Positions 1-64,000 of a stretch of DNA of 64,000 nucleotides are shown piece after piece. Numbering within the stretch: position 1 is the stretch's first letter; the number at the start of each line of letters is the position of its first letter. The position numbers and the translations under genes were made by a program. Source of the DNA: Shigella phage Ag3; the sequence record FJ373894. One strand, given 5' to 3'. Under the pieces are notes generated by a model. The model ran no database searches. It was given only the letters and a program-made list of their open reading frames with translations, and was not told where the DNA came from.

Positions 1-118
1 TGAAGAACACATCGCCTGCGTTCTTCTTGCCCATGGTCAGCTCATACGGAGCGGAGTTGAACGCTTCGTCCAACTGATCCTTTTCCTGCATGAACTGAAG
101 GAAATTTGGCTTTGACAT
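1..118 (-). CDS. hypothetical protein, partial (start in window, 3' end beyond left edge)
   Basis: ATG at 116-118 on minus strand preceded by GGAGAT RBS; frame open to window edge (MSKPNFLQFMQEKDQ...). Not in ORF track because under 60 codons in window. Confidence 0.35.
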   Translation of the reverse strand, partial: MSKPNFLQFMQEKDQLDEAFNSAPYELTMGKKNAGDVFF

Positions 119-193
119 TTTGTATCTCCTGATGGAATTATGGCGGTTTCTTCTAATTAGCGAAACCAAAAGAGAGCCGAAGCTCCCCTTATC

Positions 194-529
194 TTATTTT
201 TGAACTTTGGCTACCGACATCGCCCAGAGTGGGAGGGTGTGTGAGTCCAGGGCTTCCAGCAGATATTCAATGCGCTCTGACATGATGCCTTCAGGGAAGT
301 TTACTTCTTCCGGCTCGTTATTGGCCGTCCAGCCCAGAGATAACCCTTCAGCGTGATGGATGATATAAACGAAGTCGCCTGATTCGTAGTCCTTTTCCAT
401 CAGGTCGAAGAACGCTTCCATCTCTTCGTCGGAGAAATAGTAGATGCGAGGTACAGAGCCGTCAGCAAAGTGCTCAGCGCCCTGGAAGGCAAACATGTCA
501 TCGGCTGTGAAGTTCTTGAGTTGTGTCAT
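194..529 (-). CDS. hypothetical early protein
   Basis: ORF 194..550; start moved to ATG at 529, which is preceded by the conserved GGAACTATATC initiation motif. Confidence 0.55.
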   Translation of the reverse strand: MTQLKNFTADDMFAFQGAEHFADGSVPRIYYFSDEEMEAFFDLMEKDYESGDFVYIIHHAEGLSLGWTANNEPEEVNFPEGIMSERIEYLLEALDSHTLPLWAMSVAKVQK

Positions 530-551
530 GATATAGTTCCTTCGGTTCAAA

Positions 552-827
552 TTAACGGCGGAAAGGGCGGTTTGCGTTTTCGCGGTTAGACCAATTCTTT
601 TCAGCCCGAGCGATAGCCGCTGGACTCCATTCGCGTTCCCACTCTTTGTCTACTTCAGCCTGGTTGGCAGGCTCTACCATTTCAACACCAGGGAAGTCGC
701 GTGACATGATTTCGCGCAGCTGGGCAGCTGGGGCAGTCTGGGCGTGGATCAATTCTTCGCCGTCGTAAACCTTGGCCATCAGGTATTTCTGGCCGTGGCG
801 GATATATGCGTCGAGGATAATTTTCAT
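552..827 (-). CDS. hypothetical early protein
   Basis: ORF 552..848; start at 827 after GGAACTACACC; early promoter plus stem-loop immediately upstream (876-922). Confidence 0.55.
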   Translation of the reverse strand: MKIILDAYIRHGQKYLMAKVYDGEELIHAQTAPAAQLREIMSRDFPGVEMVEPANQAEVDKEWEREWSPAAIARAEKNWSNRENANRPFRR

Positions 828-852
828 GGTGTAGTTCCTGCTTTTCAAGTTG

Positions 853-881
853 GTGTCGTACTGCTTATGGAATGAAGTATA
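853..881. repeat. 29-bp direct repeat (copy 1) of early-promoter cassette
   Basis: gtgtcgtactgcttatggaatgaagtata is identical at 853-881 and 36499-36527. Confidence 0.7.
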
Positions 882-922
882 GGGAAGGATATTGAAGAAG
901 TAAAGGGGCGTTTGCCCCTTTT
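876..922 (-). promoter_or_regulatory. early promoter fused to stem-loop (PeSL-like): -35 TTTACT, 17 bp, -10 TATACT
   Basis: Minus-strand TTTACT-N17-TATACT (plus 876-904) overlapping hairpin GGGGC-GTTT-GCCCC (905-918); upstream of gene 552..827. Confidence 0.6.
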
Positions 923-934
923 ATTGAATTATTT

Positions 935-1573
935 TTAAGGCGTTGGGTTCACAATCGGAATGTGGAATCTGATTCCTGCGATGATATCCTTCAGCTGTGG
1001 CTTCCAGCCATCTACCAAACGGGGTAGAGCGATAGCACCAGGCTGAACTAAAATGATGTCGCTGCCTGTGATATTGTGCTGAGGGAACTGGGCAAGGTAC
1101 TGCTCCATGGTGACACCCTCATCAATCAGAACCGCACCGACGTCAGACGATGCGTAGGTTGCACCCAGACCGTCAACGCCCCACGCCAAGATGCCCCAGT
1201 CAGGGATGTTGGCTTCAGATGTGATGGTGAACCCAAACACAGTGTTCAGGGAGGTGAAGGAATAGACATCGTGAGTGATGTCATACACCAGATACCCCTT
1301 GGCCAGCATATCGGCAAAGATCGCGTCCGTATCCCCCGCCGCTGGAGTTGGCACAGAAAACAGCAGCTCGCCCTCAGGAGGGGCAGGATACGTGCCGAGG
1401 GCATAGAGGCACCATGCATCAATGCACTTCTTAATGAACGCCTCGGGTGCGACATAATCGGCAAGGCGCACAGTCCCCGAGTACTCGGATACGATGATGC
1501 CTTCCTTCGTGCCCTGTAGAGCGATGAAGACCAAGATATGTTCATATCCGGTCTGAGATGGAGTGATGTTCAT
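935..1573 (-). CDS. hypothetical protein
   Basis: ORF 935..1669; start moved to internal ATG at 1573, which overlaps the stop of the upstream gene (TAATG). Confidence 0.5.
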   Translation of the reverse strand: MNITPSQTGYEHILVFIALQGTKEGIIVSEYSGTVRLADYVAPEAFIKKCIDAWCLYALGTYPAPPEGELLFSVPTPAAGDTDAIFADMLAKGYLVYDITHDVYSFTSLNTVFGFTITSEANIPDWGILAWGVDGLGATYASSDVGAVLIDEGVTMEQYLAQFPQHNITGSDIILVQPGAIALPRLVDGWKPQLKDIIAGIRFHIPIVNPTP

Positions 1574-2187
1574 TATCTTGTCCTCTTCAGTTTCTCTATC
1601 GTGCGCTTGTTCATGGCGATCACCCGAGGATCTACCTCGGAGATGGTCCGGCCTTTGAAGGACACACATTTCTGAAGATATTTAGCTTTCTTCACGACGT
1701 CAGCGGCATAAGCGTTCGATGCGGGATTACGGGCGAAGCCAGCATTGTAAGAGGAGAGGGATTTGCGTACATTCTGCTTGTGATAGGTCAGCCAGAACTG
1801 CATCTCATCGAGGGCGGCTTGCGCGGCATATTCTTGGTCGGTCAGCAACTTTATGGCGACATTGGCATAGCACTTGCGATTCTTACAACCTTCGCGATCA
1901 CCAACTGTCTTCACCTTGTTCTGAAAGGCTCCCATGTTGGCCGCCTTGAGACCGTAGCGCATTGACACTACATCTTCACCAGCACGGCTCTCTCGCCAAG
2001 ATATGGCAGCCAGGGTGTAACCAAGATCTTGTGTCTTGCCTATGTGGTAGGCAGTTGCCAGCGTATTAAGTTGTTGCTCAGAGAAATCATAAACACATTG
2101 ACTTGTATTTTGGGAAGCGTGCACATTCCCGCTGGCAATGGTAAAGGTCACGGACAAGGCCATGGCCTTCAACGTTGTCATCGTCAT
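1573..2187 (-). CDS. secreted lytic transglycosylase-like protein (SLT-type motifs)
   Basis: N-terminal signal peptide (MTMTTLKAMALSVTFTIASGNVHA); E-S catalytic pair (SWRESRAGE), GAFQ and YNAG motifs typical of SLT domains; AAGGAA RBS. Confidence 0.5.
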   Translation of the reverse strand: MTMTTLKAMALSVTFTIASGNVHASQNTSQCVYDFSEQQLNTLATAYHIGKTQDLGYTLAAISWRESRAGEDVVSMRYGLKAANMGAFQNKVKTVGDREGCKNRKCYANVAIKLLTDQEYAAQAALDEMQFWLTYHKQNVRKSLSSYNAGFARNPASNAYAADVVKKAKYLQKCVSFKGRTISEVDPRVIAMNKRTIEKLKRTR

Positions 2188-2286
2188 GATGGCGTTCCTT
2201 ATGTGGATTGTCGACTTGCAGCTCGCTTGAGCCTCCTGACAGGGGTTAAAAGATAAAGGGCACGTGGTATTTAGTGCCCTTTGGCC

Positions 2287-2565
2287 TCATTCATAGATGA
2301 GGTGGTAGGATTCTTCGATGCACTCCAGCCAGCCGTAGACGAACTGTAGAGGGTCATCCCAGTCACACGCCTTGCCGATCGTGAACTGACCGTCTAGACA
2401 ATCCCCGCGCTCGTAGAAGTTCACGGTGCCATCAATCGTGATAACGTTTCCAGTCTGCATCACTGCTTTGACACCAACCGCAACCTTGTGGTGTTTATGT
2501 TTCGCATTCCAGGTATCAGCAGCAATCTGGCCTGCCGAAAACAGTTCAACGTTGTCTTCTTTCAT
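2287..2565 (-). CDS. hypothetical protein
   Basis: 92-codon ORF in the same-strand early gene array. Confidence 0.45.
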   Translation of the reverse strand: MKEDNVELFSAGQIAADTWNAKHKHHKVAVGVKAVMQTGNVITIDGTVNFYERGDCLDGQFTIGKACDWDDPLQFVYGWLECIEESYHLIYE

Positions 2566-2875
2566 ACGTTTGTCTCAGGTGTTCAGTAAAGGATTTACCC
2601 AGCTTGCGGAATAGTTTAATACGACCAATGACTTTGACGTAAACATCTCCGTGGCAGGGGCGTGGCTTACACCAGCACCCCAAGATCTTCCCGTCAAGCT
2701 CAAGGAGTTCATCCTCGGTGATATCCCCTTCAATCAGGCGCACATACAGGTCTTCTTCAAACAGTTCGATACAGACGCCTCGTCCATGGTCTTTGACCTC
2801 GAACGGGTTCCCCCATTTACCAGGCCGACCAATGTAGACGTCGTATGGCTCCTTCTTGAAGTGGACGACTTTCAT
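2546..2875 (-). CDS. DUF4326-family protein
   Basis: GNPF and CWCKPRPCHGDV Cys/His motif characteristic of DUF4326 as I recall it. Confidence 0.55.
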   Translation of the reverse strand: MKVVHFKKEPYDVYIGRPGKWGNPFEVKDHGRGVCIELFEEDLYVRLIEGDITEDELLELDGKILGCWCKPRPCHGDVYVKVIGRIKLFRKLGKSFTEHLRQTYERRQR

Positions 2876-3036
2876 TTCAGGATTTGACCTGCAAGTAGAT
2901 AACAGAACCAGACAGAGAACCCGAGATACCCCAGTGCTTTCAGGTAGTTTTTCCTTTCGGTTTCACGAGAAAATGCAATGATGTCAATGATGCATGCAAA
3001 GATCAGAATAGCCAGTTTAATTTGTTCGTAGTTCAT
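2872..3036 (-). CDS. small hydrophobic membrane protein (54 aa)
   Basis: Own translation: MNYEQIKLAILIFACIIDIIAFSRETERKNYLKALGYLGFSVWFCYLLAGQILK; AAGGA RBS 7 nt upstream; stop overlaps next start (ATGA). Below ORF-track cutoff. Confidence 0.45.
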   Translation of the reverse strand: MNYEQIKLAILIFACIIDIIAFSRETERKNYLKALGYLGFSVWFCYLLAGQILK

Positions 3037-3038
3037 AA

Positions 3039-5375
3039 TCAATCCTTCTTGATAACTTCGGTCAGGCCGTTTCGCAGGCCATAACGGATGTTGTGTTGGA
3101 AGTATTCCTGGAACTCCTGCTCACGCTGACTGATGACAAACAGGTTGTTCCCGCCGAACTTATGCTTCAGCATCTCAACCGATTCCTGCACCCCGCGCTC
3201 GCTCATGTTCTCAAGGATTTCGTCCAGGACAAACAGGTTACATTGCACCGATGCCTTGAGGTTAGCCACGTCGCGCAGAGCCAGTGTCACCGCCAGGTTC
3301 AAACGACTGCGCTGGCCAGTAGACAGGGAGAAGATGCTCTGCCCCTTGCGGCCTGCTGCGCTCATGGTGATCTCAAAGGTATCGTCAACAACGATGTCCA
3401 GGAACATGTTGAGGGCTTCAAGATACTCGTTGATCTTGCTATTGAGGAATGGCAAGTACAGGGCGATGATACGCGCCTTGGTCTGGTCATCCTTCAAGAA
3501 GAACAGGAGGTGCTGTAAGTCCTGGAGTTCCTCATCTGCATCTTCACGGAGTTCATACAGAGCCTCCAGTTCACCTTCCAACGCAGCGATAGAGTTCTCC
3601 AGGTCGGCGGTAGGCGTCGGCTGTACAGCCAGTTTACGCTCCAGATCGGCAATAGACGCCACGAGAGGAGCACGACGGGCTTTCAGCTCGGCGATCTTAT
3701 CATCGACGGCTTTAATCCCGCTGACGGCATTCTCTCGCGTCTGTTGCAGCGACGCAGTGATGTCTTCAAAACGAACGTTCAGCGCCTTGCGGATGTCAAG
3801 GATCTTCTGTTGGCATTCACGGTTCAGCGAATTACACTCAATCGTGGCCGCTTCATGGAACCCCTGAATGTCACGGTGCAGCTGCTTGATGTTGTCAACG
3901 ATTTCGTCGGCCTGCTTGCGCATTGCATCCAGTTCGGCATCCAACACAGCAATGTCAGCAACCAGCTTGTCGTCCTGAGCCTTGTGACCATCAATCAGGG
4001 CGGTGACATCGGCAGTGACCTTATCCAGCTGATCCAACTTCGCCTGCAGTTCCTGTATCTGAGGGTTGTACTTGCTCTCAATGCGCGCCTTGGTATCGTC
4101 AGACACCAGCTGGGTGCATGTTGGGCAAGCCCCCATATCGTGGAAGCGCTTGATGGCCGCTTGATGACCATCCATTTCTGTTTGGAAACGGATACGGAAG
4201 TTCTCACCCTGTTGGCGGCGCTGGATAGCAGCGTTCAGGGTGTCCAGGTTGGCGTTGCGTTCGGTGAGCAGGGTGTTCTTGCTTTCGGCCACCGTAAAGG
4301 CGCGGTCACGCAAGACCTGAAGATCATGCTCCGCAGTAGACACTTCGATGCGCTCATAATCATCGGCCTTTTCCTGAGCGGCATCCTTCACCGCCTGGAT
4401 CTTGGCTTCAAAGTCTTTCTTGACAGCCTCGATCTCCACCATGGATTCGTCATGAAGGCGGCTTTCCACCGTCTTCATTTCCTGAGTGGCTTCGAATTCC
4501 ACGGCAGTGAGACGGGTGCGCTCCTCATTCTGCGCGGCAATGTCAGCGTCCAGCGATACCAGGGCTTCCCGTTGCTGTACAAGGATATCGGCCGACTGCT
4601 GTTGGATAAGGGCATTGGATTGCTCTATCTGCTGCAGCTGCGTCTTCTTGTTGGTGTGGTCAACAACCTTCAACGCACATTCATTCGCGATCGTGTCCAG
4701 CTTTTCGTTCGCTTTCTTGATGGATGCCTTGACATCTTCGTTCATCAGGCTGAAGAAGCCCAAGTCCCAGATAGTCTCCACCATGGCGCGACGGTCGGCG
4801 GTGTACATCTCCGTGAACGGAATGAACTTCTCTTTGCCCAGCACCAGAGAGTTCTCAAACATCTTCTGGTCCACGCCGATGAGGTTCACGATGTACTTGT
4901 TCATGTCGGCTTTGGCTGCTTCATTATCGATCTGCAACCACTTGCCGTCCACCATCTGGTAGACTTCAACAAAGTCAGGTTTAATGCCACGGCGAACCTT
5001 CCATTCGCTACCACGGCAGGCAAACTCTACCTCACCCACACATTCCTTGCGGCTCTGTGAGTTTACCAGGCCTGCCTTCTTCTCCTTCTTGCTGTATGTG
5101 TCGTTGTACAGTACGAAGAATAGCAGCCATACCAACATCGTGGATTTACCCGCGCCGTTATCGTCAGACGTGACGAGGGTAGCCGGGTTGCGCTGGTAAT
5201 CAATCTCCATGAACTGATTACCAATGGAGCGGAAGTTCTTGGCGCGGCCTTTGCGGAAGGTCAGTTTGTGCGTAATGTTGTCACGCACTTCAAATGGGAC
5301 TTCGACCTCAACCGGAGTGTCGGCTTCCTTCAAAAGATTGCCAAATTTGGCCAGGATATCTGTGCTCTGAGTCAT
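3039..5375 (-). CDS. 46: recombination endonuclease subunit gp46 (Rad50/SbcC-like ATPase)
   Basis: Walker A NGAGKST, long coiled-coil middle, C-terminal signature and D-loop (LFVLDE); start overlaps gp47 stop as in T4. Confidence 0.9.
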   Translation of the reverse strand: MTQSTDILAKFGNLLKEADTPVEVEVPFEVRDNITHKLTFRKGRAKNFRSIGNQFMEIDYQRNPATLVTSDDNGAGKSTMLVWLLFFVLYNDTYSKKEKKAGLVNSQSRKECVGEVEFACRGSEWKVRRGIKPDFVEVYQMVDGKWLQIDNEAAKADMNKYIVNLIGVDQKMFENSLVLGKEKFIPFTEMYTADRRAMVETIWDLGFFSLMNEDVKASIKKANEKLDTIANECALKVVDHTNKKTQLQQIEQSNALIQQQSADILVQQREALVSLDADIAAQNEERTRLTAVEFEATQEMKTVESRLHDESMVEIEAVKKDFEAKIQAVKDAAQEKADDYERIEVSTAEHDLQVLRDRAFTVAESKNTLLTERNANLDTLNAAIQRRQQGENFRIRFQTEMDGHQAAIKRFHDMGACPTCTQLVSDDTKARIESKYNPQIQELQAKLDQLDKVTADVTALIDGHKAQDDKLVADIAVLDAELDAMRKQADEIVDNIKQLHRDIQGFHEAATIECNSLNRECQQKILDIRKALNVRFEDITASLQQTRENAVSGIKAVDDKIAELKARRAPLVASIADLERKLAVQPTPTADLENSIAALEGELEALYELREDADEELQDLQHLLFFLKDDQTKARIIALYLPFLNSKINEYLEALNMFLDIVVDDTFEITMSAAGRKGQSIFSLSTGQRSRLNLAVTLALRDVANLKASVQCNLFVLDEILENMSERGVQESVEMLKHKFGGNNLFVISQREQEFQEYFQHNIRYGLRNGLTEVIKKD

Positions 5376-5376
5376 G

Positions 5377-6492
5377 TTATGCGTCCAGTTTGTTCAGGCG
5401 TTGTTGGGCAGCATTGTAGAAGTGCTCTGCCAGTTTACAGACGTTGTCAGGGCGCTGGATGTTGTTCCCGGCGCGGATATCCTTCTTCAGGACTTCCACT
5501 GCATCGGTCGCCACCATCTCTTCAGTGACCTCAACCTTCTCAGCCGCCACGGTGATAGTCCGGTCGATGAAGTTGTAGTCAATGCACTTGCAGCGCTTCA
5601 TGGCATCACAGAACTTTTCATAATGCTTAGCATTGTCGCGGTTCTGTACGATTACCTTAACGATCTGTCCTTCAATACCCAAGCCTGTGTTCAGCCATTC
5701 CGGGTCGATCCAGTTACCCTCATCGTCTGAGGACAACTTGGTGTAGTCATACTCCACATAGCGGAACAACGTCTGGTGCTCACTGTTGGGGATGAATACC
5801 TCTCCGCCGCGCATGTCGTCCACATAGAAGCCACGGTTGGTGCCGTCTTTGTAGTCTTCCCAGTTCAGGTGATACGGAGTCCCAATATATTGAATGTTAC
5901 CTTCCATCGAACGGGTATGGAAATGTCCCGTGTCGACCCTGGTAAACTTGGAAAGCAGAGCAACGTCGATCTGACCGTGATCACAAGTAGAAGACTGGTA
6001 CATTTTGAACCCTGCCAGCTCCAGATGCGCAAAACAGTACTCGGCGTCTGTATCTTGTATCGCTTTAATAGACGCATCATAGTTCTCCTTGTTGATCCAA
6101 GGCAGCAGCAGAGTCTTGACACCCTCGATCAACACTTCGGTCGGTTCGCTGTAGTAGCAGTACACATCTGGGTCGAGTTCGTTCAGGTAGGATGGCCAGT
6201 TGATGCGGTTGGTCTCTTCCAGGGTGATGTCGTGGTTGCCAACAATGCCATTCCACTTGATGCCAGCCGCTTTCAGCGCTGGAGTTAATTCATCCTTCAG
6301 CCAGTCTTTGTCGCGCCCGTACATGAATTTTCGGACGTCAAACGTGTCACCCAATTGCCAGACCTCATGGATGTCCGAGTCGACAAGCTCGGGGATGAAA
6401 TAGTTGATGAGGTAGTTCTTGATGAAGTCGCGAACGTAACGGGAACCATTACGGCTCCCGATATGCAGATCGCCTATTTTAGCAATCGCCAT
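5377..6492 (-). CDS. 47: recombination endonuclease subunit gp47 (Mre11/SbcD-like)
   Basis: Phosphoesterase motifs GDLHIG, GDTFDVRK, GNHD matching T4 gp47. Confidence 0.9.
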   Translation of the reverse strand: MAIAKIGDLHIGSRNGSRYVRDFIKNYLINYFIPELVDSDIHEVWQLGDTFDVRKFMYGRDKDWLKDELTPALKAAGIKWNGIVGNHDITLEETNRINWPSYLNELDPDVYCYYSEPTEVLIEGVKTLLLPWINKENYDASIKAIQDTDAEYCFAHLELAGFKMYQSSTCDHGQIDVALLSKFTRVDTGHFHTRSMEGNIQYIGTPYHLNWEDYKDGTNRGFYVDDMRGGEVFIPNSEHQTLFRYVEYDYTKLSSDDEGNWIDPEWLNTGLGIEGQIVKVIVQNRDNAKHYEKFCDAMKRCKCIDYNFIDRTITVAAEKVEVTEEMVATDAVEVLKKDIRAGNNIQRPDNVCKLAEHFYNAAQQRLNKLDA

Positions 6493-7270
6493 TATTCTTT
6501 TTCTCCCGTTCTTCTAATCTTTGTTTGAGGGCTTCCCAATCTGGTTCCATCGCACAGATATCATCTTCCAGATTGAATTGGGTTTTGCCGAAGTCCTGAT
6601 CTGAATTGTCTTCGGCCTGCGCTGTTACCGTATTCTTAGCCTGCGCCATGTATTGAAGTATGCCTTTCGCAATCTTTTTATTCGATTCTGCGAGACGAGC
6701 CGCCTCCACCTTCTCTCGCTCCTTCTGCCTTTGAGCGTCCTTTTTGTTCTCAAAGTTGCCGATACGTTCACGGAAGTCCATGCCAATCCCTGTCGCATCA
6801 ACAAAGATCTCTTGTTGGAAGTCAGGGTCGTCTGCCAGGCCTGCGAACCCACCCGCCTCTTCAAATGAGCGCAATTTGATGTACGTATGTTCTTCTTCGA
6901 TATTCAGTTTACGAGCAAATGAGCGATCTGCACACATGGTCACCCAAGAGAAGAAGTTGATCTTCCCTTTCTTTCCAATGTGGTCGACGTCAAAGGTGTG
7001 GAGGTAACGCAGGATGTTGACGATTGCTTCAGAGACCATGTCTTCACGGAAGGGATAGTCGCGATAGTTGTAGCGGGTGCTCATCTTGGTGATGATGCGC
7101 TGGACCTGTAGAGCAACATAGTTGGGGATCTTTGGAAGCCTGGTGCCTTCAGCCAGAGCCTTCTTACGAGCAGGGATCCAATCACGAAGGATACTGATGA
7201 CACGCTCGTTATCTTCGTCCGTGAAATATTTGACGACATTCTCGCCACGATCAACATAATTCATACCCAT
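6479..7270 (-). CDS. 55: late-transcription sigma factor gp55-like
   Basis: Position upstream of gp47 as in T4; sigma-region-2-like pattern alignable to T4 gp55; GAGGG RBS. Confidence 0.7.
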   Translation of the reverse strand: MGMNYVDRGENVVKYFTDEDNERVISILRDWIPARKKALAEGTRLPKIPNYVALQVQRIITKMSTRYNYRDYPFREDMVSEAIVNILRYLHTFDVDHIGKKGKINFFSWVTMCADRSFARKLNIEEEHTYIKLRSFEEAGGFAGLADDPDFQQEIFVDATGIGMDFRERIGNFENKKDAQRQKEREKVEAARLAESNKKIAKGILQYMAQAKNTVTAQAEDNSDQDFGKTQFNLEDDICAMEPDWEALKQRLEEREKKNNGDC

Positions 7271-7281
7271 TGTGGGAACCC

Positions 7282-7809
7282 TCAGATACCGATAAATTCA
7301 TCAAAAGATCCAACAACCTTCTTCACTGAGATCTTGTCATTCTCAATCAGGAAGTTGCTGTCGTTTTTGGCTGCTGTGGCCCAGTCATCGGCAAGTTCGT
7401 TACCTTCGTGCCCCGCATGACCCTTAACCCATTTTAGTTCAACTTCACAAATTGAACAAACGAGATCATAGATTCTGAACAGATCTTTGATGAGTTCAAC
7501 GTTCTTGTCTGGGAAACCCTGATACTCCCACTTCGCTCGCCATTCGGTGACGCTCTTGATGGTGTATTGACTGTCAGACCAAATTGTTGCCTTTGGTATT
7601 CTGCGCTCACCCTTTCCTGAGAATGCCCACAGCAGCTTCAATGCGTTGGTCACACCCAACAACTCGGCGATGTTGTTGGTGGACGGGGGAGGTAGGTGAC
7701 CGAAGAACACCTTCCATTGCATACCCGATATTGGCCTGATGACAAATGCCCATCCTGCGGCCTGGTTGGTCTTCGGGTTAGAACCCCCGTCAGAATAAAT
7801 TTCTATCAT
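7282..7809 (-). CDS. rnhA: ribonuclease HI (RnhA-type)
   Basis: Motifs IEIYSDGGS, NNIAEL, IWSDSQY, KWVKGHAGHEGNELADDWA match E. coli RNase HI; start moved to ATG at 7809 (ORF track extends to 7905). Confidence 0.85.
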   Translation of the reverse strand: MIEIYSDGGSNPKTNQAAGWAFVIRPISGMQWKVFFGHLPPPSTNNIAELLGVTNALKLLWAFSGKGERRIPKATIWSDSQYTIKSVTEWRAKWEYQGFPDKNVELIKDLFRIYDLVCSICEVELKWVKGHAGHEGNELADDWATAAKNDSNFLIENDKISVKKVVGSFDEFIGI

Positions 7810-7810
7810 G

Positions 7811-7819
7811 ATATAAATA
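7811..7819 (+). promoter_or_regulatory. late-promoter-like box TATAAATAT
   Basis: About 36 nt upstream of plus-strand ATG 7855. Confidence 0.45.
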
Positions 7820-7854
7820 TCCCAAACTGGTTTTATAGAAAGAGGAATGAAACT

Positions 7855-8622
7855 ATGGCACCCCGCGCATATCGTTTCAGTCTCACCGCCCCGCAGATTG
7901 AGCAATTGCTCCTTTCTATCAATGATGCTATCAAGTCAGAAGATATCATCTATGATTATGCTGCAGGTGGGACTGTTGGGCAAGTCGCAGCAGCGTCTGC
8001 CGTCAAGAACATGTGGTTGAAGCTCAACGAGATGGTAACAGGCCAAGGCCTCAAAGATGCCATCAACGCTGCAGAAGACAGCAACGTGTTCACTGACTAT
8101 TATAAGTCTTTACTGGATCGCGAAGGCTGGAAATTTATTGGGTCTCCGGCAGATGAACTTGAGCGAGGCGACATCGACACCGCGAACTTCACGGGTGGTG
8201 AGGTCATTCTACTTCAGAAGAACGCTTCAGGCAACCCCGAATTCCAATACTGGAAGCGAACCCCGGTTGCTGGGGGTGATCCTACCTTTGCATGGGCTTC
8301 GGTCTATGAAGGGAACTCCAATGACTCTTCCATTGAGATCCCTGTGGTTGGCACCAGCGTACTCAAGGACATCCCCAAGGCGCTCTTCCATATGATCGAG
8401 TTCAGAGTGCATGTCTACGATGAGACACTGGGTCATTGGCAGGACACCGACGGAAAAGTAGGGTATCGTGGCGAGGATCTGTTCTACAGCGTCTACAACC
8501 ATGTTCAGACCAAACCTCTCGCCACCATTGACTTCAGTCAAGACACAGATAGCATGACAGTCTCTGTTACTTCCCTGGAGCCGAATGTCAAATGCCATCT
8601 GTCGTTTATCGCTGGTTACTAA
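7855..8622 (+). CDS. hypothetical protein, plus-strand late-type gene
   Basis: ATG at 7855 with AGAGGAA RBS and TATAAATAT late-promoter-like box at 7811-7819; ORF track extends upstream to 7696 (GTG start) but that region is antisense to RNase H. Confidence 0.6.
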   Translation: MAPRAYRFSLTAPQIEQLLLSINDAIKSEDIIYDYAAGGTVGQVAAASAVKNMWLKLNEMVTGQGLKDAINAAEDSNVFTDYYKSLLDREGWKFIGSPADELERGDIDTANFTGGEVILLQKNASGNPEFQYWKRTPVAGGDPTFAWASVYEGNSNDSSIEIPVVGTSVLKDIPKALFHMIEFRVHVYDETLGHWQDTDGKVGYRGEDLFYSVYNHVQTKPLATIDFSQDTDSMTVSVTSLEPNVKCHLSFIAGY

Positions 8623-10337
8623 ACCTCGAACACGGCATCAGTAAACCAAGCGGGGAAGAACTCTGGGTTGCGCATCATCAGTGATTCAAAAGAAGAATCA
8701 AGGATGTATGTCGCAGCCCAGTCATTCACGCCCCTGACCGAACGCCCGCACATCTGAACGATACGCAGTACCGCCATCCTGAAGTACGCCGATGGGTCTA
8801 CACTGTTGACGTGAGCCACCAGAGGATCACCAAGGTAATCGTATGGAACCTTGATCAAGATCTGAAATCGGCTGTAATCGCCTTTGAAGTCATACCCCTC
8901 TTCCATAGCCGGACTGGCGATGACACAAGGCGTCTTCGTCCGGAACGCGTGTTCCATGATGTCCATCAGAGCCTTACGAGTACGAGGAACGTGAATCATA
9001 TTCCGGTACTTACTGAACTTCTGTAGAGCCAGGGCGCGGTCATAACTTACTGTGTGAATGATACCAGACTGCCCAGGGTGGAATGCGATGATTTCATCCA
9101 CGTATTCGGCCAGCTTCTTCATCTCATAGTCACCCATGTTCGCCGTCATCTTCATGATGGGCATGTAGTTGACTTTCCGGTTCTCAATCGGGATAGGGTT
9201 GCCGATCTGAATCTTGTGGTACTCGCCCTCACGGATACCCAGTGACCGAGCGTACGAGTCAATCCCACAAATGGTCGCCGACATGTGAACGTGGTAGTCA
9301 CCCTTGCGGAACAGGCCGAACTGGGATACATCAGATGCGATGACAGGCTTGAACTGAATCATACCCTTGTCCTTCTCCTGCACGATGAAGGTGCTGGCGT
9401 TGGTCTGCCCCATGATCCCACAGTAGTCGCTGAGGTTGTGAAGGGTGTCAATGATGTCCGACAACTTCATCACCTGGGCTTCAGTCAGGCGCTCGTCCTC
9501 TACCAGTTCCTCAAGAGTTTCCAGCAGGGCTTCAACCTTGTCATGCAGGTCGTCAAATATCGAATGCATCTCGCCTGTTAGTGAGTACAGCTTGCCCAGC
9601 TCATAGTTCTCTGTGCGCCTGATGATATCCGTGATGGTCTCCACGATAGGCACTCCCTCGGGGATCGTAAGCAACCCCCTTACAGCATTTATACTGTATT
9701 CCATGATCGTGTGCTCTAGGAGCGTAGAGGGCATCTTATGGCACTCGTCAAGGATCAGCATATCGGCGCGGTTTTCCGGCTTCATACAGATCGTCGTGCA
9801 CATCTCCACCATCATGGCGGCGTTGGTGCAGCGCAGAGAAGAGATGTCCGTCCACTGACGACGCGCCTGAACATATGGACAACGATTCTTGTTACAGTGG
9901 CCATCTCGGCATGCCATACGGCACTGGATGGCGTTGTAATACAGGTCAGGGCTGATATGGCAACGATAGTTCTTCTTGCCCTTCAGGATGTCTATCGCCA
10001 CGGCTTTCTCCGCCGCATACTGATCCTGCAGACCTTTGGTCGGTGTTGTGATAGACGTGCGGAACTGGCCATATGGGTTGCGCTCAAGAACCAGATGGCG
10101 AAGCACATTATGAATGGTAGTGCCGATGAGGGATTTGCCCACACCAGTCGGAGCCTCGATGATCACGTGTTTGAATTTCTTATTCACAAGGGCATCAACG
10201 GCTTCAACGATGCATTCCATCTGTCCTGGGTTGGCGGTGTCGTATGGGAAGAACTCAGTGGCAAGAGACTTGATGCGGTCTATGCTAACTGGTCCGACGC
10301 CATCAAGCGCCTTGGTATATTGGTTGAATGCTGTCAC
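8619..10337 (-). CDS. SF2 DNA helicase, DinG/XPD(Rad3)-like with Fe-S cysteine cluster
   Basis: Walker A APTGVGKS, four-Cys cluster between Walker A and B, DECH box (LILDECH); GTG start with AGGAGG RBS. Confidence 0.75.
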   Translation of the reverse strand: MTAFNQYTKALDGVGPVSIDRIKSLATEFFPYDTANPGQMECIVEAVDALVNKKFKHVIIEAPTGVGKSLIGTTIHNVLRHLVLERNPYGQFRTSITTPTKGLQDQYAAEKAVAIDILKGKKNYRCHISPDLYYNAIQCRMACRDGHCNKNRCPYVQARRQWTDISSLRCTNAAMMVEMCTTICMKPENRADMLILDECHKMPSTLLEHTIMEYSINAVRGLLTIPEGVPIVETITDIIRRTENYELGKLYSLTGEMHSIFDDLHDKVEALLETLEELVEDERLTEAQVMKLSDIIDTLHNLSDYCGIMGQTNASTFIVQEKDKGMIQFKPVIASDVSQFGLFRKGDYHVHMSATICGIDSYARSLGIREGEYHKIQIGNPIPIENRKVNYMPIMKMTANMGDYEMKKLAEYVDEIIAFHPGQSGIIHTVSYDRALALQKFSKYRNMIHVPRTRKALMDIMEHAFRTKTPCVIASPAMEEGYDFKGDYSRFQILIKVPYDYLGDPLVAHVNSVDPSAYFRMAVLRIVQMCGRSVRGVNDWAATYILDSSFESLMMRNPEFFPAWFTDAVFEV

Positions 10338-10382
10338 TTTCTTCCTCCTATGGGATTCGCCTTTAGTTTAACCGATTCCCAG

Positions 10383-10414
10383 GAACGAAAAAGCCGGAGT
10401 ACAATGCTCCGGCT
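10383..10414 (-). terminator. rho-independent terminator after HU gene
   Basis: Hairpin AGCCGGAG-tacaatg-CTCCGGCT followed on minus strand by TTTTTCGTT; T-rich on plus side too. Confidence 0.7.
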
Positions 10415-10465
10415 TTCTCTTTTGTCACGCCCCGCGTTGCAGAGGCCGGACCGAACCAGGTTGAA

Positions 10466-10744
10466 TTACTTGCCGTTGGCAGCGTTCTTCAGACCTTCGC
10501 CCACTTTAAATTTCACAACGTTTTTCGCTTCGATCTGAATGGTCTGGCCGTTCAGAGGGTTACGACCTTCACGAGCTTCCTGGTGCTTCACTTCGAACGC
10601 GCCGAAGCCGACCAGCTGTACAGATGCGCCTGCAGCAACTGCAGTTTTAACGCCGTCGATAAAGGATGCCACTACTTTCTCCGCTTCGCCTTTGGTGATG
10701 TTCTGGGTCGAAGCAATGTGGGCAACAAATTCAGTACGATTCAT
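10466..10744 (-). CDS. HU/IHF-family DNA-binding protein
   Basis: 92 aa; MNRTEF..., GFGAFEV, REGRNP motifs of HU; GGAGAA RBS; strong terminator downstream. Confidence 0.9.
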   Translation of the reverse strand: MNRTEFVAHIASTQNITKGEAEKVVASFIDGVKTAVAAGASVQLVGFGAFEVKHQEAREGRNPLNGQTIQIEAKNVVKFKVGEGLKNAANGK

Positions 10745-10837
10745 CTGGATTTCTCCGTTGGGTTAATGTTTACTTTCATGTTCACTACAAGAGGACTACA
10801 GTTTAACTAAGAAATTTTATTGAATAAAGCGGAATTA

Positions 10838-11086
10838 TTAGCCTTTCGCCACGTCTTCAGTCGTCATCGTGCCATAACATCCGCAGCGTTCACAAATCAC
10901 TCTGACGCAAGGCTTAAAAGTCTGAACATTAGACACAGGAACGTTCACCGCCCTTGAAGAAACCTGCATTTCGCGGACTTCAACCCGTTGTTCGACCAGG
11001 CGCTCATCGTCCAAGAAGGTGATCGTCTTGTGAGGACAACGTATTGACGATTCACCAACCCAGATTATTGCCATGTTGGGACTCAT
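10838..11086 (-). CDS. hypothetical Cys-rich small protein
   Basis: 82-codon ORF with CPH...CERCGC motif; coordinates from ORF track (could not be reconciled to the base by eye). Confidence 0.4.
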   Translation of the reverse strand: MSPNMAIIWVGESSIRCPHKTITFLDDERLVEQRVEVREMQVSSRAVNVPVSNVQTFKPCVRVICERCGCYGTMTTEDVAKG

Positions 11087-11361
11087 GATTTGACCTCCGA
11101 TTTGGAGATTAACAATTCCATCTCTGCTCTGGTGACAATCGTTTCTACATGAACATCATCTATCAGCATCTCGTTCAGAAGATCGTACCCCAGGACTTGC
11201 ACACCAAAAGACTTTTTGTTCAGTTCTGACTCTATGTCGAGAACTCGCTGAACCGTTAGACCGCCGGAAGAGAATGGGACCGGATAGAAGGTGGAACGCA
11301 CTTGGGCACACCCATTCACGCTGTATCGAACCAGCAGGACATCACACCATACGCCAGCCAT
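11083..11361 (-). CDS. hypothetical protein
   Basis: 92-codon ORF, overlaps downstream gene. Confidence 0.4.
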   Translation of the reverse strand: MAGVWCDVLLVRYSVNGCAQVRSTFYPVPFSSGGLTVQRVLDIESELNKKSFGVQVLGYDLLNEMLIDDVHVETIVTRAEMELLISKSEVKS

Positions 11362-11362
11362 G

Positions 11363-12046
11363 TTACACCTCCACCGCGTGAGACTTCAGGAGTTCATCAA
11401 TCGCTTTCTGTCCCATATAAGAGAATGGGGTGCGCTGGTAGAATGCCCACAGAACCAACTGAACGACAGCGCGGGAACGGGTTTCGGCTCGCATCACCAG
11501 GTCGCTGAAATGAGGAGACTGCGCCGTCCATTGGATCTCTTCGCCCAGGTCTTGATTACAGGTCACGGAGATGCGGAACTTGTTGCACAGATTGTCGACT
11601 TCTTTGTACGCATCGGTAGACACCCGAAGTTGGTCTGCATGCGCCCATGGTGTCGTGACGATTCTTTCACCCATCACTTTATCAGAGATAAACCAATCAA
11701 TGGATTCAACAAACTTGCCGAAATGGTCGATGCGATAAATGCAGTCTCCCCCTTCCATAGAACGCATGGCATGATAGCGAGCGTCGATTTCGTTGTTGTG
11801 CATCGCGTTGAAGTCGATGAACACGCGACGCGCCAACACAACATCTTCCGGCTCCAGAGGGATGTATTCCCCTTCGTTGCTAGACCTCCGGATGTTCGGA
11901 TAATGTAGAATGCCGCTTAAATGCCCAGTGCAATATACATAACGAGGTCCAACACCCCCGACACGAGCATGAGCGACATAGGATGGTTCTGTGAATCGCA
12001 AGTGGCCTTGATCGGCACCGACGATAATAGAATAAAGTTTTTCCAT
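11363..12046 (-). CDS. hypothetical protein
   Basis: ORF 11363..12061; start at 12046 after conserved GAGAGACTATATC motif; terminator hairpin upstream. Confidence 0.55.
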   Translation of the reverse strand: MEKLYSIIVGADQGHLRFTEPSYVAHARVGGVGPRYVYCTGHLSGILHYPNIRRSSNEGEYIPLEPEDVVLARRVFIDFNAMHNNEIDARYHAMRSMEGGDCIYRIDHFGKFVESIDWFISDKVMGERIVTTPWAHADQLRVSTDAYKEVDNLCNKFRISVTCNQDLGEEIQWTAQSPHFSDLVMRAETRSRAVVQLVLWAFYQRTPFSYMGQKAIDELLKSHAVEV

Positions 12047-12059
12047 GATATAGTCTCTC

Positions 12060-12092
12060 AAATGAAAAGGGCGACCTTATGATAAGTCGCCC
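12060..12092 (-). terminator. rho-independent terminator
   Basis: Hairpin GGGCGAC-(9 nt loop)-GTCGCCC followed by TTTTCATTT on minus strand. Confidence 0.6.
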
Positions 12093-12103
12093 GAGGTTAT
12101 TGA

Positions 12104-13012
12104 TTATTGGAAATCACCAACATACATGTTCAGCTTGTCATCCCAGTTCAGAACAACACGGATCGTTGCGGTATCTTCTGGGAAGGTCAGTTTGTCACAC
12201 ATGGCGCGATTAACATAAGTCCCACTCTGGTTCACGTTGTAGTCCTTGCCTTGCATGATACCAAAACGCTTGAAGTCCCGTGTCACCATCATGTTCAGGG
12301 TCGCCCATGGGAGTGATTCACGCAATGCTTTACACAGGATAATCTTTCCATTCGGCCTGAATGATACAAACAACTCATTAGCAACCCGGCGGCGGGTGGG
12401 CGCCTCGAGTTCGCGCAGGGAGATAAATTCAGAGGGATCGTCCAATGCACCCAGGGTGATCATGTCTTCGCGAACTTTATTGACAATTTCAGTTACTGCT
12501 GACACGACTTCAACTGCCGGATTCGTCTTAAATGGCTCAACAGTCGTGGACATCTTGGATACAGACATCCCGTTGCCGTTGCGCTTCTCTGCATATTGCT
12601 CGACGGACTTGTCGCTCACTGGAGGCAGTTTGGTGGCAGGAGTTATGACCGGGCTTGCATCTGGTTTCGCCTTTGGAGTACTCCGAGCCGCACGCAGCTT
12701 TTCCTGGGCTTCCAGAATGCGCTCTTGACGAGAAAGTGGAGCCTTTGGGGTGATCTTCGTACTGAAGTCGGAAACACCCACCCAGTCACCCTGGTCATTA
12801 CGCTTGGCGACCAGAGTCAGTTTGTGGATGATGCCCTGAAGTTTGCTCTCACGCAAGTTGTCGGCATACCAGAACTTCGCGCCCATCTCGAACTTCTCGG
12901 CGAAGATCACGCGAGCGTCTTCGTGCACCAACATAACTTTGGCTGTGTTGGGGGCAAAAGCCTTATTCTTTTCGATAATCGCCGCAGCGATTGATTTGGT
13001 CAGGAGCATCAC
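12104..13012 (-). CDS. hypothetical protein
   Basis: 302-codon ORF, GAAGGAA RBS. Confidence 0.55.
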   Translation of the reverse strand: MMLLTKSIAAAIIEKNKAFAPNTAKVMLVHEDARVIFAEKFEMGAKFWYADNLRESKLQGIIHKLTLVAKRNDQGDWVGVSDFSTKITPKAPLSRQERILEAQEKLRAARSTPKAKPDASPVITPATKLPPVSDKSVEQYAEKRNGNGMSVSKMSTTVEPFKTNPAVEVVSAVTEIVNKVREDMITLGALDDPSEFISLRELEAPTRRRVANELFVSFRPNGKIILCKALRESLPWATLNMMVTRDFKRFGIMQGKDYNVNQSGTYVNRAMCDKLTFPEDTATIRVVLNWDDKLNMYVGDFQ

Positions 13013-13060
13013 AGTGTATTCCTTCAGTTCACAATGTAGGGCTAAATTTTAACCCGAAAC

Positions 13061-13378
13061 TTATTTTTGAAATCCGACAAAGTCCTGGGCAATCCCCCGA
13101 CAATACATCAGATCTTTCTTCGTTTGTGGGCTGTTATCAGCCGCAGTCAGCATCATGGGAAGATCCAGCGCATTCTCTATCTGATCAACACTGAACAGAT
13201 CAAGGCGCTTCAGCTCTCCCTCGAAGTCAGACAGGAGGATAGATGTATCTTTGTCGTCTGGATGGAATTGCTGATACGTCTCCATCCAGGCGGCGCAGGT
13301 ATTCAGTTTAGACGGTGGTGTGGCGTTTACACACCCGGCCATCAGTAACAGCAGGAGTAGGATTTTACCTTTCATCAC
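13061..13378 (-). CDS. putative lipoprotein
   Basis: N-terminus MMKGKILLLLLLMAGC with lipobox LMAGC. Confidence 0.55.
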   Translation of the reverse strand: MMKGKILLLLLLMAGCVNATPPSKLNTCAAWMETYQQFHPDDKDTSILLSDFEGELKRLDLFSVDQIENALDLPMMLTAADNSPQTKKDLMYCRGIAQDFVGFQK

Positions 13379-14061
13379 TCGTTCTCCTTCATCATATTGT
13401 CGCAGTCAACACGAGTCTGCTGGAGTTCGCGCGACATGCGAGGATCATCAAGGTTCACGCTCAGATTCGTGGCCAAGTCTTTCAGACCGTTCTGAACACG
13501 ATCCTCAAAATAATGGTCGTTCTCAACCAGCCAGGCTCTGAGGCCAAGAGCGCGAGTACGCCATTCCTTCTTCAGGACGCGATCAGAGGTCTGCGTAGCG
13601 CTGTATTCGAATACTTTGATGCACTGATTGCCATCGTTGATGAGGTTCAGGTGACGGCGGCCTATCTGCACACCCTTCTGTAATGCCGGAGAAGGGAGAG
13701 AACGGCACTGTCTGACTGTCATTCGGCCTTGGGTGCCCATACGCCCAGTCATGATAAGATCGCCAGCCTCCATGCCGCCTCGATTAAATTCATCGTCATT
13801 GAGGTAGCCCTTGAGGTTATAGGCTCCCTGTTTGTAACGGTTGAACTCAATCCCAGCATTGACCACAGCAGTGGAGACGTTGCCCGTGTTCCAGAGTTCA
13901 GCAAAGTTCTCTATGGAACCAGACTTGTCGATGGCGACTGCCTGGGAGAACCCAGCACAGTAGGAAAGATCAGACCACAGTTTGTCACCTGTGGAGTTCA
14001 GCTTGGCGGCGGCGGGTAATGCCAGACCAGCCAGCACGACCCCGAGGATTAAACGTTTCAT
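13375..14061 (-). CDS. secreted protein (signal peptide)
   Basis: ORF 13375..14154; start moved to 14061 (MKRLILGVVLAGLALPAAA signal peptide) with AGGAG RBS. Confidence 0.55.
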   Translation of the reverse strand: MKRLILGVVLAGLALPAAAKLNSTGDKLWSDLSYCAGFSQAVAIDKSGSIENFAELWNTGNVSTAVVNAGIEFNRYKQGAYNLKGYLNDDEFNRGGMEAGDLIMTGRMGTQGRMTVRQCRSLPSPALQKGVQIGRRHLNLINDGNQCIKVFEYSATQTSDRVLKKEWRTRALGLRAWLVENDHYFEDRVQNGLKDLATNLSVNLDDPRMSRELQQTRVDCDNMMKENE

Positions 14062-14140
14062 GGTGATTCTCCTTATTTCATTGGATGAAATGATAGGTGG
14101 CTCACCATGTTGAGTAAAGGGTTTCAATAAACTATCGTAT

Positions 14141-14590
14141 TCAGAAGCGAGCATCAGACACGGTTCTGAACTTCACACCCTTGAACTGCTTGGCGACCTT
14201 GACGAACTCCATCGCTGGCATGTCCACTTTGTAGACCTTGATGCGCTGGCGGTCATCCATGTTCAGAGCGGCCACATAGCGGTGTGAGCCGTCGACCACG
14301 TAATTGTCAGAAGACACCCAAACTCGACCCATGGGCTTCTTGTTCCGGATGTTCTTCATGATCTTCCAGACCTTCATCTTGTTGATTTCGTTCTGAGTGA
14401 GACGGAGGGATTTGATTGGAACCTGGCCAGCGTCGATAGTGATGCCAAGTTCCTCCAGGTAGTCGTGGAACGCCTGCTGCTTGTCATCGTCAATCTGCGG
14501 CATAGAAGAACGAGAAAGCCCGAGGTTTCCAACAGGAATCCTCAGGCCGTTGATAATGTTCAACCAGTCTATGAAGGAAGACATGAACAT
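14141..14590 (-). CDS. ParB-like nuclease domain protein (tentative)
   Basis: DGSHRYVAA motif resembling the ParB N-terminal/sulfiredoxin-like DGxHR motif; GAGGTG RBS. Confidence 0.4.
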   Translation of the reverse strand: MFMSSFIDWLNIINGLRIPVGNLGLSRSSMPQIDDDKQQAFHDYLEELGITIDAGQVPIKSLRLTQNEINKMKVWKIMKNIRNKKPMGRVWVSSDNYVVDGSHRYVAALNMDDRQRIKVYKVDMPAMEFVKVAKQFKGVKFRTVSDARF

Positions 14591-14623
14591 GAGATTCACC
14601 TCGGGATATGGATTATCCCTTAG

Positions 14624-14815
14624 TTAGCGCATCCAGCGATCCTTTCTCTCTTTCTCCTTGCGTTCGCGACGTTTCTGGTCGGATCGGAATAACCAATAGA
14701 AGAAGTTCCCACCCAAGATGAAAACCACCGCGATTATTACCAGGACACCCTTCACAATTTCCCAAACCAATTCTTTATCCAAATTATACCTCGTCTTCTT
14801 CAGGTCCACCATCAA
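14624..14815 (-). CDS. small membrane protein
   Basis: 63 aa; single hydrophobic helix followed by a basic tail. Confidence 0.4.
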   Translation of the reverse strand: MMVDLKKTRYNLDKELVWEIVKGVLVIIAVVFILGGNFFYWLFRSDQKRRERKEKERKDRWMR

Positions 14816-15071
14816 TCAGGATACGAGCGGTGTCGAAACCTTCCCCGCCTGTGTTCAACAGCTTGGTCAGATCATCAAGGGTGTCGACAGGACCAAGATC
14901 AGCCTTGCGCAGAATGAACTCGAGAAGGCCGTAGAGCGCTGTTTTGTACCGTTCATTGTCGATATCGTTTTTGACTTTCATTAAGTCAATAATCGCGTCT
15001 GTCTCCCTGAAACCTGTTTCAACTTCACTGCGCACCATAGAGAATAGAGCGAGTTCTTCGTCCCTTTTCAT
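14784..15071 (-). CDS. hypothetical acidic protein
   Basis: 95-codon ORF in array. Confidence 0.4.
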   Translation of the reverse strand: MKRDEELALFSMVRSEVETGFRETDAIIDLMKVKNDIDNERYKTALYGLLEFILRKADLGPVDTLDDLTKLLNTGGEGFDTARILIDGGPEEDEV

Positions 15072-15442
15072 AACGTACCCCCGACAGAGATCAAGAACTC
15101 TTCTTCAATGGTCGTGACAGGGCGGCGGTTGCGGGTTTCGATCATGAAGCCCCAGCCGCCGTCGGCGACGTTGCCAAAGGTCTTGACGCCAAAGGTCTTC
15201 GTCCTGTTGGAGCAGGCATAGAAGTCCAGGATGAACGGACTGCCCTGATTGTCGATCCCACGGTTTACGCCGTCCGATACGCAGCGCTCAATCATCTTCC
15301 CGTTCTTATACAGAACGAGGTCTTGGCCATACGCCTTGAAAGCATAAACGCCGTTGGTGGACACTCCGGTAATCACAGGAGGAGCGGAAACAACAGCGAA
15401 GGAAGCGCCCAGCAGGGCAACAGCGAGGATTAACTTTTTCAT
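15068..15442 (-). CDS. secreted protein (signal peptide)
   Basis: Start at 15442 (MKKLILAVALLGASFAVVSA) after GAGACTATATC motif. Confidence 0.55.
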   Translation of the reverse strand: MKKLILAVALLGASFAVVSAPPVITGVSTNGVYAFKAYGQDLVLYKNGKMIERCVSDGVNRGIDNQGSPFILDFYACSNRTKTFGVKTFGNVADGGWGFMIETRNRRPVTTIEEEFLISVGGTL

Positions 15443-15501
15443 GATATAGTCTCTTGATTTCAAATGGGCGAGGCAATCATACCTCGCCGGAGTTTATAGA
15501 A

Positions 15502-15741
15502 TTAACTGATATGCTTCAGAAGAGCGAAGAGGATCGCGGCCTTGGCCTTTACCTTTCCCACGACGCCTGTCTCGACATCAACTTCTTCAGCAACCCACTC
15601 TTTGCCCTTCTTGCTGATGATAACGTCACGGCGCTGTGCGTAGACTTCTTTGGTCGCATACACACGGCGGAACCCCTTTGCGCGCAGCAAGCCCCAATTG
15701 CGATCAATCTCTACTGAAGTTTCGACCATTTTGTTCTTCAT
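15502..15741 (-). CDS. hypothetical basic protein
   Basis: Start at 15741 after AGGACTATATC; early promoter 15795-15822 upstream. Confidence 0.5.
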   Translation of the reverse strand: MKNKMVETSVEIDRNWGLLRAKGFRRVYATKEVYAQRRDVIISKKGKEWVAEEVDVETGVVGKVKAKAAILFALLKHIS

Positions 15742-15794
15742 GATATAGTCCTGCTTTCAAACAGGCGGGAACTATTCCCGCCCCAGAATTTGAA

Positions 15795-15822
15795 TTATAC
15801 GTGAGTTATTGAAGAAGTAAAC
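15795..15822 (-). promoter_or_regulatory. early promoter: -35 GTTTAC, 16 bp, -10 TATAAT
   Basis: Minus-strand GTTTAC-N16-TATAAT; T4-early/sigma70-like; upstream of gene starting 15741. Confidence 0.6.
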
Positions 15823-15837
15823 CGTTATTCAATATTC

Positions 15838-16122
15838 TTAACTTCTCTCCCAGATGTCTTCCAGGACATCACGCATATTTCTGAGTTCCGGAGTATCACC
15901 GAAGAAAGTTTCCATTTCCCCCTCTTCACCACCCGCCAACAACCAGAATGAGCTGTCAAGGTCTTCTGGGTCTTCTTCGTGGAAGAAACCCTGCTCAACC
16001 ATTTTGATGATAGAAGGTTCGGCGCGCTTGAAGTCCTTTTCTGTCACCACATCAGAGTAGTCGAACTGGTTGTCATAAGACATGATGGAAATGATCTTAT
16101 CAAATATTTCTTTGCTGGTCAT
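15838..16122 (-). CDS. hypothetical acidic protein
   Basis: Start at 16122 after AGGACTATATC; early promoter 16171-16199 upstream. Confidence 0.5.
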   Translation of the reverse strand: MTSKEIFDKIISIMSYDNQFDYSDVVTEKDFKRAEPSIIKMVEQGFFHEEDPEDLDSSFWLLAGGEEGEMETFFGDTPELRNMRDVLEDIWERS

Positions 16123-16170
16123 GATATAGTCCTGATTTCATCGGCCTTCACAATGAAGGCCGTCTATTGA

Positions 16171-16218
16171 ATAATAGCGGGTGTTTATCTAAAGTAAAGC
16201 CCCAACAAATGTTGGGGC
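16171..16218 (-). promoter_or_regulatory. early promoter fused to stem-loop (PeSL-like): -35 CTTTAC, 17 bp, -10 TATTAT
   Basis: Hairpin GCCCCAACAAATGTTGGGGC (16199-16218) overlaps -35; upstream of gene starting 16122 and downstream of ACP-like gene. Confidence 0.55.
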
Positions 16219-16223
16219 TTCTG

Positions 16224-16550
16224 TTATTTGCGCAGGGCAACCACGAGTTCAGCGAGTTCACCCATGGTCGGGTCGTCGCCTTTACTGCCCAGCCAGCCGT
16301 CGTCGATTTCGACCTGAAACTCTTCTTCGAGGTCCATTACGATTTCGATGGCATCCAGTTCATCACCGCCGAGGTCTTTCTTGGTGCGGAGACCAGCCAG
16401 CTTGTCCAGGGCATCGTTGATTACCACTTCGGCATCGACGATCCCTTTGATGCTACTCTTGTCCTCATCACTGACTTCCAGATTCAGATTGTCAGTGGCG
16501 TACTGAGCCAGATGACGCATGACTTCAACATATGTTGGTTTACTGCTCAT
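16224..16550 (-). CDS. acyl-carrier-protein-like protein with Glu at the phosphopantetheine-Ser position
   Basis: LGGDELDAIEIVMDLEEEF aligns to ACP LGADSLDTVELVMALEEEF, with DSL replaced by DEL; GGAGA RBS. Confidence 0.55.
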   Translation of the reverse strand: MSSKPTYVEVMRHLAQYATDNLNLEVSDEDKSSIKGIVDAEVVINDALDKLAGLRTKKDLGGDELDAIEIVMDLEEEFQVEIDDGWLGSKGDDPTMGELAELVVALRK

Positions 16551-16592
16551 GCTACTTCTCCCAAAGAAAGGCGGGTTGCCCCGCCCGTTGGA

Positions 16593-18794
16593 TTAAATTT
16601 TGATCTCTTTCTCTGCCAGTTCGGCAGTGACCTTGTACTTCACACCATCCACTTCAACTTCCATGGTGGACTCTTCCAGGTCGAGGTCGGTGAACCAGCC
16701 GTGGCCAGCAACGATACCATACACCACTTTAGACAGCGTCTTGTTCAGGGCGCGGACTTCGGTGATGGCCGCCTTGGCAGCAGCGTCGATCCAGTTTTCG
16801 ATCAGCTGTTTCTGTACGGCTTCAGGCACGGCAGTGATCGCAGGAGACTTCACGAATGCCTCGTACTCTTTCAGGGCATTGGCGATGAACAAGTCACCCG
16901 CATTGAGTTTCTTGTTCTCGGCAATCTTTTTCTGTACTGCCGCGATGCTAGGCAGAGAAGACGCCCCAGCGATCTTAACGTTCAGCTCACGGCTCATGTA
17001 GACATCCGTGGAGTCCTTCAGTTCGGTCTTCGGTGAGAAGCCGTAATCGCGGATGCCGTAGGAGGACAGGAACTCGGCCGCCTCAGCGCCGTACTGTACT
17101 GCCAGGCCTTTGGCGTTGCCTTTGCCAACCAGTTCATCACGGAAGAACTTCAGCACCTTCTGCTTGCCTTTCAGGGCTTCCAGACGGACGTTGTCAGCAA
17201 AGAACTGAGCAGCACTGATGTTCTTGACCATGGCGCGGTTGACCAGCGGTACGCTTTCCAGGTTCAGGACAAACACTTCCGGACCACCAAACACATGGAC
17301 GCCCATCTGACACAGATTGGTTACAACTTCAACATCAGCCCTGAACGGCAGAGTCTTCACGTTGATGATGCCGTCTTTGACGATGGTGTAGTTGCGCCAC
17401 TGGAAAGTATCCAGTTCTTCAGGCAGACCGAACTTCTTCTGCACGAACTCCGGAATCGCCACAGTGCCGTGTTGGACAGTGCGTACACTGATATTAGGGC
17501 GTTCGGAGTTATAGACCAAATCGCTGATTGGCACAACACCCAGATCGTTGGTAGGTTCGAACGTCGGGTTCCACTCTTCGTGCTCGGCCAGCTTGAGAGC
17601 CAGGGCTTTGCGCTCTTCTTTGGACTCGGCGTTCGCGATCTGTTCTGCCAGCTTGTCTTCGGTATCGTCCAGTTTCTGAGCCGTACCGCGACCGATGCTC
17701 TTGTAGGAGAACATAGGATGTTTGGTAGCAACACACACGCCAGCTTCAGCCAGATACGTCAGCACGTCAACGACGGTCGTCGCATCTTCAGCTGGAACCA
17801 GGTCATAGTCAATACCGTCAACGCCGCGCAGCTGGTCATCAACGATGGCCTGGGTCAGATCAACTTTGATGTTGGAGTAGTCCTGCTTGGTGAAGCAGTT
17901 GCTGTACTGTTTGATGAAGCGAACGTCACCAGTTTTCTTCAGTGCAGCCCACACCAGGTCTGCGTCCATGATGTGTACGCCGTAGAACGCCAGCACGTAT
18001 GCCGCCTGGATGTCCGCCAGTGCATCAAGCTGGTCGATCATGTTAGGATTGACGACCCACAGCTTCGTGACGCTCTCAGGGATGCTCACGTGGCCGATAG
18101 GATGGTCTTCATCCGGCTGTACCGCCAGCACAGTTGCTACGCCGTTTTCAACGTAGATGGCATGATCATACAGCAACGGAACATCAACAACCACTTTCGG
18201 CACCGAGGACTTCAGTACGTTTTCCAGCTCGGTCTGATATTCGGTCTGGCCTTCGGCGAACACGTGAGTCGCGCCGGAACGTTCAGACATCAGAGCCAGC
18301 AGTTCGCGGTTGCAGTACCAGCCGTATTCGATGAATGTGACGTTGTCGAAAGCGGAAGGAAGTTTTTCGGCGGTCTCCAGGATCTCATTGGAGCGCCAGC
18401 AGTTGTCATAACCATCGGTCATGAACGCCAGGTTGTTGACATAGCCAGGCTTCTTCAGACTACGAGCGGTGTCTACAGCCAGACCCAGAGGTTCCACGAA
18501 TCCAGTGCATCCGGACGGTTGTAGGAAGCGGTCGATCAGTTTGTTCAGCTCGCTCAGGTCAGATGCTGCACTAACCTGACGGCCAGCGAACACAGTACCA
18601 AAGTCGCCACGGGATGAGAAATACAGAACACTCACAGTGTCTTCCGGCTTCACCAGAGAAGGCAGGTTCTCCTTCAGATGCTTACGGACTTCAGGGAGCG
18701 CACGGTACATCGAATAAGAGATGTCCACAACGATTACATGGTTGGACGGGGCAGCAGTCGCAACCGCATTCTTAAATTCTAATGATTCAATCAT
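16593..18794 (-). CDS. von Willebrand factor A (VWA) domain protein
   Basis: VIVVDISYSM and FMTDGYDN motifs at N-terminus typical of VWA domains; start moved to ATG at 18794. Confidence 0.6.
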   Translation of the reverse strand: MIESLEFKNAVATAAPSNHVIVVDISYSMYRALPEVRKHLKENLPSLVKPEDTVSVLYFSSRGDFGTVFAGRQVSAASDLSELNKLIDRFLQPSGCTGFVEPLGLAVDTARSLKKPGYVNNLAFMTDGYDNCWRSNEILETAEKLPSAFDNVTFIEYGWYCNRELLALMSERSGATHVFAEGQTEYQTELENVLKSSVPKVVVDVPLLYDHAIYVENGVATVLAVQPDEDHPIGHVSIPESVTKLWVVNPNMIDQLDALADIQAAYVLAFYGVHIMDADLVWAALKKTGDVRFIKQYSNCFTKQDYSNIKVDLTQAIVDDQLRGVDGIDYDLVPAEDATTVVDVLTYLAEAGVCVATKHPMFSYKSIGRGTAQKLDDTEDKLAEQIANAESKEERKALALKLAEHEEWNPTFEPTNDLGVVPISDLVYNSERPNISVRTVQHGTVAIPEFVQKKFGLPEELDTFQWRNYTIVKDGIINVKTLPFRADVEVVTNLCQMGVHVFGGPEVFVLNLESVPLVNRAMVKNISAAQFFADNVRLEALKGKQKVLKFFRDELVGKGNAKGLAVQYGAEAAEFLSSYGIRDYGFSPKTELKDSTDVYMSRELNVKIAGASSLPSIAAVQKKIAENKKLNAGDLFIANALKEYEAFVKSPAITAVPEAVQKQLIENWIDAAAKAAITEVRALNKTLSKVVYGIVAGHGWFTDLDLEESTMEVEVDGVKYKVTAELAEKEIKI

Positions 18795-18957
18795 CGTTAT
18801 TGCCTTCTTCAGGGTTGTCTTCGGCCTCACCTTCCGGCTTGACCAGCATGTGTTCCAGGAAATCGCGATTGAGTTCAATCTGACTCATCAGCGTTTCCGA
18901 TGGGCTAAAGCGGCGGTCGAGGTTGTCGACGCCCGCACGTTCAAATGGTTTGGCCAT
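18787..18957 (-). CDS. hypothetical small acidic protein
   Basis: Internal start of ORF 18787..19014; position only. Confidence 0.3.
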   Translation of the reverse strand: MAKPFERAGVDNLDRRFSPSETLMSQIELNRDFLEHMLVKPEGEAEDNPEEGNNDD

Positions 18958-18958
18958 A

Positions 18959-19318
18959 TCAGCCGCCCTTGACTTCAGTAACGCCAGGGATCGACCGCAG
19001 GGCTTGGCGAACATCGGCGACCTTGTCCTTCTCCACAGTCACCACAATGAACGAGAAGTTCCTTTGTTTACGCCATTTCTTGAAGTGTGAGACAAGCTGT
19101 ACTTCGTTTTCTTCTGCGCCGCTTCCCCCTTCTACAGGGACGTAAACGACACCAGATTCAATAACTACATCGGCGTCATCGGGGATATCTGCGTCTACAT
19201 CTTCGCGATATTCACCATTGACTTTGATGCAATGATCGTCGTGCCAAGCGCCGTTCACCCAATATTCATCATCGTGGTAGTACGCATTGAATTCCGCGCC
19301 TTTCATCTTCACAGACAT
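18959..19318 (-). CDS. hypothetical protein with RAM/ACT-like C-terminus
   Basis: FSFIVVTVEKDKVADVRQALRSIPGVTEV resembles Lrp/AsnC RAM-domain pattern. Confidence 0.4.
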   Translation of the reverse strand: MSVKMKGAEFNAYYHDDEYWVNGAWHDDHCIKVNGEYREDVDADIPDDADVVIESGVVYVPVEGGSGAEENEVQLVSHFKKWRKQRNFSFIVVTVEKDKVADVRQALRSIPGVTEVKGG

Positions 19319-19360
19319 CAGGTTTCCCTCAAAACAGGGGAGTTGCCTCCCCTTCGGTTA

Positions 19361-21004
19361 TCAGATTTGTGAGGCCAGTTCCGCCACCAGAGGAGCGGCG
19401 CGGACACGCGCATCTTCCAGAGTTTGAGTGTTGAAGAACTTGCCGTCACGATACACCAGCTGGTGCTGGTTGTCGGCGTCTTGTACCTGATCAAAGGTGA
19501 TACCGTCAACCAACACTAGTTTACCCTGAGAGTCTTTAATGACTTTAAGGAAACCACGCGCAGACTTTTTAGTCCCGCCTTTATCGGTCTTCGGCTCTTT
19601 GAAGATCTCACGGAATTCACCGTTCACCTTACCAGCCGTTGCTTTCACCGCCGTGCCAGTACTGTCACGGGTGTTCATCTGGTAGGTGTAGGAACCGATA
19701 CCGAACACCACGTTGATGGAAGCGAAGTTCCGGCCAGCCAGACGGCTAAAGATCTGGTCTTCACGCGCCAGGGTGATGGAGTCGCCGTAAATCAGACCGA
19801 TGTGTTCGTCCAACAGGAAGTGGCCAGTTTCGGTCTGGGTCCCGCCAAAGATCTCCCACAGGCGCTGGATAGAGCCGACTGCTTCAGAACGGCTGATGAT
19901 ATTACGGTCGTCTGCCATCAGAGAGTTGATCGTGCCTTCGCCTGTAATCAGGTGATAGGTGTTCGTCTCTTCGATGTGAATGACTTCGGTGCTGCTAGAC
20001 ACGCCGCTGATGTTCAGCGTGGCGCGGTCTTTGAACCCCTCAATTCGGTAGCCGCCGACGATATGAACTGGGTCGCCCGAGTCAGGGCGGATCACGACTT
20101 TACCGTTACGCGCCATGATAATATCTTTCAGGCGCGGCAGATAGTCGTCGATGACCTGCCAGTAATCCCACGCATCAGACACGATGCTGACGATGCCATC
20201 AGGATACACGTCCTGCACCAGGCGGCGGAAGGTTTCGAATTCGCCATCCTTCGTACCCATACACATCACGGCGTGTTCGGTAGCCGCAACAGAACCAGCA
20301 ACGACATAGTCTTCGTCGATGTCTGCGCCATAATACTCTTCAACGAACGTGCGCCCACCGTCGCAGATATCATCGACCACCACCAGATAACGGTCTTTGA
20401 TCAGTTCAGGGTTTGTAATGCTCACCCCAATGATCTCACCAGTCTTGGTGTCACGGTTCTTGTGTCCGTAGACAACAGGAACGCCATCCAATGACAGGCT
20501 GAGGGCTTCGGTCTTCTTCGCCGCGCCGCCGTCAGGAGCTACCAGCACAGCGTTGTTCCCACGGATGAACCAGCCCAGATACTGCCGCACGATGTAATCT
20601 TGCGGGACAACATGGACGTTGTTGATCAGAGAAGTCACAACATGGCTGTGAGGGTCTTTGATCGCCACACGGTCAAAGTTCATGCTATTGATGAACTCAG
20701 CCGCCCACTTCACGGACAGAGGCTCTCCGAAGTCGCAATGGCGGTCCTGGCGAGCATACGGGAAGTAAGGGATATACGCATGGAAGGTCGTCAGACGGTC
20801 CACGTTACCCAGGCCGCGCACGGCGTTAACCAGCAGTGCCAGCTCAACGAAGTCGGCTGATGATTTGATGTGGGCATCAATCACCACGTTCTGGACGTGG
20901 CCGACAGGGATACCAGCCTTTTGGATCTTGATATGTTCCTCACCACCTGGGAAGGTGAAGTGTTTGTAGAACACATCTTGGTCGTTCAATTTCAAACGAA
21001 ACAT
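19361..21004 (-). CDS. fusion protein: ribose-phosphate pyrophosphokinase (Prs)-like N-domain plus nicotinamide phosphoribosyltransferase (NAMPT)-like C-domain
   Basis: N-terminus has IPYFPYARQDR and VVVDDICDGGRT (Prs motifs); C-terminus has VSDAWDYW, VIRPDSGDP, GLIYGDS and a long stretch alignable to NAMPT; single uninterrupted ORF; GAGG RBS. Confidence 0.75.
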   Translation of the reverse strand: MFRLKLNDQDVFYKHFTFPGGEEHIKIQKAGIPVGHVQNVVIDAHIKSSADFVELALLVNAVRGLGNVDRLTTFHAYIPYFPYARQDRHCDFGEPLSVKWAAEFINSMNFDRVAIKDPHSHVVTSLINNVHVVPQDYIVRQYLGWFIRGNNAVLVAPDGGAAKKTEALSLSLDGVPVVYGHKNRDTKTGEIIGVSITNPELIKDRYLVVVDDICDGGRTFVEEYYGADIDEDYVVAGSVAATEHAVMCMGTKDGEFETFRRLVQDVYPDGIVSIVSDAWDYWQVIDDYLPRLKDIIMARNGKVVIRPDSGDPVHIVGGYRIEGFKDRATLNISGVSSSTEVIHIEETNTYHLITGEGTINSLMADDRNIISRSEAVGSIQRLWEIFGGTQTETGHFLLDEHIGLIYGDSITLAREDQIFSRLAGRNFASINVVFGIGSYTYQMNTRDSTGTAVKATAGKVNGEFREIFKEPKTDKGGTKKSARGFLKVIKDSQGKLVLVDGITFDQVQDADNQHQLVYRDGKFFNTQTLEDARVRAAPLVAELASQI

Positions 21005-21114
21005 AATGTAGCCTCATGGTGTATTGTACAGCCGTATTATACTGTGATGCACAAATTGAAACACCCAGCAAATATACTGGGCGTCATTGATATTGAAGGA
21101 GTTTGATAATTCAG

Positions 21115-21909
21115 TTATTTGTAGGAATCGACGATGGCCTTGAACAGCGCGTCCTTCTGGTCGGTTGGGATATAATCCGCCGGAGCCAGCAAGAGCCGCC
21201 TGATGTCTTCACAGCAGCCTTTCTGTTCTTCGGCGCTCATCTTATCCCAAGTGGTGGCATTAAAGTAGATCCCACCCTTGTAAGCCGCCGTGCAAGTCTT
21301 GGCCAGGCGAACAACGAGTTCAGAATACAGTTCATCAGGCCGCATGTGTGAACGCAAATATGTTTCCACTCTGGCCTGGACTTTGCTGTTGTGTTGGTCA
21401 TTGTGAAGTTCGTTGTCGGTATGAATAAATTCAGCACCGAATCCGCGACTTGGGTCTCGTGGATGATGGAACACGAAAGACTGGCTATGACCTTTCAAGA
21501 ATTCCATCCCAGCCATATGATTTATCTTCCCCCTTTCGGAGATGTACTGCAAGATATCTATCTTCGCATCGGCGGTGGCCGCCTCCAACATCTGCTTCTC
21601 CACAACGGCGCGGTAGGCTTCCAGTTCCCACAACTGGGAGAAGGTCTTGTCATAGGCCAGCTTCTTACCCAACTCTTCATCAAAGTTGGCAGGGTCGATG
21701 GAAGTAGAGCTATTCTTGCCCCAGACGACGAAGCCGTTGTCCATCTTGAAGTGGCAGGTGATGACACGATGACCGCCGACTTCACGGTCTTCATAGATGA
21801 CTTCGGCAATGTGGGACTTCAGGAGGTCTGGAGACAGCTTCAGACCTTCGCGAACAGATTTACCCTTCAGCTCAACACCTTTGGGTTCATTACGATTGAT
21901 GGTTGCCAT
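21115..21909 (-). CDS. hypothetical protein
   Basis: ORF 21115..21942; start at internal ATG 21909. Confidence 0.5.
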   Translation of the reverse strand: MATINRNEPKGVELKGKSVREGLKLSPDLLKSHIAEVIYEDREVGGHRVITCHFKMDNGFVVWGKNSSTSIDPANFDEELGKKLAYDKTFSQLWELEAYRAVVEKQMLEAATADAKIDILQYISERGKINHMAGMEFLKGHSQSFVFHHPRDPSRGFGAEFIHTDNELHNDQHNSKVQARVETYLRSHMRPDELYSELVVRLAKTCTAAYKGGIYFNATTWDKMSAEEQKGCCEDIRRLLLAPADYIPTDQKDALFKAIVDSYK

Positions 21910-22291
21910 TCTGTGTTTCCCGTAATTGGTTGCATACAACAACTACTTTACGGCACATGTCGATATCGAACAAGCCAATATGACACTCACGCTTCTTTAT
22001 CCCCAGCTTATGCGCCAGCCAACTGTAAGCGTCGCTTCTGCTCCTCTCTCCGCTTTTCCACAATGGGTCAAACGATCTATGGGCTTTTCGCTTCTCGGCA
22101 CGGAGAGCGGCATTCGCCATCCTTCCCAGAGGTTGTCTGCCGTCTCCATGGGCATGGCAACCGACACGAGCGTCACATGGAGTGCATACCCAGAACTTCA
22201 GATTGCGGAGGTCAGGGCGATGAGGGTGGAGGACGTCACCACCGACGAATTCGGCTGGGAGGCCACAGTAATCACAGATGACAGGTTTCAT
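21890..22291 (-). CDS. Cys-rich zinc-ribbon protein (DUF3268-like, tentative)
   Basis: CDYCG...CTPCDARVGCHAH pattern; start moved to 22291. Confidence 0.45.
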   Translation of the reverse strand: MKPVICDYCGLPAEFVGGDVLHPHRPDLRNLKFWVCTPCDARVGCHAHGDGRQPLGRMANAALRAEKRKAHRSFDPLWKSGERSRSDAYSWLAHKLGIKKRECHIGLFDIDMCRKVVVVCNQLRETQNGNHQS

Positions 22292-22305
22292 ATTCTTTGT
22301 CCAAA

Positions 22306-22326
22306 AGAAACCCCGCACATGGCGGG
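22306..22326 (-). terminator. terminator-like hairpin
   Basis: CCCCGC-acatg-GCGGGG followed by TTTCTTTTGG on minus strand. Confidence 0.5.
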
Positions 22327-22351
22327 GTTGCTCAGGCCGAGGCCAACAGGG

Positions 22352-22723
22352 TTATTTCAGCAACGCTTCCAGTTCTTCAACAGATTTGTTTTCCAGCTCC
22401 TGCTGTTTCTTACGCTGGATCAACTCCAGGATAACCTGGTTGTTCGCCTTACGCTCTGCCGCGTCTTTGCTGTCGTCACGCTCTTTCAGCTTAACGCCGA
22501 TGATGTGCTTGACAACGTCGAAGCGCAGCTGCAGTTCGGAGTCAACGGCGCTTTTGGTGCCGATGAAATCTTCTTCATCAGTTTCCGCTGCCTTCACCTG
22601 ACGGCTCAGGCTCTTCGCCATTTCGTTCAGGGCATTCAGGCTCAGATCCCAAACCTGCTCAACAGACAGCAGACCTTTGTTGGATTCGAAGCGCAGTTTC
22701 AGACGGGTTGCTTTATCGAACAT
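22352..22723 (-). CDS. hypothetical protein
   Basis: 123-codon ORF, terminator hairpin downstream. Confidence 0.5.
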   Translation of the reverse strand: MFDKATRLKLRFESNKGLLSVEQVWDLSLNALNEMAKSLSRQVKAAETDEEDFIGTKSAVDSELQLRFDVVKHIIGVKLKERDDSKDAAERKANNQVILELIQRKKQQELENKSVEELEALLK

Positions 22724-22767
22724 TTTACTATCCTCAATGATGAATGGGTTACAATTTCAAATTAGGT

Positions 22768-24786
22768 TTAGAACACAACTTTCACAGTGCGGTTGAACGA
22801 GCCGCTCACCTTCACGAACACGTGGTTGCGTTGGGTGGTAGAGAAGCCCAGACCGGACAGCTGCTCAGTGCTTGGCTGTACTTTAATCTTACCGCCTAAC
22901 ATTTCAAAAACCTTGCGGTGTTTATCAAGTTCCGGCTTCAGATATTCGTTGTAGAAGCCACGAGTGCCGACAGGGTTAGCACAACCTTCCAGGATGAAGA
23001 ACACGTGCTTGTTGCCCGTCTGCTCGCCGTCCCAATGGTTTGGTGAGTTCAGAACCAGCTGCACTTTCTGGAATACCGAGGTCTTGATGCCCCAGATTTC
23101 CTGCGAGCGTTCGTCGTCCTTCAGGGTAGAACGGATGTCTACCACTTGTCCAGCGCGGACATCAATCACAACAGCCAGAGTGCGATCTTTGTGCTTCAGG
23201 CCAGGATGCGAAAAACGCTTGGTCTGGCCTTTGTATTCAACTTCGATTTCGAAGCCCATATCACAGGTTTCACGCTGGCTGAAGTTAGTGACATAGAACT
23301 CGTACAGACCATCACGCAGCTTGCGTTCATCGCTGAAGAAGATGTTCTCCACCGGGCGGCGGTTGGGGTCAATACCGTCCATACCGTTCATGTCGATATC
23401 CAGGGTTGCGCCAGTTGCCGAGCGACGGTTGTGGTAATACACATGATTGTGTAAAGGATCGTTCAGGCTCAGATCCAGGTCATCGTTGTTATGCCACGCC
23501 AGGGACACACGGAGGAAACCGTCAACGTTGCCGCCTGCCGTCTTCACGCGCTCTTTGATGGAGTCGGCCACTTCACCGTTGTATGACCAGCTGAAGCCGT
23601 TGTTCCACTTGAACAGGTTAGGAGCGCCTGCGGTAGCCGGGGCGATCAGGGACATCAGGTTGCCAGTGTGAGAGTTTTCAACCAGCACTTCCAGGGAATG
23701 CGCCTTTGGCAACACGTTGGTCAGGAAGTCGTCGATGGTGATTTCTTCAACCTTGTCCAGGGACTTGGTCGGAGTCTTCACTTCAGACGCCAGCTGAGCA
23801 AACGGGTCCATCTTCTTCTGCGCTGCCAGGTCGGCAAACAAAACGTTGTTGATGGTCAGGTCGTCATATACAGCATAACGGCGGCCAAGGGATTCGGTCA
23901 GACCCAGCGCTTCGACTTCTTTCTGTGCGTTTTCAATCATGGACTTCGTGACCAGTGCAGTCGGGCGCTTATAGTTCTGAGGAGCGACTTTGGCTTCAAA
24001 GGACTTCACGGCGGTTTCCAGATCCCGACCTTCGTTGAGGTCTACCAACAGAGAGCCAATCACGGTATTACGGATGCCGTGAGGGGTGTGTCCGTTTGCA
24101 CGGTAGCCAGTACGCCAAGCCCACAGAGCGCGTTTCTCTTCTGCAGTTTGTTCGTACAGGGTCTTGCTCGTCACGAACGCCTGCACAGCAGCTTTGTGCT
24201 CTTCACCACGATACAGAGAATTCTGATCAATCAGTTCCAGAACGATTTCGGCCGATTCCAGAGACAGTTCACGCAGGCCGCGCTCAAACACTTCAATCGC
24301 CTGGCGGATTTCACCCTTCTTAGAAGCGATGACATCAGCCCGCAGAACATAGCTGGGCAGCAGGTCGGTGTGGAAGTGGTTGTAGGTGCGGACATTACCG
24401 TCTTTCATTTCGTGATTCGACTCAACACCGACTTTCTTGGTATCGTTGAAGTACACGTCGACGATTGCGTGTTGCTTGACATACGCAGACAGCGCCGCAG
24501 CGACAACGTCGTATTCGTTACCCAGCTGAATGTTATCCCAGATAGAGATCACGTTCAGGTCGGCGTCGATGGTCACCACACCGCCGATGTTACGGATGAA
24601 TTGTTTGCAGCAGGTGCAGTCGTGCTCGGTACGCTCACGGTAAAGCGGGTTGGTGCCAGCAGGGAAAGAAGACAGATACAGATCCCACAGAGCATCTTTA
24701 TCGATGTTGGTCATGAACAGACCAGTTGCTGACATGGCCAGCACGTTGTTATTAACAGCTACTGCGAAGGGCTTAAATTCTGACAT
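22768..24786 (-). CDS. hypothetical large protein (672 aa)
   Basis: Long ORF, start preceded by AGGAAGACTACATC variant of the conserved initiation motif; no motif recognised. Confidence 0.6.
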   Translation of the reverse strand: MSEFKPFAVAVNNNVLAMSATGLFMTNIDKDALWDLYLSSFPAGTNPLYRERTEHDCTCCKQFIRNIGGVVTIDADLNVISIWDNIQLGNEYDVVAAALSAYVKQHAIVDVYFNDTKKVGVESNHEMKDGNVRTYNHFHTDLLPSYVLRADVIASKKGEIRQAIEVFERGLRELSLESAEIVLELIDQNSLYRGEEHKAAVQAFVTSKTLYEQTAEEKRALWAWRTGYRANGHTPHGIRNTVIGSLLVDLNEGRDLETAVKSFEAKVAPQNYKRPTALVTKSMIENAQKEVEALGLTESLGRRYAVYDDLTINNVLFADLAAQKKMDPFAQLASEVKTPTKSLDKVEEITIDDFLTNVLPKAHSLEVLVENSHTGNLMSLIAPATAGAPNLFKWNNGFSWSYNGEVADSIKERVKTAGGNVDGFLRVSLAWHNNDDLDLSLNDPLHNHVYYHNRRSATGATLDIDMNGMDGIDPNRRPVENIFFSDERKLRDGLYEFYVTNFSQRETCDMGFEIEVEYKGQTKRFSHPGLKHKDRTLAVVIDVRAGQVVDIRSTLKDDERSQEIWGIKTSVFQKVQLVLNSPNHWDGEQTGNKHVFFILEGCANPVGTRGFYNEYLKPELDKHRKVFEMLGGKIKVQPSTEQLSGLGFSTTQRNHVFVKVSGSFNRTVKVVF

Positions 24787-24901
24787 GATGTAGTCTTCCT
24801 GTTTCAGTTCAAATGTGCGCCCCGTTTGCCAGGGCGCTTCGTTTAAGTGAGGTCAATAATACGTTGAAAAAAGTTATTGAAGAATGAAGTAAAGGGAATC
24901 T

Positions 24902-26122
24902 TTATTCAGGTTTCTTCAAACGGTCCAGCAAATTGACGGAACCACGTTTGAGCACGACTTCATCACAGCGCTTTTTGTATTCCCCACCGCCGTCATAGCT
25001 GACCTTGCCCCGAGGTTTTTCGCCGCGCCCAACCGCCTCAACACAGCGAGTGTACTTGCTCAGTTCACAGAACATGTTCTCCAGCTGCATAACGTTCATG
25101 CATTGGTCTACAGGCTCTTCGGCCGACCAGAATTGCTCGCGAACATACCCATATTGGGAGTACACTGCGTCCTGATTATCCCGTAGCCAGAATATGCATT
25201 CTTCGTGAGTCATGCCGTCCTTGTTCAGGAACAGCAGATCAATACCTGCGCGACAGCCCGGTCCGGCGATCGTGAAGTGGTTCTCACTGAACGGATAACC
25301 AGGCATGTACGTGAAGTCAACCCAGATCTGGTATGCCAGGAATGGACCAAGACCTTCGATGTCGTCGTACATGCGCTGGTATACTTCCAGAGGAGTACCA
25401 AGGCGCAGCAGGTCATGGAAGTAATTTGGATACTTGTTGACGAATGCCTTCAGGGAACGGATGACACGCATTGGCATGTACGGCTCCCAGCCTTCTATGG
25501 TGTAGAAGTCCGGCTCTGCTTCAGCAATAGCCTTGGCTTCCTTATAATCCATGTTCTGGGTCGAACCGTCCTTACAGATCAGGTTCACCATCATCCCACC
25601 GAAGCGCTGCTCTTTGTGGTTGACAACCAGCTCAGGGAAAGCCAGGCATTGCTTCAGACCGCCTGTGTTGAAGGCATTGGTGAATACTTTACCGCCGTCG
25701 GCCTCGAACTTCTGAAGTCGTTCGCGGGTTGCGTCAAGGTTGATCTTGGCGAATTCTTTGATCGTCATCGCGCCGCCGATAGCCTGGATCGGATCCCAGA
25801 GGTTGAACATGCGGAACAGAACGCAGTTGAACATCTTGTCTGCCATGCCCAGAGCATCGTTCTTGACGATGTTATTGATCAGGTTGAGAGACTGCCTGTC
25901 GTGCTCTCTCCGGACGTTACAGAACTTGACCTGCCGTAGTATAGGATTATTGGTCCAAGGGGCAGGAAGACGCTGGACGTCCTTCTTGACGTGGATCTTA
26001 TAGCGCTCGCTCATCCATTCGTAAGACAGGCGGGTATGGGTCGGACTGAGAACCGGTTTGGCCGACTTTATCTTTTCTTCACGGACACCGCAGTACGGGA
26101 CGTCCAGGGCTTTATCTTTCAT
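24902..26122 (-). CDS. hypothetical protein (406 aa)
   Basis: Long ORF with AGAGGA RBS; no motif recognised. Confidence 0.6.
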   Translation of the reverse strand: MKDKALDVPYCGVREEKIKSAKPVLSPTHTRLSYEWMSERYKIHVKKDVQRLPAPWTNNPILRQVKFCNVRREHDRQSLNLINNIVKNDALGMADKMFNCVLFRMFNLWDPIQAIGGAMTIKEFAKINLDATRERLQKFEADGGKVFTNAFNTGGLKQCLAFPELVVNHKEQRFGGMMVNLICKDGSTQNMDYKEAKAIAEAEPDFYTIEGWEPYMPMRVIRSLKAFVNKYPNYFHDLLRLGTPLEVYQRMYDDIEGLGPFLAYQIWVDFTYMPGYPFSENHFTIAGPGCRAGIDLLFLNKDGMTHEECIFWLRDNQDAVYSQYGYVREQFWSAEEPVDQCMNVMQLENMFCELSKYTRCVEAVGRGEKPRGKVSYDGGGEYKKRCDEVVLKRGSVNLLDRLKKPE

Positions 26123-26139
26123 GGTATCCTCTTAGAATA

Positions 26140-26171
26140 CGAAAAACAGAGGCCATTATAGCCTCTGTTGT
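26140..26171 (-). terminator. rho-independent terminator
   Basis: AACAGAGGC-cattata-GCCTCTGTT followed by TTTTTCGTATTC on minus strand. Confidence 0.6.
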
Positions 26172-26191
26172 TTAGTGAATAACTGTATATC

Positions 26192-27061
26192 TTAATCGAT
26201 ACGGGTCAGCTGGGTTATAGATGGTTGCACTGGGCTGGCCACATAGATACGGACGTTGGCTTTCCATTCACCCCAGATCAACGGCAGAGTTGGGAAGTTG
26301 TCTTCATTGAAAACAAACACGGGAATATAACTCTCGACTGTTTCACCAGAGAACGCCTGGAAGCCCATCTTGGCGTACCCCATAATCTCGTCAACAAAGT
26401 CGAACGGAGCGAAGGCAACACCAGCGTGTTCGTTGCATCCGAGTTGACCTGGGGTAGCCGTGCCCGTCAGAATGATTTCGGTGATCTGGCGCTTAGGCTC
26501 GGTGGTCAACATATCAGAGAAGTCCGGCTCTTTGAATGCTGCCATGTTCTTCAGGAACTTGCCAGCCGGGTACTCTTTGCCGTCGACGGTGATGGTGTCT
26601 ACCACTTTGATGCACGCCTGAGGGAATTCCCCTTCGATGCGTAGACTTTCGCGTGGGAAGCCTTTGTTGTAGTAGTAATCCAGTGCAGGCACAACTTCAC
26701 CTTCATTACGGATGAACTTGCTCATGTTGGAAGCATAAACGCGCTGTAGGCACTCATCGCCGTCGAAACCAGCAATGTGAGCCACGCCGTCATTGACGGT
26801 GGTGATATCACCCTGAGCGTCCATGATGTCCTTCAGGATTTCCTGAATGGTTCTGGTCTGGTAAGGTTCTTGTTTAGGTGTGAGCACCAGATCCAGTTTC
26901 ACATCGCAATCGTAGTACGCCGCCTCTAACAGTTCGCGGGTCTCTTCCAGCACCAGTTTCGCCTGATTGCGGATCTTACCAAAGTCGGGCGATGTGACGT
27001 CGCCCTTTGCATTACCGAAAGCCAGATTCAGATTCACGTTCTTAGAAAATGTAGTTGTCAT
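26192..27061 (-). CDS. hypothetical protein (289 aa)
   Basis: Long ORF with GGAG RBS, immediately downstream of regA. Confidence 0.55.
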   Translation of the reverse strand: MTTTFSKNVNLNLAFGNAKGDVTSPDFGKIRNQAKLVLEETRELLEAAYYDCDVKLDLVLTPKQEPYQTRTIQEILKDIMDAQGDITTVNDGVAHIAGFDGDECLQRVYASNMSKFIRNEGEVVPALDYYYNKGFPRESLRIEGEFPQACIKVVDTITVDGKEYPAGKFLKNMAAFKEPDFSDMLTTEPKRQITEIILTGTATPGQLGCNEHAGVAFAPFDFVDEIMGYAKMGFQAFSGETVESYIPVFVFNEDNFPTLPLIWGEWKANVRIYVASPVQPSITQLTRID

Positions 27062-27077
27062 GATTTAGCGACTCCAG

Positions 27078-27473
27078 TTATTCGCTTTTGGCCTTTGTAG
27101 GCCGGATAATGTATTTTGGGACCAGCTTCCATTCAGGAACCTGATCGTGTTTAACCACTTTAATGCGTGACATATCGGCGGCTTCGGTGACCTGCTCGGG
27201 ATGAATGACCTTCACCATGTTCCACTGCTCAAGCAGCTTGATGATGCGGTTCATCCTCAGGACATCTTCGCGGTTAAACCCGTTGTAATGTCCGTCCAGC
27301 ATAAACAGATGCTTGAAGTGGACGATATAATACTTGCCATACTTATGAAGAATATGACAAGTCTGATACAGAGTATTCGGCTCTTGGCGCGTGTTTACCC
27401 CAATTCGGCTCAGTGTTTCCTTGATCCCCAGGAATATTCCTGGCCGATCTTGGTTCAATTGAACTTCAACCAT
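27078..27473 (-). CDS. regA: translational repressor RegA
   Basis: ETLSRIG, LYQTCHILHKYGKYYIVHFKHLFMLDG, EWKLVPKYIIRP match T4 RegA; start moved to 27473. Confidence 0.85.
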   Translation of the reverse strand: MVEVQLNQDRPGIFLGIKETLSRIGVNTRQEPNTLYQTCHILHKYGKYYIVHFKHLFMLDGHYNGFNREDVLRMNRIIKLLEQWNMVKVIHPEQVTEAADMSRIKVVKHDQVPEWKLVPKYIIRPTKAKSE

Positions 27474-27571
27474 ACAATCAACGATGCTGGCCTCATCGTT
27501 GACGGCTGAAATGTTCAATATGTCTAGCGTATTGCGCGCCATGACTCATTCCCCTTTTACAATAGTTTGAA

Positions 27572-27994
27572 CTACTTAGCCTTGCGCGGTTTCGCTTTGG
27601 CGTTCAGCTCAGTACGTCCCATCTTCTCGCGTATCTCGGCCAGGACTTCCTTCGGCAAGAAACGGACGTACTCGGATGCCTTCTCCATGCTGATGTAGAA
27701 GTACTCGGAGAGTAACTTCACGTCAGGATCAATCGGACCTTTCTTAGACCATTTGTCGTAGCGTTTCCGCGCCGGAATGGTGTGAAAGGCATATGACCAT
27801 TGCATCCATGGAGTAACGGCATGCAGCTTGTTCATCTGCTGTGCAGTCACCAGAGTGTCTTTGCTCTGAGCTAAACCACGCCGCGTCATAAACGGGTCGA
27901 ATCCTTTCAACACTTCTGGGTCATCGGACTGCAGAAGGTTTTCTTTGCTGCTGTTCAGAGCAGCCAGGTAATCGAACAATCCAGGGGCGGCCAT
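27572..27994 (-). CDS. 62: clamp-loader small subunit gp62
   Basis: PARKRYDKWSK aligns to T4 gp62 PRGKRYGKWAK; position between gp44 and regA. Confidence 0.75.
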   Translation of the reverse strand: MAAPGLFDYLAALNSSKENLLQSDDPEVLKGFDPFMTRRGLAQSKDTLVTAQQMNKLHAVTPWMQWSYAFHTIPARKRYDKWSKKGPIDPDVKLLSEYFYISMEKASEYVRFLPKEVLAEIREKMGRTELNAKAKPRKAK

Positions 27995-27998
27995 AGTA

Positions 27999-28988
27999 TC
28001 ACTTCCACTTGATGTTGAGCATGACGTTGGTCAGGAAAAACACAGCATGCAGCCAGACATCGCCGACCTGACGGTGTTCAATCTGAGACTGACCACATAC
28101 GCATACCAGATCAGGGATAGACTCATTCTGAACCAGCATCGGCTTCTCTTTATCCTGTGGTACACAGAACTGGAAGAAGCGGGAATAGAAGTCTTCGGTG
28201 ATGTAGTTCTGGTTGTCAGTCACCCACTGCTTCATGCCAGCCCAGTCATTGCCTTTCAGCATATCAACCAACACACCCATGTCGGCAGATTTCAATACGG
28301 CGAGGGCGCGTTCATCGATCTTGCCGTAGGTGGTGACGTTATCCTGTAGGGCACCCATGATGCGGCGGTTATCGGGGAAATGACGTTTGACAATAGCAGC
28401 CAACACAGGAGGGTCATACTCAACACCTTCGCTGCGAAGGATTTCAGCACAGCGGCGCATGAACTGAAGTTTTACCTCATCAGCCTCGGTCTCATTCCAG
28501 ATAAAGTCGATTTCACGGCAACGAGAGCGCAGAGGTTCGTTCACACGCTGCTTGGCGTTGGTGGTCAGGATGAATGAACAGTTCTTGGAGACCTTCTCCA
28601 CAATACCCTTCAGCGACTCCTGTGCCGCCATAGACAGACGCTCTACTTCGTCGAGGATAACGACTTTGCGGCCACCGAATACACTCACACCAGTAGAGTA
28701 CTGAATCACGCGGTCACGGATAACGTCGATGCTGTTGTCCAGGGATGCGTTGATCATCAGTGGTTGCTTACAGCCGATTTCATTACACACGGCCAGGGCA
28801 GAGGTAGTCTTGCCAGTACCAGGCTGAGGGGAGTAGAACAGCATAGACGGGATGTTGCCGTTGCCACTGGTAATGTAGCCATGGATTTTAGCGCGGACGT
28901 CTTGAGGGATGATGATCTCGTCCAGGTTGTCAGGGCGGTACTTGTTTTCCCATGCGTACTGGTCGGAAACGATAGTGATATTAGACAT
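27999..28988 (-). CDS. 44: clamp-loader large subunit gp44 (AAA+)
   Basis: ENKYRP, Walker A PGTGKTT, DEVER box, SRC motif; start moved to 28988. Confidence 0.9.
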   Translation of the reverse strand: MSNITIVSDQYAWENKYRPDNLDEIIIPQDVRAKIHGYITSGNGNIPSMLFYSPQPGTGKTTSALAVCNEIGCKQPLMINASLDNSIDVIRDRVIQYSTGVSVFGGRKVVILDEVERLSMAAQESLKGIVEKVSKNCSFILTTNAKQRVNEPLRSRCREIDFIWNETEADEVKLQFMRRCAEILRSEGVEYDPPVLAAIVKRHFPDNRRIMGALQDNVTTYGKIDERALAVLKSADMGVLVDMLKGNDWAGMKQWVTDNQNYITEDFYSRFFQFCVPQDKEKPMLVQNESIPDLVCVCGQSQIEHRQVGDVWLHAVFFLTNVMLNIKWK

Positions 28989-29069
28989 TTCAGCCTCGTG
29001 TAGAAGAATCATTTCAAATAGGCGGGGAACGCCCCCGCCCACACATTATAGCATCAGGCTGGAGATTGA

Positions 29070-29738
29070 TTACTCAATCTGTGCGCCGACGAAGTAATTG
29101 ATCGTCGCGTCGGATGATTGGAAGTTCACCATCTGCAGCTCAGCGCAGGCACGCAGAGTGTAGTTACCTTCGATCATCTTCAGGTTAGCAACGTCCAGTG
29201 GCATGACGAAGTCCGGCAGCGCAGTTTCACCCAGCTCAACGGTGTAGTTGTTGGAGTTGTCCAGGGTAGTGGTGGTTGCAACCAGGCGAGTTTTGCCACC
29301 CTGAGCAACCAGGCGCACAGTCTTGTGACCGAGGGTAGAACAGGCGCGGGTCAGTTCTTTCATCTTCTCTGGAGTGATGATCGCTTCAAAGTCGACAGAC
29401 GGCAGTTCAATGGTGTCAGCCGGAACAACAGTGAGTTCTTTAGCAGAACGCCAGAATTGCAGCTGAGAGCTTTCGCCTTTCAACAGGATGTAGTCCTGAT
29501 GGAATTCGGCTTTACCGCCTTTGAAGGAAGGCAGGCGCTGGATGGCCAGAAGTTTGGTCAGGTCCAGGATAGGGAACTCAAACGGGAAGTCTTCTTCGAT
29601 CTGTGCCACGGCGATAACAGTAGACGAATCGTTAATGCTGCGCAGCATCTTACCCGGTGTCAGAACGATAGATGGGTTGATGGTCTCAAAGTTGGCCAGC
29701 AACTGGAGTGTACGTTCGGAGAGAGTGATCTCTTGCAT
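29070..29738 (-). CDS. 45: sliding clamp gp45
   Basis: Length and N-terminal LLANFETINPSIVL alignable to T4 gp45 LLKNFATINSGIML; operon position. Confidence 0.85.
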   Translation of the reverse strand: MQEITLSERTLQLLANFETINPSIVLTPGKMLRSINDSSTVIAVAQIEEDFPFEFPILDLTKLLAIQRLPSFKGGKAEFHQDYILLKGESSQLQFWRSAKELTVVPADTIELPSVDFEAIITPEKMKELTRACSTLGHKTVRLVAQGGKTRLVATTTTLDNSNNYTVELGETALPDFVMPLDVANLKMIEGNYTLRACAELQMVNFQSSDATINYFVGAQIE

Positions 29739-30078
29739 TTATGTATCCTCAAAATATAGTGGGGTTCAAGTCATGTTTGACGCAATCTAGTATCGCTGTG
29801 TTGTGCTTATAGAACAAGTGGCAAATTGCGCTACGCGTTATTAATAAATGCCTTCGGCATTTATGGACTTTATTAAAGATAATAACCTTTATTAATCCTA
29901 TTCGCTTCGCTCATAAAACAAATACTCGTTGTTCGTTAACACTCACAACTCGTATAATACCACGCCATTTGTTCAACAGGAAAGCAATTTTTATTCAACA
30001 GCAAAATTAATTTATTTGGTCTAAACATGCACGCGAAATAATATGTATGTCATGTTAACCAACACACGAGAGTAATAT
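29739..30078. promoter_or_regulatory. 340-bp AT-rich intergenic regulatory hub upstream of gp45
   Basis: Longest non-coding stretch in window; contains TTGTTC-N18-TATAAT (plus), TGCTTA box, hairpin AAATGCC-TTCG-GGCATTT; divergent to plus-strand ORF 30079. Confidence 0.5.
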
Positions 30079-30456
30079 ATGAAACAGTTCGTAGGATTAT
30101 ATGCGGTCGGATGCAGTAAGCCAGACGCCATCCTCACCGCAGGGCAATTTGTCACAGGCACCCCAGTTTGTCTGACGCAGCTGGCGTCAGACAAGAACTT
30201 ACCATCGGAGCCGCGATTTGTCCCTCTGGGTTTGATGACAGGCCTGAAAGTTGGTCTGTATGTCGGTGTGGTGACGTTTGAAAACGGCGTCGAAGCGAAG
30301 GTTCTGCCATTCAAATTGGGCAGCGAACAAATGCTGAAGGACACTATCAGTGAACACCTGAACGCACAATGTCTGGTTTCTCTGGACAAATTGTTCGGCG
30401 CAGTATCTGATGAAGGCGAGGCCACCCCCGCCTATGTGAATCAAGATCAGTCGTGA
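30079..30456 (+). CDS. hypothetical protein (plus strand)
   Basis: 125-codon ORF after the AT-rich hub with weak GAGAG RBS; 3' end overlaps uvsW 3' end. Confidence 0.35.
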   Translation: MKQFVGLYAVGCSKPDAILTAGQFVTGTPVCLTQLASDKNLPSEPRFVPLGLMTGLKVGLYVGVVTFENGVEAKVLPFKLGSEQMLKDTISEHLNAQCLVSLDKLFGAVSDEGEATPAYVNQDQS

Positions 30457-31955
30457 TTACCCAGCGCCACCTTCATGAACTCCACAGGGTGGCGCTCTGT
30501 CAGGTAGAACTTGTATCGCTCATGAGAGTGCCTGATAGCGTGGTTCGTGCTGGCGTTGTACGACACATCATCCACTAAGTCCCATATCCACGCGACGTCC
30601 TTGGAGGAGTGCTGACGCATCAGACGACCCAATGTCTGTATGACGCGGATATATGACTTGCTCGGGTGCGCCAGTACAAGGTGGTGTAGCTTCTTGATTG
30701 ACACACCCTGTTGCATTGTCCCGTATGAAGCCAACAACGTGATATCCTCTCCATCCTCCATCGCTTTCTGTATGCGGCGGCGGTCTTCGATCTTCACTTC
30801 CCCGTTGATGACAAACACGTTGGGCTTGACTGCGCTCAGCATATCGTACACAACCATCATGTGGGCGTCAATACGCTCGAACATGATGGCCACGTTCCCT
30901 TTCAGATTCAGTGCCATCTTGGCGATCAGTTCGTTGCGGGACTGGTGTGTAATAAGGTATTCTATTTCCTTGGTATAATCCCCGTCCAGACCAACAGCAT
31001 CCGCCGGAGTGTGCTTTAGCTGAATCATCTTCACTTTGATGTCAGTGGCGTACCCGAGATTGATAAGGTCGCGAGCCGTGATGATCTTATGGTACGCCCC
31101 GAAGTGAGCCACCACCTGAAGCCCGGCAACTTTGGTGTTCGACAGCGTACCTGTAACCCCCAGGCGCTGGTCGGCGTAGATGCAGTTGTTGAGGATATAG
31201 GACAGTTTCTCAGACTTGGAGGTATGCACTTCATCCACCACGATGTCACCGAACTGGTGGAACCATTCCTTCGGCTGGTCTTGAATGCCCTGCCATGTAC
31301 TGATGACGATTGGTTTGCTGATTTCCTTTGTCGCGCCCTCAAAGATCAACTGAGTGTTGGCAACGGGCTTCCAATCGCTGCCGTGTGCGTACTCTTCAAA
31401 GTTGTCGTACAGCTGAGTGACCAGGTGAATCGACGGCACCACGATAAGCGTCTTCAGAGGACTTTCGAGAGCTTCTCTGCGCTGCCTGTAGTACCGCGCC
31501 ATGACATACAGAATAAAGGACTTACCAGCACTCGTAGCCAGTTCACAGACGCATCTGGTTTGACGCATAGCCTTGGCGATGGTGTCGTACTGATAGTCGC
31601 GGGTCTCAGCATCGATGTATTCGTGATTTTCGGTGCGGATCTTTGGATGGAGACTGTCGATGAAGTCATGGATTTCTTGATCTGGGATGTCCTGAATGTA
31701 CTTCAGAGCCGGATCCAGTTCAATGGTGTATTTGTTGTTCTTGCAGAACTTGAACACCTCAAACAGTAGGCCGATATCAATCAGACCGGATGACTTGGTG
31801 AACAAGCGAACAACCCCGTCCCATTTAGAGAAGGGGTTGGGAACGAAGTTCGGGTCTTCGAATTTGAAGTAGTCATTCAGCTCTTCCCTGATAGAAAGAT
31901 CTGCGATGCAACGCATGCGGACTTCGTTAACCTTAACAATCTGAATGTCTGCCAT
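30447..31955 (-). CDS. uvsW: UvsW helicase (SF2, DEVH box)
   Basis: Walker A TSAGKS, DEVH, TWQG...PKEWF, LHHLVLAH, QTLGRLMR align to T4 UvsW; 503 aa after start moved to 31955. Confidence 0.9.
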   Translation of the reverse strand: MADIQIVKVNEVRMRCIADLSIREELNDYFKFEDPNFVPNPFSKWDGVVRLFTKSSGLIDIGLLFEVFKFCKNNKYTIELDPALKYIQDIPDQEIHDFIDSLHPKIRTENHEYIDAETRDYQYDTIAKAMRQTRCVCELATSAGKSFILYVMARYYRQRREALESPLKTLIVVPSIHLVTQLYDNFEEYAHGSDWKPVANTQLIFEGATKEISKPIVISTWQGIQDQPKEWFHQFGDIVVDEVHTSKSEKLSYILNNCIYADQRLGVTGTLSNTKVAGLQVVAHFGAYHKIITARDLINLGYATDIKVKMIQLKHTPADAVGLDGDYTKEIEYLITHQSRNELIAKMALNLKGNVAIMFERIDAHMMVVYDMLSAVKPNVFVINGEVKIEDRRRIQKAMEDGEDITLLASYGTMQQGVSIKKLHHLVLAHPSKSYIRVIQTLGRLMRQHSSKDVAWIWDLVDDVSYNASTNHAIRHSHERYKFYLTERHPVEFMKVALGNHD

Positions 31956-31976
31956 ACAAAATCTCCCAAGATATAT

Positions 31977-31987
31977 GGGGTATTTAG
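31977..31987 (-). promoter_or_regulatory. late promoter motif CTAAATACCCC (uvsW)
   Basis: Minus-strand CGCTAAATACCCC about 25 nt upstream of uvsW ATG. Confidence 0.55.
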
Positions 31988-32730
31988 CGATCCGGCCAGA
32001 CTCCGTTCTGTTCTTTATCCATGCGATGGTACAGACGAACACGCTCAAACATCTTTGCCAGGATGTCATCGCGGTTGAACTCTATGATGGTTGGCGTCAA
32101 CGATGACTCGTTGGCAATCACATTGATGAGGCGGGTGATCTTGACACCGAACATCTGCTGGAACATAACAGAGTACAAGCACAGTTGGATACTGTAGTCC
32201 TCGATCATTCCCCGCGTCTTCATGGTGTTCGATGTCTTGAAGTCGATGATAGCAGGCTTACCCTCATAAACCCCAATAAGGTCCACTCGACCTGCGAGAC
32301 CAAGCACCTCGCTATATAACGGGATCTCCTGAGCATAGATCTTTGTCATCTTGTTCAGATAGGGGAACAGCTGCTTGAACATGAACATGTATTCGCCAGC
32401 CGCTTCCAACACTTCTTTCATTGGGCGGTTCTTCAAATACAGTTCACATGCAAGGTGCAGCTTCTCCCCTCGGTCAGCGCAACGCATGGTCTCAAGGTCG
32501 GCGGCCTCTGCACCCAGCTTCTCCCTCCAAGCCTCAAGCCATTCATGATCACCAGTACGCCCCAGCATCGTCGTTACAGACGTCAGCTTGACACCAGTTG
32601 GTGACACATAATGACGACCGTTCTCCGTCGTCACACACTCCAGTTCCTTATGAGGAAGTTCGTACTGCTGGAATGTGTAATGACGATTTTCGAAGTCGTT
32701 CAGCTTGCGCAGGGCTTGGAGAGATGCCAT
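31984..32730 (-). CDS. PD-(D/E)xK nuclease (RecB/Cas4-like)
   Basis: GRVDLIGV, IIDFKTS (D-x-K) and QLCLY motifs; start moved to 32730, overlapping uvsY stop. Confidence 0.6.
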   Translation of the reverse strand: MASLQALRKLNDFENRHYTFQQYELPHKELECVTTENGRHYVSPTGVKLTSVTTMLGRTGDHEWLEAWREKLGAEAADLETMRCADRGEKLHLACELYLKNRPMKEVLEAAGEYMFMFKQLFPYLNKMTKIYAQEIPLYSEVLGLAGRVDLIGVYEGKPAIIDFKTSNTMKTRGMIEDYSIQLCLYSVMFQQMFGVKITRLINVIANESSLTPTIIEFNRDDILAKMFERVRLYHRMDKEQNGVWPDR

Positions 32731-33182
32731 CAGGAACCATCCATATATTTTCGCCAATCGATGGCATTCTTCACTTCGTATCCCAGCTTGTTCAGGCGAT
32801 CCAAACAAGTCTCGATGAACTTGACTTTTGCTTTTTGTTCTTGTAACAGAACAGACAGTTCTACATAGTCATCGTCGGCTTTGACCCATGTGTCCAGGTC
32901 AGACTTCAGGGGGCGAACCTTCAGGGGGCGCTCTGCGTAGATGTTCGGGGGTAACTCCCCTGCGTAGTAGCGGCGCAGATAGAGATCGATCTGGCGGAAG
33001 CGCCCGTTGAGGAATTCAAGATAACGCCCCTCACGCAGATAATGCCGTTGTACGGCCATCCAAGAGCGCCCGATTTTCAGTGAGATCTGGTCAAGGTTCA
33101 TGTCTTCTGGGTCCACTGTAATCAGCGGCTCCAGTTCGTTCATGATGTCCTCGGTTGCCATTGTCTGTAGTTGTTCTTTCAT
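32730..33182 (-). CDS. uvsY: recombination mediator UvsY-like
   Basis: Size, position next to uvsW, and C-terminal pattern alignable to T4 UvsY. Confidence 0.6.
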   Translation of the reverse strand: MKEQLQTMATEDIMNELEPLITVDPEDMNLDQISLKIGRSWMAVQRHYLREGRYLEFLNGRFRQIDLYLRRYYAGELPPNIYAERPLKVRPLKSDLDTWVKADDDYVELSVLLQEQKAKVKFIETCLDRLNKLGYEVKNAIDWRKYMDGS

Positions 33183-33224
33183 AAAATATCCCAGCTTGTC
33201 AATGTCATAGAATTATACCGTATT

Positions 33225-33725
33225 TCATGGATTAGAATCAATCACCTTCCCACCAGATAGTGGGACCAGCTGCTGGAACTTGAACGTCACTGTCGTCACC
33301 AGCTGAGGTACAGCCGCATCCACGTCCACCAGTACGTTGTCCAGAGCAGTCGGACGGGCTTCCTCCAGCACGAGAGTGAGGCCAATCGGTCGGTTGAGGT
33401 TATCCAGTAATTCAATGGTAATGTCCTTGGAGACAGCCAAATCCTTGCCGACGTTGCTGGTGATCCATTGGTGGATCTGTAACCATGATTTCCAGTCCTC
33501 GTCTATAACGAAAGTAAATACGACGGGATCATAGGTTAAACGTTCTGAAGGGATAGAAACCAGTACGTCGCCAGGAGACGGACCATCGATGCCTTCAGAG
33601 TATACTCCTGGTATACTGAAGTCGTGGATGTTACGGGTTAGGAGTACAAGGTCTCCGATAGTCAGACGCCACTTATCGGACGCCGCGAAATTAGGGTTTT
33701 CGTTCTTGAATTGTACGTCGGACAT
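33225..33725 (-). CDS. tail-tube-family protein (gp19/gp48/gp54-like paralogue)
   Basis: IPSERLTYDPVVFTFVIDEDWKSWLQIHQW follows the gp19-type motif also present in this window's gp19. Confidence 0.45.
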   Translation of the reverse strand: MSDVQFKNENPNFAASDKWRLTIGDLVLLTRNIHDFSIPGVYSEGIDGPSPGDVLVSIPSERLTYDPVVFTFVIDEDWKSWLQIHQWITSNVGKDLAVSKDITIELLDNLNRPIGLTLVLEEARPTALDNVLVDVDAAVPQLVTTVTFKFQQLVPLSGGKVIDSNP

Positions 33726-33754
33726 AATAGCACCTTTTGCTGTGGAGATATTTT

Positions 33755-34405
33755 GTGACCCTGATGCGCGGGATCAGTAGATTGTTGTTGGCATGCGCGA
33801 TGCTCTTGCTTACGAGCTGTCGCATCTTTGTCACGCCAATAATTTCTGTTTCCGAACTCTGGAACCCAGAAGTACGCACCGTACCCGTGACGTTGTCGGC
33901 CAGTGTTCCTACTTGTAACAAGGGTATGCTGGACATCATCGTGCAAGAGTTCCAGACCTTTCAGAAGCTCGTGCCTTTGGGTTGCTTCGAGGAGAACACG
34001 AGCACCCTCAAGCCATACTGGAAGACCACGATTCCCCTCCTGCGTCGTGGCGATGAAGGGAAGATTCCATACCTATCAGCAAGTATTTATTACTCTCAGA
34101 ACAACAGCATCATCATCACTTTTAATCCATCATTCTACGCCAAGCTGAAGCAACACATGGTTGGGCGACTGAGTGAAACGTCGGATATAATCGTGACGTT
34201 CAAGATCATGAATGACTCAGACAAGCCAGTACGAATCGCAACTCAGGGTGTGTTTGTCAACAACGATGCTGTTGGGAATGAGATGAACATCTTCGAAGTT
34301 AACCCAGGGGGGACGATCTGGATTAGACTGAGTAATGTGGGTGTGAACTCCCTACTGTTGGATGGCATCGAACCAGTGGGAGTTCTTCCGGCGCGGGAGC
34401 GCTGA
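33755..34405 (+). CDS. putative lipoprotein (plus strand)
   Basis: GTG 33755 or ATG 33764 with GGAG RBS; MRGISRLLLACAMLLLTSC signal with lipobox. Confidence 0.5.
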   Translation: MTLMRGISRLLLACAMLLLTSCRIFVTPIISVSELWNPEVRTVPVTLSASVPTCNKGMLDIIVQEFQTFQKLVPLGCFEENTSTLKPYWKTTIPLLRRGDEGKIPYLSASIYYSQNNSIIITFNPSFYAKLKQHMVGRLSETSDIIVTFKIMNDSDKPVRIATQGVFVNNDAVGNEMNIFEVNPGGTIWIRLSNVGVNSLLLDGIEPVGVLPARER

Positions 34406-34406
34406 A

Positions 34407-35135
34407 TTACTTCAGCGCGCTCTTCAGATTATCAGAACCGATGTTGTTGATAACGCCACCAGCACACAGGTCTTTAGCCCACTCAGACAGTACATTGGCG
34501 AACGAGAAGTTCAGACACTTGCTGACCATGTCTTGGATGTGGGCTAACTCTGAGGCAATACCATTGGCGATATCCTGACCGATTTGCGCCACCTGAGCAA
34601 TAGCATCGTTGATGTATCCGGTAACTTCGGCGGCCAGCGCCTGGATCTTTGCCAGGCCAGCGCTCACACCCTGCGCAACTAACTCAGCCAGTTCGGCCAT
34701 CTTGGCAGTAACAGTGCTGAGAGCGCCCTCCATAGCCCCGATCCACTGGCGCCCAAGAGTCTGTATGACGCCGAAGGCATTGTTGATCAGATCACAGTTG
34801 GTCGGCTCGCGCTCGATTGACTTCAGGCCAGATTTGTACGACACGGAAGTCCCGATGCGGGAATACGCTTCGTTCACAGTCTGATCACCATAGTTGTTCA
34901 GTGTGGTGAGGCTGGTGTCGGCAGAGGTGAACATCGTGTTCGTTTCATTGAGTTTGGCTGTGGTTAGACCACCTGCCGTCAGAGCGCCCTGGATTTGCGT
35001 ATTTCCGGTGTTTGCCAGTGCAGCTGTAGTCGCCTTGCCGCTGGTGATTAAACCCTGAGACGTGCTGCTGAGGGACGGGAGAGGATTGTTAAATGCGTTA
35101 CCCTGCTCAAGGGCGTCATAGATCTGTGCGTTCAT
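34407..35135 (-). CDS. late protein, probable virion/structural (Ala/Thr/Gln-rich)
   Basis: Start at 35135 (MNAQIYD...); CTAAATACCCCC late motif about 25 nt upstream. Confidence 0.5.
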   Translation of the reverse strand: MNAQIYDALEQGNAFNNPLPSLSSTSQGLITSGKATTAALANTGNTQIQGALTAGGLTTAKLNETNTMFTSADTSLTTLNNYGDQTVNEAYSRIGTSVSYKSGLKSIEREPTNCDLINNAFGVIQTLGRQWIGAMEGALSTVTAKMAELAELVAQGVSAGLAKIQALAAEVTGYINDAIAQVAQIGQDIANGIASELAHIQDMVSKCLNFSFANVLSEWAKDLCAGGVINNIGSDNLKSALK

Positions 35136-35156
35136 AGAAAATACCCCCATGGATGA

Positions 35157-35169
35157 TGGGGGTATTTAG
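35157..35169 (-). promoter_or_regulatory. late promoter motif CTAAATACCCCC inside a hairpin
   Basis: Upstream of late protein starting 35135; motif is one arm of palindrome AAATACCCCCAT-GGATG-ATGGGGGTATTT. Confidence 0.5.
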
Positions 35170-35382
35170 GTGATCATGGCAGTTTGTAAACGAAGTTGGA
35201 CCAGAACTTCCGAGCGAACTTCTTGGCATAGACCTTCCAGTCGGCGTATTCGCCCTCCTTCAGGTCGTTGTAGGTCTCGAACCCTACTGCTCCCAGGAAG
35301 TACGCCGTGAAGATATAGCAGAACAGATTGACGACAAACATGATGTATCTCCGCTGTGTGAACTCAAATTATTTATGGTATG

Positions 35383-35805
35383 TTACAAAAGGCGCTTGGT
35401 CTTCGGCTTGCCCATCAGTGTGATGTCCACAGGGAGGCCAGCTTTCTTGCAACGGTTGATCATGTCCAGGGTGCCAGTGGACGAACCATCCCACATCGCA
35501 ATCGGATACACTTCCAGCTTGGTCTGCCTGACGAGATCCAATGCCTTGTCTAACATGTCCTGATTGCGTTTGTTGCCCATCCCTTTCCCATACTTTTCAT
35601 AATAGCTCGGAGGGATTGGCATAGGAGTGATATGAACATAATTGATTTCAGCCCAATCACGGCAAATCGTGTCGACACCCGTGGCCTCACCCTCGATCAA
35701 CGTATAGACTTCATGAGGATCGAGGAGTTCGTCCAGCTTGGCGAATACCTTATCCCGCTCGGTGATTGAGCGGGAACCTGTAACGAGTACGATATATTTC
35801 TTCAT
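35383..35805 (-). CDS. SLOG/DUF2493-like Rossmann-fold protein
   Basis: MKKYIVLVTGSRS N-terminal motif; start moved to 35805. Confidence 0.5.
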   Translation of the reverse strand: MKKYIVLVTGSRSITERDKVFAKLDELLDPHEVYTLIEGEATGVDTICRDWAEINYVHITPMPIPPSYYEKYGKGMGNKRNQDMLDKALDLVRQTKLEVYPIAMWDGSSTGTLDMINRCKKAGLPVDITLMGKPKTKRLL

Positions 35806-35810
35806 GGAAC

Positions 35811-36131
35811 TCACAGCGCCCCAAGATTGCCGATGACATACAGGGAGCACAGAGGAGTGCCTGACGAACGGGGTTCGATTGTCATCCCGCTCAGGCGGAT
35901 CAGTTCCAGTAAGCCGTCAGTGGTTTGATACGCGCGTGTCGAACCGTTCGGGCGATAAAGCTCCAGCTCGGTTCTTCCTTCCTTTAATGCATTACGGATA
36001 CGAGCGAACACACTGTGGTCGCCGAACTTCTGTTTCAGAAGGTCCAGCTTGGTGACCAGTCGACGACGCGATTTGCGCGCACGAGGGTTCTCTTTTACGA
36101 CCGCTTCTAAAATTGGGATGCTGTTAGCCAT
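35811..36131 (-). CDS. hypothetical protein
   Basis: 106-codon ORF. Confidence 0.45.
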   Translation of the reverse strand: MANSIPILEAVVKENPRARKSRRRLVTKLDLLKQKFGDHSVFARIRNALKEGRTELELYRPNGSTRAYQTTDGLLELIRLSGMTIEPRSSGTPLCSLYVIGNLGAL

Positions 36132-36190
36132 GATAAAGTCCTCTATTTGTAGGGGATAGGGTATGCGGTTAACATACCCCGTTCAAAGGT

Positions 36191-36472
36191 TTAGAACAAA
36201 TGCTCGCCTTCCACATGGTATGCTAACACGCCGTCAGAACATTCAAAATACATGTTATCATATTCCCACAGAGCGGTGATTTCTTCACCCTGGCAAACTA
36301 CCGAAAACTTCGGCTGGCTGGCCTTAACTGGAAATTTTTCAGGGGAAGAGATTGGGGTGAATTTGGCATTTCTGACGGCCATACCAACAAATTGCTGCAA
36401 TGTTACTTTGTAACGAGAGTGGGTGATAGTACCAGCATTCAGAGCTTCGATCAATTGCGCTTTAGTTGTCAT
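36191..36472 (-). CDS. hypothetical protein
   Basis: Start after GGAACTATATC; early promoter 36522-36550 upstream. Confidence 0.5.
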   Translation of the reverse strand: MTTKAQLIEALNAGTITHSRYKVTLQQFVGMAVRNAKFTPISSPEKFPVKASQPKFSVVCQGEEITALWEYDNMYFECSDGVLAYHVEGEHLF

Positions 36473-36498
36473 GATATAGTTCCTTCATTTCAGAGTCA

Positions 36499-36527
36499 GT
36501 GTCGTACTGCTTATGGAATGAAGTATA
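36499..36527. repeat. 29-bp direct repeat (copy 2) of early-promoter cassette
   Basis: Identical to 853-881. Confidence 0.7.
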
Positions 36528-36557
36528 CGGGGTTTATTGAAGAAGTAAACCCCGTAT
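36522..36557 (-). promoter_or_regulatory. early promoter fused to stem-loop (PeSL-like): -35 GTTTAC, 17 bp, -10 TATACT
   Basis: Perfect hairpin ATACGGGGTTTA/TAAACCCCGTAT contains -35; upstream of gene starting 36472. Confidence 0.6.
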
Positions 36558-36574
36558 TCAACTTTTTATTGAAT

Positions 36575-36811
36575 TTATTTAAAACGGTCAGGAAGGGTGT
36601 CGTGCAGTTCAGCTGACAGCACCAAGAACTTACCATCCGTCGTTGGGAAGCAATAGTCTTTATTGATGTGACGCAAGTGTTCAGCTACAGCTGCCACGCA
36701 GTCATCTGTCACGTCGGTCTTCTCACCAACCCACATGCTGGTTTTGGTGTTCAGCCTACCCTGGAATATAGTACCAGTCAGAGGGCTTGCGCCGATCTTT
36801 TTGATAATCAT
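36575..36811 (-). CDS. hypothetical protein
   Basis: 78-codon ORF. Confidence 0.4.
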   Translation of the reverse strand: MIIKKIGASPLTGTIFQGRLNTKTSMWVGEKTDVTDDCVAAVAEHLRHINKDYCFPTTDGKFLVLSAELHDTLPDRFK

Positions 36812-36819
36812 GTTTGACC

Positions 36820-37260
36820 TCAGTTAATGCGGAACAGATGTGGATAACCACCAGGATGACCCTGACCCGTAACGAACACGTCGAACTTCGAACCCTTGAT
36901 CAGGCCAGGCAGATTGCCAGAGTCCAGCAGTTCTCGGATCTGATCCATCGCCAGCATCCAGTTCTTAGCAGGTTCAGCTTCAGCCTCTCCACGATTGAGG
37001 ACGAGTTCACCTTCAGAATAATACTTCCCGCTGTCCTTCATGTAGTACAGCTTGATATGGATATACTGAGGGGATGGGACCAAACGCCAGCCGTCATCAA
37101 TCAGATCCTGGCGATCATTATCCAGGGACTGGTAATCGATCTCACCAGACGCCAGACCATAGCTGCGCATGTAGCGGAACTTCTCAACACGGTCTTTCAC
37201 GTCAGAGATGAAGAACTCCTTCGTGGCAGGACTGATGAAAATGTATTTCTCTTTTGACAT
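36820..37260 (-). CDS. hypothetical protein
   Basis: Start after AGGATCTATATC variant. Confidence 0.5.
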   Translation of the reverse strand: MSKEKYIFISPATKEFFISDVKDRVEKFRYMRSYGLASGEIDYQSLDNDRQDLIDDGWRLVPSPQYIHIKLYYMKDSGKYYSEGELVLNRGEAEAEPAKNWMLAMDQIRELLDSGNLPGLIKGSKFDVFVTGQGHPGGYPHLFRIN

Positions 37261-37272
37261 GATATAGATCCT

Positions 37273-37500
37273 TCAGTTCAAAATGGGATGTTCGTCGATA
37301 TCGGACTGCGTTGCAATCTCCCAGCGGACGATGTTCTCGGTTGTGATGAAATCACGGTTCAGGTGAGAGGCTGGCACATACACCATCGTGTCGACCATGA
37401 AGTAACGCTGCTCGTTGTTCCAGGAGTCAACGTAAGCCTCAATGAGGCATACTTCGATCACTTCGCCTTTCGGCTTCTTCACAGTCTTTTTCAGGTACAT
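37273..37500 (-). CDS. hypothetical protein
   Basis: Start moved to 37500 (GAGG RBS); track N-terminus lies in a terminator hairpin. Confidence 0.4.
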   Translation of the reverse strand: MYLKKTVKKPKGEVIEVCLIEAYVDSWNNEQRYFMVDTMVYVPASHLNRDFITTENIVRWEIATQSDIDEHPILN

Positions 37501-37560
37501 GACGCAGCCCTCGGATAGTAGACGGGGCAATAATACCTCTCGCCCCGTTATTGAAAACTG

Positions 37561-37761
37561 TTATCCTTCTTGTTCTTCCCAACCCCATTCATCTTCCCAA
37601 GACTGGCGAGGGGTCTTGCCCGCTTCGTAATCATCACGCCATGCGTCGGCGTCGGCGGCTGAACCACCCTGGCTTTTCGCGACTTTGCACAATACGTCGT
37701 GCCACTCACGGAAGGTGGAGTTGGCGACTGTGGTGTTTACAGAATCTTCTTTCAGGCTCAT
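37561..37761 (-). CDS. hypothetical acidic Trp-rich protein
   Basis: Start moved to 37761 (GAGGAA RBS). Confidence 0.4.
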   Translation of the reverse strand: MSLKEDSVNTTVANSTFREWHDVLCKVAKSQGGSAADADAWRDDYEAGKTPRQSWEDEWGWEEQEG

Positions 37762-37820
37762 TGTGATTTCCTCGATTAATAGAGAGGGTAATAATACCCT
37801 CATGCAATCTTTGAAACTCT

Positions 37821-38153
37821 TTATCCAGCCAAAGTCATATTCTGGGAACCAACCCCATCTTCACATTCTGGATGACATGAAGTGCCCAGTTTTTCATGGA
37901 TTACATCCAGATGGGTAAAGATAGCGTCGATGATATCGTCTTGGTCAGACTGGACGTCAATCACCAAGCCGACCAGACCAGGCGCGGCCATTTCTTTATC
38001 TTCACCTTTCTGAGTGGTTGGGTAATCACCGTCGAGTTGGATACGGATGTTTCTGATATTGGTGAGGAGGTTGCACAAACGCTCTTTATGAGAACGAGCA
38101 TTGACCAGAATTTGGGACACGGATTGTGTTGGTGATACGAGGTTACTTGACAT
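37821..38153 (-). CDS. hypothetical protein
   Basis: Start moved to 38153 (AGGAG RBS). Confidence 0.4.
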   Translation of the reverse strand: MSSNLVSPTQSVSQILVNARSHKERLCNLLTNIRNIRIQLDGDYPTTQKGEDKEMAAPGLVGLVIDVQSDQDDIIDAIFTHLDVIHEKLGTSCHPECEDGVGSQNMTLAG

Positions 38154-38245
38154 GATTTGTACTCCTGTTGTATGGTTGACTGTACAAGCATACAACAGGC
38201 AGGTGTATTGAACAACGCGGGTATTAAATCGACACGATAAAGGAA

Positions 38246-38473
38246 TTAACTCGGAATGTGTCTAGCGATCTTCTTGTTGATGTCGTCTAGCAGAATACTC
38301 ATCGTATCTTTGTAGACCTCTACAGCCAATATCGATTTGGAATTCATGAATGAGCTGAAGATACCAGATTTCAAACGCCTCAACTCCTTTTCCGCTTCTT
38401 CAATCTGTCCCATGATGTATTTCTTCGCGCCCTGTAGCTCTATAGCACGGATGTCTATTTCTTTATCGTTCAT
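38246..38473 (-). CDS. hypothetical protein
   Basis: Start moved to 38473; first gene after the gp23 terminator. Confidence 0.4.
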   Translation of the reverse strand: MNDKEIDIRAIELQGAKKYIMGQIEEAEKELRRLKSGIFSSFMNSKSILAVEVYKDTMSILLDDINKKIARHIPS

Positions 38474-38517
38474 GATGGCCTCCAATTAGTTTGGCACATC
38501 ATATAGCGAATCCCCAT

Positions 38518-38546
38518 AATGAAAAACCCCGCCGAAGCGGGGTTTT
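38518..38546 (-). terminator. rho-independent terminator after gp23
   Basis: AAAACCCCGC-cgaa-GCGGGGTTTT followed by TTTTTC; strongest hairpin in window. Confidence 0.8.
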
Positions 38547-38565
38547 GTAGGACCAGCCTGTTGGA

Positions 38566-39888
38566 TTAGAACAGACCTTTGATCAGACCTTTACGGAAGT
38601 AAGGGTTGCTGTCCTGAGCGATACCATCGGCAGTCACGTAAACCTGTGGGTCCTGGTTCGCTGGGATCTGTACGAATGGGTTCGCGCAGATGCCGTAACG
38701 AGTTTTGAACGCCATACGTGGGCTGAAGGTGGTTTCACCCTGGGTGCGGTACATTTCCAGCGGTACATACGGCGCGAAGAAGATACCAGCATCCAGCGCG
38801 GTCGCGCCTTTGTATGCCAGGGTGATGTACTCTGCTACTGCATACGGGTCGATGTAAACGCGCATGCCGTTAGACAGAACACCAGCGAAGGTCTGACCAG
38901 TTGGGTCAATCGCCAGCTTGGTGTTTTCCTGTAGCGCCGGGGCGTAATCCAGCATGCCGGACATCGCCAGAGCAGATGCTACGTTCGGAGAACACAGAAC
39001 ACGGTTGCCTTTACCACGACGGGTGTCAACACCGATGCCGTTCGCTTCAACTTCCAGCATGAAAGTCATGTACTTCCATTTTTCCAGCGCCCAACGACCG
39101 GAGATGTCGGTGGAGATGTCTACAACGCCGTTTGCGCCGAATTTTTTGAAGCGTACTGCACTGAAGTTCATGGTACGGATGAACTCACGGTTCATTTCCG
39201 CCTGAATTTCAGTTACCATCACGTCGGACAGGATGCTGTCAACGTCTTCGCCGTGGATCGCCATCATGTCCTGGCGCAGTTCATGGCTGTAGTCAGCGTA
39301 CAGGCCACGAGACTTCGCAGTCACGGTTGCTTTCTGAACGGTGATACCAACACGTGCCCATGGGTTGGTGGTGGTGCCCAGCAGTTCAGCGTCGGTGGTT
39401 GGCATGCCTTTACCGATGGTGGTCACGCCAGCGCCGGAACCTTCGATCTCGGCCTGAGTAAAGCCAGATGGATCGCCAGCCTGTACAGTACCGTCACCAG
39501 AGTAGCCGGAATCAGCTTCCTGCATGAACAGTTCTTTACGGGACTGTTGGGTGTTGGATGAGTCGCCGACGCCCTGGCGAGCACGCAGAGCAAAGATCTG
39601 ACCGTCAGGACCAGACAGCGGCTGCACGCCGAAGAAGTCCATCGCGATGTTGATCGGAGCCAGACGTTTTGCCATGTCGATCAGGACTGGCTGCCATTTG
39701 CCCACAGAGTTGTTCACAGAACCAGGAGCGTCAGATTCGCCCAGGTTTTTGGCGTTCCACTCAGCCTGGTTTTGCAGCAGGCGGACAGCAACGTTTTCGG
39801 CAGAAAGCGGCTGGATACTTTCAGATTCTTTCTGAAGAACTGGCAGCCACTGCTCGCGCATTTGTTCGGTAACAAGTTTCTTAGCCAT
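38566..39888 (-). CDS. 23: major capsid protein gp23
   Basis: FGVQPLSGPDGQIFALRA, AGVLSNGMRVYIDPYA, TLAYKGATALDAGIFFAPYVPL, MAFKTRYGI align to T4 gp23; start at second ATG (39888) by RBS spacing. Confidence 0.95.
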   Translation of the reverse strand: MAKKLVTEQMREQWLPVLQKESESIQPLSAENVAVRLLQNQAEWNAKNLGESDAPGSVNNSVGKWQPVLIDMAKRLAPINIAMDFFGVQPLSGPDGQIFALRARQGVGDSSNTQQSRKELFMQEADSGYSGDGTVQAGDPSGFTQAEIEGSGAGVTTIGKGMPTTDAELLGTTTNPWARVGITVQKATVTAKSRGLYADYSHELRQDMMAIHGEDVDSILSDVMVTEIQAEMNREFIRTMNFSAVRFKKFGANGVVDISTDISGRWALEKWKYMTFMLEVEANGIGVDTRRGKGNRVLCSPNVASALAMSGMLDYAPALQENTKLAIDPTGQTFAGVLSNGMRVYIDPYAVAEYITLAYKGATALDAGIFFAPYVPLEMYRTQGETTFSPRMAFKTRYGICANPFVQIPANQDPQVYVTADGIAQDSNPYFRKGLIKGLF

Positions 39889-39979
39889 GATGGTCATTCC
39901 TTACATTGATATTCAGTTAAGTTGAAATTACTTAGTAGTTCAAAATCAAGCCCCCTTTCGAGGGCTGTGGCTGCTAAAA

Positions 39980-40846
39980 TTAGCCGTTGATGCCGAAGCG
40001 ACGATTATAGTCGGCCAACTGACGCTTGATAGATTCTTTCAGCTCTTTGTCTGTTTCATCTTCATCGTCTTTGCCATCGTCGTCGTCATCGCCTTCTTTC
40101 TTAGACTTTTTGCCTTCGTCGACTTTGTCTTTGTCGCCTTTGTTGTCGTCGTCACCGTCTTTGCCGCCGACTTTGTCCTGGAAGTCATCGTCATCGCCTT
40201 CTTTCTTCGCGGACTTACCTTCTACCAGGTTGCGGAAGGTGTGTACGCGGGAAGCGAATTCGCTTTCGGTGGTGAACTGCACCGCTTCCAGCAGATTGAC
40301 AACCGTTGCTTTCTTGGTGTCGACCATGCCTTCACAGATACGGGCGATCACAGAGTCGCGCAGAGTCGCATTCGCGGCTTCTTTGATTTGACGGTTTTCG
40401 CTTTCAGCAGCCGCAGCGCGTTGTTCTGCTTCGGTCAGGCGGGCAGTCAGCGCAGCGATCTGGCCGTTTTCGTCAGTCGCAAAGTTGATACCAGCTTCTT
40501 TCAGAACGCCAGTCAGGCCAGTCAGCAGGTTTTCAGCTGCTTCACGCTTGATCTGAGCATCGATTGCAGGAGCGTTGGTGTTAGCCCACTCTTCTACAAC
40601 AGCGTTCAGGAAGCTGTCAACTTTGGTTGCGATCTCCATCAAGTGAGACTCTTTCAGCTGAGCAATCTCAGACTGATGAGCTTCAACCAGACGCAGGCGC
40701 TCGACGTTGGCAGCGTTTTCGGTTTCTTGAATAGCGGTCAGGCGAGCGGCTTCTACTTTAGATTCCAGCAGACCAGACACTTTATCCAGGAAGTCGGTGC
40801 TGAGGCCGTTAACGCCCTCAAACAGTTTTTGCAATTCAGGTTTCAT
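39980..40846 (-). CDS. 22: prohead core scaffold protein gp22
   Basis: Acidic, coiled-coil, poly-D/K tail; position between gp21 and gp23. Confidence 0.8.
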   Translation of the reverse strand: MKPELQKLFEGVNGLSTDFLDKVSGLLESKVEAARLTAIQETENAANVERLRLVEAHQSEIAQLKESHLMEIATKVDSFLNAVVEEWANTNAPAIDAQIKREAAENLLTGLTGVLKEAGINFATDENGQIAALTARLTEAEQRAAAAESENRQIKEAANATLRDSVIARICEGMVDTKKATVVNLLEAVQFTTESEFASRVHTFRNLVEGKSAKKEGDDDDFQDKVGGKDGDDDNKGDKDKVDEGKKSKKEGDDDDDGKDDEDETDKELKESIKRQLADYNRRFGING

Positions 40847-40873
40847 GATTATTTCCTTCTGAACGATTTTCAG

Positions 40874-40882
40874 TATTTAGTG
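40874..40882 (-). promoter_or_regulatory. late promoter motif CACTAAATACTG (gp22)
   Basis: About 30 nt upstream of gp22 ATG. Confidence 0.5.
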
Positions 40883-40891
40883 AGGCTGAAT

Positions 40892-41560
40892 TCAGCCCAG
40901 ATGTCTCAATGCGATATCGAGGCGGCGCAGGAAGTCGTCTTCGAACTGAATATTGGTTTTCACCAATGAATCGACCACTTGCCCTTTGATGTCTTTAGGA
41001 ACCCAAATTCCTGAAGATTCATCAAGCTGCCATTCAACAGATTCGCTCACAGCCTTTACATAACAAACTTGTCCAGAAGGACGGTCGACTGCATCAACAG
41101 CAGTGAGCATAAAGCCAGGTTGAACGTCGTCATAACCGTTCACCGACTTGGTCTCACCAAGGCCACGTGTAGACACGGCCAAGTTGAAGTCTGCTTCAGC
41201 CAGAGCACGAATGATCTGGCCTTTTGGTGTATTTAGCACACGCGCTCGACCGATTGCGTTTGTACCCTCCCAACGGAGGCTCTCGGTCTTCAGCGCAGCT
41301 TCAGCAATATCTGGGAAAGGGTAGTCGGGATGTTTGAGTTCACCGATTGCGCGACGATCCTGAACATACTCTTTGTCATATGCTTCGACAGCTGGTATGC
41401 CCACTTTCTGGAGATCGTAGTTGCGTCCATTACGGTTCACCTGATTACACATCACGAATGGACCTTCGATGAACATAGCCTTACCCCCGGTGGAGGTCGT
41501 GCTTTCACCAATTTGGAGGTCTTTCCCTATCGCCGTGATCTCACGCAACAGTTTCATCAT
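40892..41560 (-). CDS. 21: prohead protease gp21
   Basis: NRNGRNY motif and size as T4 gp21; position. Confidence 0.85.
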   Translation of the reverse strand: MMKLLREITAIGKDLQIGESTTSTGGKAMFIEGPFVMCNQVNRNGRNYDLQKVGIPAVEAYDKEYVQDRRAIGELKHPDYPFPDIAEAALKTESLRWEGTNAIGRARVLNTPKGQIIRALAEADFNLAVSTRGLGETKSVNGYDDVQPGFMLTAVDAVDRPSGQVCYVKAVSESVEWQLDESSGIWVPKDIKGQVVDSLVKTNIQFEDDFLRRLDIALRHLG

Positions 41561-41567
41561 TCGCTCC

Positions 41568-41873
41568 TTAACTCAGTCCCATCATTTTGCGGAACTTCAT
41601 CGCTTTCTTCTTACGACGCTCAATCTTTCGACTGTAGCCCATACCCATGCGTTTCTTGGCTCGGATTGCCTTGCGGTTGCCCAGCTTGCGGGTACGGCGC
41701 TCACTGGCGACCATAACCTCACAACGAGAACCATCCGCAGACAATTTGAAACCAGGAGCGCACTGCAGGCGACGGCGGCGTTTACCTTTTGCATTCACCT
41801 TGTCAATGACTTTCTGCTCGTCCATGCGGGAAGCCAGGAAATCAGCGAATGTTGCAACTTCTTCGATTTCCAT
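41568..41873 (-). CDS. 68: prohead core protein gp68-like
   Basis: Small basic protein between gp67 and gp21. Confidence 0.6.
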   Translation of the reverse strand: MEIEEVATFADFLASRMDEQKVIDKVNAKGKRRRRLQCAPGFKLSADGSRCEVMVASERRTRKLGNRKAIRAKKRMGMGYSRKIERRKKKAMKFRKMMGLS

Positions 41874-41883
41874 GATGCTCTCC

Positions 41884-42102
41884 TTATTCGTCTTGCGCAG
41901 GAGACATGTCTTGACTCAGAGAGTTCATGACATATGCGGTGCCCTGTTGAACGAGTTCCTGGGCGCGAGCGGACAGTTCAGTTTGACATTCTGCAACAGC
42001 AGCATCGGTGTCACCAGCGATGATTGCTTTTACCAGATCGATAGCGGCCATGTTCATATCCTCTAAATGTTTTCTATACTTAGTCGAATTATTCTTCACC
42101 AC
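41884..42102 (-). CDS. 67: prohead core protein gp67-like
   Basis: 72 aa, immediately after portal gene as in T4. Confidence 0.6.
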   Translation of the reverse strand: MVKNNSTKYRKHLEDMNMAAIDLVKAIIAGDTDAAVAECQTELSARAQELVQQGTAYVMNSLSQDMSPAQDE

Positions 42103-43780
42103 CAGGAGGGTTAGTCGCTGGGATGACGTTAGGTCTGAATTTCAGTGGGCTGACTTCACCGCCGCCGAAGCCGCCTGATTCATCTGCCTGCACTTCAGGA
42201 TATTTGCCTTCTTTCTTCTCTTGCGCGATCTTCTCTTGCTGATCTTTGATGTCTTCGTCAGACATACGCAGCAGATTGCGCTGAGCATAATCGATAGAGA
42301 ACAGGGTGCCAATGTACGGTTCGATCTGACCAAGAGCAGACATGCGTTGTGCCAGGATTTCGTTTTCCTGCTGCTCACGAATGAAGCTGTCAGATGTAAA
42401 TTCGAACTTGACAAACGGCTTGATCTTTTCGTTCCAATCAGTCTGGTCAGTGATGTTCTTCAGGATCAGCTGACGACGAAGAAGTTCAAGGAAGAATCCT
42501 GAATAACGACGACGCAGGCCTGCGCAGAATTTGTTGAAGCGCAGTTCTTCCTGGGTGATTTCAGCAAGATTGGAACCACCGATGTTGATGGAACCTTCCT
42601 CTTGGAGGCGGCTCTTAGGGATCATCAGAGCCTCGTAGAGCTTCTCGCGGAAGTATACCACATGATCCATTTGACCCAGTTGATCGCCACCACCTACGTT
42701 GGATATCTCCGTTGCGTTCTGCCCTTCGCGGCGCGGCAACCAGTAGTCTTCAGCGATACCCATCAGATGGGTATTGCCTGCCACTTTACCAGTGGTGCGA
42801 TCATACGCCAGACGGTTCTTGAATTTACCCATCATGGCTTGCATGTATTCTTCGGCCGACTTCTTGCCCAGCGTACCCACGTCGAGATAGAACGCTCGCT
42901 TCTCTGGAGCACGCGTGATGGCGTAGATGACCGTCGCATCCTCAGTTGTAACGAGGTTGTTCAGGGGACGGATAGCGGGGTTCAGCAAGCCTGGGATAAC
43001 CCCATTGGCCAACGGATCTTCACCACTGTCGATGTAGACAACGCTTTCTTCATCAAACACCAGTTCCTGCTGTGACGGCTGGAAGTTCTGAGACGTGCCC
43101 GATTGCCCAGTAAACTGATTGCGGTTGTAGTTCGGGTTGTAGTAGTATTGAAGTTTGACTTCTCCAATTACCTCGATACCGTCGCGAACTTCTTTCTTCA
43201 CGATGTATACAGGGCGGATGCAGCGCGAATCCAGCATCACCAGTTTGGCAATACCACCTTTCTTGTTCTTTGGATCTACGACAACATGGTATGCTTGACG
43301 ACCTTCTACATACCAACGACGGATCTTTTGATATGCGGTGTTGTTGAAGTCCATGAGTTCAAGAACTTCCTTGAAGGCATCATTGATCTTTTCTTTGATG
43401 GAGTCGTCGATGCCTTCAACCTTTTCCAGATTGATTGTGACGGGAGTCTCATCCTCTTCACAGGTGACGACGTCGTTCACGATAATATCGACAGCCTTAC
43501 GGATCTCAGGTTGCTGAGCCATAGACTGATATTCTTCGACGACTTGTTTGACGCTGAGTAGTTCACTCTCAACGCCTACGAAATTGAATGTGTTGGCACC
43601 GCCCTGCAAGATGATAGAACCATCCTGAGCATCGTCCAGCGCAACAACAGCCGCTTTTGAAAGCAACTTCTCTTCTTGGTTCGTTACCAGTTTGTCGGTG
43701 TCTACCGGGGCTTCAATCTTCCCGCCAGTACCGAACAGACCGAAGAACCCGTTACCGAATGCACCATTACCGAATGCCAT
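42089..43780 (-). CDS. 20: portal vertex protein gp20
   Basis: VIYAITRAPEKRAFYLDVG, MGIAEDYWLPRREG align to T4 gp20. Confidence 0.9.
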   Translation of the reverse strand: MAFGNGAFGNGFFGLFGTGGKIEAPVDTDKLVTNQEEKLLSKAAVVALDDAQDGSIILQGGANTFNFVGVESELLSVKQVVEEYQSMAQQPEIRKAVDIIVNDVVTCEEDETPVTINLEKVEGIDDSIKEKINDAFKEVLELMDFNNTAYQKIRRWYVEGRQAYHVVVDPKNKKGGIAKLVMLDSRCIRPVYIVKKEVRDGIEVIGEVKLQYYYNPNYNRNQFTGQSGTSQNFQPSQQELVFDEESVVYIDSGEDPLANGVIPGLLNPAIRPLNNLVTTEDATVIYAITRAPEKRAFYLDVGTLGKKSAEEYMQAMMGKFKNRLAYDRTTGKVAGNTHLMGIAEDYWLPRREGQNATEISNVGGGDQLGQMDHVVYFREKLYEALMIPKSRLQEEGSINIGGSNLAEITQEELRFNKFCAGLRRRYSGFFLELLRRQLILKNITDQTDWNEKIKPFVKFEFTSDSFIREQQENEILAQRMSALGQIEPYIGTLFSIDYAQRNLLRMSDEDIKDQQEKIAQEKKEGKYPEVQADESGGFGGGEVSPLKFRPNVIPATNPPGGEE

Positions 43781-43805
43781 GATTAAGTCCTCAACATTTT
43801 CTTGT

Positions 43806-43814
43806 AATTAGTGA
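43806..43814 (-). promoter_or_regulatory. late promoter variant CACTAATTAC (gp20)
   Basis: Upstream of portal gene, just after a hairpin; the same CTAATTAG variant precedes gp19 at 44411-44418. Confidence 0.4.
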
Positions 43815-43846
43815 GGGGGAATAAGATTCCCCCAGCACTGAGGACA

Positions 43847-44380
43847 TTACAGGGACTTATCAGAAATGGCCTGGAAGTAACGCAGATCGACAGTGAACTG
43901 AGTATATGAGTCCATTGCAGACATATCCAGTTCCAGCTGGCCGAGGTTCTGAGGCCAACCCCCCTGCAGAGTCCAGGTCTTAGTGACGTTGTCGTTCGCA
44001 TCCAGTAACTCCATGATCACGTCACGGAAATAGTCATCTGGATTCGCCGCCGCACGGTTGCTGTTGCTTCCGTTAATGCACTGCTGCCAAACTTCAAAGG
44101 CGTTGTAAGCAGAGTTGTTCACGACGTTGATGAACGTAATAGGAAGCGCTTCGAAGCGACGATCACCAGGGAATGGAAGTTCACGGCCACCCCAAGGCAC
44201 AAGGATCTCACCCAGCTGGCCAGTAGGAGTGTTGGTTGTTACTGCCAACAGAGACACGTCGCGAATGGTATCCGCGCCAGCTACGAATGCTGGGAAGTTG
44301 ACGGTCACACGCCAGCGGTGCTGACGCTGTACGCCGCCCCCACGGGACATGGCCGCGCGAAATTCATTAACTGTAGCCAT
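43847..44380 (-). CDS. 19: tail tube protein gp19
   Basis: GDRRFEALPITF, LQGGWPQNLGQLELD align to T4 gp19. Confidence 0.85.
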   Translation of the reverse strand: MATVNEFRAAMSRGGGVQRQHRWRVTVNFPAFVAGADTIRDVSLLAVTTNTPTGQLGEILVPWGGRELPFPGDRRFEALPITFINVVNNSAYNAFEVWQQCINGSNSNRAAANPDDYFRDVIMELLDANDNVTKTWTLQGGWPQNLGQLELDMSAMDSYTQFTVDLRYFQAISDKSL

Positions 44381-44458
44381 TATAGATTCTCCAAAAAGAG
44401 TTACACAATTCTAATTAGTGCTTTCAATGAAATTGCCCTCCGAAGAGGGCATGTTCCA

Positions 44459-46354
44459 TCAGGAAGCGGCTACGATGCCACCGCCAGTTTCGATCTCGCT
44501 GAACTCCATGTCCGGACGTACTGCAGCAAAGTCCAGATACACCCAGTTGATGGAGTATTCTGGTTTCAGCCAGATACCCGCAACCATCTGGTTCGCAGCG
44601 ATGATGTCGGCGGTGTTGTTGTCGGCGTCGCACTTCACCTGACCATCGTAGATCGCACCCATGTTGGCCAGCTGGCGGATATACGGGCGTACAGCGTTGC
44701 TGAACAGGCTACGAGTGAATTCATCGTTGTTCTCACCAAGGTAGTATTTGGCGATGGCAGCGATGTTCTGCTCGGCCATGATGAACAGACCGCGAACGTT
44801 GATGCGGTCAAACGCAGACGGGCGAGTCAGACCAGTCTTGTCGCCGTACAGCACGATGCCTTCGTTGGAGAAGGTGACGATGCTGTTGATCTGGTTGCGA
44901 TACAGCACAGCACGCTCATCAGAAGACGCAGACCACGCCATGCGGTTATAGTTGTTGTATTTGCCACGGTTGTGGAACGCAGGGGATTTGTAGATGCCCG
45001 CGATCTCAATGCTGCGTGCCCAAACACCCGCCGTACCACCACAAGCAGGGATCCAGCGCATCTTATCGTTGTACTTGTCGTACACATACGCCCAGTTGTC
45101 GTCCATGAAGAAGTAGGAAGAGTCACGTACCAGGCTTTCACGCCAGGCCACAACATCTTCCATCTCACGACCACGGTTGCCGACCACAACGTCACGCAGA
45201 GGAGACACGAAGGACACAGTGTCTTTGCGCTCGGTGGAGAGATCAATCAGTGTCTGTTGCTCAATGAGTTCTTCACAGAATGCAAACACAGGCTTGGCGT
45301 CATACGCTTCGGCATTGTTCAGGGCTTCAATGGCCGCCACACGGTTGCCAGTGTAATCGTCTACACCACCTTCGAGTTCAGTGACGCCAGCAGCCAGGGT
45401 AGTGGCGAAGGTGTACACCCAATTTGAGGTGTCGTTGATCACGTCTTTGAAGTACGCATTGGAGCCATCGGATTTCTTAGAACCCTGAGTGGCCTGCATC
45501 AGTTCATATTTTTCGATAATAGAACCGGAAGCACCAACAGTGGTGGTCACTGCAGTCGCAGTCAGACCGTTCGCATCAGGCACGATAGCAGTCACAGTCT
45601 GAGGACCGATTGCTTTGTGAGTGACGGTGACGGTGTTGGACTTCACGACAACAGAAGAATACACGTCAGTCAGAGCCGTCAACGCAGTGCCGATTTTGGT
45701 CGCCAGGGTGGCCGGGGTGTCAGTGTCAGTGTACGCCACGTCTTCGCCAGCAACAGAGATTGAGCCTGCACCAGTAGCCGTACCGGATACGGAGATACGA
45801 TCAACCTGACCAACAGCGCCAGAAGAATCTGTGATGCGACCGACTTTGTCAACGATGACGATGTGGTATTCGCCAGCCTGTGGAGCATATGCGAAGTTGT
45901 TACGGAATTCCCAAGTCGGGAATCCAGCAGCATCACACACGTTGATCGCAACGTCGTTACCCAGGGAGCCAGCATAGCGGCCTGTCCAGGTAATAGACGC
46001 AGATGGGGACGCGGTTTCGAAGTCCAGTTTGTTACGGATAAGGATTGCAGTCTGACCTTTGGTTACAGCGTTACGTGCCGCCGGACCGACCACACGGGTC
46101 ACCCATGCAACAGAGCTGTAAGACAGGAAGTCAGCAATCACCAGGAAGTCGGTGGCAGTTGCATCGTTTGGCTTGAAGAATTTCTTCACCAGACCAGTTT
46201 CACCACCAGTGACCAACACAGGGAGTTCTGCTTCACCCCATTGGAATTTACCGACGGTCGCACCCTGAACAACAACGGATGGAGACGTCTGAAGCGTGGC
46301 ATCACGCTCAGTCCACTGTACGGACGGCGCAACGCTGAAGCTTTGAGTTGCCAT
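44459..46354 (-). CDS. 18: tail sheath protein gp18
   Basis: GKFQWGEA near N-terminus, C-terminal DRINVRGLF aligns to T4 gp18; start moved to 46354 (AAGGA RBS). Confidence 0.9.
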   Translation of the reverse strand: MATQSFSVAPSVQWTERDATLQTSPSVVVQGATVGKFQWGEAELPVLVTGGETGLVKKFFKPNDATATDFLVIADFLSYSSVAWVTRVVGPAARNAVTKGQTAILIRNKLDFETASPSASITWTGRYAGSLGNDVAINVCDAAGFPTWEFRNNFAYAPQAGEYHIVIVDKVGRITDSSGAVGQVDRISVSGTATGAGSISVAGEDVAYTDTDTPATLATKIGTALTALTDVYSSVVVKSNTVTVTHKAIGPQTVTAIVPDANGLTATAVTTTVGASGSIIEKYELMQATQGSKKSDGSNAYFKDVINDTSNWVYTFATTLAAGVTELEGGVDDYTGNRVAAIEALNNAEAYDAKPVFAFCEELIEQQTLIDLSTERKDTVSFVSPLRDVVVGNRGREMEDVVAWRESLVRDSSYFFMDDNWAYVYDKYNDKMRWIPACGGTAGVWARSIEIAGIYKSPAFHNRGKYNNYNRMAWSASSDERAVLYRNQINSIVTFSNEGIVLYGDKTGLTRPSAFDRINVRGLFIMAEQNIAAIAKYYLGENNDEFTRSLFSNAVRPYIRQLANMGAIYDGQVKCDADNNTADIIAANQMVAGIWLKPEYSINWVYLDFAAVRPDMEFSEIETGGGIVAAS

Positions 46355-46396
46355 AATCTTATTCCTTCTCGGTAGAGTTTCGCTCAATTTGAAAGT

Positions 46397-46405
46397 TATT
46401 TAGTG
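46397..46405 (-). promoter_or_regulatory. late promoter motif CACTAAATAACT (gp18)
   Basis: About 45 nt upstream of gp18 ATG, overlapping gp17 stop. Confidence 0.5.
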
Positions 46406-46406
46406 A

Positions 46407-48626
46407 TCACCGTCTCAGCCATTCTTCCATGGACATGCCAGAGCGTTCGTCATACACCTGAACTCCACCAAACCCTGGGATACTCTCTATAGAGTGAGGA
46501 TCTGGTGTTGAAAGCACACCCCCGAAAGGTAACATCTGAGATTCTTCCATCGCAGATAATCTTCCTCTCATGTCCACAGAGATACTTGAGTTTGTGAGAT
46601 CACTAAACCATTCTTGTTTCACCGCCCATGCATAGAGCACGAGAGGCATCACACAGTCATCATGACAACCATCATCGGCTTCATACCTTGTCCCAGTCCA
46701 TACGAATGTACTGAGTTCATCTATCGTGTCTTGGTCATCAACCACCAGCATCTCACGTTCGATAAGCGCCTTGAGGTTAGCACAACCATTCGAACGCACT
46801 TTCTTGTTCGTGTTGATGCCAGGCTCAGGGCGGCGGCCACCAATTCGTTTGCCAGTACCCTTCGCATCTGTGGTAGTGAAGATGATCTCTGGGTATTCAA
46901 TTTCCTGGTATAGAATTGTGATTACCTGGCCGCCCACGTCGTTGTTGGTTTCAACCAGCATCGGACACGTGCCATATTTCTCGCCCATGTCGGCGATAGT
47001 GTATGCATACATCATTGGAGGTATCGTGTTGTTCCGATACTTGGCCGCAATCTTGTGAGGATAGTCTGTGATATCCAAGATGGTCAGAACAGAGTAATCC
47101 CCCTCCACACCTTTGCCTGTATCGGCGATACCCATGTAGATGCGCTTCGGATCGTAATCGTGGTAGATCTTGGTGAACTCGTTCGGCTCCTGATAGAGTT
47201 TCGAGGTCATCTTGTCTAGACACTTGGCAGGTATCAGTGATCCTACAGAACCACGGAACTTGATACCGAATTCCTGATCGAAACGTGCATCGCCCAGCTT
47301 CGCCCTCTGTTTGGATTCCCAGTTCGGATCCTTGGTGTATGTTGGAACACGATACCATGGAACCTCTGTGAGTTTGAAGTCGTTGTACTGAGGGTGTTCT
47401 GGGTTCGCCTTGGTGACGATGTCGTAGAACAACCCGCGCTGACCTTTCGGCGTACTGGTCAGGATACAACGTGATGTATCTGCAGATGCAATCGCCGGGA
47501 ATGTAGACTCCCAGAATTCAAAGTCGTTTTCGATGAACGCCACTTCGTCCACATACAGTAGCGATACGGAACGACCACGGATAGAGTCAGAAGATGTCGC
47601 ATAAGCATAGATCTTCGATCCGTTTTCGAACTCGATGAGTGTGGAGCCGAACTTCTCACAACCCTGTTGGAGGAAGAATGGCAAATCCTGGTATGCCTTG
47701 CGGATACGGTCTAGGATTTCAATCGCCTGCTTCTCTTTGTTCGCCAGTACCGCGATCTCTTTGTCAGAGTGGAACATCGCATACCAGAGCAGGAACGCTG
47801 CTACGACTGTCGTGTTGTGGCTGAGGAAGCCGTTGGTGTAGTAGCGCTGATCACTAGATTTCACCTGCAGGTCAAACATGTGATGCATCTCACCAGTCTG
47901 CCATACCTCAACGACTTCTTCTAGACCTTCTTCGGTCATTAGCCGTGAACCAGCAACCAGATCTTTAGCAAACACTTCCTTCATGTTCTGATTGAAGAAC
48001 ATGTGATCATCGGCCACGTTGATACGACGACCACTGGAAGTGATGACAACGTACTCTTGGTACAGCTTAGTCTTGTGCGCGGCGATGACAGGCACCCAGC
48101 CTTTGTCACAGCGAACAAAATAACGCTTGCCGAAGCGGCTGTCTACGAACTTATCGTGTTTGCCAAAGGCATTCAGTGGCTCGGCGTGATTTGGTCCCTC
48201 GAAGCGGCTGTGAAGCTCCTCGATGGTGACTTTAAACTCTTCTTGGCTGAACGTATCGTAAACCTCGACGATGCTGTCACCCTTCACACACTTACCAGAC
48301 TGACGCGCCTGAACCACGGCGTTGAAGCGGTGATCCTGGAAGTCATGGAACAGCTGCTTCTGATAATCATGCATATCGAAGAGGATGAAGCCCTTATCGA
48401 TGGTCGTGATCTTGTAGTAGTTGGCGGCGAAGTAATGAGCGTCCATTGCGCACTCAACGAACTCCGATTCTTGATCGTCGGTCAACATCAACTCTACACG
48501 AGGAGCACGCACAGACGGCTTGCGCATGAACGTCTGGTCCATACGCAATCTGACATCATCAATCTTGAATCCCGTCTTTATCGGGGCATATTCAATATCA
48601 CGCTTCTGATACGCCATCGTCTTCAC
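46407..48626 (-). CDS. 17: terminase large subunit gp17, interrupted in-frame by a mini-intein
   Basis: Walker A QSGK/TTVVA split by 159-aa insert; downstream ATPase and nuclease regions T4-gp17-like; about 580 aa once insert is removed. Confidence 0.9.
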   Translation of the reverse strand: MKTMAYQKRDIEYAPIKTGFKIDDVRLRMDQTFMRKPSVRAPRVELMLTDDQESEFVECAMDAHYFAANYYKITTIDKGFILFDMHDYQKQLFHDFQDHRFNAVVQARQSGKCVKGDSIVEVYDTFSQEEFKVTIEELHSRFEGPNHAEPLNAFGKHDKFVDSRFGKRYFVRCDKGWVPVIAAHKTKLYQEYVVITSSGRRINVADDHMFFNQNMKEVFAKDLVAGSRLMTEEGLEEVVEVWQTGEMHHMFDLQVKSSDQRYYTNGFLSHNTTVVAAFLLWYAMFHSDKEIAVLANKEKQAIEILDRIRKAYQDLPFFLQQGCEKFGSTLIEFENGSKIYAYATSSDSIRGRSVSLLYVDEVAFIENDFEFWESTFPAIASADTSRCILTSTPKGQRGLFYDIVTKANPEHPQYNDFKLTEVPWYRVPTYTKDPNWESKQRAKLGDARFDQEFGIKFRGSVGSLIPAKCLDKMTSKLYQEPNEFTKIYHDYDPKRIYMGIADTGKGVEGDYSVLTILDITDYPHKIAAKYRNNTIPPMMYAYTIADMGEKYGTCPMLVETNNDVGGQVITILYQEIEYPEIIFTTTDAKGTGKRIGGRRPEPGINTNKKVRSNGCANLKALIEREMLVVDDQDTIDELSTFVWTGTRYEADDGCHDDCVMPLVLYAWAVKQEWFSDLTNSSISVDMRGRLSAMEESQMLPFGGVLSTPDPHSIESIPGFGGVQVYDERSGMSMEEWLRR
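47814..48290 (-). mobile_element. mini-intein (159 aa) in terminase P-loop
   Basis: Insert starts with Cys right after SGK, ends with HN, followed by Thr that restores GKT; block A-like CVKGDSIV; no homing-endonuclease-sized domain; boundaries verified at codon level. Confidence 0.8.
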
Positions 48627-49305
48627 CTTCTTCCTTCGGCTCTGCCTGAACTTCGATTACATCTTCTTCGGGATCAGGTCCTTTGGACGCAGCTTTCGCT
48701 GCAGTACGTTCTTCAGCACGTTTACGGGCGTCTTCGATGGTCTTCAGTAGATCACGGGAAGACCTGGCCTGTTTGCCGACGTTGACCGTGGTTGTACCAT
48801 CAGGGGACGTGGTGACCTCGACGGTTGTTTCGTCCCCAGGAGGTGGCTCTTTGTCGCCTGTAACGGCCTTGATGGTCTTCTGGTTCTCCATCAGGTCTTT
48901 GTTCAGACCGCGCATGAGTTCGCCCAACTCTTTGAAGACTGTGAACGCGCGGGGTGCTTCAGTGGTCGTCGCGAGTTTGGCCGCCTGTCCCATCATGAAC
49001 ATCGTGGCTTCCTGCATGGCATAAGTCGTGTCACGGATGCGTTTGTAGTCGGTGGTGGCGTCCGTGTCTTCGAAGTCTGGAACCTTAGACTCCTTGGACT
49101 TCAGCTCTTCTGGGTCCAGAGAAGGAGGGAACACCACAGGCTCATACCCTGCAGGCTTTTCACCCAACCATTCGCCTGTATCCGGATCATAATCTTTTCC
49201 AGCCACAGGCGAGGTCTTCTCCATGACTTCTTGAGCGACCTCATCCCGCGCTTGGATAGCACCGAGGGTGGACAATAGGCGTTCTGACATAGCACTCATA
49301 ATCAA
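48598..49305 (-). CDS. 16: terminase small subunit gp16
   Basis: DYKRIRDTTYAMQEATMFMMGQAA and FTVFKELGELM align to T4 gp16; overlaps gp17 start. Confidence 0.75.
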   Translation of the reverse strand: MIMSAMSERLLSTLGAIQARDEVAQEVMEKTSPVAGKDYDPDTGEWLGEKPAGYEPVVFPPSLDPEELKSKESKVPDFEDTDATTDYKRIRDTTYAMQEATMFMMGQAAKLATTTEAPRAFTVFKELGELMRGLNKDLMENQKTIKAVTGDKEPPPGDETTVEVTTSPDGTTTVNVGKQARSSRDLLKTIEDARKRAEERTAAKAASKGPDPEEDVIEVQAEPKEEGEDDGVSEA

Positions 49306-49997
49306 TCTCCAGGATGATGTACGCCGTCTTTGTCAACACGGAACCACTCTGGTAGTTCCGTCCACGGCGTTTTCAAATCATTAGACATTTCGATAATTAT
49401 CTCTTTGATCCCGTTGGGATCCCCGCCACCGCCGTTGTCCACCCAATAGTCGTACCCATAGATGAAGCCGCTCAGCTGGAACATGAAGGAGCAGTCGACG
49501 TGTGGTGAATCAGAAGCATCCCCTTCCCAGTTATCGGACATCTGGTGGTTAATCAGTTGGATCTTGATCTTCTGGTCTTGCTGTAGTGTATCGTTGTCCT
49601 TGATGCCACAGTCTAGAGAGGGGGTGAATACCGAATAAACCTGCTCTAGCACCTGTAACATCTCAACCAATTTCTTGGTTCGGATATTGTACTCAAAATC
49701 GATAATCAGGGGAATTCGCTGCTTCGCCCCGGCTGTTGGCGTCGATTGTCGATTGTGGTACGTCTTCGTCACTTGTTTGTTGATCTCAAACTGACCAAAA
49801 GAGAAGGTCGCAAATGGGAGCATGTTGGATGGCACGTTCCTGTTGAGGTCATTGCGTCTCCCGATGGCCATGTGTAATGGGACTTCCATAAGGCCACGCT
49901 CTGTGTTCACCTTCAGATCAGACATAATGGTGGCAAACAGATTGATGTATTTCATCAATGAATCATGGTAGAAGTAATTTTCAAATGGTCTGGCCAT
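49302..49997 (-). CDS. 15: tail completion/sheath stabiliser gp15-like
   Basis: Position between gp16 and gp14; N-terminal pattern similar to T4 gp15. Confidence 0.6.
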   Translation of the reverse strand: MARPFENYFYHDSLMKYINLFATIMSDLKVNTERGLMEVPLHMAIGRRNDLNRNVPSNMLPFATFSFGQFEINKQVTKTYHNRQSTPTAGAKQRIPLIIDFEYNIRTKKLVEMLQVLEQVYSVFTPSLDCGIKDNDTLQQDQKIKIQLINHQMSDNWEGDASDSPHVDCSFMFQLSGFIYGYDYWVDNGGGGDPNGIKEIIIEMSNDLKTPWTELPEWFRVDKDGVHHPGD

Positions 49998-49999
49998 GA

Positions 50000-50650
50000 T
50001 TATTCTCCAAAGTCGATCTTCATCTTGTCTACTGCAAGCCCCTTCTCAAGCACATCCGCCAAAGCATTGTCGGTCTGCAGAGAAGAATCCTTGTACACGT
50101 CCGGTTCGTTCTCTTCGTCCAAGATGGACAGACGTTTGTCGATATCGTCGATCTCCGGAACGCCTGTATCGAAGTTTTCGTTGCCGTACTGGAACAACGT
50201 GCACGGCAGAGAGAACGTATACCATTTGCCAAATTGCATGAAGTCTTCATCGTTGTTTGGGTTGTTGACCTTGAAGATCTTGTTCGCCAGGGGCAGGTAG
50301 ATCAGGTCACCTTCCTGAGGTTGTTGTTCAATCCCAACACCGTTGCCTATCACCTCAGCAAAGCGGCGGCGCGAGATAGAGAACGTCACCTCATCCTGTA
50401 GATTAATACCCCCGAACTTCTCCCACATCTGGGTGTTGAAGCCCTGGTAATCCTGCATGTAAACTTCGATGTCGAACGCTTGGTCGAATCGATGGTTTGC
50501 ATCGTTGGTGACTGGGAATTTTTCAACGATGGAACGTGGTATATACTTGACGTCTATCCCACGCAACTGAATCATTTCTTGCACCAAATCTTCAATCAGC
50601 TTCTGTGTGCCTTGGTGATTGGTGGCGTTGAAATATTTTGAAGTGGCCAT
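50000..50650 (-). CDS. 14: neck protein gp14-like
   Basis: Position; late motif CTAAATACC upstream. Confidence 0.6.
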   Translation of the reverse strand: MATSKYFNATNHQGTQKLIEDLVQEMIQLRGIDVKYIPRSIVEKFPVTNDANHRFDQAFDIEVYMQDYQGFNTQMWEKFGGINLQDEVTFSISRRRFAEVIGNGVGIEQQPQEGDLIYLPLANKIFKVNNPNNDEDFMQFGKWYTFSLPCTLFQYGNENFDTGVPEIDDIDKRLSILDEENEPDVYKDSSLQTDNALADVLEKGLAVDKMKIDFGE

Positions 50651-50673
50651 ATCGATACCCTCAATTTTGAAGG

Positions 50674-50682
50674 TATTTAGTC
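50674..50682 (-). promoter_or_regulatory. late promoter motif CGACTAAATACC (gp14)
   Basis: About 25 nt upstream of gp14 ATG. Confidence 0.5.
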
Positions 50683-50709
50683 GAAGTTTATTCTTTTGAG
50701 GAATAACTC

Positions 50710-50922
50710 ATGCAAGTGGAAGACATCAAAGAAGTTCGCAGCGGTCGTCGCGTCCGAATCATCTGTGTGGACGCCAAGATTGGAGGCGGTGATTACGACA
50801 TCGTCGGTCTGGTGAAGGAAGTGGATGGCACAGACTTCATTGAGTGGTGGAACTCCAAAGACAAGACCGAAGACGGCCTGCTGCGTGGTAGTGGCAACGG
50901 AAACCTGGATTTGAAAATCTAA
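50710..50922 (+). CDS. hypothetical small protein (plus strand)
   Basis: 70 codons, GAGGA RBS, followed by a bidirectional terminator hairpin. Confidence 0.3.
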   Translation: MQVEDIKEVRSGRRVRIICVDAKIGGGDYDIVGLVKEVDGTDFIEWWNSKDKTEDGLLRGSGNGNLDLKI

Positions 50923-50925
50923 AAG

Positions 50926-50947
50926 AAGGGCGGGGGAACCCGCCTTT
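50926..50947. terminator. bidirectional terminator between plus ORF 50710..50922 and gp13
   Basis: GGGCGGG-ggaa-CCCGCC with T-runs on both sides. Confidence 0.6.
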
Positions 50948-50949
50948 CC

Positions 50950-51702
50950 TTATCCCATATAGAAGTCAATCGGGTATTGCTGGCCAGTACGAAGTTCTTC
51001 CTCTAAACGCTCGATCTCCGCTTCAGCCTCACTGAACATAGTATCACCATCCAGCTCAATACCGCCAGGGAGACGGATGCCTCTTGCCTTCTTCAGCACC
51101 TCCGCCCAACGGCGTTTTACCAGAGCTGTTGCATACGCCTTCAGCCACATGTCATTCCATGCTTCTTCATTACCCTCTACCTCTGGGTCGATGTTCTGGA
51201 AACATTTGAACGCCAGAGCCTCGTCCTTCGTCAGGGCGAATTGAGGGTAGAGTTTGCGCTGGAATTTCTTGTACACGAAGGTGCGCTTCACGTTCAGCAC
51301 ACTGGTGATGTCGGACAGACGCTGCTGCATTGAGACATAATCGATCAGGCGGATAGACACCAGCGCTGACTTCGGCACCAACATAGCCTGCGCCATTTGC
51401 CACTGAGGGGTTGCCCAGTTACCGATAGATTCAATAGGTGGTCCTGGAATGACTTCGGTGACGTCATCGATATCTTTCGGGAATTCGATGTAGCCCTTCG
51501 TGATAGTGTCGTCATCAACGACATGGACGAAGAACGCATCCTGGCTACCATCGCGGTGATACTCCCAGAATTTCTGTAGAGCGTCATCGACAGCGTCGGA
51601 CACCTGTGATGGGTCGAGGTTGATCTGAATTACGGGTGCCCCCAATTTCTTGAGGATGTAATTCATAAACCCCTTGCGGTCTCTGATAGAATTAACGGCC
51701 AT
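50950..51702 (-). CDS. 13: neck protein gp13
   Basis: ILKKLGAPVIQINLDPSQV...EYH aligns to T4 gp13 N-terminus; start moved to 51702. Confidence 0.75.
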   Translation of the reverse strand: MAVNSIRDRKGFMNYILKKLGAPVIQINLDPSQVSDAVDDALQKFWEYHRDGSQDAFFVHVVDDDTITKGYIEFPKDIDDVTEVIPGPPIESIGNWATPQWQMAQAMLVPKSALVSIRLIDYVSMQQRLSDITSVLNVKRTFVYKKFQRKLYPQFALTKDEALAFKCFQNIDPEVEGNEEAWNDMWLKAYATALVKRRWAEVLKKARGIRLPGGIELDGDTMFSEAEAEIERLEEELRTGQQYPIDFYMG

Positions 51703-52030
51703 TGACGTTCCCCTTACCACTCTGGAGATCAGATACCGTAATCCGCAGAGTTCGCACGTCGTCGGACAGACTGCTGCTATTGAGTTTTAATTCAGCAACG
51801 TTCTGCTTGACGTAGTTGACGTCTGTGTTCAATACAGCGATCTTCTCACTCATATCGTTGACTTTGACAAGGATCTGGTCAACCTTGTTGGAATCCCGCT
51901 CAACCACATCAAGACGGTTTTCGAACTTACCCATCATCCAAACAACCGAGCCAACAGAGACTATCGCCGCCGTCAGCACCCCGGTGAGGATCGCTTTCAC
52001 ATCGATCACAGTGTTAGTTTGAGTTGTCAT
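51692..52030 (-). CDS. membrane-anchored coiled-coil protein (spanin/holin-like, tentative)
   Basis: One TM helix (ILTGVLTAAIVSVGSVVWMMG) followed by heptad-like region. Confidence 0.35.
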   Translation of the reverse strand: MTTQTNTVIDVKAILTGVLTAAIVSVGSVVWMMGKFENRLDVVERDSNKVDQILVKVNDMSEKIAVLNTDVNYVKQNVAELKLNSSSLSDDVRTLRITVSDLQSGKGNVNGR

Positions 52031-52262
52031 CTTGGCCTCCTGACGGGAGTTCAATCCCGAGGTGTTCCGCCATGAGTTGTACCGTCGCTGTCAGTTGATC
52101 GATCTGCGCTGCCTGCGCTGCAATAGTTCTGTCCTTTTCTTCCTGATTACGACGGGCGTTCAGAGCCGCTAAACCAGCAGCGCTGTCTGTGCAGATGATA
52201 GCCCCAGGGCAAGAGCTACTTCTCATCATCGATGCATGCCCCTGTACTTTTACACCACGCAT
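52014..52262 (-). CDS. hypothetical small protein
   Basis: 82-codon ORF, position only. Confidence 0.3.
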   Translation of the reverse strand: MRGVKVQGHASMMRSSSCPGAIICTDSAAGLAALNARRNQEEKDRTIAAQAAQIDQLTATVQLMAEHLGIELPSGGQDDNSN

Positions 52263-52312
52263 GATAATATCCTCTGTTAATGGCGGGGTTGCCCCCGCCT
52301 TGGTAATACTAC

Positions 52313-55300
52313 TTATGCCAGAGCAATCAAACGGAAATCTTTGAATGATGGCGGCGCTGTACGGTTGCCTCTCACCAGCAGGCGGATCTTCAGGCCAACG
52401 AAAGGATTGGTGCTGTCCACAGTCTTGTCATATTCGTATTCAAAGAATGTAGAACCGTCATTGACCAGAGGGGATGTTGGAGTCACAGTTTCCCATGCCA
52501 CGTCATCCATCTCCTGACCAGCGCGGAGCAGTTTCACCTGTACAGTCATTGAAGACTGAGAAGGTAGCATCGCACCGAAGTACTGTTTCAGAGTGGTGCA
52601 AGGGTTATCGAATCCGATATCCTTGGTCACATAACTGAACACGTCTTCAAACGGATCCACCCCGTAGGTGTTGAAGATGATAGTGAAATCATCTCCATCA
52701 ATCATCGGAGCCGTGTACACGTTGCTTTCGTTACGCGTCATTGTCGCCCGCACCTGGAAGTCACCCACTTGGCGATAGATGCCTTCCGTCGACAGAGACA
52801 CGTCCGTATCGGATTCGAACTCAGCCCAATCAGAGAATGAGTTGGAGGTCGCATCGCGGTAACGGTATTCCAGTTTCAACACAGAACCTTCCAGGGCTGA
52901 ATTGGTGACGCTTGCGTAGAACATGTCTACCAAGTAGTTGCCCAGGAAAGAAGCCTCTTCACCACCAATCTGCCCGTCGGAGTCGGCGTTGGAACTCAGA
53001 ACAAATTTGAACGTCGTGAACGTCGCGTCTGTCACAGTGTGTTGGGCGTTCAGTTGCTCAGGAGTGAAACCACAACCACCCGTCAGACCAGACAGGGTAA
53101 CACTTTCACCCGCAGTCAGGCCATGCCCCGGCGCGTACACTGTAACAGTTGAAGAACCGTTGACACATTTCACGGTGTTCAGACCCAGAGGGCGGATCTT
53201 CGGACCGACTTTAGCATCGAAGGTCACGATGTTTGAACCAGCGGAGAAGTTACAGCGATACACACGGAACTTCATATCGGCAGTCTGGTTTGGAGTCCAA
53301 GTCGTGCCGTTGGAAGACGTGAAGAACACACCAGTGTACGGCTGCTTGGCGATGTACTCGTTGGTCAGCAAGTTCTTTTTGCCCATCTCTGCGATGTATG
53401 CGTTGTAGTCCTGAGTGTTGGCCAGGAGCACGATCGCGAACTCAGTCTGCGCCTGCAGATACACAGGATAATCAAACTTGAACATCGTTGGTACAGAAGA
53501 GTCTGTGGAGACGGAAACTTCTGATGGGTTCAAAGTCTTACGAGTGACCACAGTCGTCGCAGGCAGGCCATTACTCATCTCACGGATTTCCAGAGTAATC
53601 GGGATATCACGGGACTTGGTGGAGAAGAAGACTTCAATCCCTTCGATGTACTCGCCACCAATATTGGTAGCAACCATGAAGGATTGAGCAATCGGGTCTT
53701 TCCACTTCGCAACTTCAACCGTCTCCGTTTTGTTTTCGGTGGACTTGGTCGCAGTGTAACCCAGGACGCGAGTGTTGACATAGGTCTTCTGAATGCCCTG
53801 TTTCTTACCGAAGGATTTGTGAACCGCTTCAGCATTGGTCAGGGTATCGTCAGCAGACTTGCTGTCCACAGGACTATCAGTCAGACGGAAGACGTTGTCG
53901 CCCGTGTTGAACTTAACAGTCTCGTTCTGAGGAACTGCGAACACGCCTTTGATGTTGCCGTTGGCGTCAGTATTCAACGCACCACCCAGGGAGCCGCCGT
54001 TGGGTGTACAGTACGCGCTAACATCGCGTCCAGAGAAGAACGGATACACGCGAGTAAACGGACGCAGGCCTGTGGCTTCGAAGTTGATGTTCGTTTTGCG
54101 CATGTATGGGATAACCTGCGTTTCAACGATCTGCTCGCCAGTCAGGGTAGTGGTCGTCTTGTCGGTGTACGTGTACGTGGTGACGTCACGGGTAGACACA
54201 GTCGTGCGGTAGCGGTAGCCCCACCATACACCGCCTGCGCCATGCGGTTCCCACACACGCTCAGACACGGAAACAGTACGCCATGTGCCATACACAGAAC
54301 CTTCTTTGATCGCGCCGCGTGTGTTGATCGTTTCGTTGATCACACGTGGAGCAACATAGTAGTTCTCGAACCAGTAGTCGGTGGTCGGGTTCAGCTTCAG
54401 GAAACCTTCCCAGTTGAATACCGCATATGGGTTCACGTTGATGGTCGTGGTCGCATAATCCTGGCGCACAGAGATCTCACGGGTGTAGTTGCATACAACC
54501 ATGCCATCCTGAACGTTGTTCCAGCCCACTGGCGTCAGGTCAACCGCATTCTGCTGAACGAACGGGCGTAGGCGACCATTGTCAGTGTCGATTGAACCTA
54601 CCCAGTCAGCAGACAAATCGTCGATCAGACGGAAGTCTTTGAACGGGTCGGCAGCGATACCGTTTTTGAAGCGCGGGTTGCCAGTGATCGGGTCGAACAC
54701 CTGCTGAGTCATAGCTGAAGATTCCAGCTGTGACAGTGAGGTGTAGTATTCAACATTGGAGATACGGGTCTCCAGTTTACCGATATCACGCATCGTGTAA
54801 CGACGGTTGTCGATGGTACGAATCTGAATATCGTCGATGTTGGCCGTGTAAGGCGGGATCATCAATTCGTACAGACGCATGCCGTTGTCTGGGATCGCAG
54901 GCGAAGCCAGGTTGTTGGAACTCACACCACGCGCAACGTTAAACACGCCGTTGTCGGCCAGATACACAGCATCAATACGAGGCAGATAGTACTCCGCATC
55001 GAGGACGATAGCAGTGTTCGGGCGAACCATATCAGTGTCGGAAGCACCGCTGGTGATCTTAGGACGGAAGTCCAGGCAGTCTGCCAGGCCATACACAGTA
55101 CCAGAACTGGACGAAACATAGTTCGGAATGTCTGGGTAATCGATGGAAGAATAGGAATCCGCTGTGAAGAAATCACCAGAGCTGTGAGCGAAATACTGAT
55201 ACACCACCGTGAACGTCCCTGAAATGGCTCCAGTGCCCGATAACAGGTTAGAACGATAGTATGCAGCATCACGCTGGCCGCCGTCCAGAGTGAAGTTAGA

Positions 55301-57151
55301 GGTGACGTCAGCGCCACTTGCATTCTTCACGCTGACCAGCTTGTAGCCGTCGTGGTTGTTCAGCTGTACGCTGGCCGCCGAAGTGAACGTCACAGTCTCG
55401 GTGACTTCGGTAACAGTCTTGGTCTTGATCGTCGCTGTGGTGCGGACCATCAGTGCCAACAGGTTGATAGACTGGTTGGCGTACCCCGCACCCAGGGAAA
55501 TCTGCAGTGCTGAACCGACCGGAGTACCAGTCAGGGACAGTCCCGAAGAGATATCAAACTGAGCTGCAGTGCCGTCTGCCTTCGCCGCTGAGTACAAAGA
55601 GAATTCAGGGCTGAAGCTGTAACCCAGAGGAGCAGAGATAGAGCCTGCGCCTGCCGCGTTCAACGTGATCTTGTTTGACCGCAGGACGGTGTAGTTGATG
55701 TCGATGGTCCCCGTAGGAGCCAGCGTCTTCACACCAAATACAGGCAGAGGGAAGATCAGGTCAATTGCTGAACTCTGGCTGAACTGATTAGACTCCAGTT
55801 CGCAAGAGAACATTGTTGTACCGCTTTCTTCGTATGCAACTTTGGTGACAGTACCCATGTCCCCAGTGACAACGAGGTCGCGCATATACAGACGGAATTC
55901 CGCTCCAGAACGTTCTGCTGAAATCAGGAGGGCAGTGGCCTGGACAGCGCTGGATGCGTTCAGGAACTTGTAACGGATTGTGCGAGAGACAACCGGAACC
56001 CCTTTGGAGTTCTTGGACACCAGATAGTTGCCAGTCGCAACAGCCACAGGGTTGTTGTTCAGGGTATCGGTGTCACGGGCTTTATCAATAGTGACCAGCT
56101 CTTCGCCGAGGTTTTCGATACGACGGCCACGAACGTAGGAGATCCCTGGCTTCATGACCGCCACGAATTTGCTTGCGTCACCACCTTCGGCCGGAGTGTA
56201 CACGCCGCCGTTGTTGTTCTCTTTCAGATGTTCACGCAGGTCGATCTGGTGAGTAGAGACGTTGTAATCCCCGTTGGTCTCATAAGTGCGCTGCGCCATA
56301 CTGTCTTCGAGGATGTTGTAGGTGGACTGGGTCACCATGGACTGAATGCGCCCGTCTTTGACTTTCGCCAGTTCAACGAAGTCGGCCACTTCTTCATCAT
56401 AACCGTAGCGAGACAACACGAGGTCGATGCGCAGGCGATGCGCACCAGGGGCTTTGGAGTTCGGAGTACCCTGAGCATTGGAGAACAGACTTTCGTCTTC
56501 GGTTTCGGTGACGATGGTCTCTGTCACTTTGAATCCAACGCGGTGTGAGGTGGAGTTGGATGCGTTGTCGACGATCAGGGTAGCAGCCTCAACATCCAGG
56601 AACATGCCGCGGACGAAGTAAACGCCTTTGGTCATGCGCGCAACAATAGAGCCACCGACAGTAGCAGCCACACCATAGCCGACACGAATGAAATTATCGT
56701 TCACGTCGTAGGTGTTGAAGTACAGGTTGTCACCAGCTTCGAAACCGTCTGAACTACCACTCTCAGTCATCTCTAAGATGGCGTACATTGTATCCGGCTC
56801 AGCCAGGTAACGTTCCAGAGACAGGACGCGCGCTTTCGCATTGTTGTCCTTACCCAGAACATAGAGTTCGGAGATACCTTCCAGATCGGTGAACTCGCTA
56901 CCACCAGCCAGAGTGAACTTCATGGACACTGCGGTGTTGGTGATTGTCAGGCCGCCGGGGATAACCATCGAACCGTCTTTGAACAGATGGTTCCCGAGTT
57001 TCTCCAGCTGATCCTGGAAGATGGTCTGCATCTGGTTCAGTTCACGCGTCTGAACTTTGATAGGAGCCGGACGGAACAGGATGCGTGAAAAACGCTTCTC
57101 TGGATTCCAATCATCCCAGTATGGGCGGCGGTTGAGGTTCATTTCTTGCAT
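52313..57151 (-). CDS. large tail fibre/tail-spike protein (about 1612 aa)
   Basis: Start at 57151 (GGAG RBS; track extends to 57289); late motif CTAAATATC upstream; Thr/Ser/Gly/Asn-rich repetitive beta-type sequence. Confidence 0.7.
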   Translation of the reverse strand: MQEMNLNRRPYWDDWNPEKRFSRILFRPAPIKVQTRELNQMQTIFQDQLEKLGNHLFKDGSMVIPGGLTITNTAVSMKFTLAGGSEFTDLEGISELYVLGKDNNAKARVLSLERYLAEPDTMYAILEMTESGSSDGFEAGDNLYFNTYDVNDNFIRVGYGVAATVGGSIVARMTKGVYFVRGMFLDVEAATLIVDNASNSTSHRVGFKVTETIVTETEDESLFSNAQGTPNSKAPGAHRLRIDLVLSRYGYDEEVADFVELAKVKDGRIQSMVTQSTYNILEDSMAQRTYETNGDYNVSTHQIDLREHLKENNNGGVYTPAEGGDASKFVAVMKPGISYVRGRRIENLGEELVTIDKARDTDTLNNNPVAVATGNYLVSKNSKGVPVVSRTIRYKFLNASSAVQATALLISAERSGAEFRLYMRDLVVTGDMGTVTKVAYEESGTTMFSCELESNQFSQSSAIDLIFPLPVFGVKTLAPTGTIDINYTVLRSNKITLNAAGAGSISAPLGYSFSPEFSLYSAAKADGTAAQFDISSGLSLTGTPVGSALQISLGAGYANQSINLLALMVRTTATIKTKTVTEVTETVTFTSAASVQLNNHDGYKLVSVKNASGADVTSNFTLDGGQRDAAYYRSNLLSGTGAISGTFTVVYQYFAHSSGDFFTADSYSSIDYPDIPNYVSSSSGTVYGLADCLDFRPKITSGASDTDMVRPNTAIVLDAEYYLPRIDAVYLADNGVFNVARGVSSNNLASPAIPDNGMRLYELMIPPYTANIDDIQIRTIDNRRYTMRDIGKLETRISNVEYYTSLSQLESSAMTQQVFDPITGNPRFKNGIAADPFKDFRLIDDLSADWVGSIDTDNGRLRPFVQQNAVDLTPVGWNNVQDGMVVCNYTREISVRQDYATTTINVNPYAVFNWEGFLKLNPTTDYWFENYYVAPRVINETINTRGAIKEGSVYGTWRTVSVSERVWEPHGAGGVWWGYRYRTTVSTRDVTTYTYTDKTTTTLTGEQIVETQVIPYMRKTNINFEATGLRPFTRVYPFFSGRDVSAYCTPNGGSLGGALNTDANGNIKGVFAVPQNETVKFNTGDNVFRLTDSPVDSKSADDTLTNAEAVHKSFGKKQGIQKTYVNTRVLGYTATKSTENKTETVEVAKWKDPIAQSFMVATNIGGEYIEGIEVFFSTKSRDIPITLEIREMSNGLPATTVVTRKTLNPSEVSVSTDSSVPTMFKFDYPVYLQAQTEFAIVLLANTQDYNAYIAEMGKKNLLTNEYIAKQPYTGVFFTSSNGTTWTPNQTADMKFRVYRCNFSAGSNIVTFDAKVGPKIRPLGLNTVKCVNGSSTVTVYAPGHGLTAGESVTLSGLTGGCGFTPEQLNAQHTVTDATFTTFKFVLSSNADSDGQIGGEEASFLGNYLVDMFYASVTNSALEGSVLKLEYRYRDATSNSFSDWAEFESDTDVSLSTEGIYRQVGDFQVRATMTRNESNVYTAPMIDGDDFTIIFNTYGVDPFEDVFSYVTKDIGFDNPCTTLKQYFGAMLPSQSSMTVQVKLLRAGQEMDDVAWETVTPTSPLVNDGSTFFEYEYDKTVDSTNPFVGLKIRLLVRGNRTAPPSFKDFRLIALA

Positions 57152-57185
57152 TTTGATGCTCCATCGATAGGTGCCATTATAGAGA

Positions 57186-57194
57186 TATTTAGTA
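57186..57194 (-). promoter_or_regulatory. late promoter motif ACTAAATATC (large fibre gene)
   Basis: About 35 nt upstream of ATG 57151, downstream of terminator 57219-57243. Confidence 0.5.
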
Positions 57195-57214
57195 TACAGC
57201 CAACCGAGGAATAG

Positions 57215-57245
57215 AAAGAAAAAGCCCCTCATCTGAGGGGCTTTG
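57215..57245 (-). terminator. rho-independent terminator after tail spike 57250..59034
   Basis: AAAAGCCCCTC-atctg-AGGGGCTTT followed by T-rich tract. Confidence 0.7.
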
Positions 57246-57249
57246 TCTA

Positions 57250-59034
57250 TCAAGCGGAAGCATTCCATTGACCAGCATTGATCACCCATGTGCTCGTTAC
57301 TTTTGAATACACCATTTTCACGAGATTCATTTTCGTGGTGGCGGTGTTGGCACCAGTCACATCGACAGGGACACCCGCTATGCTCAATGAAGCAATGTTT
57401 GAACCTCTCAGTAAAAACGTCAGCTCCATACCATCATATGGCGTACCGGTAAATGCGATGTTGGAACCAGAAGAAACGTTTCTTCGATAGCACCCATAAC
57501 CGCTGTTTATGTCGACAGAGTCAGTTGTGAGCTGTAATGGCAATTTTCCACGACTTAATTTACATGCCGTTACAACGCCGAGATCATCAATGCCTCGACT
57601 TGCGCCCCAACGTGCGATGTTGACTATGTGGCCAGTCACACCAGCGTCTTGCGCACCACCAATGTCGAAGAAACCTCCAGCCCTTGTTCCCCATATCGGC
57701 TCATCAATTAAGCTGTTGGTGGAGTTGGTTATACTATACCCATGCGCGAGGGTTCCTTGGCTTGGGGAAGAGTGTGTACAATCTCGGAATGTGGCATCTT
57801 GAGAACCACTGATGCGGACATCAGAGATACTATTGTTCTCATAATACATTCCATACACCTTAGTTCCCTTGGCCTGATCCAAGAATCCATATTTCGTGGT
57901 ATTCTGGCTGAATCCGTTAACAAAACAGACTGCTTCTGTAGGGAATGTTGTGGTATAATCCCAAGAAGTCCCGCCGTCGGTGGAGTGTCTTACGATAATA
58001 CCATAATCCGGCATATCCACTTCCGGAGCACCAGAATAACCATCAAACCCTGTTATAACGATAGCATTGGCTCCGTTCTGTACTATTAACCGACTCGAAC
58101 CAGCCCCACCACCGATAACCTCACAACCGTCTATCTTCAATCCATAACACAAAGTCCCTATCTCTATCCCGATATTATTAATGGCTGTGCCCATGTCCAC
58201 CCACATCATATCTAGATGACCATGGTTCCTCCAATATTTGGCTCTGAAAGCGACGCAACCCGTTTTACCATTCAACGATATCCTGATATTGTGTAATTTG
58301 CAGTTTCTCACTGCATTCCCACCAGAACGAGAAGGATCAATCGTGAGTACACCAACGTTGTTTTCACCAGCCAAGAATAATGCGCCGGAATGTGCATAAA
58401 TTTCAGAGTTAGGATAAAACGCCAACGCCTGGCCAGTTACCGTATAGTTGCCAGGAAGAAACTGGAATGTCCCACCCTGGGATAATTTAGTTTGTATAAG
58501 AGACTGAGACATCGAAGGGTCGATAACAGTTAGACGATAAAACCCAGAGTATAACTCATCTCTTAATGCATCTGGATCCAATTTCACCCAGTTAGAACTT
58601 GACAATCCACCAGTATTGGCAATGGTGCCACCAGCGTTTACAGATTTGGGTAAAGTCCCACCCCAACGGTAAAGACTTGTACCATCAGAAACGACTTCAT
58701 TTCTTACACGTATCGTGAACCCCGAATCGAAGTTTTCGACCAAAGTTACAAATTCCTTCCGAAGTACTGCAAGAACCCCCAGGTCTACGGTGCCCGTATT
58801 GTGTACGAGAATGCCGTCTGCCATGCTGGTGATGGTAGCGCCAGCAGGCAGGTTAGAAGGCAGAGCATAGGAGCGCTGGGGCACCTTGTCGTAGATCACC
58901 TTATAACCAGTCAGGGTGGATCCTGGTTTAGCATACAGAACCTCGGACTTCTTGCACCCGAACTTGCGTGCAATAGAGTCCTTGTTGGTCTCTTTCGAGA
59001 CCGTACCTTTCGGCTGTGAAAATTGCGGATTCAT
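57250..59034 (-). CDS. tail-spike protein (MNPQFSQPKG N-terminal anchor type)
   Basis: Shares N-terminus with 61698..63719 product; Gly/Asn/Ser-rich beta-helix-like body; late motif CAACTAAATAAGCC upstream. Confidence 0.7.
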   Translation of the reverse strand: MNPQFSQPKGTVSKETNKDSIARKFGCKKSEVLYAKPGSTLTGYKVIYDKVPQRSYALPSNLPAGATITSMADGILVHNTGTVDLGVLAVLRKEFVTLVENFDSGFTIRVRNEVVSDGTSLYRWGGTLPKSVNAGGTIANTGGLSSSNWVKLDPDALRDELYSGFYRLTVIDPSMSQSLIQTKLSQGGTFQFLPGNYTVTGQALAFYPNSEIYAHSGALFLAGENNVGVLTIDPSRSGGNAVRNCKLHNIRISLNGKTGCVAFRAKYWRNHGHLDMMWVDMGTAINNIGIEIGTLCYGLKIDGCEVIGGGAGSSRLIVQNGANAIVITGFDGYSGAPEVDMPDYGIIVRHSTDGGTSWDYTTTFPTEAVCFVNGFSQNTTKYGFLDQAKGTKVYGMYYENNSISDVRISGSQDATFRDCTHSSPSQGTLAHGYSITNSTNSLIDEPIWGTRAGGFFDIGGAQDAGVTGHIVNIARWGASRGIDDLGVVTACKLSRGKLPLQLTTDSVDINSGYGCYRRNVSSGSNIAFTGTPYDGMELTFLLRGSNIASLSIAGVPVDVTGANTATTKMNLVKMVYSKVTSTWVINAGQWNASA

Positions 59035-59077
59035 AAGAATCTCCTGTTGTTTATTCTCGATGGTATGCGCAACGGCT

Positions 59078-59086
59078 TATTTAGTT
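59078..59086 (-). promoter_or_regulatory. late promoter motif CAACTAAATAAGCC (tail spike)
   Basis: About 45 nt upstream of ATG 59034. Confidence 0.5.
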
Positions 59087-59203
59087 GTCGGCGAGTCCAG
59101 GTATGCCGCCACCGAATATGTTGCTGGTGAACGCGCAACTGGATTGGCTTATCGAACAGACTGGAACAAAGCGCGTTATCAGGTCTGACATGGACGAATG
59201 CGA

Positions 59204-59230
59204 CTGAAGAAAAGGTCCCTTTCGGGACCT
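59204..59230 (-). terminator. rho-independent terminator after tail spike 59236..61512
   Basis: AGGTCCC-tttc-GGGACCT followed by TTTTCTTC on minus strand. Confidence 0.7.
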
Positions 59231-59235
59231 TGACT

Positions 59236-61512
59236 TTAGTTCTGAATCAACACGGCATTGTACGATAGTGGAAAATCACCAGAAGTTCCTGAACGGGTAA
59301 ACTGGTAGTTAGACCCAGAAACACCAGCAGCGACAGACGCCAACTGACTCGCTGAAGTGGCTGTCACCGCAATGCTACGGCCAGATACCAGGCTAACTAT
59401 ACCGACAGCGGCAGTAACGGACCCAACGCCATTCGGGATAGTAACTAACCCGACTTGCTTGTCCGGGTGTGTCGGGGAGTCATAATGGTAGAACTTACAC
59501 GAAGCTCCACCCACAAAAACCTGCCCGTAAAAGTAACAATTTTTTGTTGTTACGCTAGAGCCACCAGTTTGGTTATCTAAAACAGTAATTCCCAGTGGCT
59601 TATTTGCCAGGAATGTACAATTTTCCGCAGTTACTCCAACTACAGAGTTCACTAAAAGGTCTCCCTGCTGTGCTGCATCAATGTCATTGTTCTGGAAAAG
59701 GCAATTCACAAGCTTTGGTCTTGCCGGTACTAGGCCACCTTCTTTAATAATCTCAAGACCAAAGTAACGGCTGTCAGAGAATTTAACACCTGTAGCCATA
59801 AACTCATTACAAGAACCCTGAATTACCACACAAGATTTATTACCGCTGCGGTTGCTGCTGTAATACCCGTTTGTTAATTGTAAATACTGAGTATTAGTCG
59901 CTCTCAGTGCAATACCGGTGGCAAGGTCTGACATGACGTCAGTCAGCCATATCCACCGGCAGTTAACTATCTCTATAGCTGCGGTGCCTAAAGTGTTATC
60001 ACCACAGGCGTAGAATCTATCGCCTAGCAGCTCAATACCCTCTATGTTCGTGCTCACATGAGAGCTGTTTTCGGTTATGAACAGCCCGCATTTACACCCA
60101 TTGAATGTATTCTGGTTAAATCGAGTGTTAATCTGTCCCCCACCAAGTACAACACCGTATGTACTGGCAGCGAATCTGTTGAACCTGAAATCAAGCTCTC
60201 CAGCCCCATAACCGCCGGGTGCATCTACGCAATATTTAAGGAAGGCAAAAGAACAATTTTCAACTGTAACCAAAGGCGCTTCGATTCGTATACCAGTTGA
60301 TGTGGATTCTACGGTAACTGACTGAATCGTAAAGTCCGCAAGTCTTGCAAATTCATGAGTAACCTTGAAACATGTATCTCCGTCATTTTCAGGGCAGAAT
60401 GTCGTGTTGAGCTTGCCCGCTCCGATAAGATTGGCGGGGCTATCAATAACAATATCTTTTACGAAATATTTCTCCGTTGCCGCCGGGACAAATACTGTAT
60501 TAGACGCTGTAGAGGCGAGCTTAGCTGCGGCCAATGCGGCATTGATGGCCTGTGACCATGTATTAGACCCAGTTTTATAGTCGGCGGCATTGAAATAGAC
60601 GGCATGGCGGGCGTTAATTATAGCCTGCTCTACAGTAACACCAGAAGAAGTCCCGACTAACGTAGCCCCGGAGCTTGCCGCTAAATCGTTTCTTAAATTT
60701 GGGTCCGTTTGTGGAGTCCAGTCGGCAACAGCAACAGGGTTGGTACTTGCTGCGATTACATGCGGCAATGCACCACTCCAGGAATACCAGGTCTTACTTA
60801 CCGGGTCATATACCACTTTGTCACGGTCATTAATTGTTAAAGTGCCGCCTACGCTAAAAGTTAAACCAGAGTCAGCGTAGCCATTTTCAATAGCCCAGTT
60901 GAGTTTTAACTTGATCAAATCATCACCAACAGAGTCTAAACTCTGTTGCACCGTTTGCCCCGACGTAGTTCCAACAAGGCTTGCCCCATTATCAGAAGCC
61001 AACGCCAGGTAATTTTGTTTTACGGACATTTCTGACACGACCCAAACTCCAGCCGCAGGCGAACCTGTGAGGAAACTCACAACTCCTGTTGTGCTGTTGT
61101 AGCTGTAGTTGACACCAGGAACCTGGAACTTCCCGTCAACATACAGAGACTGTACGCCGTAGGTTGTGAAGTCTGGCGTGAAAGTAGTCTCGTTACCGTC
61201 CGCCTGAAACTTGTAGATTCTGATCCCGTTTTCATAATCTTCTGGGGACAGGATCTTGTCAAACAGACAGTACACTACATCATCAGCCTCTAGTGCTCGA
61301 CCGAGGTTGACTGTGTTGCCATCGATTTCATAGTTGTCGACAGGAACCTGAACACCACCATTGATAGTGATGAAGCCCGTAACGGGATAGAACGGGAGGG
61401 AGATAAACGTCTCTCCACCCGTTGCGGTATAAGTGTATGGAATCTGGTGTGGTGCTGTTACAACCGCTCCAAAGATGCTCTCGACGTTTCTGGTCATTTG
61501 AAGATACCCCAT
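59236..61512 (-). CDS. tail-spike protein (distinct N-terminal domain)
   Basis: 758 aa; Gly/Asn/Thr-rich beta-helix-like body; late motif CGCTAAATACCCC upstream. Confidence 0.7.
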   Translation of the reverse strand: MGYLQMTRNVESIFGAVVTAPHQIPYTYTATGGETFISLPFYPVTGFITINGGVQVPVDNYEIDGNTVNLGRALEADDVVYCLFDKILSPEDYENGIRIYKFQADGNETTFTPDFTTYGVQSLYVDGKFQVPGVNYSYNSTTGVVSFLTGSPAAGVWVVSEMSVKQNYLALASDNGASLVGTTSGQTVQQSLDSVGDDLIKLKLNWAIENGYADSGLTFSVGGTLTINDRDKVVYDPVSKTWYSWSGALPHVIAASTNPVAVADWTPQTDPNLRNDLAASSGATLVGTSSGVTVEQAIINARHAVYFNAADYKTGSNTWSQAINAALAAAKLASTASNTVFVPAATEKYFVKDIVIDSPANLIGAGKLNTTFCPENDGDTCFKVTHEFARLADFTIQSVTVESTSTGIRIEAPLVTVENCSFAFLKYCVDAPGGYGAGELDFRFNRFAASTYGVVLGGGQINTRFNQNTFNGCKCGLFITENSSHVSTNIEGIELLGDRFYACGDNTLGTAAIEIVNCRWIWLTDVMSDLATGIALRATNTQYLQLTNGYYSSNRSGNKSCVVIQGSCNEFMATGVKFSDSRYFGLEIIKEGGLVPARPKLVNCLFQNNDIDAAQQGDLLVNSVVGVTAENCTFLANKPLGITVLDNQTGGSSVTTKNCYFYGQVFVGGASCKFYHYDSPTHPDKQVGLVTIPNGVGSVTAAVGIVSLVSGRSIAVTATSASQLASVAAGVSGSNYQFTRSGTSGDFPLSYNAVLIQN

Positions 61513-61529
61513 AGAGGATTTGCCAATAT

Positions 61530-61540
61530 GGGGTATTTAG
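61530..61540 (-). promoter_or_regulatory. late promoter motif CGCTAAATACCCC (tail spike)
   Basis: About 20 nt upstream of ATG 61512; same 18-mer as the uvsW copy. Confidence 0.5.
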
Positions 61541-61697
61541 CGAATGGATAAGAAGTCGCAGGACTACCCACTTGTTTTATCTGATTACGAATTTACCCAG
61601 GCTGATATCGTTAATCAGCGTAGCCACTATGTTTGCCAGTTGGGTGGTTGTTAACGTGTTCACATCACCACGCAATTGCTGGCTACAACAATGATTG

Positions 61698-63719
61698 TTA
61701 GCTTAGATTTAGACTAAACCCACCATTTGACTTGCTTATCATACCACGAACAGTTTTGTTGCCTCCACCGCTGTATTCGTCATATTGCATTTTGACATTT
61801 ACAGCGATGTTGGCGTCAATTGAATCCCATCCAGCAAAGTTCAGGAACACATTTCCGCTAGTGTCTACTGATATTGTTGGCGTGGCTGCTGTTCCTTTTG
61901 TGAACGTACTTTGCACTGAACCTTCCATTGTGCTTGCTGCTGGAGTTGTACCCATCACTAATGTTCCCTGCAATCGCCCATGCCATGCGCTAGAAACACC
62001 TGAAACCGGGGAGTTGGCTACAACATCAACCGTCCACAAACTTACGTTTCGGTACGTACTCACAGTGCCAATTTTAAAATTCCTGGAATCTCCAGCGGCT
62101 TTAATGAACAGCATTGAACCCGTAGCGCATTTACTTGAATCAGGCGCTGCACCTGCAGATGCAAAATCAGAGAATGTGCAATTATCAAATTTTACTTTGC
62201 TGTAATCGGTAGCTGTTAACTTAGCTTCTGGTGCATTAACATTTTCGAATTTAACTCCGCCATAGTTCGCCACTGCGCCTGTAAGCTGATTGGTATTGAC
62301 ATATACATCACCACCATTCAGCTTTCGGACCACCAGGTCACGACAGATAAATCCATTAATAGAATCGCCTGACGTCCAGTTATCGTTGGTGTTGAAGTTA
62401 AAGAACCATGCATGGTTACCAGAGTCTCCGCCGCCAAGTTCTATGCGTCCGGTGATCACAATATTTGAATAACCATAGCCACGCGGGTTATTATCTGCTA
62501 CAGACTCGTCAATCAGCTTTGTTGTGCCAATAACACTTCCCCAATTCCCCCCGACGACATCATAATTGATGGTTATGTTACGCATCAGCCCGGCAATCAT
62601 CGTCTCTGTTATGGTGCTGTCCCAACCCCAATCCAGCCATATTGGTGCTACGCGGTACGGAAGCGTGTAACGCCCTGTGCTACGATATTTGTAATTGACT
62701 GTAAGATTAGATATTTGATTATCCATGTTACCGTTATAGAAATACATTTTGATTGGCGTACCCTGTTGAGTATCAATGGCATCAACAGTTATCTGGCCAC
62801 CACCACAATTGTTCGTCAGAAAGAAATCACGACGGCAACCATTATTAACTGTATGGATGTCAACTACACCAACATTACCAAGGAGATGTGGATAGCGAGT
62901 GTCATTGTTCACACTGCGAGCAAAGAGATTTTTTACATTAGTACATTCGTAGCCTTGATAGCACTTGTTAGTCTTGCCAATAAATGTGAAATTATTGCAT
63001 CCATTCAGGCGCAGTGGGGTTAGTCCGCGTTTGTCATCACCGACATACTCAAGGGTGGAAGAAGCATCCACTTCAAACACCAGATTGGTGATATTCGTCA
63101 GGTCGAACACGCGCGTCAGGTCAAATGCACCGGAGTAAAGCAGGGTGTCCCTGATAACCAGTCCGCGAATTTCAAGGCAGTCCATATTACTTAAAGTAAA
63201 GATGGTACTAAGACCGCCACTACCAGGACCAAAGTTCACAACCTGGTCAAAAATAATTTCAACACTTTTTAGGTTGTTAGATGTGATGTAAGACTGCAAA
63301 GATTGCAGTGTACCGAATCGGGAGAAGTAAAGGACACGTTTGTTTACAACTGAATCAAGAGCATCTTTTACTGTAGATGATTCGTATCCGACAAGACTTG
63401 CCTTTTCACCCGTCAGCAGTTCAGAACCCAGCGTTTTGCTTTCAACGCTAACCCATGCTGAAGATGATACACCACCAGTTGATTGTGGTGTTGAGTTTTT
63501 GTTCACAGTTTTGGGCAAAGACCCACCCCAGGTATAACACTGGGCACCATTGATATGCCACACGGCGTCGGTTGCAGTCGTCACAGTAGCACCGTCTTCA
63601 AAACTACCTTCGACCAAATTAAGACCTAAATCCGACAAAGCCCGCCGCCACAATTCACGCGGGTTTTTGTTGATTTCTTTGGCTGTTGAACCTTTCGGCT
63701 GATTGAATTGCGGATTCAT
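61698..63719 (-). CDS. tail-spike protein (MNPQFNQPKG N-terminal anchor type)
   Basis: 673 aa; first about 20 codons about 75% nucleotide-identical to the 57250..59034 gene. Confidence 0.7.
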   Translation of the reverse strand: MNPQFNQPKGSTAKEINKNPRELWRRALSDLGLNLVEGSFEDGATVTTATDAVWHINGAQCYTWGGSLPKTVNKNSTPQSTGGVSSSAWVSVESKTLGSELLTGEKASLVGYESSTVKDALDSVVNKRVLYFSRFGTLQSLQSYITSNNLKSVEIIFDQVVNFGPGSGGLSTIFTLSNMDCLEIRGLVIRDTLLYSGAFDLTRVFDLTNITNLVFEVDASSTLEYVGDDKRGLTPLRLNGCNNFTFIGKTNKCYQGYECTNVKNLFARSVNNDTRYPHLLGNVGVVDIHTVNNGCRRDFFLTNNCGGGQITVDAIDTQQGTPIKMYFYNGNMDNQISNLTVNYKYRSTGRYTLPYRVAPIWLDWGWDSTITETMIAGLMRNITINYDVVGGNWGSVIGTTKLIDESVADNNPRGYGYSNIVITGRIELGGGDSGNHAWFFNFNTNDNWTSGDSINGFICRDLVVRKLNGGDVYVNTNQLTGAVANYGGVKFENVNAPEAKLTATDYSKVKFDNCTFSDFASAGAAPDSSKCATGSMLFIKAAGDSRNFKIGTVSTYRNVSLWTVDVVANSPVSGVSSAWHGRLQGTLVMGTTPAASTMEGSVQSTFTKGTAATPTISVDTSGNVFLNFAGWDSIDANIAVNVKMQYDEYSGGGNKTVRGMISKSNGGFSLNLS

Positions 63720-63765
63720 GTGAATCTCCTGTTGTTCTCATGAAGCCCCGAAGGGGCTTTATCAA

Positions 63766-64000
63766 TTAGAAGTTGCGAGACATCTCGAACCATATACCAG
63801 CTCGGCGCTGGAGAGTCATGATAGCCAAGCCACCGGAAGCCGTGGCGTTCACCCCACCTTTGAGGCGCATCACAGTACTATTGTGAGTGAGGACAACCCC
63901 ATCACCCATACGCAGGTTGATAATATCACCCGATTGTGCACCAGTGAAGTCGGTGATGGTTCCTGAAGCGATATACAGATTCGGACCAAACACCGCAGAT
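63766..64000 (-). CDS. C-terminal part of a protein running off the right edge (probable structural)
   Basis: Minus frame open from window end to stop at 63766; track ORF starts at first in-window Met (63993). Confidence 0.4.
   Translation of the reverse strand, partial: SAVFGPNLYIASGTITDFTGAQSGDIINLRMGDGVVLTHNSTVMRLKGGVNATASGGLAIMTLQRRAGIWFEMSRNF

What the first reader, a model, noticed from the sequence alone, without database searches (positions are those of the whole stretch)
35383..38473. Early-gene island where T4 has gp24 downstream of gp23
After the gp23 terminator there is no gp24 (vertex) homologue in this window; instead nine small genes follow, with their own early promoter (36522-36557) and short terminator hairpins. 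One encodes a SLOG/DUF2493-like protein, a fold common in nucleotide-signalling and counter-defence contexts.
Basis: partly seen in the sequence, partly recalled or inferred. Interest (0 to 1): 0.4.

Follow-up and report, generated by a model that had tools for sequence, protein, structure and literature searches.

The report
Accessory-gene island after phage capsid gene
This is the usual block of small, non-structural "accessory" genes that all ViI-like (Ackermannviridae) phages carry after their major capsid gene; the missing T4 vertex gene (gp24) is a trait of the whole family, so the finding is real but ordinary.

Summary
The window is an Agtrevirus-like Ackermannviridae genome, 96% identical to Shigella phage MK-13. 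A strong terminator follows gp23. One gene is a SLOG/DUF2493 (Pfam YAcAr) protein. No gp23/gp24 paralogue exists in the window, in the complete MK-13 genome, or in any listed Ackermannviridae record.

None of this is special to this genome. The same island lies between gp23 and the gp3/UvsY genes in four genera and about 290 public genomes. Virion proteomics of two relatives found essentially none of its products. Loss of gp24 is already known from cyanophages and ΦM9.

The "early promoter" at 36522-36549 is well supported. It is TTTACT-N16-TATACT inside a stretch of about 88 bp that differs at only 3-5 positions across four genera. It belongs to a dispersed promoter family (4 copies in the window, 7 in MK-13). 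It marks gene-replacement boundaries, like the PeSL promoter/stem-loop cassettes of T4-type phages.

No putative late-promoter box (ACTAAWTA/CTAAATA) lies upstream of any of the ten island genes; the nearest one sits in the closing hairpin and faces g11.

Protein functions remain unknown. Early timing is inferred, not shown.

The parts
38566..39897 (-). gp23 major capsid protein (443 aa), upstream boundary of the island
   Evidence: T4 gp23 chains at 1e-63; 100% identical to the MK-13 MCP.
38523..38546 (-). Intrinsic terminator after gp23: 10-bp G+C-rich stem, TTCG loop, T-run
   Evidence: (I9). The stem is invariant in five phages of four genera.
38498..38525 (-). Weak sigma-70-like site (TTTTCA-N16-TATGAT) that overlaps the terminator's T-run; candidate promoter for g1-g6
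   Evidence: 9/12. Relatives have TATAAT or GATAAT at the same place, and Magnus carries the full TTTACTTCTTCAATA cassette here.
38246..38473 (-). g1, 75 aa, helical. Variable slot: present only in MK-13-like phages
   Evidence: No Pfam, PHROG or NCBIfam hit.
38164..38199 (-). 15-bp hairpin whose 3' arm overlaps the g2 Shine-Dalgarno sequence
   Evidence: (I1).
37821..38153 (-). g2, 110 aa, acidic, phrog_6238
37784..37801 (-). 7-bp intergenic hairpin between g2 and g3
   Evidence: I22; z -4.1.
37561..37761 (-). g3, 66 aa, acidic and Trp-rich, phrog_519
37522..37557 (-). Hairpin (7-bp stem seed, 37522-37548) with an overlapping promoter-like site TTTTCA-N16-TATTAT (37530-37557)
   Evidence: (I24).
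37273..37500 (-). g4, 75 aa, phrog_7113
36820..37260 (-). g5, 146 aa, phrog_4181. Confident fold with no solved relative. Mosaic: 99% to Limestonevirus RC-2014 but 68% to MK-13
   Evidence: pLDDT 93.5; best PDB E 0.26.
36575..36811 (-). g6, 78 aa, DUF7446. The most conserved island protein (82-91% identical to the window protein across the four genera compared)
   Evidence: (PF24233, 2.5e-29).
36473..36574 (-). Conserved regulatory cassette: AT-rich upstream tract, 12-bp hairpin (36525-36557), TTTACT-N16-TATACT promoter (36522-36549), ~50-nt leader, GAAGGAACTATATC ribosome site
   Evidence: I4; nearly invariant in four genera. It is the gene-replacement and indel boundary.
36191..36472 (-). 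g7, 93 aa, phrog_10263. Variable slot directly behind the cassette
   Evidence: It is replaced in CBA120 and Magnus, and MK-13 has an extra 88-aa gene here.
36159..36179 (-). Intergenic hairpin between g7 and g8
   Evidence: (I23).
35811..36131 (-). g8, 106 aa, basic (pI 10.3), phrog_4663
35383..35805 (-). g9, 140 aa, SLOG-superfamily protein (Pfam YAcAr, formerly DUF2493). Starts 5 nt after the g8 stop
35174..35341 (-). g10, 55 aa, hydrophobic N-terminus, phrog_4845.
35139..35169 (-). 12-bp hairpin plus T-run that closes the island (35139-35167). Its 5' arm holds a CTAAATA late-type box (35163-35169). Its 3' arm holds the only purine-rich run before the g11 start codon
   Evidence: I5; z -4.4; invariant in five phages.
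34407..35135 (-). g11, 242 aa, DUF7217. A virion protein in relatives and not part of the island (downstream boundary)
   Evidence: 25.1 kDa, matching LIMEstone1 ORF129 at 25.03 kDa. Sajous1 gp166 gave 8 spectra.

Best explanation
The region is the standard accessory-gene block (a 'hyperplastic region') that Ackermannviridae phages keep between the capsid gene gp23 and the gp3/UvsY/UvsW genes.

It holds ten small genes for non-virion proteins in two transcription units, set off from the late capsid operon by the strong gp23 terminator.
- Unit A is g1-g6 (38473-36575). It has only a weak sigma-70-like site that overlaps the terminator's T-run.
- Unit B is g7-g10 (36472-35174) and includes the SLOG gene. 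It is driven by a strong promoter of T4-early type, read by the host sigma-70 polymerase: TTTACTTCTTCAATA-N7-TATACT at 36549-36522. It ends at the hairpin at 35139-35167.

That promoter is part of a stretch of about 88 bp (hairpin + promoter + leader + ribosome site) that is repeated around the genome. Because it is nearly identical between genera, it serves as a recombination site at which the downstream gene is swapped, gained or lost. This is how the PeSL cassettes of T4-type phages behave.

The proteins most likely act inside the infected cell early in infection, in host takeover or counter-defence. The SLOG protein most likely binds a nucleotide or a nucleotide-derived ligand.

The missing gp24 is unrelated to the island. 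The family has only one gp23-type gene, so the eleven non-portal vertices are presumably made of gp23 pentamers, as proposed for ΦM9 and the cyanophages.

What is shown: the gene layout, the family-wide conservation, the absence of gp24, the SLOG fold, the motif family and its position at indel boundaries, and the absence of island products from virions.

What is inferred: early timing, promoter activity, the recombination role, the protein functions and the gp23 pentons.
For: Identity and synteny.

No gp24:
- No paralogue in the window or in the whole MK-13 genome.
- Sensitivity control: the same query finds T4 gp24.
- No relic in the island DNA.
- One gp23-like place in every listed Ackermannviridae record.

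Non-structural products:
- LIMEstone1 virion mass spectrometry lists ORF127, 129 and 138 but none of ORF130-137.
- Sajous1 lists gp157 at 924 spectra, gp166 and gp168 at 8 each, and only one spectrum for any of gp158-165.

Promoter:
- The pattern TTTACW-N16-TAYWMT occurs 3 times against 0.05 expected.
- The 15-mer TTTACTTCTTCAATA occurs 3 times against 0.10 expected.
- Four intergenic, co-oriented copies lie in the window and seven in MK-13.
- From the hairpin to the start codon the element differs at 3 positions (CBA120) to 5 positions (Magnus) in four genera, while the flanking coding DNA is 79-83% identical.
- It fits the published T4/PST PeSL promoter consensus TTTACW-N17-TAYWAT (PMC4122927).

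Recombination role:
- The MK-13 extra gene is bounded by a repeat of the ribosome-site end of the cassette.
- A different gene follows the cassette in CBA120, Magnus and MK-13.
- Identity to MK-13 steps from 98.8% to 94.5% exactly at the cassette.
- g5 is mosaic.
- In Magnus the cassette sits right after the gp23 terminator.

Not late: ACTAAWTA gives 8 hits against 1.67 expected, all upstream of structural genes and none in 35200-38560.

SLOG.
Against: - No transcript, promoter-activity or expression-timing data exist for any Ackermannviridae phage in the searchable library.
- The island runs in the same direction as the late capsid operon, so read-through late transcription cannot be excluded.
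- The late-promoter motif used as a negative marker is my own inference from eight sites.
- The promoter lies inside a stable hairpin (-18.5 kcal/mol). That hairpin could equally be mainly a terminator or an RNA-stability element.
- The other intergenic hairpins do not have a consistent promoter geometry (my reading).
- No compensatory base changes were seen in any hairpin; only the loops vary.
- Nine of the ten proteins have no functional annotation in any library.
- The SLOG model is closest to the ssDNA-binding protein DprA, not to ligand-sensing SLOG domains.
Confidence: 0.72

Rival explanations
1. The island is transcribed late, by read-through from the capsid operon. It encodes small morphogenetic or capsid-accessory factors, including something that takes over the vertex role of gp24 (a penton cap or cement protein).
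For: - Same strand and immediate adjacency to gp20-gp23.
- ΦM9, which also lacks gp24, shows extra helical density capping its pentons (PMC4621102).
- g1 is small and looks helical from its sequence (no structure was predicted for it).
- The island is bounded downstream by a virion protein, DUF7217, and by gp3.
Against: - A strong, invariant terminator separates gp23 from the island.
- No late-type box lies upstream of any island gene.
- Two virion proteomes lack the island products: LIMEstone1 has none, and Sajous1 has one spectrum for one protein.
- g1 and g7 are not conserved across genera, which does not fit a structural role.
- There is no similarity to gp23/gp24.
Confidence: 0.08
2. The g7-g10 unit is an immediate-early counter-defence module. 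The SLOG protein (g9) sequesters or degrades a nucleotide-derived immune signal (for example ADP-ribose-derived or cyclic-nucleotide messengers), and g8 and g10 act as partners.
For: - g9 belongs to the YAcAr family, above Pfam's cut-off.
- It has an invariant Gly-rich loop plus R12, D45, R80-N81 and G111-T112.
- Comparative genomics predicts that viral YAcAr SLOG domains use NAD+ or bind nucleotide derivatives (PMC7824862).
- The gene sits behind the strongest conserved early-type promoter.
- The family is widespread in phages and giant viruses.
Against: - No experimental function for any YAcAr protein turned up in the single full-text search made for the family, which surfaced only a comparative-genomics prediction.
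- The best solved fold matches are DprA (ssDNA binding) and the defence protein ShosA. No ThsA or LOG chain appears among the top 50 PDB matches.
- There are no fused or neighbouring Macro, Nudix or NADAR domains.
- The gene is core to the family rather than variable, which is unusual for anti-defence genes, though not exclusive.
Confidence: 0.12
3. The conserved stretch at 36473-36574 is mainly an RNA-level element (a terminator or processing site plus a translational leader, or a small RNA). Its conservation reflects RNA function, not promoter or recombination function.
For: - The hairpin is very stable (-18.5 kcal/mol, z -5.4).
- Conservation runs through the whole ~50-nt leader to the start codon, not only the two promoter hexamers.
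- Most intergenic gaps of 40 bp or more in the island carry a hairpin.
Against: - No Rfam family matches.
- The leader alone does not fold better than shuffles (z -1.1).
- Other copies of the family keep the -35, spacer and -10 sequence but replace the hairpin with a different stem placed upstream of the -35. What is shared is therefore the promoter, not the hairpin.
- No U-run follows the stem.
Confidence: 0.08

Closest known systems
The gp23-to-gp3/UvsY accessory block of other Ackermannviridae (CBA120 orf173-185, Magnus gp158-170, RC-2014 0094-0102, MK-13 gp170-180)
   Same: - Same position, strand and order.
- g4, g5, g6, g8, g9 and g10 are shared by all four genera compared. g2 is shared too, although its Magnus match is only 22% identical. 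g3 is absent from RC-2014.
- The gp23 terminator, the promoter cassette and the closing hairpin are nearly identical.
   Different: - Content of the two variable slots: g1 and g7 here. Elsewhere these hold other ORFans, an extra 88-aa gene, or NUMOD3, HNH or other homing endonucleases or a methyltransferase.
- g5 here is the Limestonevirus allele, not the Agtrevirus MK-13 allele.
T4 gene 23 - segD - gene 24 - rnlB - 24.2 - 24.3 - hoc - inh - uvsW - uvsY region (Straboviridae)
   Same: - Flanking synteny gp20-21-22-23 ... uvsW/uvsY.
- The space after gp23 is a site for mobile and accessory genes: segD in T4, and homing endonucleases in several Ackermannviridae.
   Different: - T4 has the gp23 paralogue gp24 here, and this family has none anywhere.
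- hoc and inh are not here; an Ig-domain Hoc-like gene lies elsewhere in MK-13.
- None of the ten island proteins matched a T4-named family.
PeSL (promoter-early stem-loop) cassettes of T4-type phages (Arbiol et al. 2010, PMC2839356; Comeau et al. 2014, PMC4122927)
   Same: - Composite stem-loop plus sigma-70-type early promoter.
- The consensus TTTACW-N17-TAYWAT reported for T4/PST fits.
- Multiple dispersed copies.
- Located at indel and replacement boundaries between relatives.
   Different: - A different phage family; no paper in the library links PeSLs with Ackermannviridae.
- The conserved unit is longer, at about 88 bp, and includes the leader and ribosome site.
- In the island copy the stem encloses the -35 and spacer instead of preceding the promoter.
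- Promoter activity is untested.
gp24-less members of the T4 superfamily (marine cyanomyoviruses; Sinorhizobium phage ΦM9; T4 bypass-24 mutants)
   Same: A single gp23-type capsid gene and no vertex paralogue. gp23 is presumed to fill the pentons.
   Different: No capsid structure of an Ackermannviridae phage is in the PDB copy: the best hits for this gp23 are T4-type chains at about 1e-63. The penton composition here is therefore inferred. That T4 bypass-24 mutants exist is from my own knowledge.
YAcAr / DUF2493 family of the SLOG superfamily (Pfam PF10686)
   Same: - Pfam hit above the cut-off.
- Rossmann-like alternating strand-helix fold from the AF2 secondary-structure string.
- Conserved TGSR, GxAxGxD and GT motifs.
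- Many viral relatives by fold.
   Different: - A short stand-alone form with a conserved basic C-terminal tail, KPKTKRLL.
- No function is known for the family.
- The database label 'GTP-binding domain' is unsupported: no Walker A motif is visible in the sequence.

Membership tests
gp24 capsid vertex protein (gp23 paralogue, Pfam Gp23 family) | A second ORF with detectable similarity to gp23/gp24 | tested here: not met
   - phmmer and hmmsearch --max with window gp23, T4 gp23, T4 gp24 and a joint profile found only gp23. The targets were all ORFs of at least 50 aa in the window and in the complete MK-13 genome.
- A lenient tblastn on 33000-38570 gave nothing better than E 0.24 over 22 aa.
- Control: window gp23 finds T4 gp24 at 2e-8.
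gp24 capsid vertex protein (gp23 paralogue, Pfam Gp23 family) | Present in virions as a second abundant head protein of about 40-46 kDa encoded next to gp23 | tested here: not met
   Published virion proteomes of LIMEstone1 and Sajous1 list no island product, apart from one spectrum for Sajous1 gp160.
Ackermannviridae post-gp23 accessory block | Same position between gp23 and DUF7217/gp3/UvsY, same strand, with shared gene families | tested here: met
   Annotated regions of MK-13, CBA120, Magnus and RC-2014, plus all-against-all BLASTP.
PeSL-type promoter/stem-loop cassette | Sigma-70-type promoter with the T4-type -35 (TTTACW) and a TAYWAT -10 at 16-17 nt spacing | tested here: met
   The site at 36549-36522 is TTTACT-N16-TATACT. 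The -10 departs from TAYWAT at one position (C for A). The consensus is taken from PMC4122927.
PeSL-type promoter/stem-loop cassette | G+C-rich stem-loop joined to the promoter | tested here: met
   12-bp stem at 36525-36557. The other copies have a stem abutting the -35. The geometry of the island copy differs, because its stem encloses the -35.
PeSL-type promoter/stem-loop cassette | Several dispersed copies, intergenic and co-oriented with the downstream gene | tested here: met
   Four copies in the window and seven in MK-13. The 15-mer is enriched, 3 against 0.10 expected.
PeSL-type promoter/stem-loop cassette | Lies at insertion, deletion or replacement boundaries between related genomes | tested here: met
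   - The MK-13 extra gene is bounded by a repeat of the cassette's ribosome-site end.
- Different genes follow the cassette in CBA120, Magnus and MK-13.
- Identity steps at the cassette.
PeSL-type promoter/stem-loop cassette | Active as an early promoter during infection | not testable with these tools
   No transcriptome of the family was found. This needs RNA-seq or a reporter assay.
SLOG superfamily, YAcAr/DUF2493 family (PF10686) | Profile match above the curated threshold | tested here: met
   43.1 bits against a cut-off of 28.2, E 3.6e-11. All but three of the 35 homologues (P0026, P0029 and P0033) carry PF10686.
SLOG superfamily, YAcAr/DUF2493 family (PF10686) | Rossmann-like SLOG fold | tested here: met
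   AF2 pLDDT 92.9. Foldseek hits are DprA (TMq 0.66), ShosA, the Moco carrier protein and the TRPM2 N-terminal domain, plus DUF2493/YspA viral models.
SLOG superfamily, YAcAr/DUF2493 family (PF10686) | Binds a nucleotide or nucleotide-derived ligand | not testable with these tools
   Only conserved pocket-type residues can be shown. No ligand data exist.
Early (pre-replicative) gene class | Transcribed from host-sigma-70 promoters before DNA replication, without a late promoter | tested here: inconclusive
   A sigma-70-type family promoter is present. The putative late box ACTAAWTA/CTAAATA is absent upstream of every island gene. The late box is itself inferred, and read-through from gp23 is not excluded.

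The most novel reading that the evidence does not exclude
The most novel reading has two parts.

First, the stretch of about 88 bp at 36473-36560 is the long-sought early promoter of the ViI-like phages. The CBA120 authors reported that they could not find early promoters by informatics (PMC3184105). On this reading it also acts as a mobile recombination cassette that shuffles accessory genes between Ackermannviridae genera.

Second, the operon it drives here (g7-g10) would be an immediate-early counter-defence module. Its SLOG protein would intercept a nucleotide-derived immune signal, which would make it a new family of phage anti-defence protein.
Probability: 0.1. Interest if true: 0.6.

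Novelty: new member of a known kind. Interest (0 to 1): 0.2.

Why it matters
For the original claim, very little. The gp24-less layout and the block of small genes are present and annotated (as hypothetical proteins) in about 290 public Ackermannviridae genomes, and gp24 loss is an established theme in the T4 superfamily.

Two by-products have modest practical value.
- A concrete promoter consensus (AT-rich tract, TTTACTTCTTCAATA-N7/8-TATAMT) and a candidate late box (ACTAAWTA/CTAAATA). These matter for a phage family used in biocontrol and diagnostics whose transcription signals the CBA120 paper called unidentified.
- Evidence that PeSL-like cassettes operate outside the Straboviridae. This helps explain how these otherwise very uniform genomes exchange accessory genes, and it marks safe insertion points for engineering.

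The conserved SLOG protein and the confidently folded orphan g5 are reasonable targets for function screens.

Tried and rejected
- gp24 relic or pseudogene in the island: lenient tblastn (word size 2, E up to 100) found only noise.
- A non-homologous vertex candidate elsewhere. MK-13 gp069 is 371 aa, the size of the abundant unknown LIMEstone1 structural protein ORF81. It has no Pfam family and no profile similarity to gp23/gp24 (hhalign probability 0.07%). It lies outside the window and could not be submitted for structure prediction.
- The T4 late promoter TATAAATA occurs once in 64 kb, which is chance level. It was replaced by the ACTAAWTA/CTAAATA motif inferred from upstream regions.
- Rfam search of 33000-40200: only sub-threshold terminator look-alikes.
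- Pfam at E up to 1 and NCBIfam for the unannotated proteins: nothing credible.
- PDB profile search with the g5 alignment gave armadillo-repeat hits with no significant stretch. These come from one 17-residue LLDSGNLPGL motif and were rejected. Foldseek with the g5 model found no match.
- PDB profile search with the SLOG alignment: nothing significant, DprA at E about 1.
- Literature searches for Ackermannviridae transcriptomes, capsid cryo-EM, or any mention of gp24 or PeSLs in the family found nothing relevant.
- A uniform 'promoter in hairpin' architecture for all intergenic hairpins was rejected. Spacing fits only at 37530-37557 and 36522-36549 (my reading).
- T4 gp24 as a tblastn query does not appear to reach Ackermannviridae gp23 at E 1e-3. 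Salmonella is missing from the ten most frequent organism names in that search, against 203 Salmonella records when gp23 is the query. That search was therefore uninformative for this family, and the gp23 query was used instead.

Full report
**What the window is.** Region 35000-39900 matches 291 phage records. The best match is Shigella phage MK-13 (Ackermannviridae, Agtrevirus) at 95.9% identity over the full length. The annotated MK-13 region has the same layout on the same strand. In order it reads: portal, prohead core, protease, scaffold, major capsid protein, a run of small hypothetical genes, a 'GTP-binding domain' gene, a 55-aa gene, a 242-aa gene, an opposite-strand gene, a 166-aa gene, UvsY, exonuclease and UvsW. 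The window is therefore a ViI-like phage, not a T4-like (Straboviridae) phage.

**Checking the observation.** gp23 is at 38566-39897 on the minus strand. Its best solved relatives are T4-type gp23 chains at about 1e-63. Twenty bases after its stop codon lies AAAACCCCGC-TTCG-GCGGGGTTTT followed by more T (38523-38546). This hairpin is invariant in MK-13, RC-2014, CBA120 and Magnus except for the loop in Magnus.

With start codons corrected against the annotated relatives, exactly nine genes lie between 38473 and 35383 (g1-g9). Eight match PHROG families of unknown function. g6 is DUF7446 and g9 is PF10686 YAcAr, the former DUF2493, at 43.1 bits against a cut-off of 28.2. All have recognisable ribosome-binding sequences, or, for g9, a start 5 nt after the preceding stop.

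g10 (35174-35341, 55 aa, hydrophobic N-terminus) follows g9. Only after g10 comes a terminator-type hairpin (35139-35167).

**gp24.**
- phmmer with window gp23 against all stop-to-stop ORFs of at least 50 aa in the window finds only gp23 itself.
- I rebuilt the complete 158,755-bp MK-13 genome from four fetched pieces. I searched its ORFs with window gp23, T4 gp23, T4 gp24 (taken from NC_000866) and a joint profile, all with --max. Again only gp23 is found.
- The search is sensitive enough, because window gp23 detects T4 gp24 chains in the PDB at 2e-8.
- A very lenient tblastn finds no relic in 33000-38570.
- In a tblastn of window gp23 against 50,697 phage records, every listed Ackermannviridae record has one place. 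This includes distant relatives at 64-66% identity (Vibrio K445, Aeromonas phiA8-29). Many T4-like records have two places.

The trait is family-wide and has precedents. gp24 is absent from all cyanomyoviruses (PMC2984593). It is also absent from Sinorhizobium phage ΦM9, where the penton subunit is inferred to be gp23 (PMC4621102). No Ackermannviridae capsid is in the PDB copy, so gp23 pentons here remain an inference.

**The island is a fixed feature of the family, with variable slots.** CBA120 (Kuttervirus), Magnus (Taipeivirus) and RC-2014 (Limestonevirus) all have the same block between gp23 and DUF7217/gp3/UvsY. All-against-all BLASTP shows the following.
- g4, g5, g6, g8, g9, g10 and the flanking g11 are in all four genera. 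g2 also has a match in all four, but its Magnus match is only 22% identical.
- g3 is absent from RC-2014.
- g1 occurs only in MK-13-like phages. Its slot is filled elsewhere by unrelated ORFans or by a NUMOD3 homing endonuclease. Other relatives have HNH or other homing endonucleases, or a methyltransferase, there.
- g7 is replaced in CBA120 and Magnus.
- g5 is 99% identical to the Limestonevirus allele but only 68% to MK-13, so the region is mosaic.

Published virion proteomes do not contain the island products. LIMEstone1 lists ORF127 (gp3, 18.5 kDa), ORF129 (25.03 kDa, matching g11 at 25.1 kDa) and ORF138 (gp23), but none of ORF130-137. Sajous1 lists gp157 (MCP, 924 spectra), gp166 and gp168 (8 each), and only one spectrum for one of gp158-165. 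The island therefore encodes non-structural proteins.

**The 'early promoter'.** The generic scan gives TTTACT-N16-TATACT at 36549-36522 (9/12). It also shows that such sites are no more frequent in the region than in shuffles, and that the site coincides with a 33-nt perfect hairpin. Three further lines of evidence make it credible.

1. Conservation. From the hairpin to the start codon (about 88 bp), the sequence differs at 3 positions in CBA120 and 5 in Magnus. The adjacent g6 coding DNA is 83% and 79% identical in those phages, and the downstream gene is unrelated there.
2. It is one of a family.
   - The pattern TTTACW-N16-TAYWMT occurs 3 times against 0.05 expected.
   - The 15-mer TTTACTTCTTCAATA occurs 3 times against 0.10 expected.
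   - A slightly relaxed pattern finds four minus-strand intergenic copies in the window (36549, 16198, 15821, 904) and one intragenic false hit. It finds seven in MK-13, all intergenic and co-oriented with the next gene.
   - The copies share an AT-rich upstream tract, the -35 and spacer TTTACTTCTTCAATA, a TATACT/TATAAT/TATTAT -10, a ~50-nt leader and a GGAACTATATCATG start region. Most have a G+C stem-loop abutting the -35.
3. It fits the published PeSL promoter consensus for T4/PST, TTTACW-N17-TAYWAT (PMC4122927).

The exact extended pattern is found in IMG/VR in ten stretches. Nine lie on contigs of about 152-161 kb, the size of Ackermannviridae genomes, and one on a 5.9-kb fragment.

**Recombination role.**
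- MK-13 has an extra 88-aa gene directly behind the cassette. The insertion is bounded by a direct repeat of the cassette's ribosome-site end, TGAAGGAA(C/A)TA(T/C)ATCATG.
- Identity between the window and MK-13 steps from 98.8% to 94.5% exactly there.
- In Magnus a second copy of the cassette sits immediately after the gp23 terminator, in front of that phage's own first island gene.

This is the behaviour described for PeSLs, the composite terminator/promoter motifs that mediate modular shuffling in hyperplastic regions of T4-type phages (PMC2839356, PMC4122927). No paper in the library mentions PeSLs together with any Ackermannviridae term. The CBA120 paper states that early promoters could not be identified by informatics. 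The 2024 family review contains no mention of promoters or transcription.

**Timing.** Upstream regions of structural genes in the window share ACTAAATA or ACTAATTA about 30-40 nt before the start codon. The pattern ACTAAWTA gives 8 hits against 1.67 expected, all on the minus strand. CTAAATA gives 11 hits against 3.4 expected. None lies upstream of any of the ten island genes.

One CTAAATA lies at 35163-35169, in the 5' arm of the hairpin that closes the island, immediately upstream of g11. This junction, TAAATACCCCCA-loop-TGGGGGTATTTT-(C)TATG, is invariant in five phages. The only purine-rich run before the g11 start codon is inside the 3' arm.

By analogy with T4 genes e and soc (my own knowledge: early read-through transcripts hide the ribosome site in a hairpin, while late transcripts start inside it), I infer three roles for this hairpin. 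It terminates island transcription. It masks g11 translation on read-through RNA. It carries the late promoter for g11. The late box itself is my inference, and the T4 box TATAAATA occurs only once in the window.

Overall the data fit an early or host-polymerase-driven island bracketed by late genes. No expression data exist to confirm this.

**Other hairpins.** Six of the seven intergenic gaps of 40 bp or more in the island hold a stable hairpin: 38164-38199, 37784-37801, 37522-37548, 36525-36557, 36159-36179 and 35139-35167. The exception is the 41-bp gap between g9 and g10, which has none. Only two hairpins overlap a promoter-like site with acceptable spacing. In relatives the stems are kept and the loops vary. 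I saw no compensatory changes, so structural selection is suggested, not shown. Rfam finds nothing above threshold.

**The proteins.**
- g9. Its 35 homologues are essentially all from Ackermannviridae-sized contigs. G10, R12, G39, A41, G43, D45, R80, N81, G111, T112 and the C-terminal tail KPKTKRLL are invariant or nearly so. The AF2 model is confident, with pLDDT 92.9. The best solved matches are DprA (TMq 0.66), the defence protein ShosA, the Moco carrier protein and the TRPM2 SLOG domain. In the viral model library it matches many DUF2493/YspA proteins, from mycobacteriophages to giant viruses. Comparative genomics predicts NAD+ or nucleotide-derivative chemistry for viral YAcAr domains (PMC7824862), but I found no tested function. 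The RefSeq label 'GTP-binding domain' comes from phrog_289. That profile is a 500-column chimera covering both g9 and the 242-aa DUF7217. The sequence has no Walker A motif.
- g5. It folds confidently (pLDDT 93.5) but has no structural relative in the PDB (best E 0.26).
- The remaining proteins are small, mostly acidic (g8 is basic, pI 10.3) and unannotated.

**Verdict.** The interpretation that something unusual replaces gp24 is not supported. This is the ordinary, already sequenced and annotated accessory block of the Ackermannviridae. gp24 absence is a family trait of a kind already known elsewhere in the T4 superfamily.

The modestly new elements are the PeSL-like cassette family and the candidate late box in this phage family. 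Both are new members of known kinds, and both need transcript mapping to confirm.

Noticed in passing
window 876-904, 15794-15821 and 16171-16198 (all minus strand): Three further copies of the TTTACT...TATAMT promoter cassette. Each is intergenic and is followed by a ~50-nt leader and AGGAACTATATCATG. The copies at 904 and 16198 have a G+C stem-loop directly abutting the -35, which is the classic PeSL layout.
   Followed up: partly
window 2268, 40874, 43805, 44412, 46397, 50674, 57186 and 59078 (minus strand): ACTAAWTA occurs 8 times against 1.67 expected, all upstream of structural genes (scaffold, portal, tail tube, sheath and others). It is a candidate late-promoter box for this family, whose late motif the 2011 CBA120 paper called unidentified.
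   Followed up: partly
window 35139-35169: An invariant hairpin holds a CTAAATA late-type box in its 5' arm and the only Shine-Dalgarno-like run for g11 (DUF7217) in its 3' arm. This suggests a T4 gene e/soc-style switch in which only late transcripts allow translation.
   Followed up: partly
window 36820-37260 (g5): This gene is 99% identical at protein level to Limestonevirus RC-2014 but only 68% to the otherwise closest relative MK-13, which indicates inter-genus mosaicism. The protein has a confident AF2 fold with no PDB match.
   Followed up: yes
L001 10474-10897 (MK-13) against window 36472-36500: MK-13 carries an extra 88-aa gene (gp174; a homologue is in Klebsiella phage Magnus). The insertion is bounded by a ~20-bp direct repeat of the ribosome-site region, so it is a clean cassette-mediated indel.
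   Followed up: yes
window 35383-35805 and 34407-35135: PHROG 289 ('GTP-binding domain') is a 500-position profile that covers the SLOG protein at positions 7-146 and the unrelated DUF7217 virion protein at 259-500. It was probably built on a fused or mis-called ORF. The functional label that has spread into RefSeq annotations looks unfounded.
   Followed up: partly
window 35383-35410 (C-terminus of g9): The SLOG protein ends in a nearly invariant basic tail, G-KPKTKRL(L/I), which is predicted to be disordered (pLDDT 58). It may be a short docking motif for a partner.
   Followed up: no
slot after gp23 in relatives (L008 5280-6128; records): Several relatives carry a NUMOD3, HNH or other homing endonuclease, or a DNA methyltransferase, directly downstream of gp23. 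This echoes segD between genes 23 and 24 in T4. The window has no endonuclease there.
   Followed up: partly
L002 43946-45061 (MK-13 gp069, outside the window): A 371-aa protein with the mass of the abundant unknown LIMEstone1 virion protein ORF81 (40.85 kDa, 23 peptides). It has no Pfam family and no profile similarity to gp23/gp24. Its role in the virion is unexplained.
   Followed up: partly
window 33737-34405 (+) and 34399-34418: A DUF7424 gene on the opposite strand converges on g11. An 8-bp palindromic hairpin lies at the convergence point and looks like a bidirectional terminator.
   Followed up: no
window 38164-38199: A 15-bp hairpin between g1 and g2 has a 3' arm that runs into the g2 Shine-Dalgarno sequence (ACAGGAG). 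This may couple or mask translation.
   Followed up: no

Follow-up and report, generated by a model that had tools for sequence, protein, structure and literature searches.

The window analysed here, a 64,000-nucleotide stretch of Shigella phage Ag3 DNA (record FJ373894), comes from a Vi1-like, Agtrevirus-like member of the Ackermannviridae. All features described below lie on its minus strand. The open reading frame at 46407..48626 translates to the large terminase (TerL) sequence quoted in the original prediction, and the gene for this gp17-like TerL precursor, terL, occupies 46407..48617 (736 codons plus stop, based on the reading frame, Pfam and the annotation of relatives). Pfam identifies Terminase_6N (63 bits) and Terminase_6C (27.8 bits) domains in the product. 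The gene is 99% identical at the nucleotide level to terL of Salmonella phage P46FS4, which is annotated as 2211 nt long. Translation most likely starts at the ATG at 48617 rather than at the GTG at 48626, since the ATG yields a 20-nt terS/terL overlap and the N-terminus MAYQKRD, both of which are annotated in relatives. The gp16-like small terminase gene, terS (48598..49305, based on its reading frame and on synteny with annotated relatives), is directly upstream and overlaps the terL start.

With the ATG start, TerL has 736 amino acids. The N-extein (aa 1-109, 48291..48617) ends in the first half of the Walker A motif, ...ARQSGK, based on alignments and a codon check. It is followed by a 159-aa, 18.5-kDa segment at 47814..48290 (residues 110-268), which we interpret as a class 1 mini-intein from a gap in intein-free alleles, a HINT fold and profile matches. 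The C-extein (46407..47813; 468 codons, comprising 467 residues and the stop codon) carries the remainder of the ATPase domain together with an RNaseH-like nuclease domain, as identified by Pfam and by alignment to T4 gp17. The computed masses are 84.6 kDa for the precursor, 66.1 kDa for the ligated exteins and 18.5 kDa for the intein, and agree with the values of about 84 and about 66 kDa given for precursor and product in the original prediction.

In Ag3 there is no homing endonuclease gene between terS and terL, and the 64-kb window contains no free-standing endonuclease nearby that could confer mobility on the intein. A free-standing endonuclease near the intein occurs in phages LIMEstone1 and pSal-SNUABM-02.

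Insertion between the lysine and threonine of the P-loop

The insert, CVKGDSIV...YYTNGFLSHN, comprises 159 aa and corresponds exactly to 47814..48290. With ...VVQARQSGK before it and TTVVAAFLL after it, it separates Lys and Thr within the Walker A motif of TerL (ARQSGK/TTVVA). Its extent and flanks had been predicted from the DNA letters, and translation reproduces them exactly, with the correction that the coding strand is the minus strand. When Ag3 TerL is aligned with two 580-aa TerLs that lack the intein, one from Erwinia phage Bue1 (Ackermannviridae) and one from Vibrio phage D508, the gap spans exactly 159 residues and the GK/TT flanks are invariant. The joined exteins align to T4 gp17 (3EZK/3CPE, E = 4e-71) without a gap through SRQLGKTTVVA, which bears out the claim that removal of the insert restores a contiguous GKT as in T4 gp17. 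Based on the exact 159-residue gap in two homologues and the gapless extein alignment, we conclude that the insert is not a chance pattern.

Intein-free clusters number 56 among the 120 best TerL matches, and Bue1 and P0015-P0019 are close relatives that lack the intein. The comparison with related alleles suggested in the original prediction thus finds terminases that do without the segment, the opposite of a conserved terminase domain shared by related phages.

An insertion of this kind could also be apparent only, if it arose by chance or from misassembly, mistranslation or an intron read as protein. We consider the probability of this to be negligible. The reading frame is continuous; some 280 independent phage genomes carry this 477-nt segment in frame, and its dN/dS is well below 1. 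These observations and the gap in the intein-free alleles refute an artefact.

Fold, family profiles and splicing residues

The AlphaFold2 (AF2) model of the insert has a HINT fold (pLDDT 95.3, pTM 0.88), its secondary structure consisting entirely of HINT strands and two short helices. A Foldseek search of the PDB returned 69 matches at E ≤ 1e-3, and each of the top 50, with TM-scores of 0.6-0.8, is an intein or an intein-like HINT (BIL) domain. The best match is VidaL (E = 1.7e-11, TM-score 0.76/0.83). The HINT fold fills the 159 residues, consistent with the claim that the insert is too short for a homing endonuclease, and no LAGLIDADG, HNH or GIY-YIG domain was matched in it using Pfam and NCBIfam.

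A profile of the family matches gp41-1 (7e-12), VidaL (1e-10) and CatC (1.8e-8) in the PDB. By profile and fold, gp41-1, VidaL and NrdJ-1, which derive from phage or metagenome sources, are the closest solved structures. Like the Ag3 intein they have a compact HINT domain and no endonuclease, but they are located in other host proteins, are naturally split and share only about 18-21% identity with it. On the insert, the Pfam model Intein_splicing (PF14890) scores 32.9 bits (E = 6.7e-8), below its 35.8-bit cut-off, and on the isolated insert TIGR01445 (15.9 versus a cut-off of 24.5) and TIGR01443 (10.7 versus 15.6) are also sub-threshold. PF14890 matches 20 of 21 members of the intein family at E ≤ 0.01. 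Given these sub-threshold matches to curated models, the intein assignment is based on the intein-free alleles, the fold and the family profile. In a set of 5.8 billion proteins the isolated intein as query retrieved 2 matches, and the whole TerL was used as the query instead.

The splicing residues were checked codon by codon. The N-terminal nucleophile of block A, Cys1 (TGT, 48288..48290), follows Lys-1 (48291-48293). The listed TerL clusters include 27 contiguous P-loop inteins; 26 of them share this Cys, and one, P0081, has Ala1 instead. Block B reads A-D-D-H, from Ala93 to His96 (48003..48014, with His96 at 48003-48005). Across the family the His is invariant, and so is the Ala at the position where the canonical TxxH has Thr; as the Ala is fixed family-wide, it is evidently tolerated. 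Block F contains Asp140 (47871..47873) and block G is His158-Asn159 (47814..47819; His158 at 47817-47819, Asn159 at 47814-47816). In the family alignment H96, D140, S157, H158 and N159 are invariant. The first residue of the C-extein, Thr+1 (ACG, 47811..47813), is both the C-extein nucleophile and the Thr of the Walker A GKT, as judged from the alignments and its codon. The +1 residue is T in all contiguous relatives, or S in P0062, and T or S is likewise found there in each of the 26 contiguous P-loop inteins of the listed clusters that begin with Cys. The Cys1, C-terminal His-Asn and Thr+1 named in the original prediction are thus all in place. A class 3 intein was rejected, given the presence of Cys1 and a block F in which Asp140 lies in M-F-D-L-Q-V without a Cys.

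Could such a domain be retained without splicing? It might have been domesticated and stay in mature TerL permanently, as the product name 'pretoxin HINT domain protein' in the records of Dickeya phages phiD3, phiDP23.1 and RC-2014 may suggest, along with a weak match to Pfam PT-HINT (PF07591, 19.6 bits). We regard this as very unlikely. The PT-HINT score is under the 27.7-bit cut-off and weaker than that of Intein_splicing, and Cys1, His-Asn and the +1 nucleophile are all conserved, although a domain that does not splice could dispense with them. Moreover, the Lys and Thr that the domain would hold apart sit side by side in T4 gp17 and the intein-free relatives. Identity as a pretoxin HINT domain was rejected because the score is sub-threshold and the sequence downstream is the terminase ATPase/nuclease and no toxin.

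It is likewise highly improbable that the domain acts by cleavage only, in the manner of BIL or Hedgehog-like autoprocessing, so that TerL is cut in two and never ligated. BIL domains do occur among the structural matches, but at Foldseek ranks 42-49, with true inteins ranking higher. Conservation of the +1 nucleophile and the penultimate His-Asn also argues against this reading, as does the fact that separate halves would leave a broken Walker A motif in an essential enzyme whose exteins are strongly constrained (dN/dS 0.02-0.04).

The variable linker, aa 30-47 of the intein (FEGPNHAEPLNAFGKHDK, 48150..48203), was delimited from model confidence, the alignment and a split relative, L010. It is the least confident part of the AF2 model (pLDDT 85-89 in blocks 31-50). 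Its length differs among relatives, and split relatives are naturally broken at the same position. Position 61 also varies (C, S, T and others).

Relatives and inheritance

The Ag3-type TerL intein is not new, having been annotated and published in related phages. Genome announcements from 2013 to 2019 describe it (PMC3868846, PMC3853055, PMC6486243, PMC6763660). TerL inteins orthologous to that of Ag3 are known from Salmonella phages Maynard and Marshall and Klebsiella phage Magnus, and one is also reported for Mooltan; all are Ackermannviridae. Those of Maynard, Marshall and Magnus interrupt the same gene at the same K/T site, have the same length (159 aa, 477 nt) and are 72-76% identical to the Ag3 intein at the amino acid level. 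The phages differ in genus, Ag3 being Agtrevirus-like and the Maynard/Marshall/Magnus group belonging to Kuttervirus and Taipeivirus. The published notes for Maynard, Marshall, Magnus and Mooltan are based on InterPro matches only (PMC3868846, PMC3853055, PMC6763660, PMC6486243), and we found no splicing experiment on this intein in the literature consulted. The RefSeq record of the nearest relative, P46FS4, carries no intein annotation.

Terminase large subunits also harbour the atypically split inteins AceL-TerL and GOS-TerL and the engineered consensus Cat (PDB 6DSL), for which trans-splicing is reported in a review (PMC11766414). CatC (6dsl_B) is the best single-sequence PDB match to the Ag3 intein (E = 0.012). 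The link from Ag3 to AceL-TerL and GOS-TerL runs through CatC and metagenomic split relatives, and the insertion site of AceL-TerL and GOS-TerL is taken from a review and from these split relatives. Identity between the Ag3 intein and the IntC parts of metagenomic split TerLs is 36-50%. In metagenomic relatives that share the GK/C...SHN/TT site, the break falls exactly at the position of the variable linker of the Ag3 intein. In the split relative L010, a 117-aa TerL-N ending in a 35-aa IntN is followed by a 251-aa open reading frame and then by IntC and the C-extein. In contrast to the split family, which has two genes and an IntN of 25-37 aa, the Ag3 intein lies in one continuous reading frame with no intervening gene and is predicted to splice in cis.

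Insertion between the K and T of the P-loop has been called 'classic', and other TerL inteins have been shown to splice (PMC5050341). The mycobacteriophage TerL1-a P-loop inteins of that study occupy the same Walker A site, with an invariant Lys and a nucleophilic Thr. The likeness is one of insertion site; the host of TerL1-a is a Terminase_1 protein and that of the Ag3 intein a Terminase_6 protein. The Terminase_6 inteins in the same study were located in the C-motif and not in the P-loop, and the five inteins whose splicing was assayed did not include TerL1-a (PMC5050341).

The intein was found in 308 phage records, in 280 of them with at least 80% coverage. For unsaturated pairs, dN/dS is 0.04-0.18 in the intein and 0.02-0.04 in the extein; by this measure of sequence divergence the intein is under purifying selection. 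Its GC and GC3 track those of the extein in each lineage. Because of this match in composition, recent horizontal acquisition in the Ag3 lineage was rejected. A mosaic pattern relative to AV101 indicates recombination within the intein. Its inheritance appears to be vertical, with sequence exchanged occasionally by recombination. Splice competence would be kept because loss of splicing would inactivate an essential gene.

The long retention without an endonuclease, across several genera and in enterobacterial Ackermannviridae, invites a further reading, namely that the intein is more than a parasite that is tolerated and has been co-opted as a post-translational timer or switch on the terminase. 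Splicing would be held back or would await a trigger (temperature, redox state, TerS, or binding to DNA or the prohead), and ATPase and nuclease activity would then appear only late in infection. The variable linker (residues 30-47) would be a scar left by an earlier split site or endonuclease insertion. Such a switch would extend a splicing intein and does not exclude it. The ameliorated composition and purifying selection on the whole intein are in keeping with a switch, a regulatory role of P-loop inteins has been discussed by Kelley et al. (PMC5050341), and the Ala peculiar to block B of this family could make the first step slower. However, any intein in an essential gene should be under purifying selection, so this observation does not discriminate, and close relatives such as Bue1 and P0015-P0019 manage without the intein. 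Nor does the family alignment contain a second conserved Cys able to form a redox trap. We consider both a switch and a linker scar unlikely.

Splicing and DNA packaging

We conclude that the segment at 47814..48290 is a contiguous class 1 mini-intein in the Walker A P-loop of a T4-type (Terminase_6) TerL, with a probability of roughly 93%. Based on this assignment and on the conserved residues, TerL would be made as an 84.6-kDa precursor with an interrupted ATP-binding loop, and this precursor would be inactive. Cys1 would attack the Lys-1 carbonyl (N-S acyl shift), and the N-extein would pass to Thr+1 by trans-esterification. Cyclisation of Asn159, aided by His158, would free the 18.5-kDa intein, and an O-N shift would then give the native ...RQSGK-TTVVA... 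P-loop in a 66.1-kDa terminase. The efficiency of the reaction is, like its chemistry, a prediction. We soundly infer that DNA packaging depends on splicing, as had been predicted; PMC5050341 likewise argues that the active site and the pentamer can form only after splicing.

As terminase P-loop inteins are a well-described class, no new biological question is opened. The assignment matters for annotation, since many records leave the intein unmarked and some name a 'pretoxin HINT domain protein'. It also affects terminase phylogenies, in which intein and extein do not evolve alike and the intein appears to recombine, and the recombinant expression of TerL. The Ag3 intein is a relative, from a cultivable phage and predicted to splice in cis, of the AceL-TerL and Cat split inteins used in biotechnology. 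If splicing works as proposed, packaging in Ag3 and in about 280 sequenced relatives, which are used for biocontrol of Salmonella, E. coli, Klebsiella and Dickeya, would need an autocatalytic splicing step.

Position of the insert within the large terminase gene

The insert in the large terminase gene (terL) lies at 47814..48290 on the minus strand. The position given in the original prediction, a mini-intein splitting the Walker A P-loop, is correct to the base, and single codons were checked. In the ORF translation, ...VVQARQSGK is followed by the 159 residues CVKGDSIV...YYTNGFLSHN and then by TTVVAAFLL. Removing the insert makes the P-loop contiguous, as had been claimed, and T4 gp17 (3EZK/3CPE, E about 1e-70) aligns gaplessly to the two exteins, once joined, across SRQLGKTTVVA / ARQSGKTTVVA. 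Thus, the insert parts Lys from Thr of Walker A. We also compared the protein (TerL) with intein-free alleles. Against the TerLs of Erwinia phage Bue1 (Ackermannviridae, Nezavisimistyvirus) and Vibrio phage D508, 580 aa each, the gap is exactly the 159 residues, with RQSGK and TTVVAAFLLWYA invariant on either side. Functional intein-free homologues exist and, among the best 120 TerL clusters in a large protein set, 56 have no intein at the P-loop site.

The ORF listing of the window gives terL 739 codons (46407..48626, minus strand), with GTG 48626 as the mechanically called start. In this region (48615-48626, minus strand) ATG 48617 is the likely start, because the resulting MAYQKRD N-terminus and 20-nt overlap with terS (stop codon at 48598-48600) match annotated relatives. 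A purine-rich stretch, GAAGGAAGAAGGTGA, is found upstream of this ATG. From ATG 48617, TerL has 736 aa, the insert occupies residues 110-268 and is flanked by the Pfam domains Terminase_6N and Terminase_6C, and the computed masses are 84.6 kDa for the precursor, 66.1 kDa for the joined exteins and 18.5 kDa for the insert.

Salmonella phage P46FS4 and Shigella phage MK-13 (Agtrevirus, Ackermannviridae) share 99% identity with the window in the terL region, which has nucleotide matches in 311 phage records and sits in a T4-like module (gp13-gp14-gp15-terS-terL-sheath-tube-portal). Nearly all long ORFs in the window (1-64000) share the minus strand, which fits a single large late/structural and replication module. 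ARAGORN found no tRNA genes in the window.

Fold and catalytic residues

The insert is an intein based on five independent lines of evidence: intein-free alleles, the restored host motif, fold, sequence and catalytic residues. The AlphaFold2 model (input alignment of 32 sequences) has a mean pLDDT of 95.3, and the 50 PDB entries that Foldseek ranks highest against it are without exception inteins or related HINT (BIL) domains, led by VidaL (E 1.7e-11, TM 0.76/0.83). There is no additional domain in the model, only two short helices (residues 23-43), and the intein lacks an endonuclease. A profile of 21 aligned members of the intein family matches the PDB inteins gp41-1 (7e-12), VidaL (1e-10), CatC (2e-8) and NrdJ-1 (7e-5). 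Pfam Intein_splicing matches 20 of these 21 members; the window insert alone scores 32.9 bits, narrowly below the curated cut-off of 35.8, and is sub-threshold for TIGR intein models too.

A class-1 catalytic set is conserved. The family shows no variation at His96 (block B), Asp140 (block F), Ser157-His158-Asn159 (block G) or a few structural positions, and Cys1 together with Thr or Ser at +1 is shared by all 26 contiguous, Cys-initiated P-loop inteins among the listed TerL clusters. Block B (48003-48014, minus strand, residues 93-96) reads A-D-D-H family-wide versus the canonical T-x-x-H, its Ala and first Asp being invariant in 21/21 members; this is the sole departure of the catalytic residues from the textbook. 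The intein is assigned to class 1 because Cys1 is present and a block-F Cys is absent, features that rule out class 2 or class 3.

Distribution, selection and related architectures

By tblastn the intein occurs in 308 phage records (280 nearly full length), almost all from enterobacterial Ackermannviridae (Kuttervirus, Taipeivirus, Agtrevirus, Limestonevirus, Miltonvirus). Distant copies (28-41% identity) were found by tblastn in the T4-type terminases of Salicola SCTP-2, Delftia PhiW-14, Campylobacter CPt10/CP21 and Agrobacterium Atu_ph07. The intein is under purifying selection: based on unsaturated pairs, dN/dS is 0.04-0.18 for the intein versus 0.02-0.04 for the extein, so the intein is constrained, although more loosely than the terminase. 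GC and GC3 of the intein track those of the extein in every lineage, which argues for a long residence in terL. Compared with Escherichia phage AV101, amino acid identity is 97.1% in the extein but falls to 75.5% in the intein. Divergence begins near the N-terminal splice site and extends to roughly nt 720 of terL; the last part of the intein, ~85 nt up to its C-terminal splice site, is again 97-99% identical. Such a mosaic resembles the outcome of recombination among intein alleles in Aglimvirinae.

Free-standing homing endonuclease genes lie directly upstream of intein-containing terL in LIMEstone1 (F-LimIX, L004:2492-2748) and pSal-SNUABM-02 (NUMOD3 motif, L007:2498-2772), and might promote co-conversion of the terL region. 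The window has terS at that position and lacks such an endonuclease gene.

Other architectures occupy the GK|C...SHN|T(T/S) site. Some relatives have longer contiguous inteins (162-181 aa), and many TerL proteins in the large protein set start mid-intein. Cluster P0081 has a 329-aa intein at the same K|T site (ALALDT...PTHN|T) with Ala1 and a LAGLIDADG domain (PF14528). This intein belongs to another lineage and probably to another mechanistic class. For one of the proteins that start mid-intein, P0074, the contig of a metagenomic T4-like phage (L010:1633-4674) shows that terL is truly split at the P-loop intein, in the order 117-aa TerL-N ending GK plus 35-aa IntN, an unannotated 251-aa ORF, and TerL-C starting with IntC. 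A second such phage (L011:2018-5289) is split at the same intein based on its TerL-C side, with a 335-aa ORF directly upstream. By eye the two intervening ORFs have common motifs (NPxYxHxGKxSPFSxKF; RQSTFSLEKCIxxHGEE), and Pfam gave no confident match to them; they possibly form a family of 'fractured gene' homing endonucleases. The L010-type split point coincides with the variable, lower-confidence linker of the window's intein (residues 30-47). The L010 arrangement is also that of AceL-TerL and GOS-TerL, which are atypically split inteins; when the window's intein is compared with the PDB as a single sequence, their consensus, Cat (6DSL), is the best match.

Some TerLs carry further elements. 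P0050, P0060 and P0062 have a second intein at IRG(K/R/Q)S|C, just upstream of Walker B LLY(V/L)DE, alongside a P-loop intein that is contiguous in P0050 and P0062 and an IntC half only in P0060. In the called products of Vibrio phage TerLs (P0053, P0061, P0066, P0083, P0087, P0090) the sequence departs from TerL after ...QEFEC, and GIY-YIG (PF01541) replaces the nuclease domain, which suggests that the gene caller ran on through an inserted intron or endonuclease element. The P-loop intein is also present in P0053, P0061 and P0066.

Prior knowledge and implications for packaging

The finding is correct and already known, since records of Klebsiella phage Magnus and Salmonella phages Maynard and Marshall carry a mat_peptide annotation for the orthologous 159-aa intein, genome announcements from 2013 (PMC3868846, PMC3853055) and 2019 (PMC6486243, PMC6763660) describe a large terminase 'interrupted by an intein', and the K|T position is a 'classic' insertion (PMC5050341). 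TerL is the commonest mycobacteriophage intein host, and splicing has been demonstrated for several TerL inteins (PMC5050341). Annotation across GenBank records is inconsistent. Several Dickeya phage records (among KM209228, KM209320 and KJ716335) name TerL 'pretoxin HINT domain protein', and P46FS4 (NC_049509), the closest RefSeq relative, has no intein feature, as in most records listed. Our additions are modest: alleles of the family that precisely lack the intein, a fold modelled with confidence, selection and mosaic analysis, a link to split TerL inteins, and the non-canonical block B Ala.

A literature search found no experiments on the window's TerL intein. Sequence and model support the original interpretation as an intein, with splicing itself predicted. 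From established intein chemistry, an N-S acyl shift at Cys1 would be followed by trans-esterification onto Thr+1, cyclisation of Asn159 and an O-N shift yielding the native P-loop. A regulatory role through conditional splicing seems very unlikely. Unspliced precursor would be unable to bind or hydrolyse ATP, so that, from what is known of P-loop ATPases, DNA packaging would require splicing, as Kelley et al. have also argued (PMC5050341).

What the first reader, a model, noticed from the sequence alone, without database searches (positions are those of the whole stretch)
52313..63719. Four-gene tail-spike/fibre module with paired N-terminal anchors
Four consecutive late genes encode 1612-, 594-, 758- and 673-aa proteins with Gly/Asn/Ser/Thr-rich beta-helix-like bodies, each with its own late promoter and terminator. 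Two share a near-identical N-terminus (MNPQFSQPKG / MNPQFNQPKG; first 60 nt about 75% identical), as expected for interchangeable receptor-binding modules on a common adaptor. Multiple enzymatic spikes predict polysaccharide depolymerase activity and broad or switchable host range.
Basis: partly seen in the sequence, partly recalled or inferred. Interest (0 to 1): 0.55.

Follow-up and report, generated by a model that had tools for sequence, protein, structure and literature searches.

The report
Known Shigella phage Ag3 tail-spike cluster
This is the already published tail-spike gene cluster of Shigella phage Ag3: three sugar-cutting tail spikes (a fourth lies just off the window) followed by a large conserved baseplate protein that is not a spike, so the finding is real but ordinary.

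Summary
The four ORFs exist, on the minus strand, with the stated sizes. All four products are exact matches to Shigella phage Ag3 proteins YP_003358661-64 (Agtrevirus, Ackermannviridae, published 2011). By synteny and N-terminal domains, the 673-, 753/758- and 594-aa genes are TSP3, TSP2 and TSP1 of the family's branched tail-spike complex. TSP4 lies upstream; only its last 77 codons are in the window.

The 1612-aa gene is not a spike. It is the conserved VriC/DUF4815 protein. It aligns along its length with a 1152-aa baseplate chain of Staphylococcus phage 812, most probably the tripod protein. It is 96-99% identical in phages of five host genera.

The shared MNPQF.QPKG N-terminus is real: 43/60 nt, and a 70-nt repeat at 79% that includes the ribosome-binding site. 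It marks the TSP1/TSP3 pair, which in the CBA120 model dock on paralogous XD3 domains of TSP4 and TSP2.

Beta-helix bodies are supported for all three spikes, by Pfam or by AlphaFold2 plus Foldseek. "Own late promoter and terminator" holds only in part: a CTAAATA motif precedes three genes, not TSP3, and canonical terminators follow only TSP2 and TSP1. Nothing suggests switching.

Verdict: already known, interpretation partly right, low interest.

The parts
63766..64000 (-). 3' end (last 77 codons plus stop) of the TSP4 gene. This is the fourth spike of the complex; its start lies beyond the window.
   Evidence: The open frame runs off the window end. The 77 aa are 100% identical to the C-terminus of the P46FS4 protein that runs across that genome's origin immediately upstream of its TSP3. 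Ag3 ORF213, 106.9 kDa, was found in virions by mass spectrometry (PMC3121705).
63743..63759 (-). GC-rich hairpin in the 46-nt TSP4-TSP3 spacer, with no U-tract. No CTAAATA motif is present here, so TSP3 is probably co-transcribed with TSP4.
   Evidence: about -11.7 kcal/mol for the spacer; followed by CAUGAG.
61698..63719 (-). TSP3 (673 aa; Ag3 YP_003358664). Layout: 19-aa N-terminal peptide, helix, a single tandem domain (Pfam Tail_spike_N at residues 37-92), beta-helix body from about residue 120. TD1 is missing.
   Evidence: Exact match to the Ag3 protein. Pfam. Residues 3-19 are 12/17 identical to CBA120 TSP3 residues 3-19. 99.1% identical to Gloob TSP3. AlphaFold2 pLDDT 75.7; Foldseek top hits are CBA120 TSP3/4/1, Acinetobacter phage spikes and the HK620 spike.
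61534..61540 (-). CTAAATA(CCCC) motif 37 nt upstream of the annotated TSP2 start. Candidate late promoter.
   Evidence: Conserved 43 nt upstream of TSP2 in MK-13, AV101 and P46FS4.
59236..61497 (-). TSP2 (753 aa as deposited; the ORF extends to 61512, 758 aa). Layout (758-aa ORF numbering): gp10-like XD2-XD3 adaptor region (about residues 6-183), a Tail_spike_N domain (213-259), beta-helix body.
   Evidence: Residues 6-183 align with CBA120 TSP2 (6w4q) residues 1-178, E 4.9e-74. Pfam Beta_helix 32.9 bits against a cut-off of 25.9. Exact match to Ag3 YP_003358663. Body residues 216-757 are 69% identical to a protein of the 43-kb Salmonella phage KKP 3828.
59212..59231 (-). Intrinsic terminator after TSP2 (AAGGUCCC-GAAA-GGGACCUU followed by UUCUUC).
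59078..59084 (-). CTAAATA motif 44 nt upstream of the TSP1 start.
57250..59034 (-). TSP1 (594 aa; Ag3 YP_003358662). Layout: N-terminal peptide, TD1 plus TD2 (residues 1 to about 165), beta-helix body (about 166-594).
   Evidence: Residues 1-163/175 align with the N-termini of phage B2 Gp48, G7C gp63.1 and CBA120 TSP1/TSP3, E 1e-39 to 7e-45. 98.5% identical to MK-13 and ChubbyThor TSP1. AlphaFold2 pLDDT 85.4. Foldseek hits are CBA120 spikes, and for the body AlgE4/AlgE6, the HK620 spike, GH87 and polygalacturonase.
57221..57244 (-). Intrinsic terminator after TSP1 (10-bp stem followed by UUUUUCUUUCU).
   Evidence: I1.
57186..57192 (-). CTAAATA motif 35 nt upstream of the VriC start. A sigma-70-like TTGGCT-16-TATAAT overlaps it.
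   Evidence: The identical context is conserved in MK-13, AV101 and P46FS4.
52313..57151 (-). VriC (1612 aa, 177.2 kDa; Ag3 YP_003358661 / ORF206). DUF4815 baseplate protein, homologous to a 1152-aa baseplate chain of phage 812 (probably the tripod protein). Not a tail spike.
   Evidence: Pfam DUF4815, 205 bits. PDB 9euf chain matched in four collinear stretches, E 5e-53. Computed mass 177.2 kDa equals the mass of Ag3 virion band A, identified with 36 peptides. 96-99% identical in phages of Dickeya, Enterobacter, E. coli, Salmonella and Shigella.
52282..52299 (-). GC hairpin after VriC (GGCGGGG-GCAA-CCCCGCC) with no U-tract.
63667..63736 (-). Copy 2 of the 70-nt direct repeat (ribosome-binding site plus the first 17-18 codons) shared by TSP3 and TSP1. 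Copy 1 is at 58982-59051.
   Evidence: D1, 79% identity.

Best explanation
The region is the distal part of the tail-spike (tsp) cluster of Shigella phage Ag3 (Agtrevirus, Ackermannviridae). It is transcribed on the minus strand in the order TSP4 (only its 3' end is in the window), TSP3 (673 aa), TSP2 (753 aa), TSP1 (594 aa), VriC (1612 aa).

By homology with the CBA120 model, each spike is a homotrimer with a conserved N-terminal assembly module and a variable right-handed beta-helix body that binds, and probably cleaves, one surface polysaccharide (O-antigen).

Assembly, inferred from CBA120: TSP4 anchors to the baseplate. TSP2 joins TSP4 through XD2-XD2 contacts. TSP1 docks on XD3 of TSP4, and TSP3 docks on XD3 of TSP2. 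The shared MNPQF.QPKG N-terminus of TSP1 and TSP3 belongs to this docking end.

Because the N-terminal modules and the upstream regulatory DNA are conserved while the bodies are not, homologous recombination swaps bodies between phages. Here TSP1 is the MK-13/ChubbyThor type, TSP3 is the Gloob type, and the TSP2 body is closest to a 43-kb Salmonella phage. Host breadth comes from carrying several specificities at once, not from switching.

VriC is a separate, host-independent baseplate component related to the tripod protein of Herelleviridae. It probably forms the baseplate 'prongs' and acts after the spikes have cleared the polysaccharide.

What is shown: gene identities, domain homologies, predicted folds, mosaicism, and VriC's presence in virions (from the literature). 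What is inferred: enzymatic activity, the docking partners in Ag3, the role of VriC, and the promoter function of CTAAATA.
For: Identity:
- All four proteins are exact matches to Ag3 entries.
- The closest genomes are the agtreviruses Gloob and MK-13.

Synteny: the order TSP4-TSP3-TSP2-TSP1-VriC-gp13-gp14-gp15-terminase-sheath is seen in MK-13, AV101 and P46FS4. It is described in PMC8432352, PMC10791037 and PMC11721090.

Domains:
- Tail_spike_N is present in all three spikes, and Beta_helix in TSP2.
- TSP2 residues 6-183 match CBA120 TSP2 XD2-XD3, E 5e-74.
- TSP1 residues 1-163 match the N-termini of CBA120 TSP1/TSP3, G7C gp63.1 and B2 Gp48.

Folds: the TSP1 model has pLDDT 85 and the TSP3 model 76. 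For both, Foldseek returns tail spikes and beta-helix carbohydrate enzymes at probability 1.00.

Modularity:
- The TSP1 and TSP3 bodies occur behind PF09008 (P22 head-binding), PF03906 (T7 fibre) and other N-termini in E. coli and Enterobacter prophages and in about 40-kb and 70-kb phage contigs.
- Conserved/variable boundaries fall just after the N-terminal modules.

VriC.

Host range of Ag3: PMC3121705.
Against: - No enzymatic activity, trimer state or docking contact was tested here.
- Spike body sequences have no match to any solved structure. PDB sequence hits cover only the N-terminal modules.
- Foldseek TM-scores are low (0.15-0.37) because the monomer models are multi-domain, so the enzyme class (hydrolase, lyase or esterase) is open.
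- Ag3 TSP3 lacks TD1, the domain thought to mediate docking in CBA120. How TSP3 binds TSP2 is unresolved even for CBA120 (PMC11721090).
- The identification of the 1152-aa phage 812 chain as the tripod protein is inferred from entry contents (9EUJ/9EUK) and chain counts. The paper text does not state it.
Confidence: 0.9

Rival explanations
1. One reading: all four genes, including the 1612-aa one, are beta-helix enzymatic tail spikes or fibres forming a four-spike module.
For: The 1612-aa protein is also Gly/Asn/Ser/Thr-rich (32%). It has a sub-threshold Phage_spike_2 hit at residues 1351-1421 (19.5 bits against a cut-off of 25). The 2011 Ag3 paper loosely called it a tailspike.
Against: It is DUF4815 at 205 bits and aligns collinearly with a phage 812 baseplate chain. 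It lacks Tail_spike_N, XD and Beta_helix domains. It is 96-99% identical in phages of five host genera, whereas true spike bodies differ between sister phages. The literature places vriC outside the tsp cluster. The real fourth spike, TSP4, is at the window edge.
Confidence: 0.04
2. The spikes bind polysaccharide but do not depolymerise it. They are either pure adhesins or deacetylating esterases, as in G7C gp63.1, phage B2/Moo19 and the ViI Vi-antigen spike.
For: The TSP1 N-terminal module is closest to the esterase-type spikes B2 Gp48 and G7C gp63.1 (PMC11654681). No catalytic residues were verified here. PfbA, a beta-helix adhesin, is among the fold hits.
Against: The homology to esterase spikes is confined to the N-terminal 165 residues. 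The bodies model as beta-helices resembling glycanase/lyase/epimerase folds, not SGNH esterases. Invariant acidic residues (E305, E399, D405) are present in the TSP1 body family alignment. All characterised Ackermannviridae beta-helix TSPs degrade their receptor (PMC11721090).
Confidence: 0.12
3. Ag3 TSP3, which has lost TD1, is not incorporated into the branched complex. It would be an orphan or vestigial spike, or attach elsewhere.
For: About 60-78 residues of TD1 are missing relative to TSP1 and CBA120 TSP3. It has no promoter motif of its own.
Against: The gene is intact. The same architecture is conserved at 83-91% in MK-13, SKML-39, P46FS4 and fGh-Ecl02. The TSP3-type 19-residue N-terminal peptide is retained. 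The ribosome-binding site is conserved with that of TSP1.
Confidence: 0.1

Closest known systems
Branched TSP1-TSP4 receptor-binding complex of Ackermannviridae (model: kuttervirus CBA120, orf210-213; also Det7, S117, AV101)
   Same: Same gene order next to vriC. Same N-terminal modules: XD2-XD3 in TSP2 and tandem domains in TSP1/TSP3. Beta-helix bodies. Mosaic exchange of bodies. This window is the Agtrevirus type phage Ag3 itself.
   Different: The body sequences are unrelated to any CBA120 or Det7 spike. Ag3-clade TSP3 has one tandem domain instead of two. The receptors of the Ag3 spikes have not been determined.
Tripod protein (gp119) of Staphylococcus phage 812 / Herelleviridae baseplates (PDB 9EUF, 9EUJ, 9EUK; PMC13433997)
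   Same: VriC shares DUF4815 and aligns collinearly from N- to C-terminus. Both are large baseplate proteins found in virions.
   Different: VriC is 460 residues longer, with insertions around residues 72-202, 381-711 and after 1309. The host is Gram-negative, and no LysM-like hook was detected. Copy number and attachment site in Ackermannviridae are unknown.
G7C gp63.1/gp66 and Shigella phage B2 Gp48/Gp49 tail-spike pairs (Schitoviridae)
   Same: The TSP1 N-terminal 165 residues are homologous to Gp48 and gp63.1 (E 7e-45 and 9e-43). The logic is the same: one spike docks on another spike or adaptor that carries a gp10-like domain.
   Different: Those are podoviruses with esterase bodies and two-component complexes. 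Here it is a myovirus with a four-spike complex and beta-helix bodies.
P22/HK620-type podoviral tail spikes
   Same: Right-handed beta-helix body. The Ag3 TSP1 and TSP3 bodies occur at up to 63% and 89% identity respectively behind P22-type head-binding domains in E. coli prophages.
   Different: Different N-terminal anchor: PF09008 there, against TSP-type tandem domains here.

Membership tests
Ackermannviridae tsp cluster / branched TSP complex | Cluster lies between vriC and the baseplate wedge genes, in the order TSP4-TSP3-TSP2-TSP1-vriC | tested here: met
   The vriC side and the internal order match MK-13, AV101 and P46FS4. The wedge side lies beyond the window end and could not be seen.
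Ackermannviridae tsp cluster / branched TSP complex | TSP2 carries gp10-like XD2 and XD3 domains at its N-terminus | tested here: met
   Residues 6-183 align with CBA120 TSP2 (6w4q) residues 1-178, E 4.9e-74.
Ackermannviridae tsp cluster / branched TSP complex | TSP1 and TSP3 carry N-terminal tandem domains (TD1, TD2) | tested here: met
   TSP1 has both: residues 1-163 align with CBA120 TSP1/TSP3. TSP3 has the N-terminal peptide and one tandem domain only; TD1 is missing. The review allows 'one or two' tandem domains.
Ackermannviridae tsp cluster / branched TSP complex | Right-handed parallel beta-helix receptor-binding body | tested here: met
   TSP2: Pfam Beta_helix above the cut-off. TSP1 and TSP3: AlphaFold2 models (pLDDT 85 and 76) with Foldseek probability 1.00 to tail spikes and beta-helix enzymes. 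TM-scores are low, so the fold class is supported but not the details.
Ackermannviridae tsp cluster / branched TSP complex | TSP4 with anchor domain plus XD1-XD3 | not testable with these tools
   Only the last 77 codons are in the window. They are 100% identical to P46FS4 TSP4.
Ackermannviridae tsp cluster / branched TSP complex | Homotrimers that assemble TSP4:TSP2, then TSP1 and TSP3, and cleave specific O- or K-antigens | not testable with these tools
   This needs biochemistry or structural work. It has not been reported for the Ag3 spikes in the papers read.
DUF4815 / VriC / Herelleviridae tripod protein | Pfam DUF4815 above the gathering threshold | tested here: met
   205.1 bits against a cut-off of 30.
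DUF4815 / VriC / Herelleviridae tripod protein | Collinear full-length homology to the solved phage 812 baseplate chain | tested here: met
   Four stretches in order: 4-71, 203-380, 712-1308 and 1453-1592 align with 3-69, 104-281, 393-949 and 1007-1130. Overall E 5e-53; the last stretch is weak.
DUF4815 / VriC / Herelleviridae tripod protein | Virion (baseplate) component forming trimers on baseplate arms | not testable with these tools
   Presence in virions is known from the literature: Ag3 ORF206, 177.2 kDa, 36 peptides. The computed mass matches. Location and stoichiometry are unknown.
Glycoside hydrolase / lyase tail-spike depolymerase | Identifiable catalytic acidic residues in a substrate groove | tested here: inconclusive
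   E305, E399 and D405 are invariant in the TSP1 body family. Their spatial arrangement was not examined. The TSP3 alignment is too shallow to be informative.

The most novel reading that the evidence does not exclude
In the Ag3/MK-13/P46FS4 clade, TSP3 has lost the whole TD1 domain yet keeps the 19-residue N-terminal peptide (MNPQFNQPKGSTAKEINKN). That peptide is 12/17 identical to CBA120 TSP3 residues 3-19 and is shared with TSP1. It is predicted to be disordered in both monomer models (pLDDT below 50). The reading this leaves open: this short peptide, rather than TD1, is the minimal and portable element that plugs TSP1- and TSP3-type spikes into the XD3 sockets of TSP4 and TSP2. That would address the open question of how TSP3 binds TSP2, and would give a very small tag for engineering new spikes onto these phages.
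Probability: 0.3. Interest if true: 0.35.

Novelty: already known. Interest (0 to 1): 0.1.

Why it matters
The practical value is correct annotation. The region holds three spikes plus a baseplate tripod-like protein, with the fourth spike off the window. It shows clearly how Ackermannviridae phages gain host breadth: they carry several exchangeable polysaccharide-specific spikes on conserved docking modules. That is relevant to phage therapy and to diagnostics for Shigella. None of this is new, because the genome (Ag3, 2011) and the cluster architecture (2019-2024 literature) are published.

Tried and rejected
- Literature searches for PDB codes (9EUF, 9D84 and others) and for DUF4815 gave nothing useful. 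The phage 812 link was made through entries 9EUJ/9EUK, which the paper lists.
- Two literature searches for the CTAAATA motif found no phage paper. I recall a similar motif being described for ViI-like phages, but that is unverified memory.
- The T4 late-promoter consensus TATAAATA is absent from 51900-64000.
- The generic sigma-70 and terminator scan was not enriched over shuffles: 15 against 13.9, and 13 against 11.0.
- PDB sequence searches with the full spikes matched only the N-terminal modules, so fold assignment needed AlphaFold2.
- I tried to infer the O-antigen specificity of TSP3 from E. coli prophage spikes. Eight complete genomes carry a copy at 73-82% nt identity, but the records give no serotype, so I dropped this.
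- I looked for invertible segments or long inverted repeats that could make host range 'switchable' and found none.
- I considered and rejected the 1658-aa start for VriC. The extension would span the TSP1 terminator and the CTAAATA motif, and a GGAG sits upstream of the 57151 ATG.

Full report
**Observation**

The stated coordinates hold four consecutive minus-strand ORFs:
- 63719..61698, 673 aa
- 61512..59236, 758 aa
- 59034..57250, 594 aa
- 57289/57151..52313, 1658 or 1612 aa

The 1612-aa start is the right one. A GGAG precedes the ATG at 57151. The 46-codon extension would run through the upstream gene's terminator hairpin and a promoter-like motif. The 1612-aa form is also the deposited protein.

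The two similar N-termini are real. MNPQFSQPKG and MNPQFNQPKG share 26/30 nt, then 43/60 nt (72%), decaying to about 50% by 120 nt. The repeat finder reports a 70-nt direct repeat at 79% identity that also covers the Shine-Dalgarno region. At the protein level the similarity is limited to residues 1-19 plus one later domain, and the 673-aa protein lacks about 60 residues in between.

Gly+Asn+Ser+Thr content is 32-38%, against 25% in the window's other long ORFs.

**Identity of the sequence**

Megablast places the region in Ackermannviridae. The agtreviruses Gloob and MK-13 are closest, but no record covers more than 70% of the query.

Exact-sequence look-up shows that all four products are identical to Shigella phage Ag3 proteins YP_003358661 to YP_003358664, on a 158,006-bp contig. 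The third is deposited as 753 aa, starting at Met6 of the ORF. The window is therefore phage Ag3 (phiSboM-AG3), published in 2011 (PMC3121705).

**What the genes are**

Annotated relatives show the transcription order: a large spike, then a spike of about 650-700 aa, a spike of about 760-930 aa, a spike of about 600-820 aa, the 1612-aa 'VriC', gp13-like, gp14, gp15, terminase and sheath.

The literature defines the tsp cluster as lying between the baseplate wedge genes and vriC. TSPs are numbered by N-terminal similarity to CBA120 (PMC8432352, PMC10791037, PMC11721090).

Domain evidence agrees with this.
- The 758-aa protein aligns at residues 6-183 with the XD2-XD3 region of CBA120 TSP2, E 4.9e-74. 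It is TSP2.
- The 594-aa protein aligns at residues 1-163 with CBA120 TSP1 and TSP3, G7C gp63.1 and Shigella phage B2 Gp48, E 1e-39 to 7e-45. By position it is TSP1.
- The 673-aa protein carries a single Tail_spike_N domain at residues 37-92. Its residues 3-19 match CBA120 TSP3 residues 3-19 at 12/17 identity. It is TSP3.

Upstream of TSP3, an open frame runs off the window end (63766-64000). Its 77 residues are 100% identical to the C-terminus of P46FS4 TSP4. This corresponds to Ag3 ORF213, 106.9 kDa, seen in virions.

So the window contains three spike genes and the tail of the fourth.

**The 1612-aa protein is not a spike**

It scores 205 bits on Pfam DUF4815 and has none of the spike domains.

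Its only solved relative is a 1152-aa 'DUF4815/ORF65' chain, present in 15 entries and 81 chains. The alignment runs in four collinear stretches from N- to C-terminus, E 5e-53. Entries 9EUJ and 9EUK belong to the Staphylococcus phage 812 baseplate study and contain core, wedge and inner tripod proteins (PMC13433997).

I infer that the chain is the tripod protein gp119. That protein forms 12 trimers on the baseplate arms and has carbohydrate-binding-module-like domains. The paper text does not give chain lengths, so this step is inference.

The computed mass of the window protein, 177.2 kDa, equals that of Ag3 virion band A (ORF206, 36 peptides). It is therefore a virion protein.

It is 96-99% identical in phages infecting Dickeya, Enterobacter, E. 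coli, Salmonella and Shigella. The spike bodies, by contrast, differ between sister phages. That pattern argues against an O-antigen-specific enzyme and for a conserved baseplate role. The 2024 review speculates that VriC forms the 'prong' structures under the baseplate.

**Body domains**

PDB sequence searches match only the N-terminal modules.
- TSP2 has a Pfam Beta_helix hit above the cut-off.
- For TSP1 I built a 40-sequence alignment. The resulting AlphaFold2 model has mean pLDDT 85.4. Foldseek returns CBA120 TSP3, TSP1, TSP4 and TSP2. For the body it returns AlgE4/AlgE6 epimerases, the HK620 tail spike, an alginate epimerase/lyase, GH87 and polygalacturonase, all at probability 1.00.
- For TSP3, the model has mean pLDDT 75.7. 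Foldseek returns CBA120 TSP3/4/1, Acinetobacter phage spikes and HK620.

TM-scores are low (0.15-0.37), as expected for multi-domain monomer models. The fold class is supported; the enzyme class is not settled.

**Modularity**

- TSP1 is 98.5% identical to MK-13 and ChubbyThor TSP1.
- TSP3 is 99% identical to Gloob TSP3.
- The TSP2 body has no close Ackermannviridae counterpart in the phage collection. It is 69% identical to a protein of the 43-kb Salmonella phage KKP 3828.

In the large protein database, the TSP1 and TSP3 bodies occur behind several different N-termini: P22-type head-binding domains (PF09008), T7-type fibre N-termini (PF03906) and others. These are found in E. coli and Enterobacter hormaechei prophages and on about 40-kb and 70-kb contigs. 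Eight complete E. coli genomes carry a TSP3-like prophage spike.

Nucleotide conservation with MK-13 and P46FS4 stops just after the N-terminal modules. It resumes in the upstream regulatory DNA of the next gene. This is the substrate for the homologous exchange demonstrated experimentally in S117 (PMC11414711; PMC11721090).

**Transcription signals**

No TATAAATA occurs in the region, and generic scans are at chance level.

However, CTAAATA occurs 11 times in the window, always on the coding strand, against 3.4 expected on both strands. None of 100 shuffles reached that count. Most copies lie shortly upstream of minus-strand ORF starts. In this region they lie 35-44 nt upstream of the TSP2, TSP1 and VriC starts; the window's sheath-gene and gp14-like sites are the counterparts of those found in the relatives.

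The motif is conserved 30-49 nt upstream of TSP4, TSP2, VriC, gp14 and gp18 in MK-13, AV101 and P46FS4. It differs from the T4 late consensus in one or two positions. Ag3 encodes gp55, gp33 and gp45 homologues (PMC3121705). I read it as a candidate late promoter, which is inference.

TSP3 has none in its 46-nt spacer and is probably co-transcribed with TSP4.

Canonical terminators (stem plus U-tract) follow only TSP2 and TSP1. The hairpins after TSP4 and VriC lack U-tracts, and nothing canonical follows TSP3.

**Mechanism**

From the CBA120 model as summarised in PMC11721090:
- TSP4 anchors to the baseplate.
- TSP2 binds TSP4 through XD2-XD2 contacts.
- TSP1 docks on XD3 of TSP4.
- TSP3 docks on XD3 of TSP2.

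The 'paired N-terminal anchors' are thus the docking ends of TSP1 and TSP3. They bind paralogous sockets on two other spikes, not one common adaptor.

[quoted passage not shown] That fits multivalent recognition. I found no invertible or diversity-generating structure, so 'switchable' is unsupported.

**A small open point**

In the Ag3/MK-13/P46FS4 clade, TSP3 lacks TD1 but keeps the 19-residue N-terminal peptide. AV101 TSP3 keeps the full TD1. The peptide has pLDDT below 50 in both models. It could be the minimal docking element, which bears on the unresolved TSP3-TSP2 interaction. This is a hypothesis only.

**Verdict**

The feature is already known: a published genome and the defining gene cluster of its family. 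Interest is low.

Noticed in passing
window 1679-61540, minus strand (11 sites: 1685, 2274, 31987, 35169, 40880, 41236, 46403, 50680, 57192, 59084, 61540); L001, L002, L003: CTAAATA(CC) occurs 11 times, all on the coding strand, against 3.4 expected. Most copies lie shortly upstream of gene starts. The motif is conserved 30-49 nt upstream of TSP4, TSP2, VriC, gp14 and gp18 in MK-13, AV101 and P46FS4. It is a likely late-promoter motif that the 2011 Ag3 paper did not report; that paper searched for TATAAATA.
   Followed up: partly
window 63766-64000 (-): The window ends inside the TSP4 gene. The last 77 codons are 100% identical to Salmonella phage P46FS4 TSP4, so Ag3 and P46FS4 share this receptor-binding end.
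   Followed up: yes
window 61498-61512 (-): The TSP2 ORF can start five codons upstream (MGYLQ-MTRN...). The deposited protein and all homologues start at the second Met (753 aa). A 758-aa version exists on one metagenomic contig.
   Followed up: yes
window 63560-63662 (-), TSP3 residues 20-53: Ag3-clade TSP3 replaces TD1 with a short helix. The helix-plus-tandem-domain segment (residues 16-123) is closest to residues 185-293 of Klebsiella K64-specific spike ORF41 (PDB 8x8m, E 1e-29). The N-terminus therefore looks chimeric.
   Followed up: partly
window 59236-60870 (-), TSP2 body: The TSP2 receptor-binding body has no close counterpart among Ackermannviridae in the phage collection. Its best match (69% aa identity) is in a 43-kb Salmonella phage, KKP 3828, which suggests exchange between phage families.
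   Followed up: partly
window 57152-57289 (-): A 46-codon in-frame extension upstream of the VriC start overlaps the end of TSP1. ChubbyThor's annotation uses a similar long form (1651 aa), which is probably a mis-annotation.
   Followed up: yes
window 57176-57203 (-): A good sigma-70-like promoter (TTGGCT-16-TATAAT, 10 of 12 matches) overlaps the CTAAATA motif upstream of VriC. Its significance is unknown.
   Followed up: no
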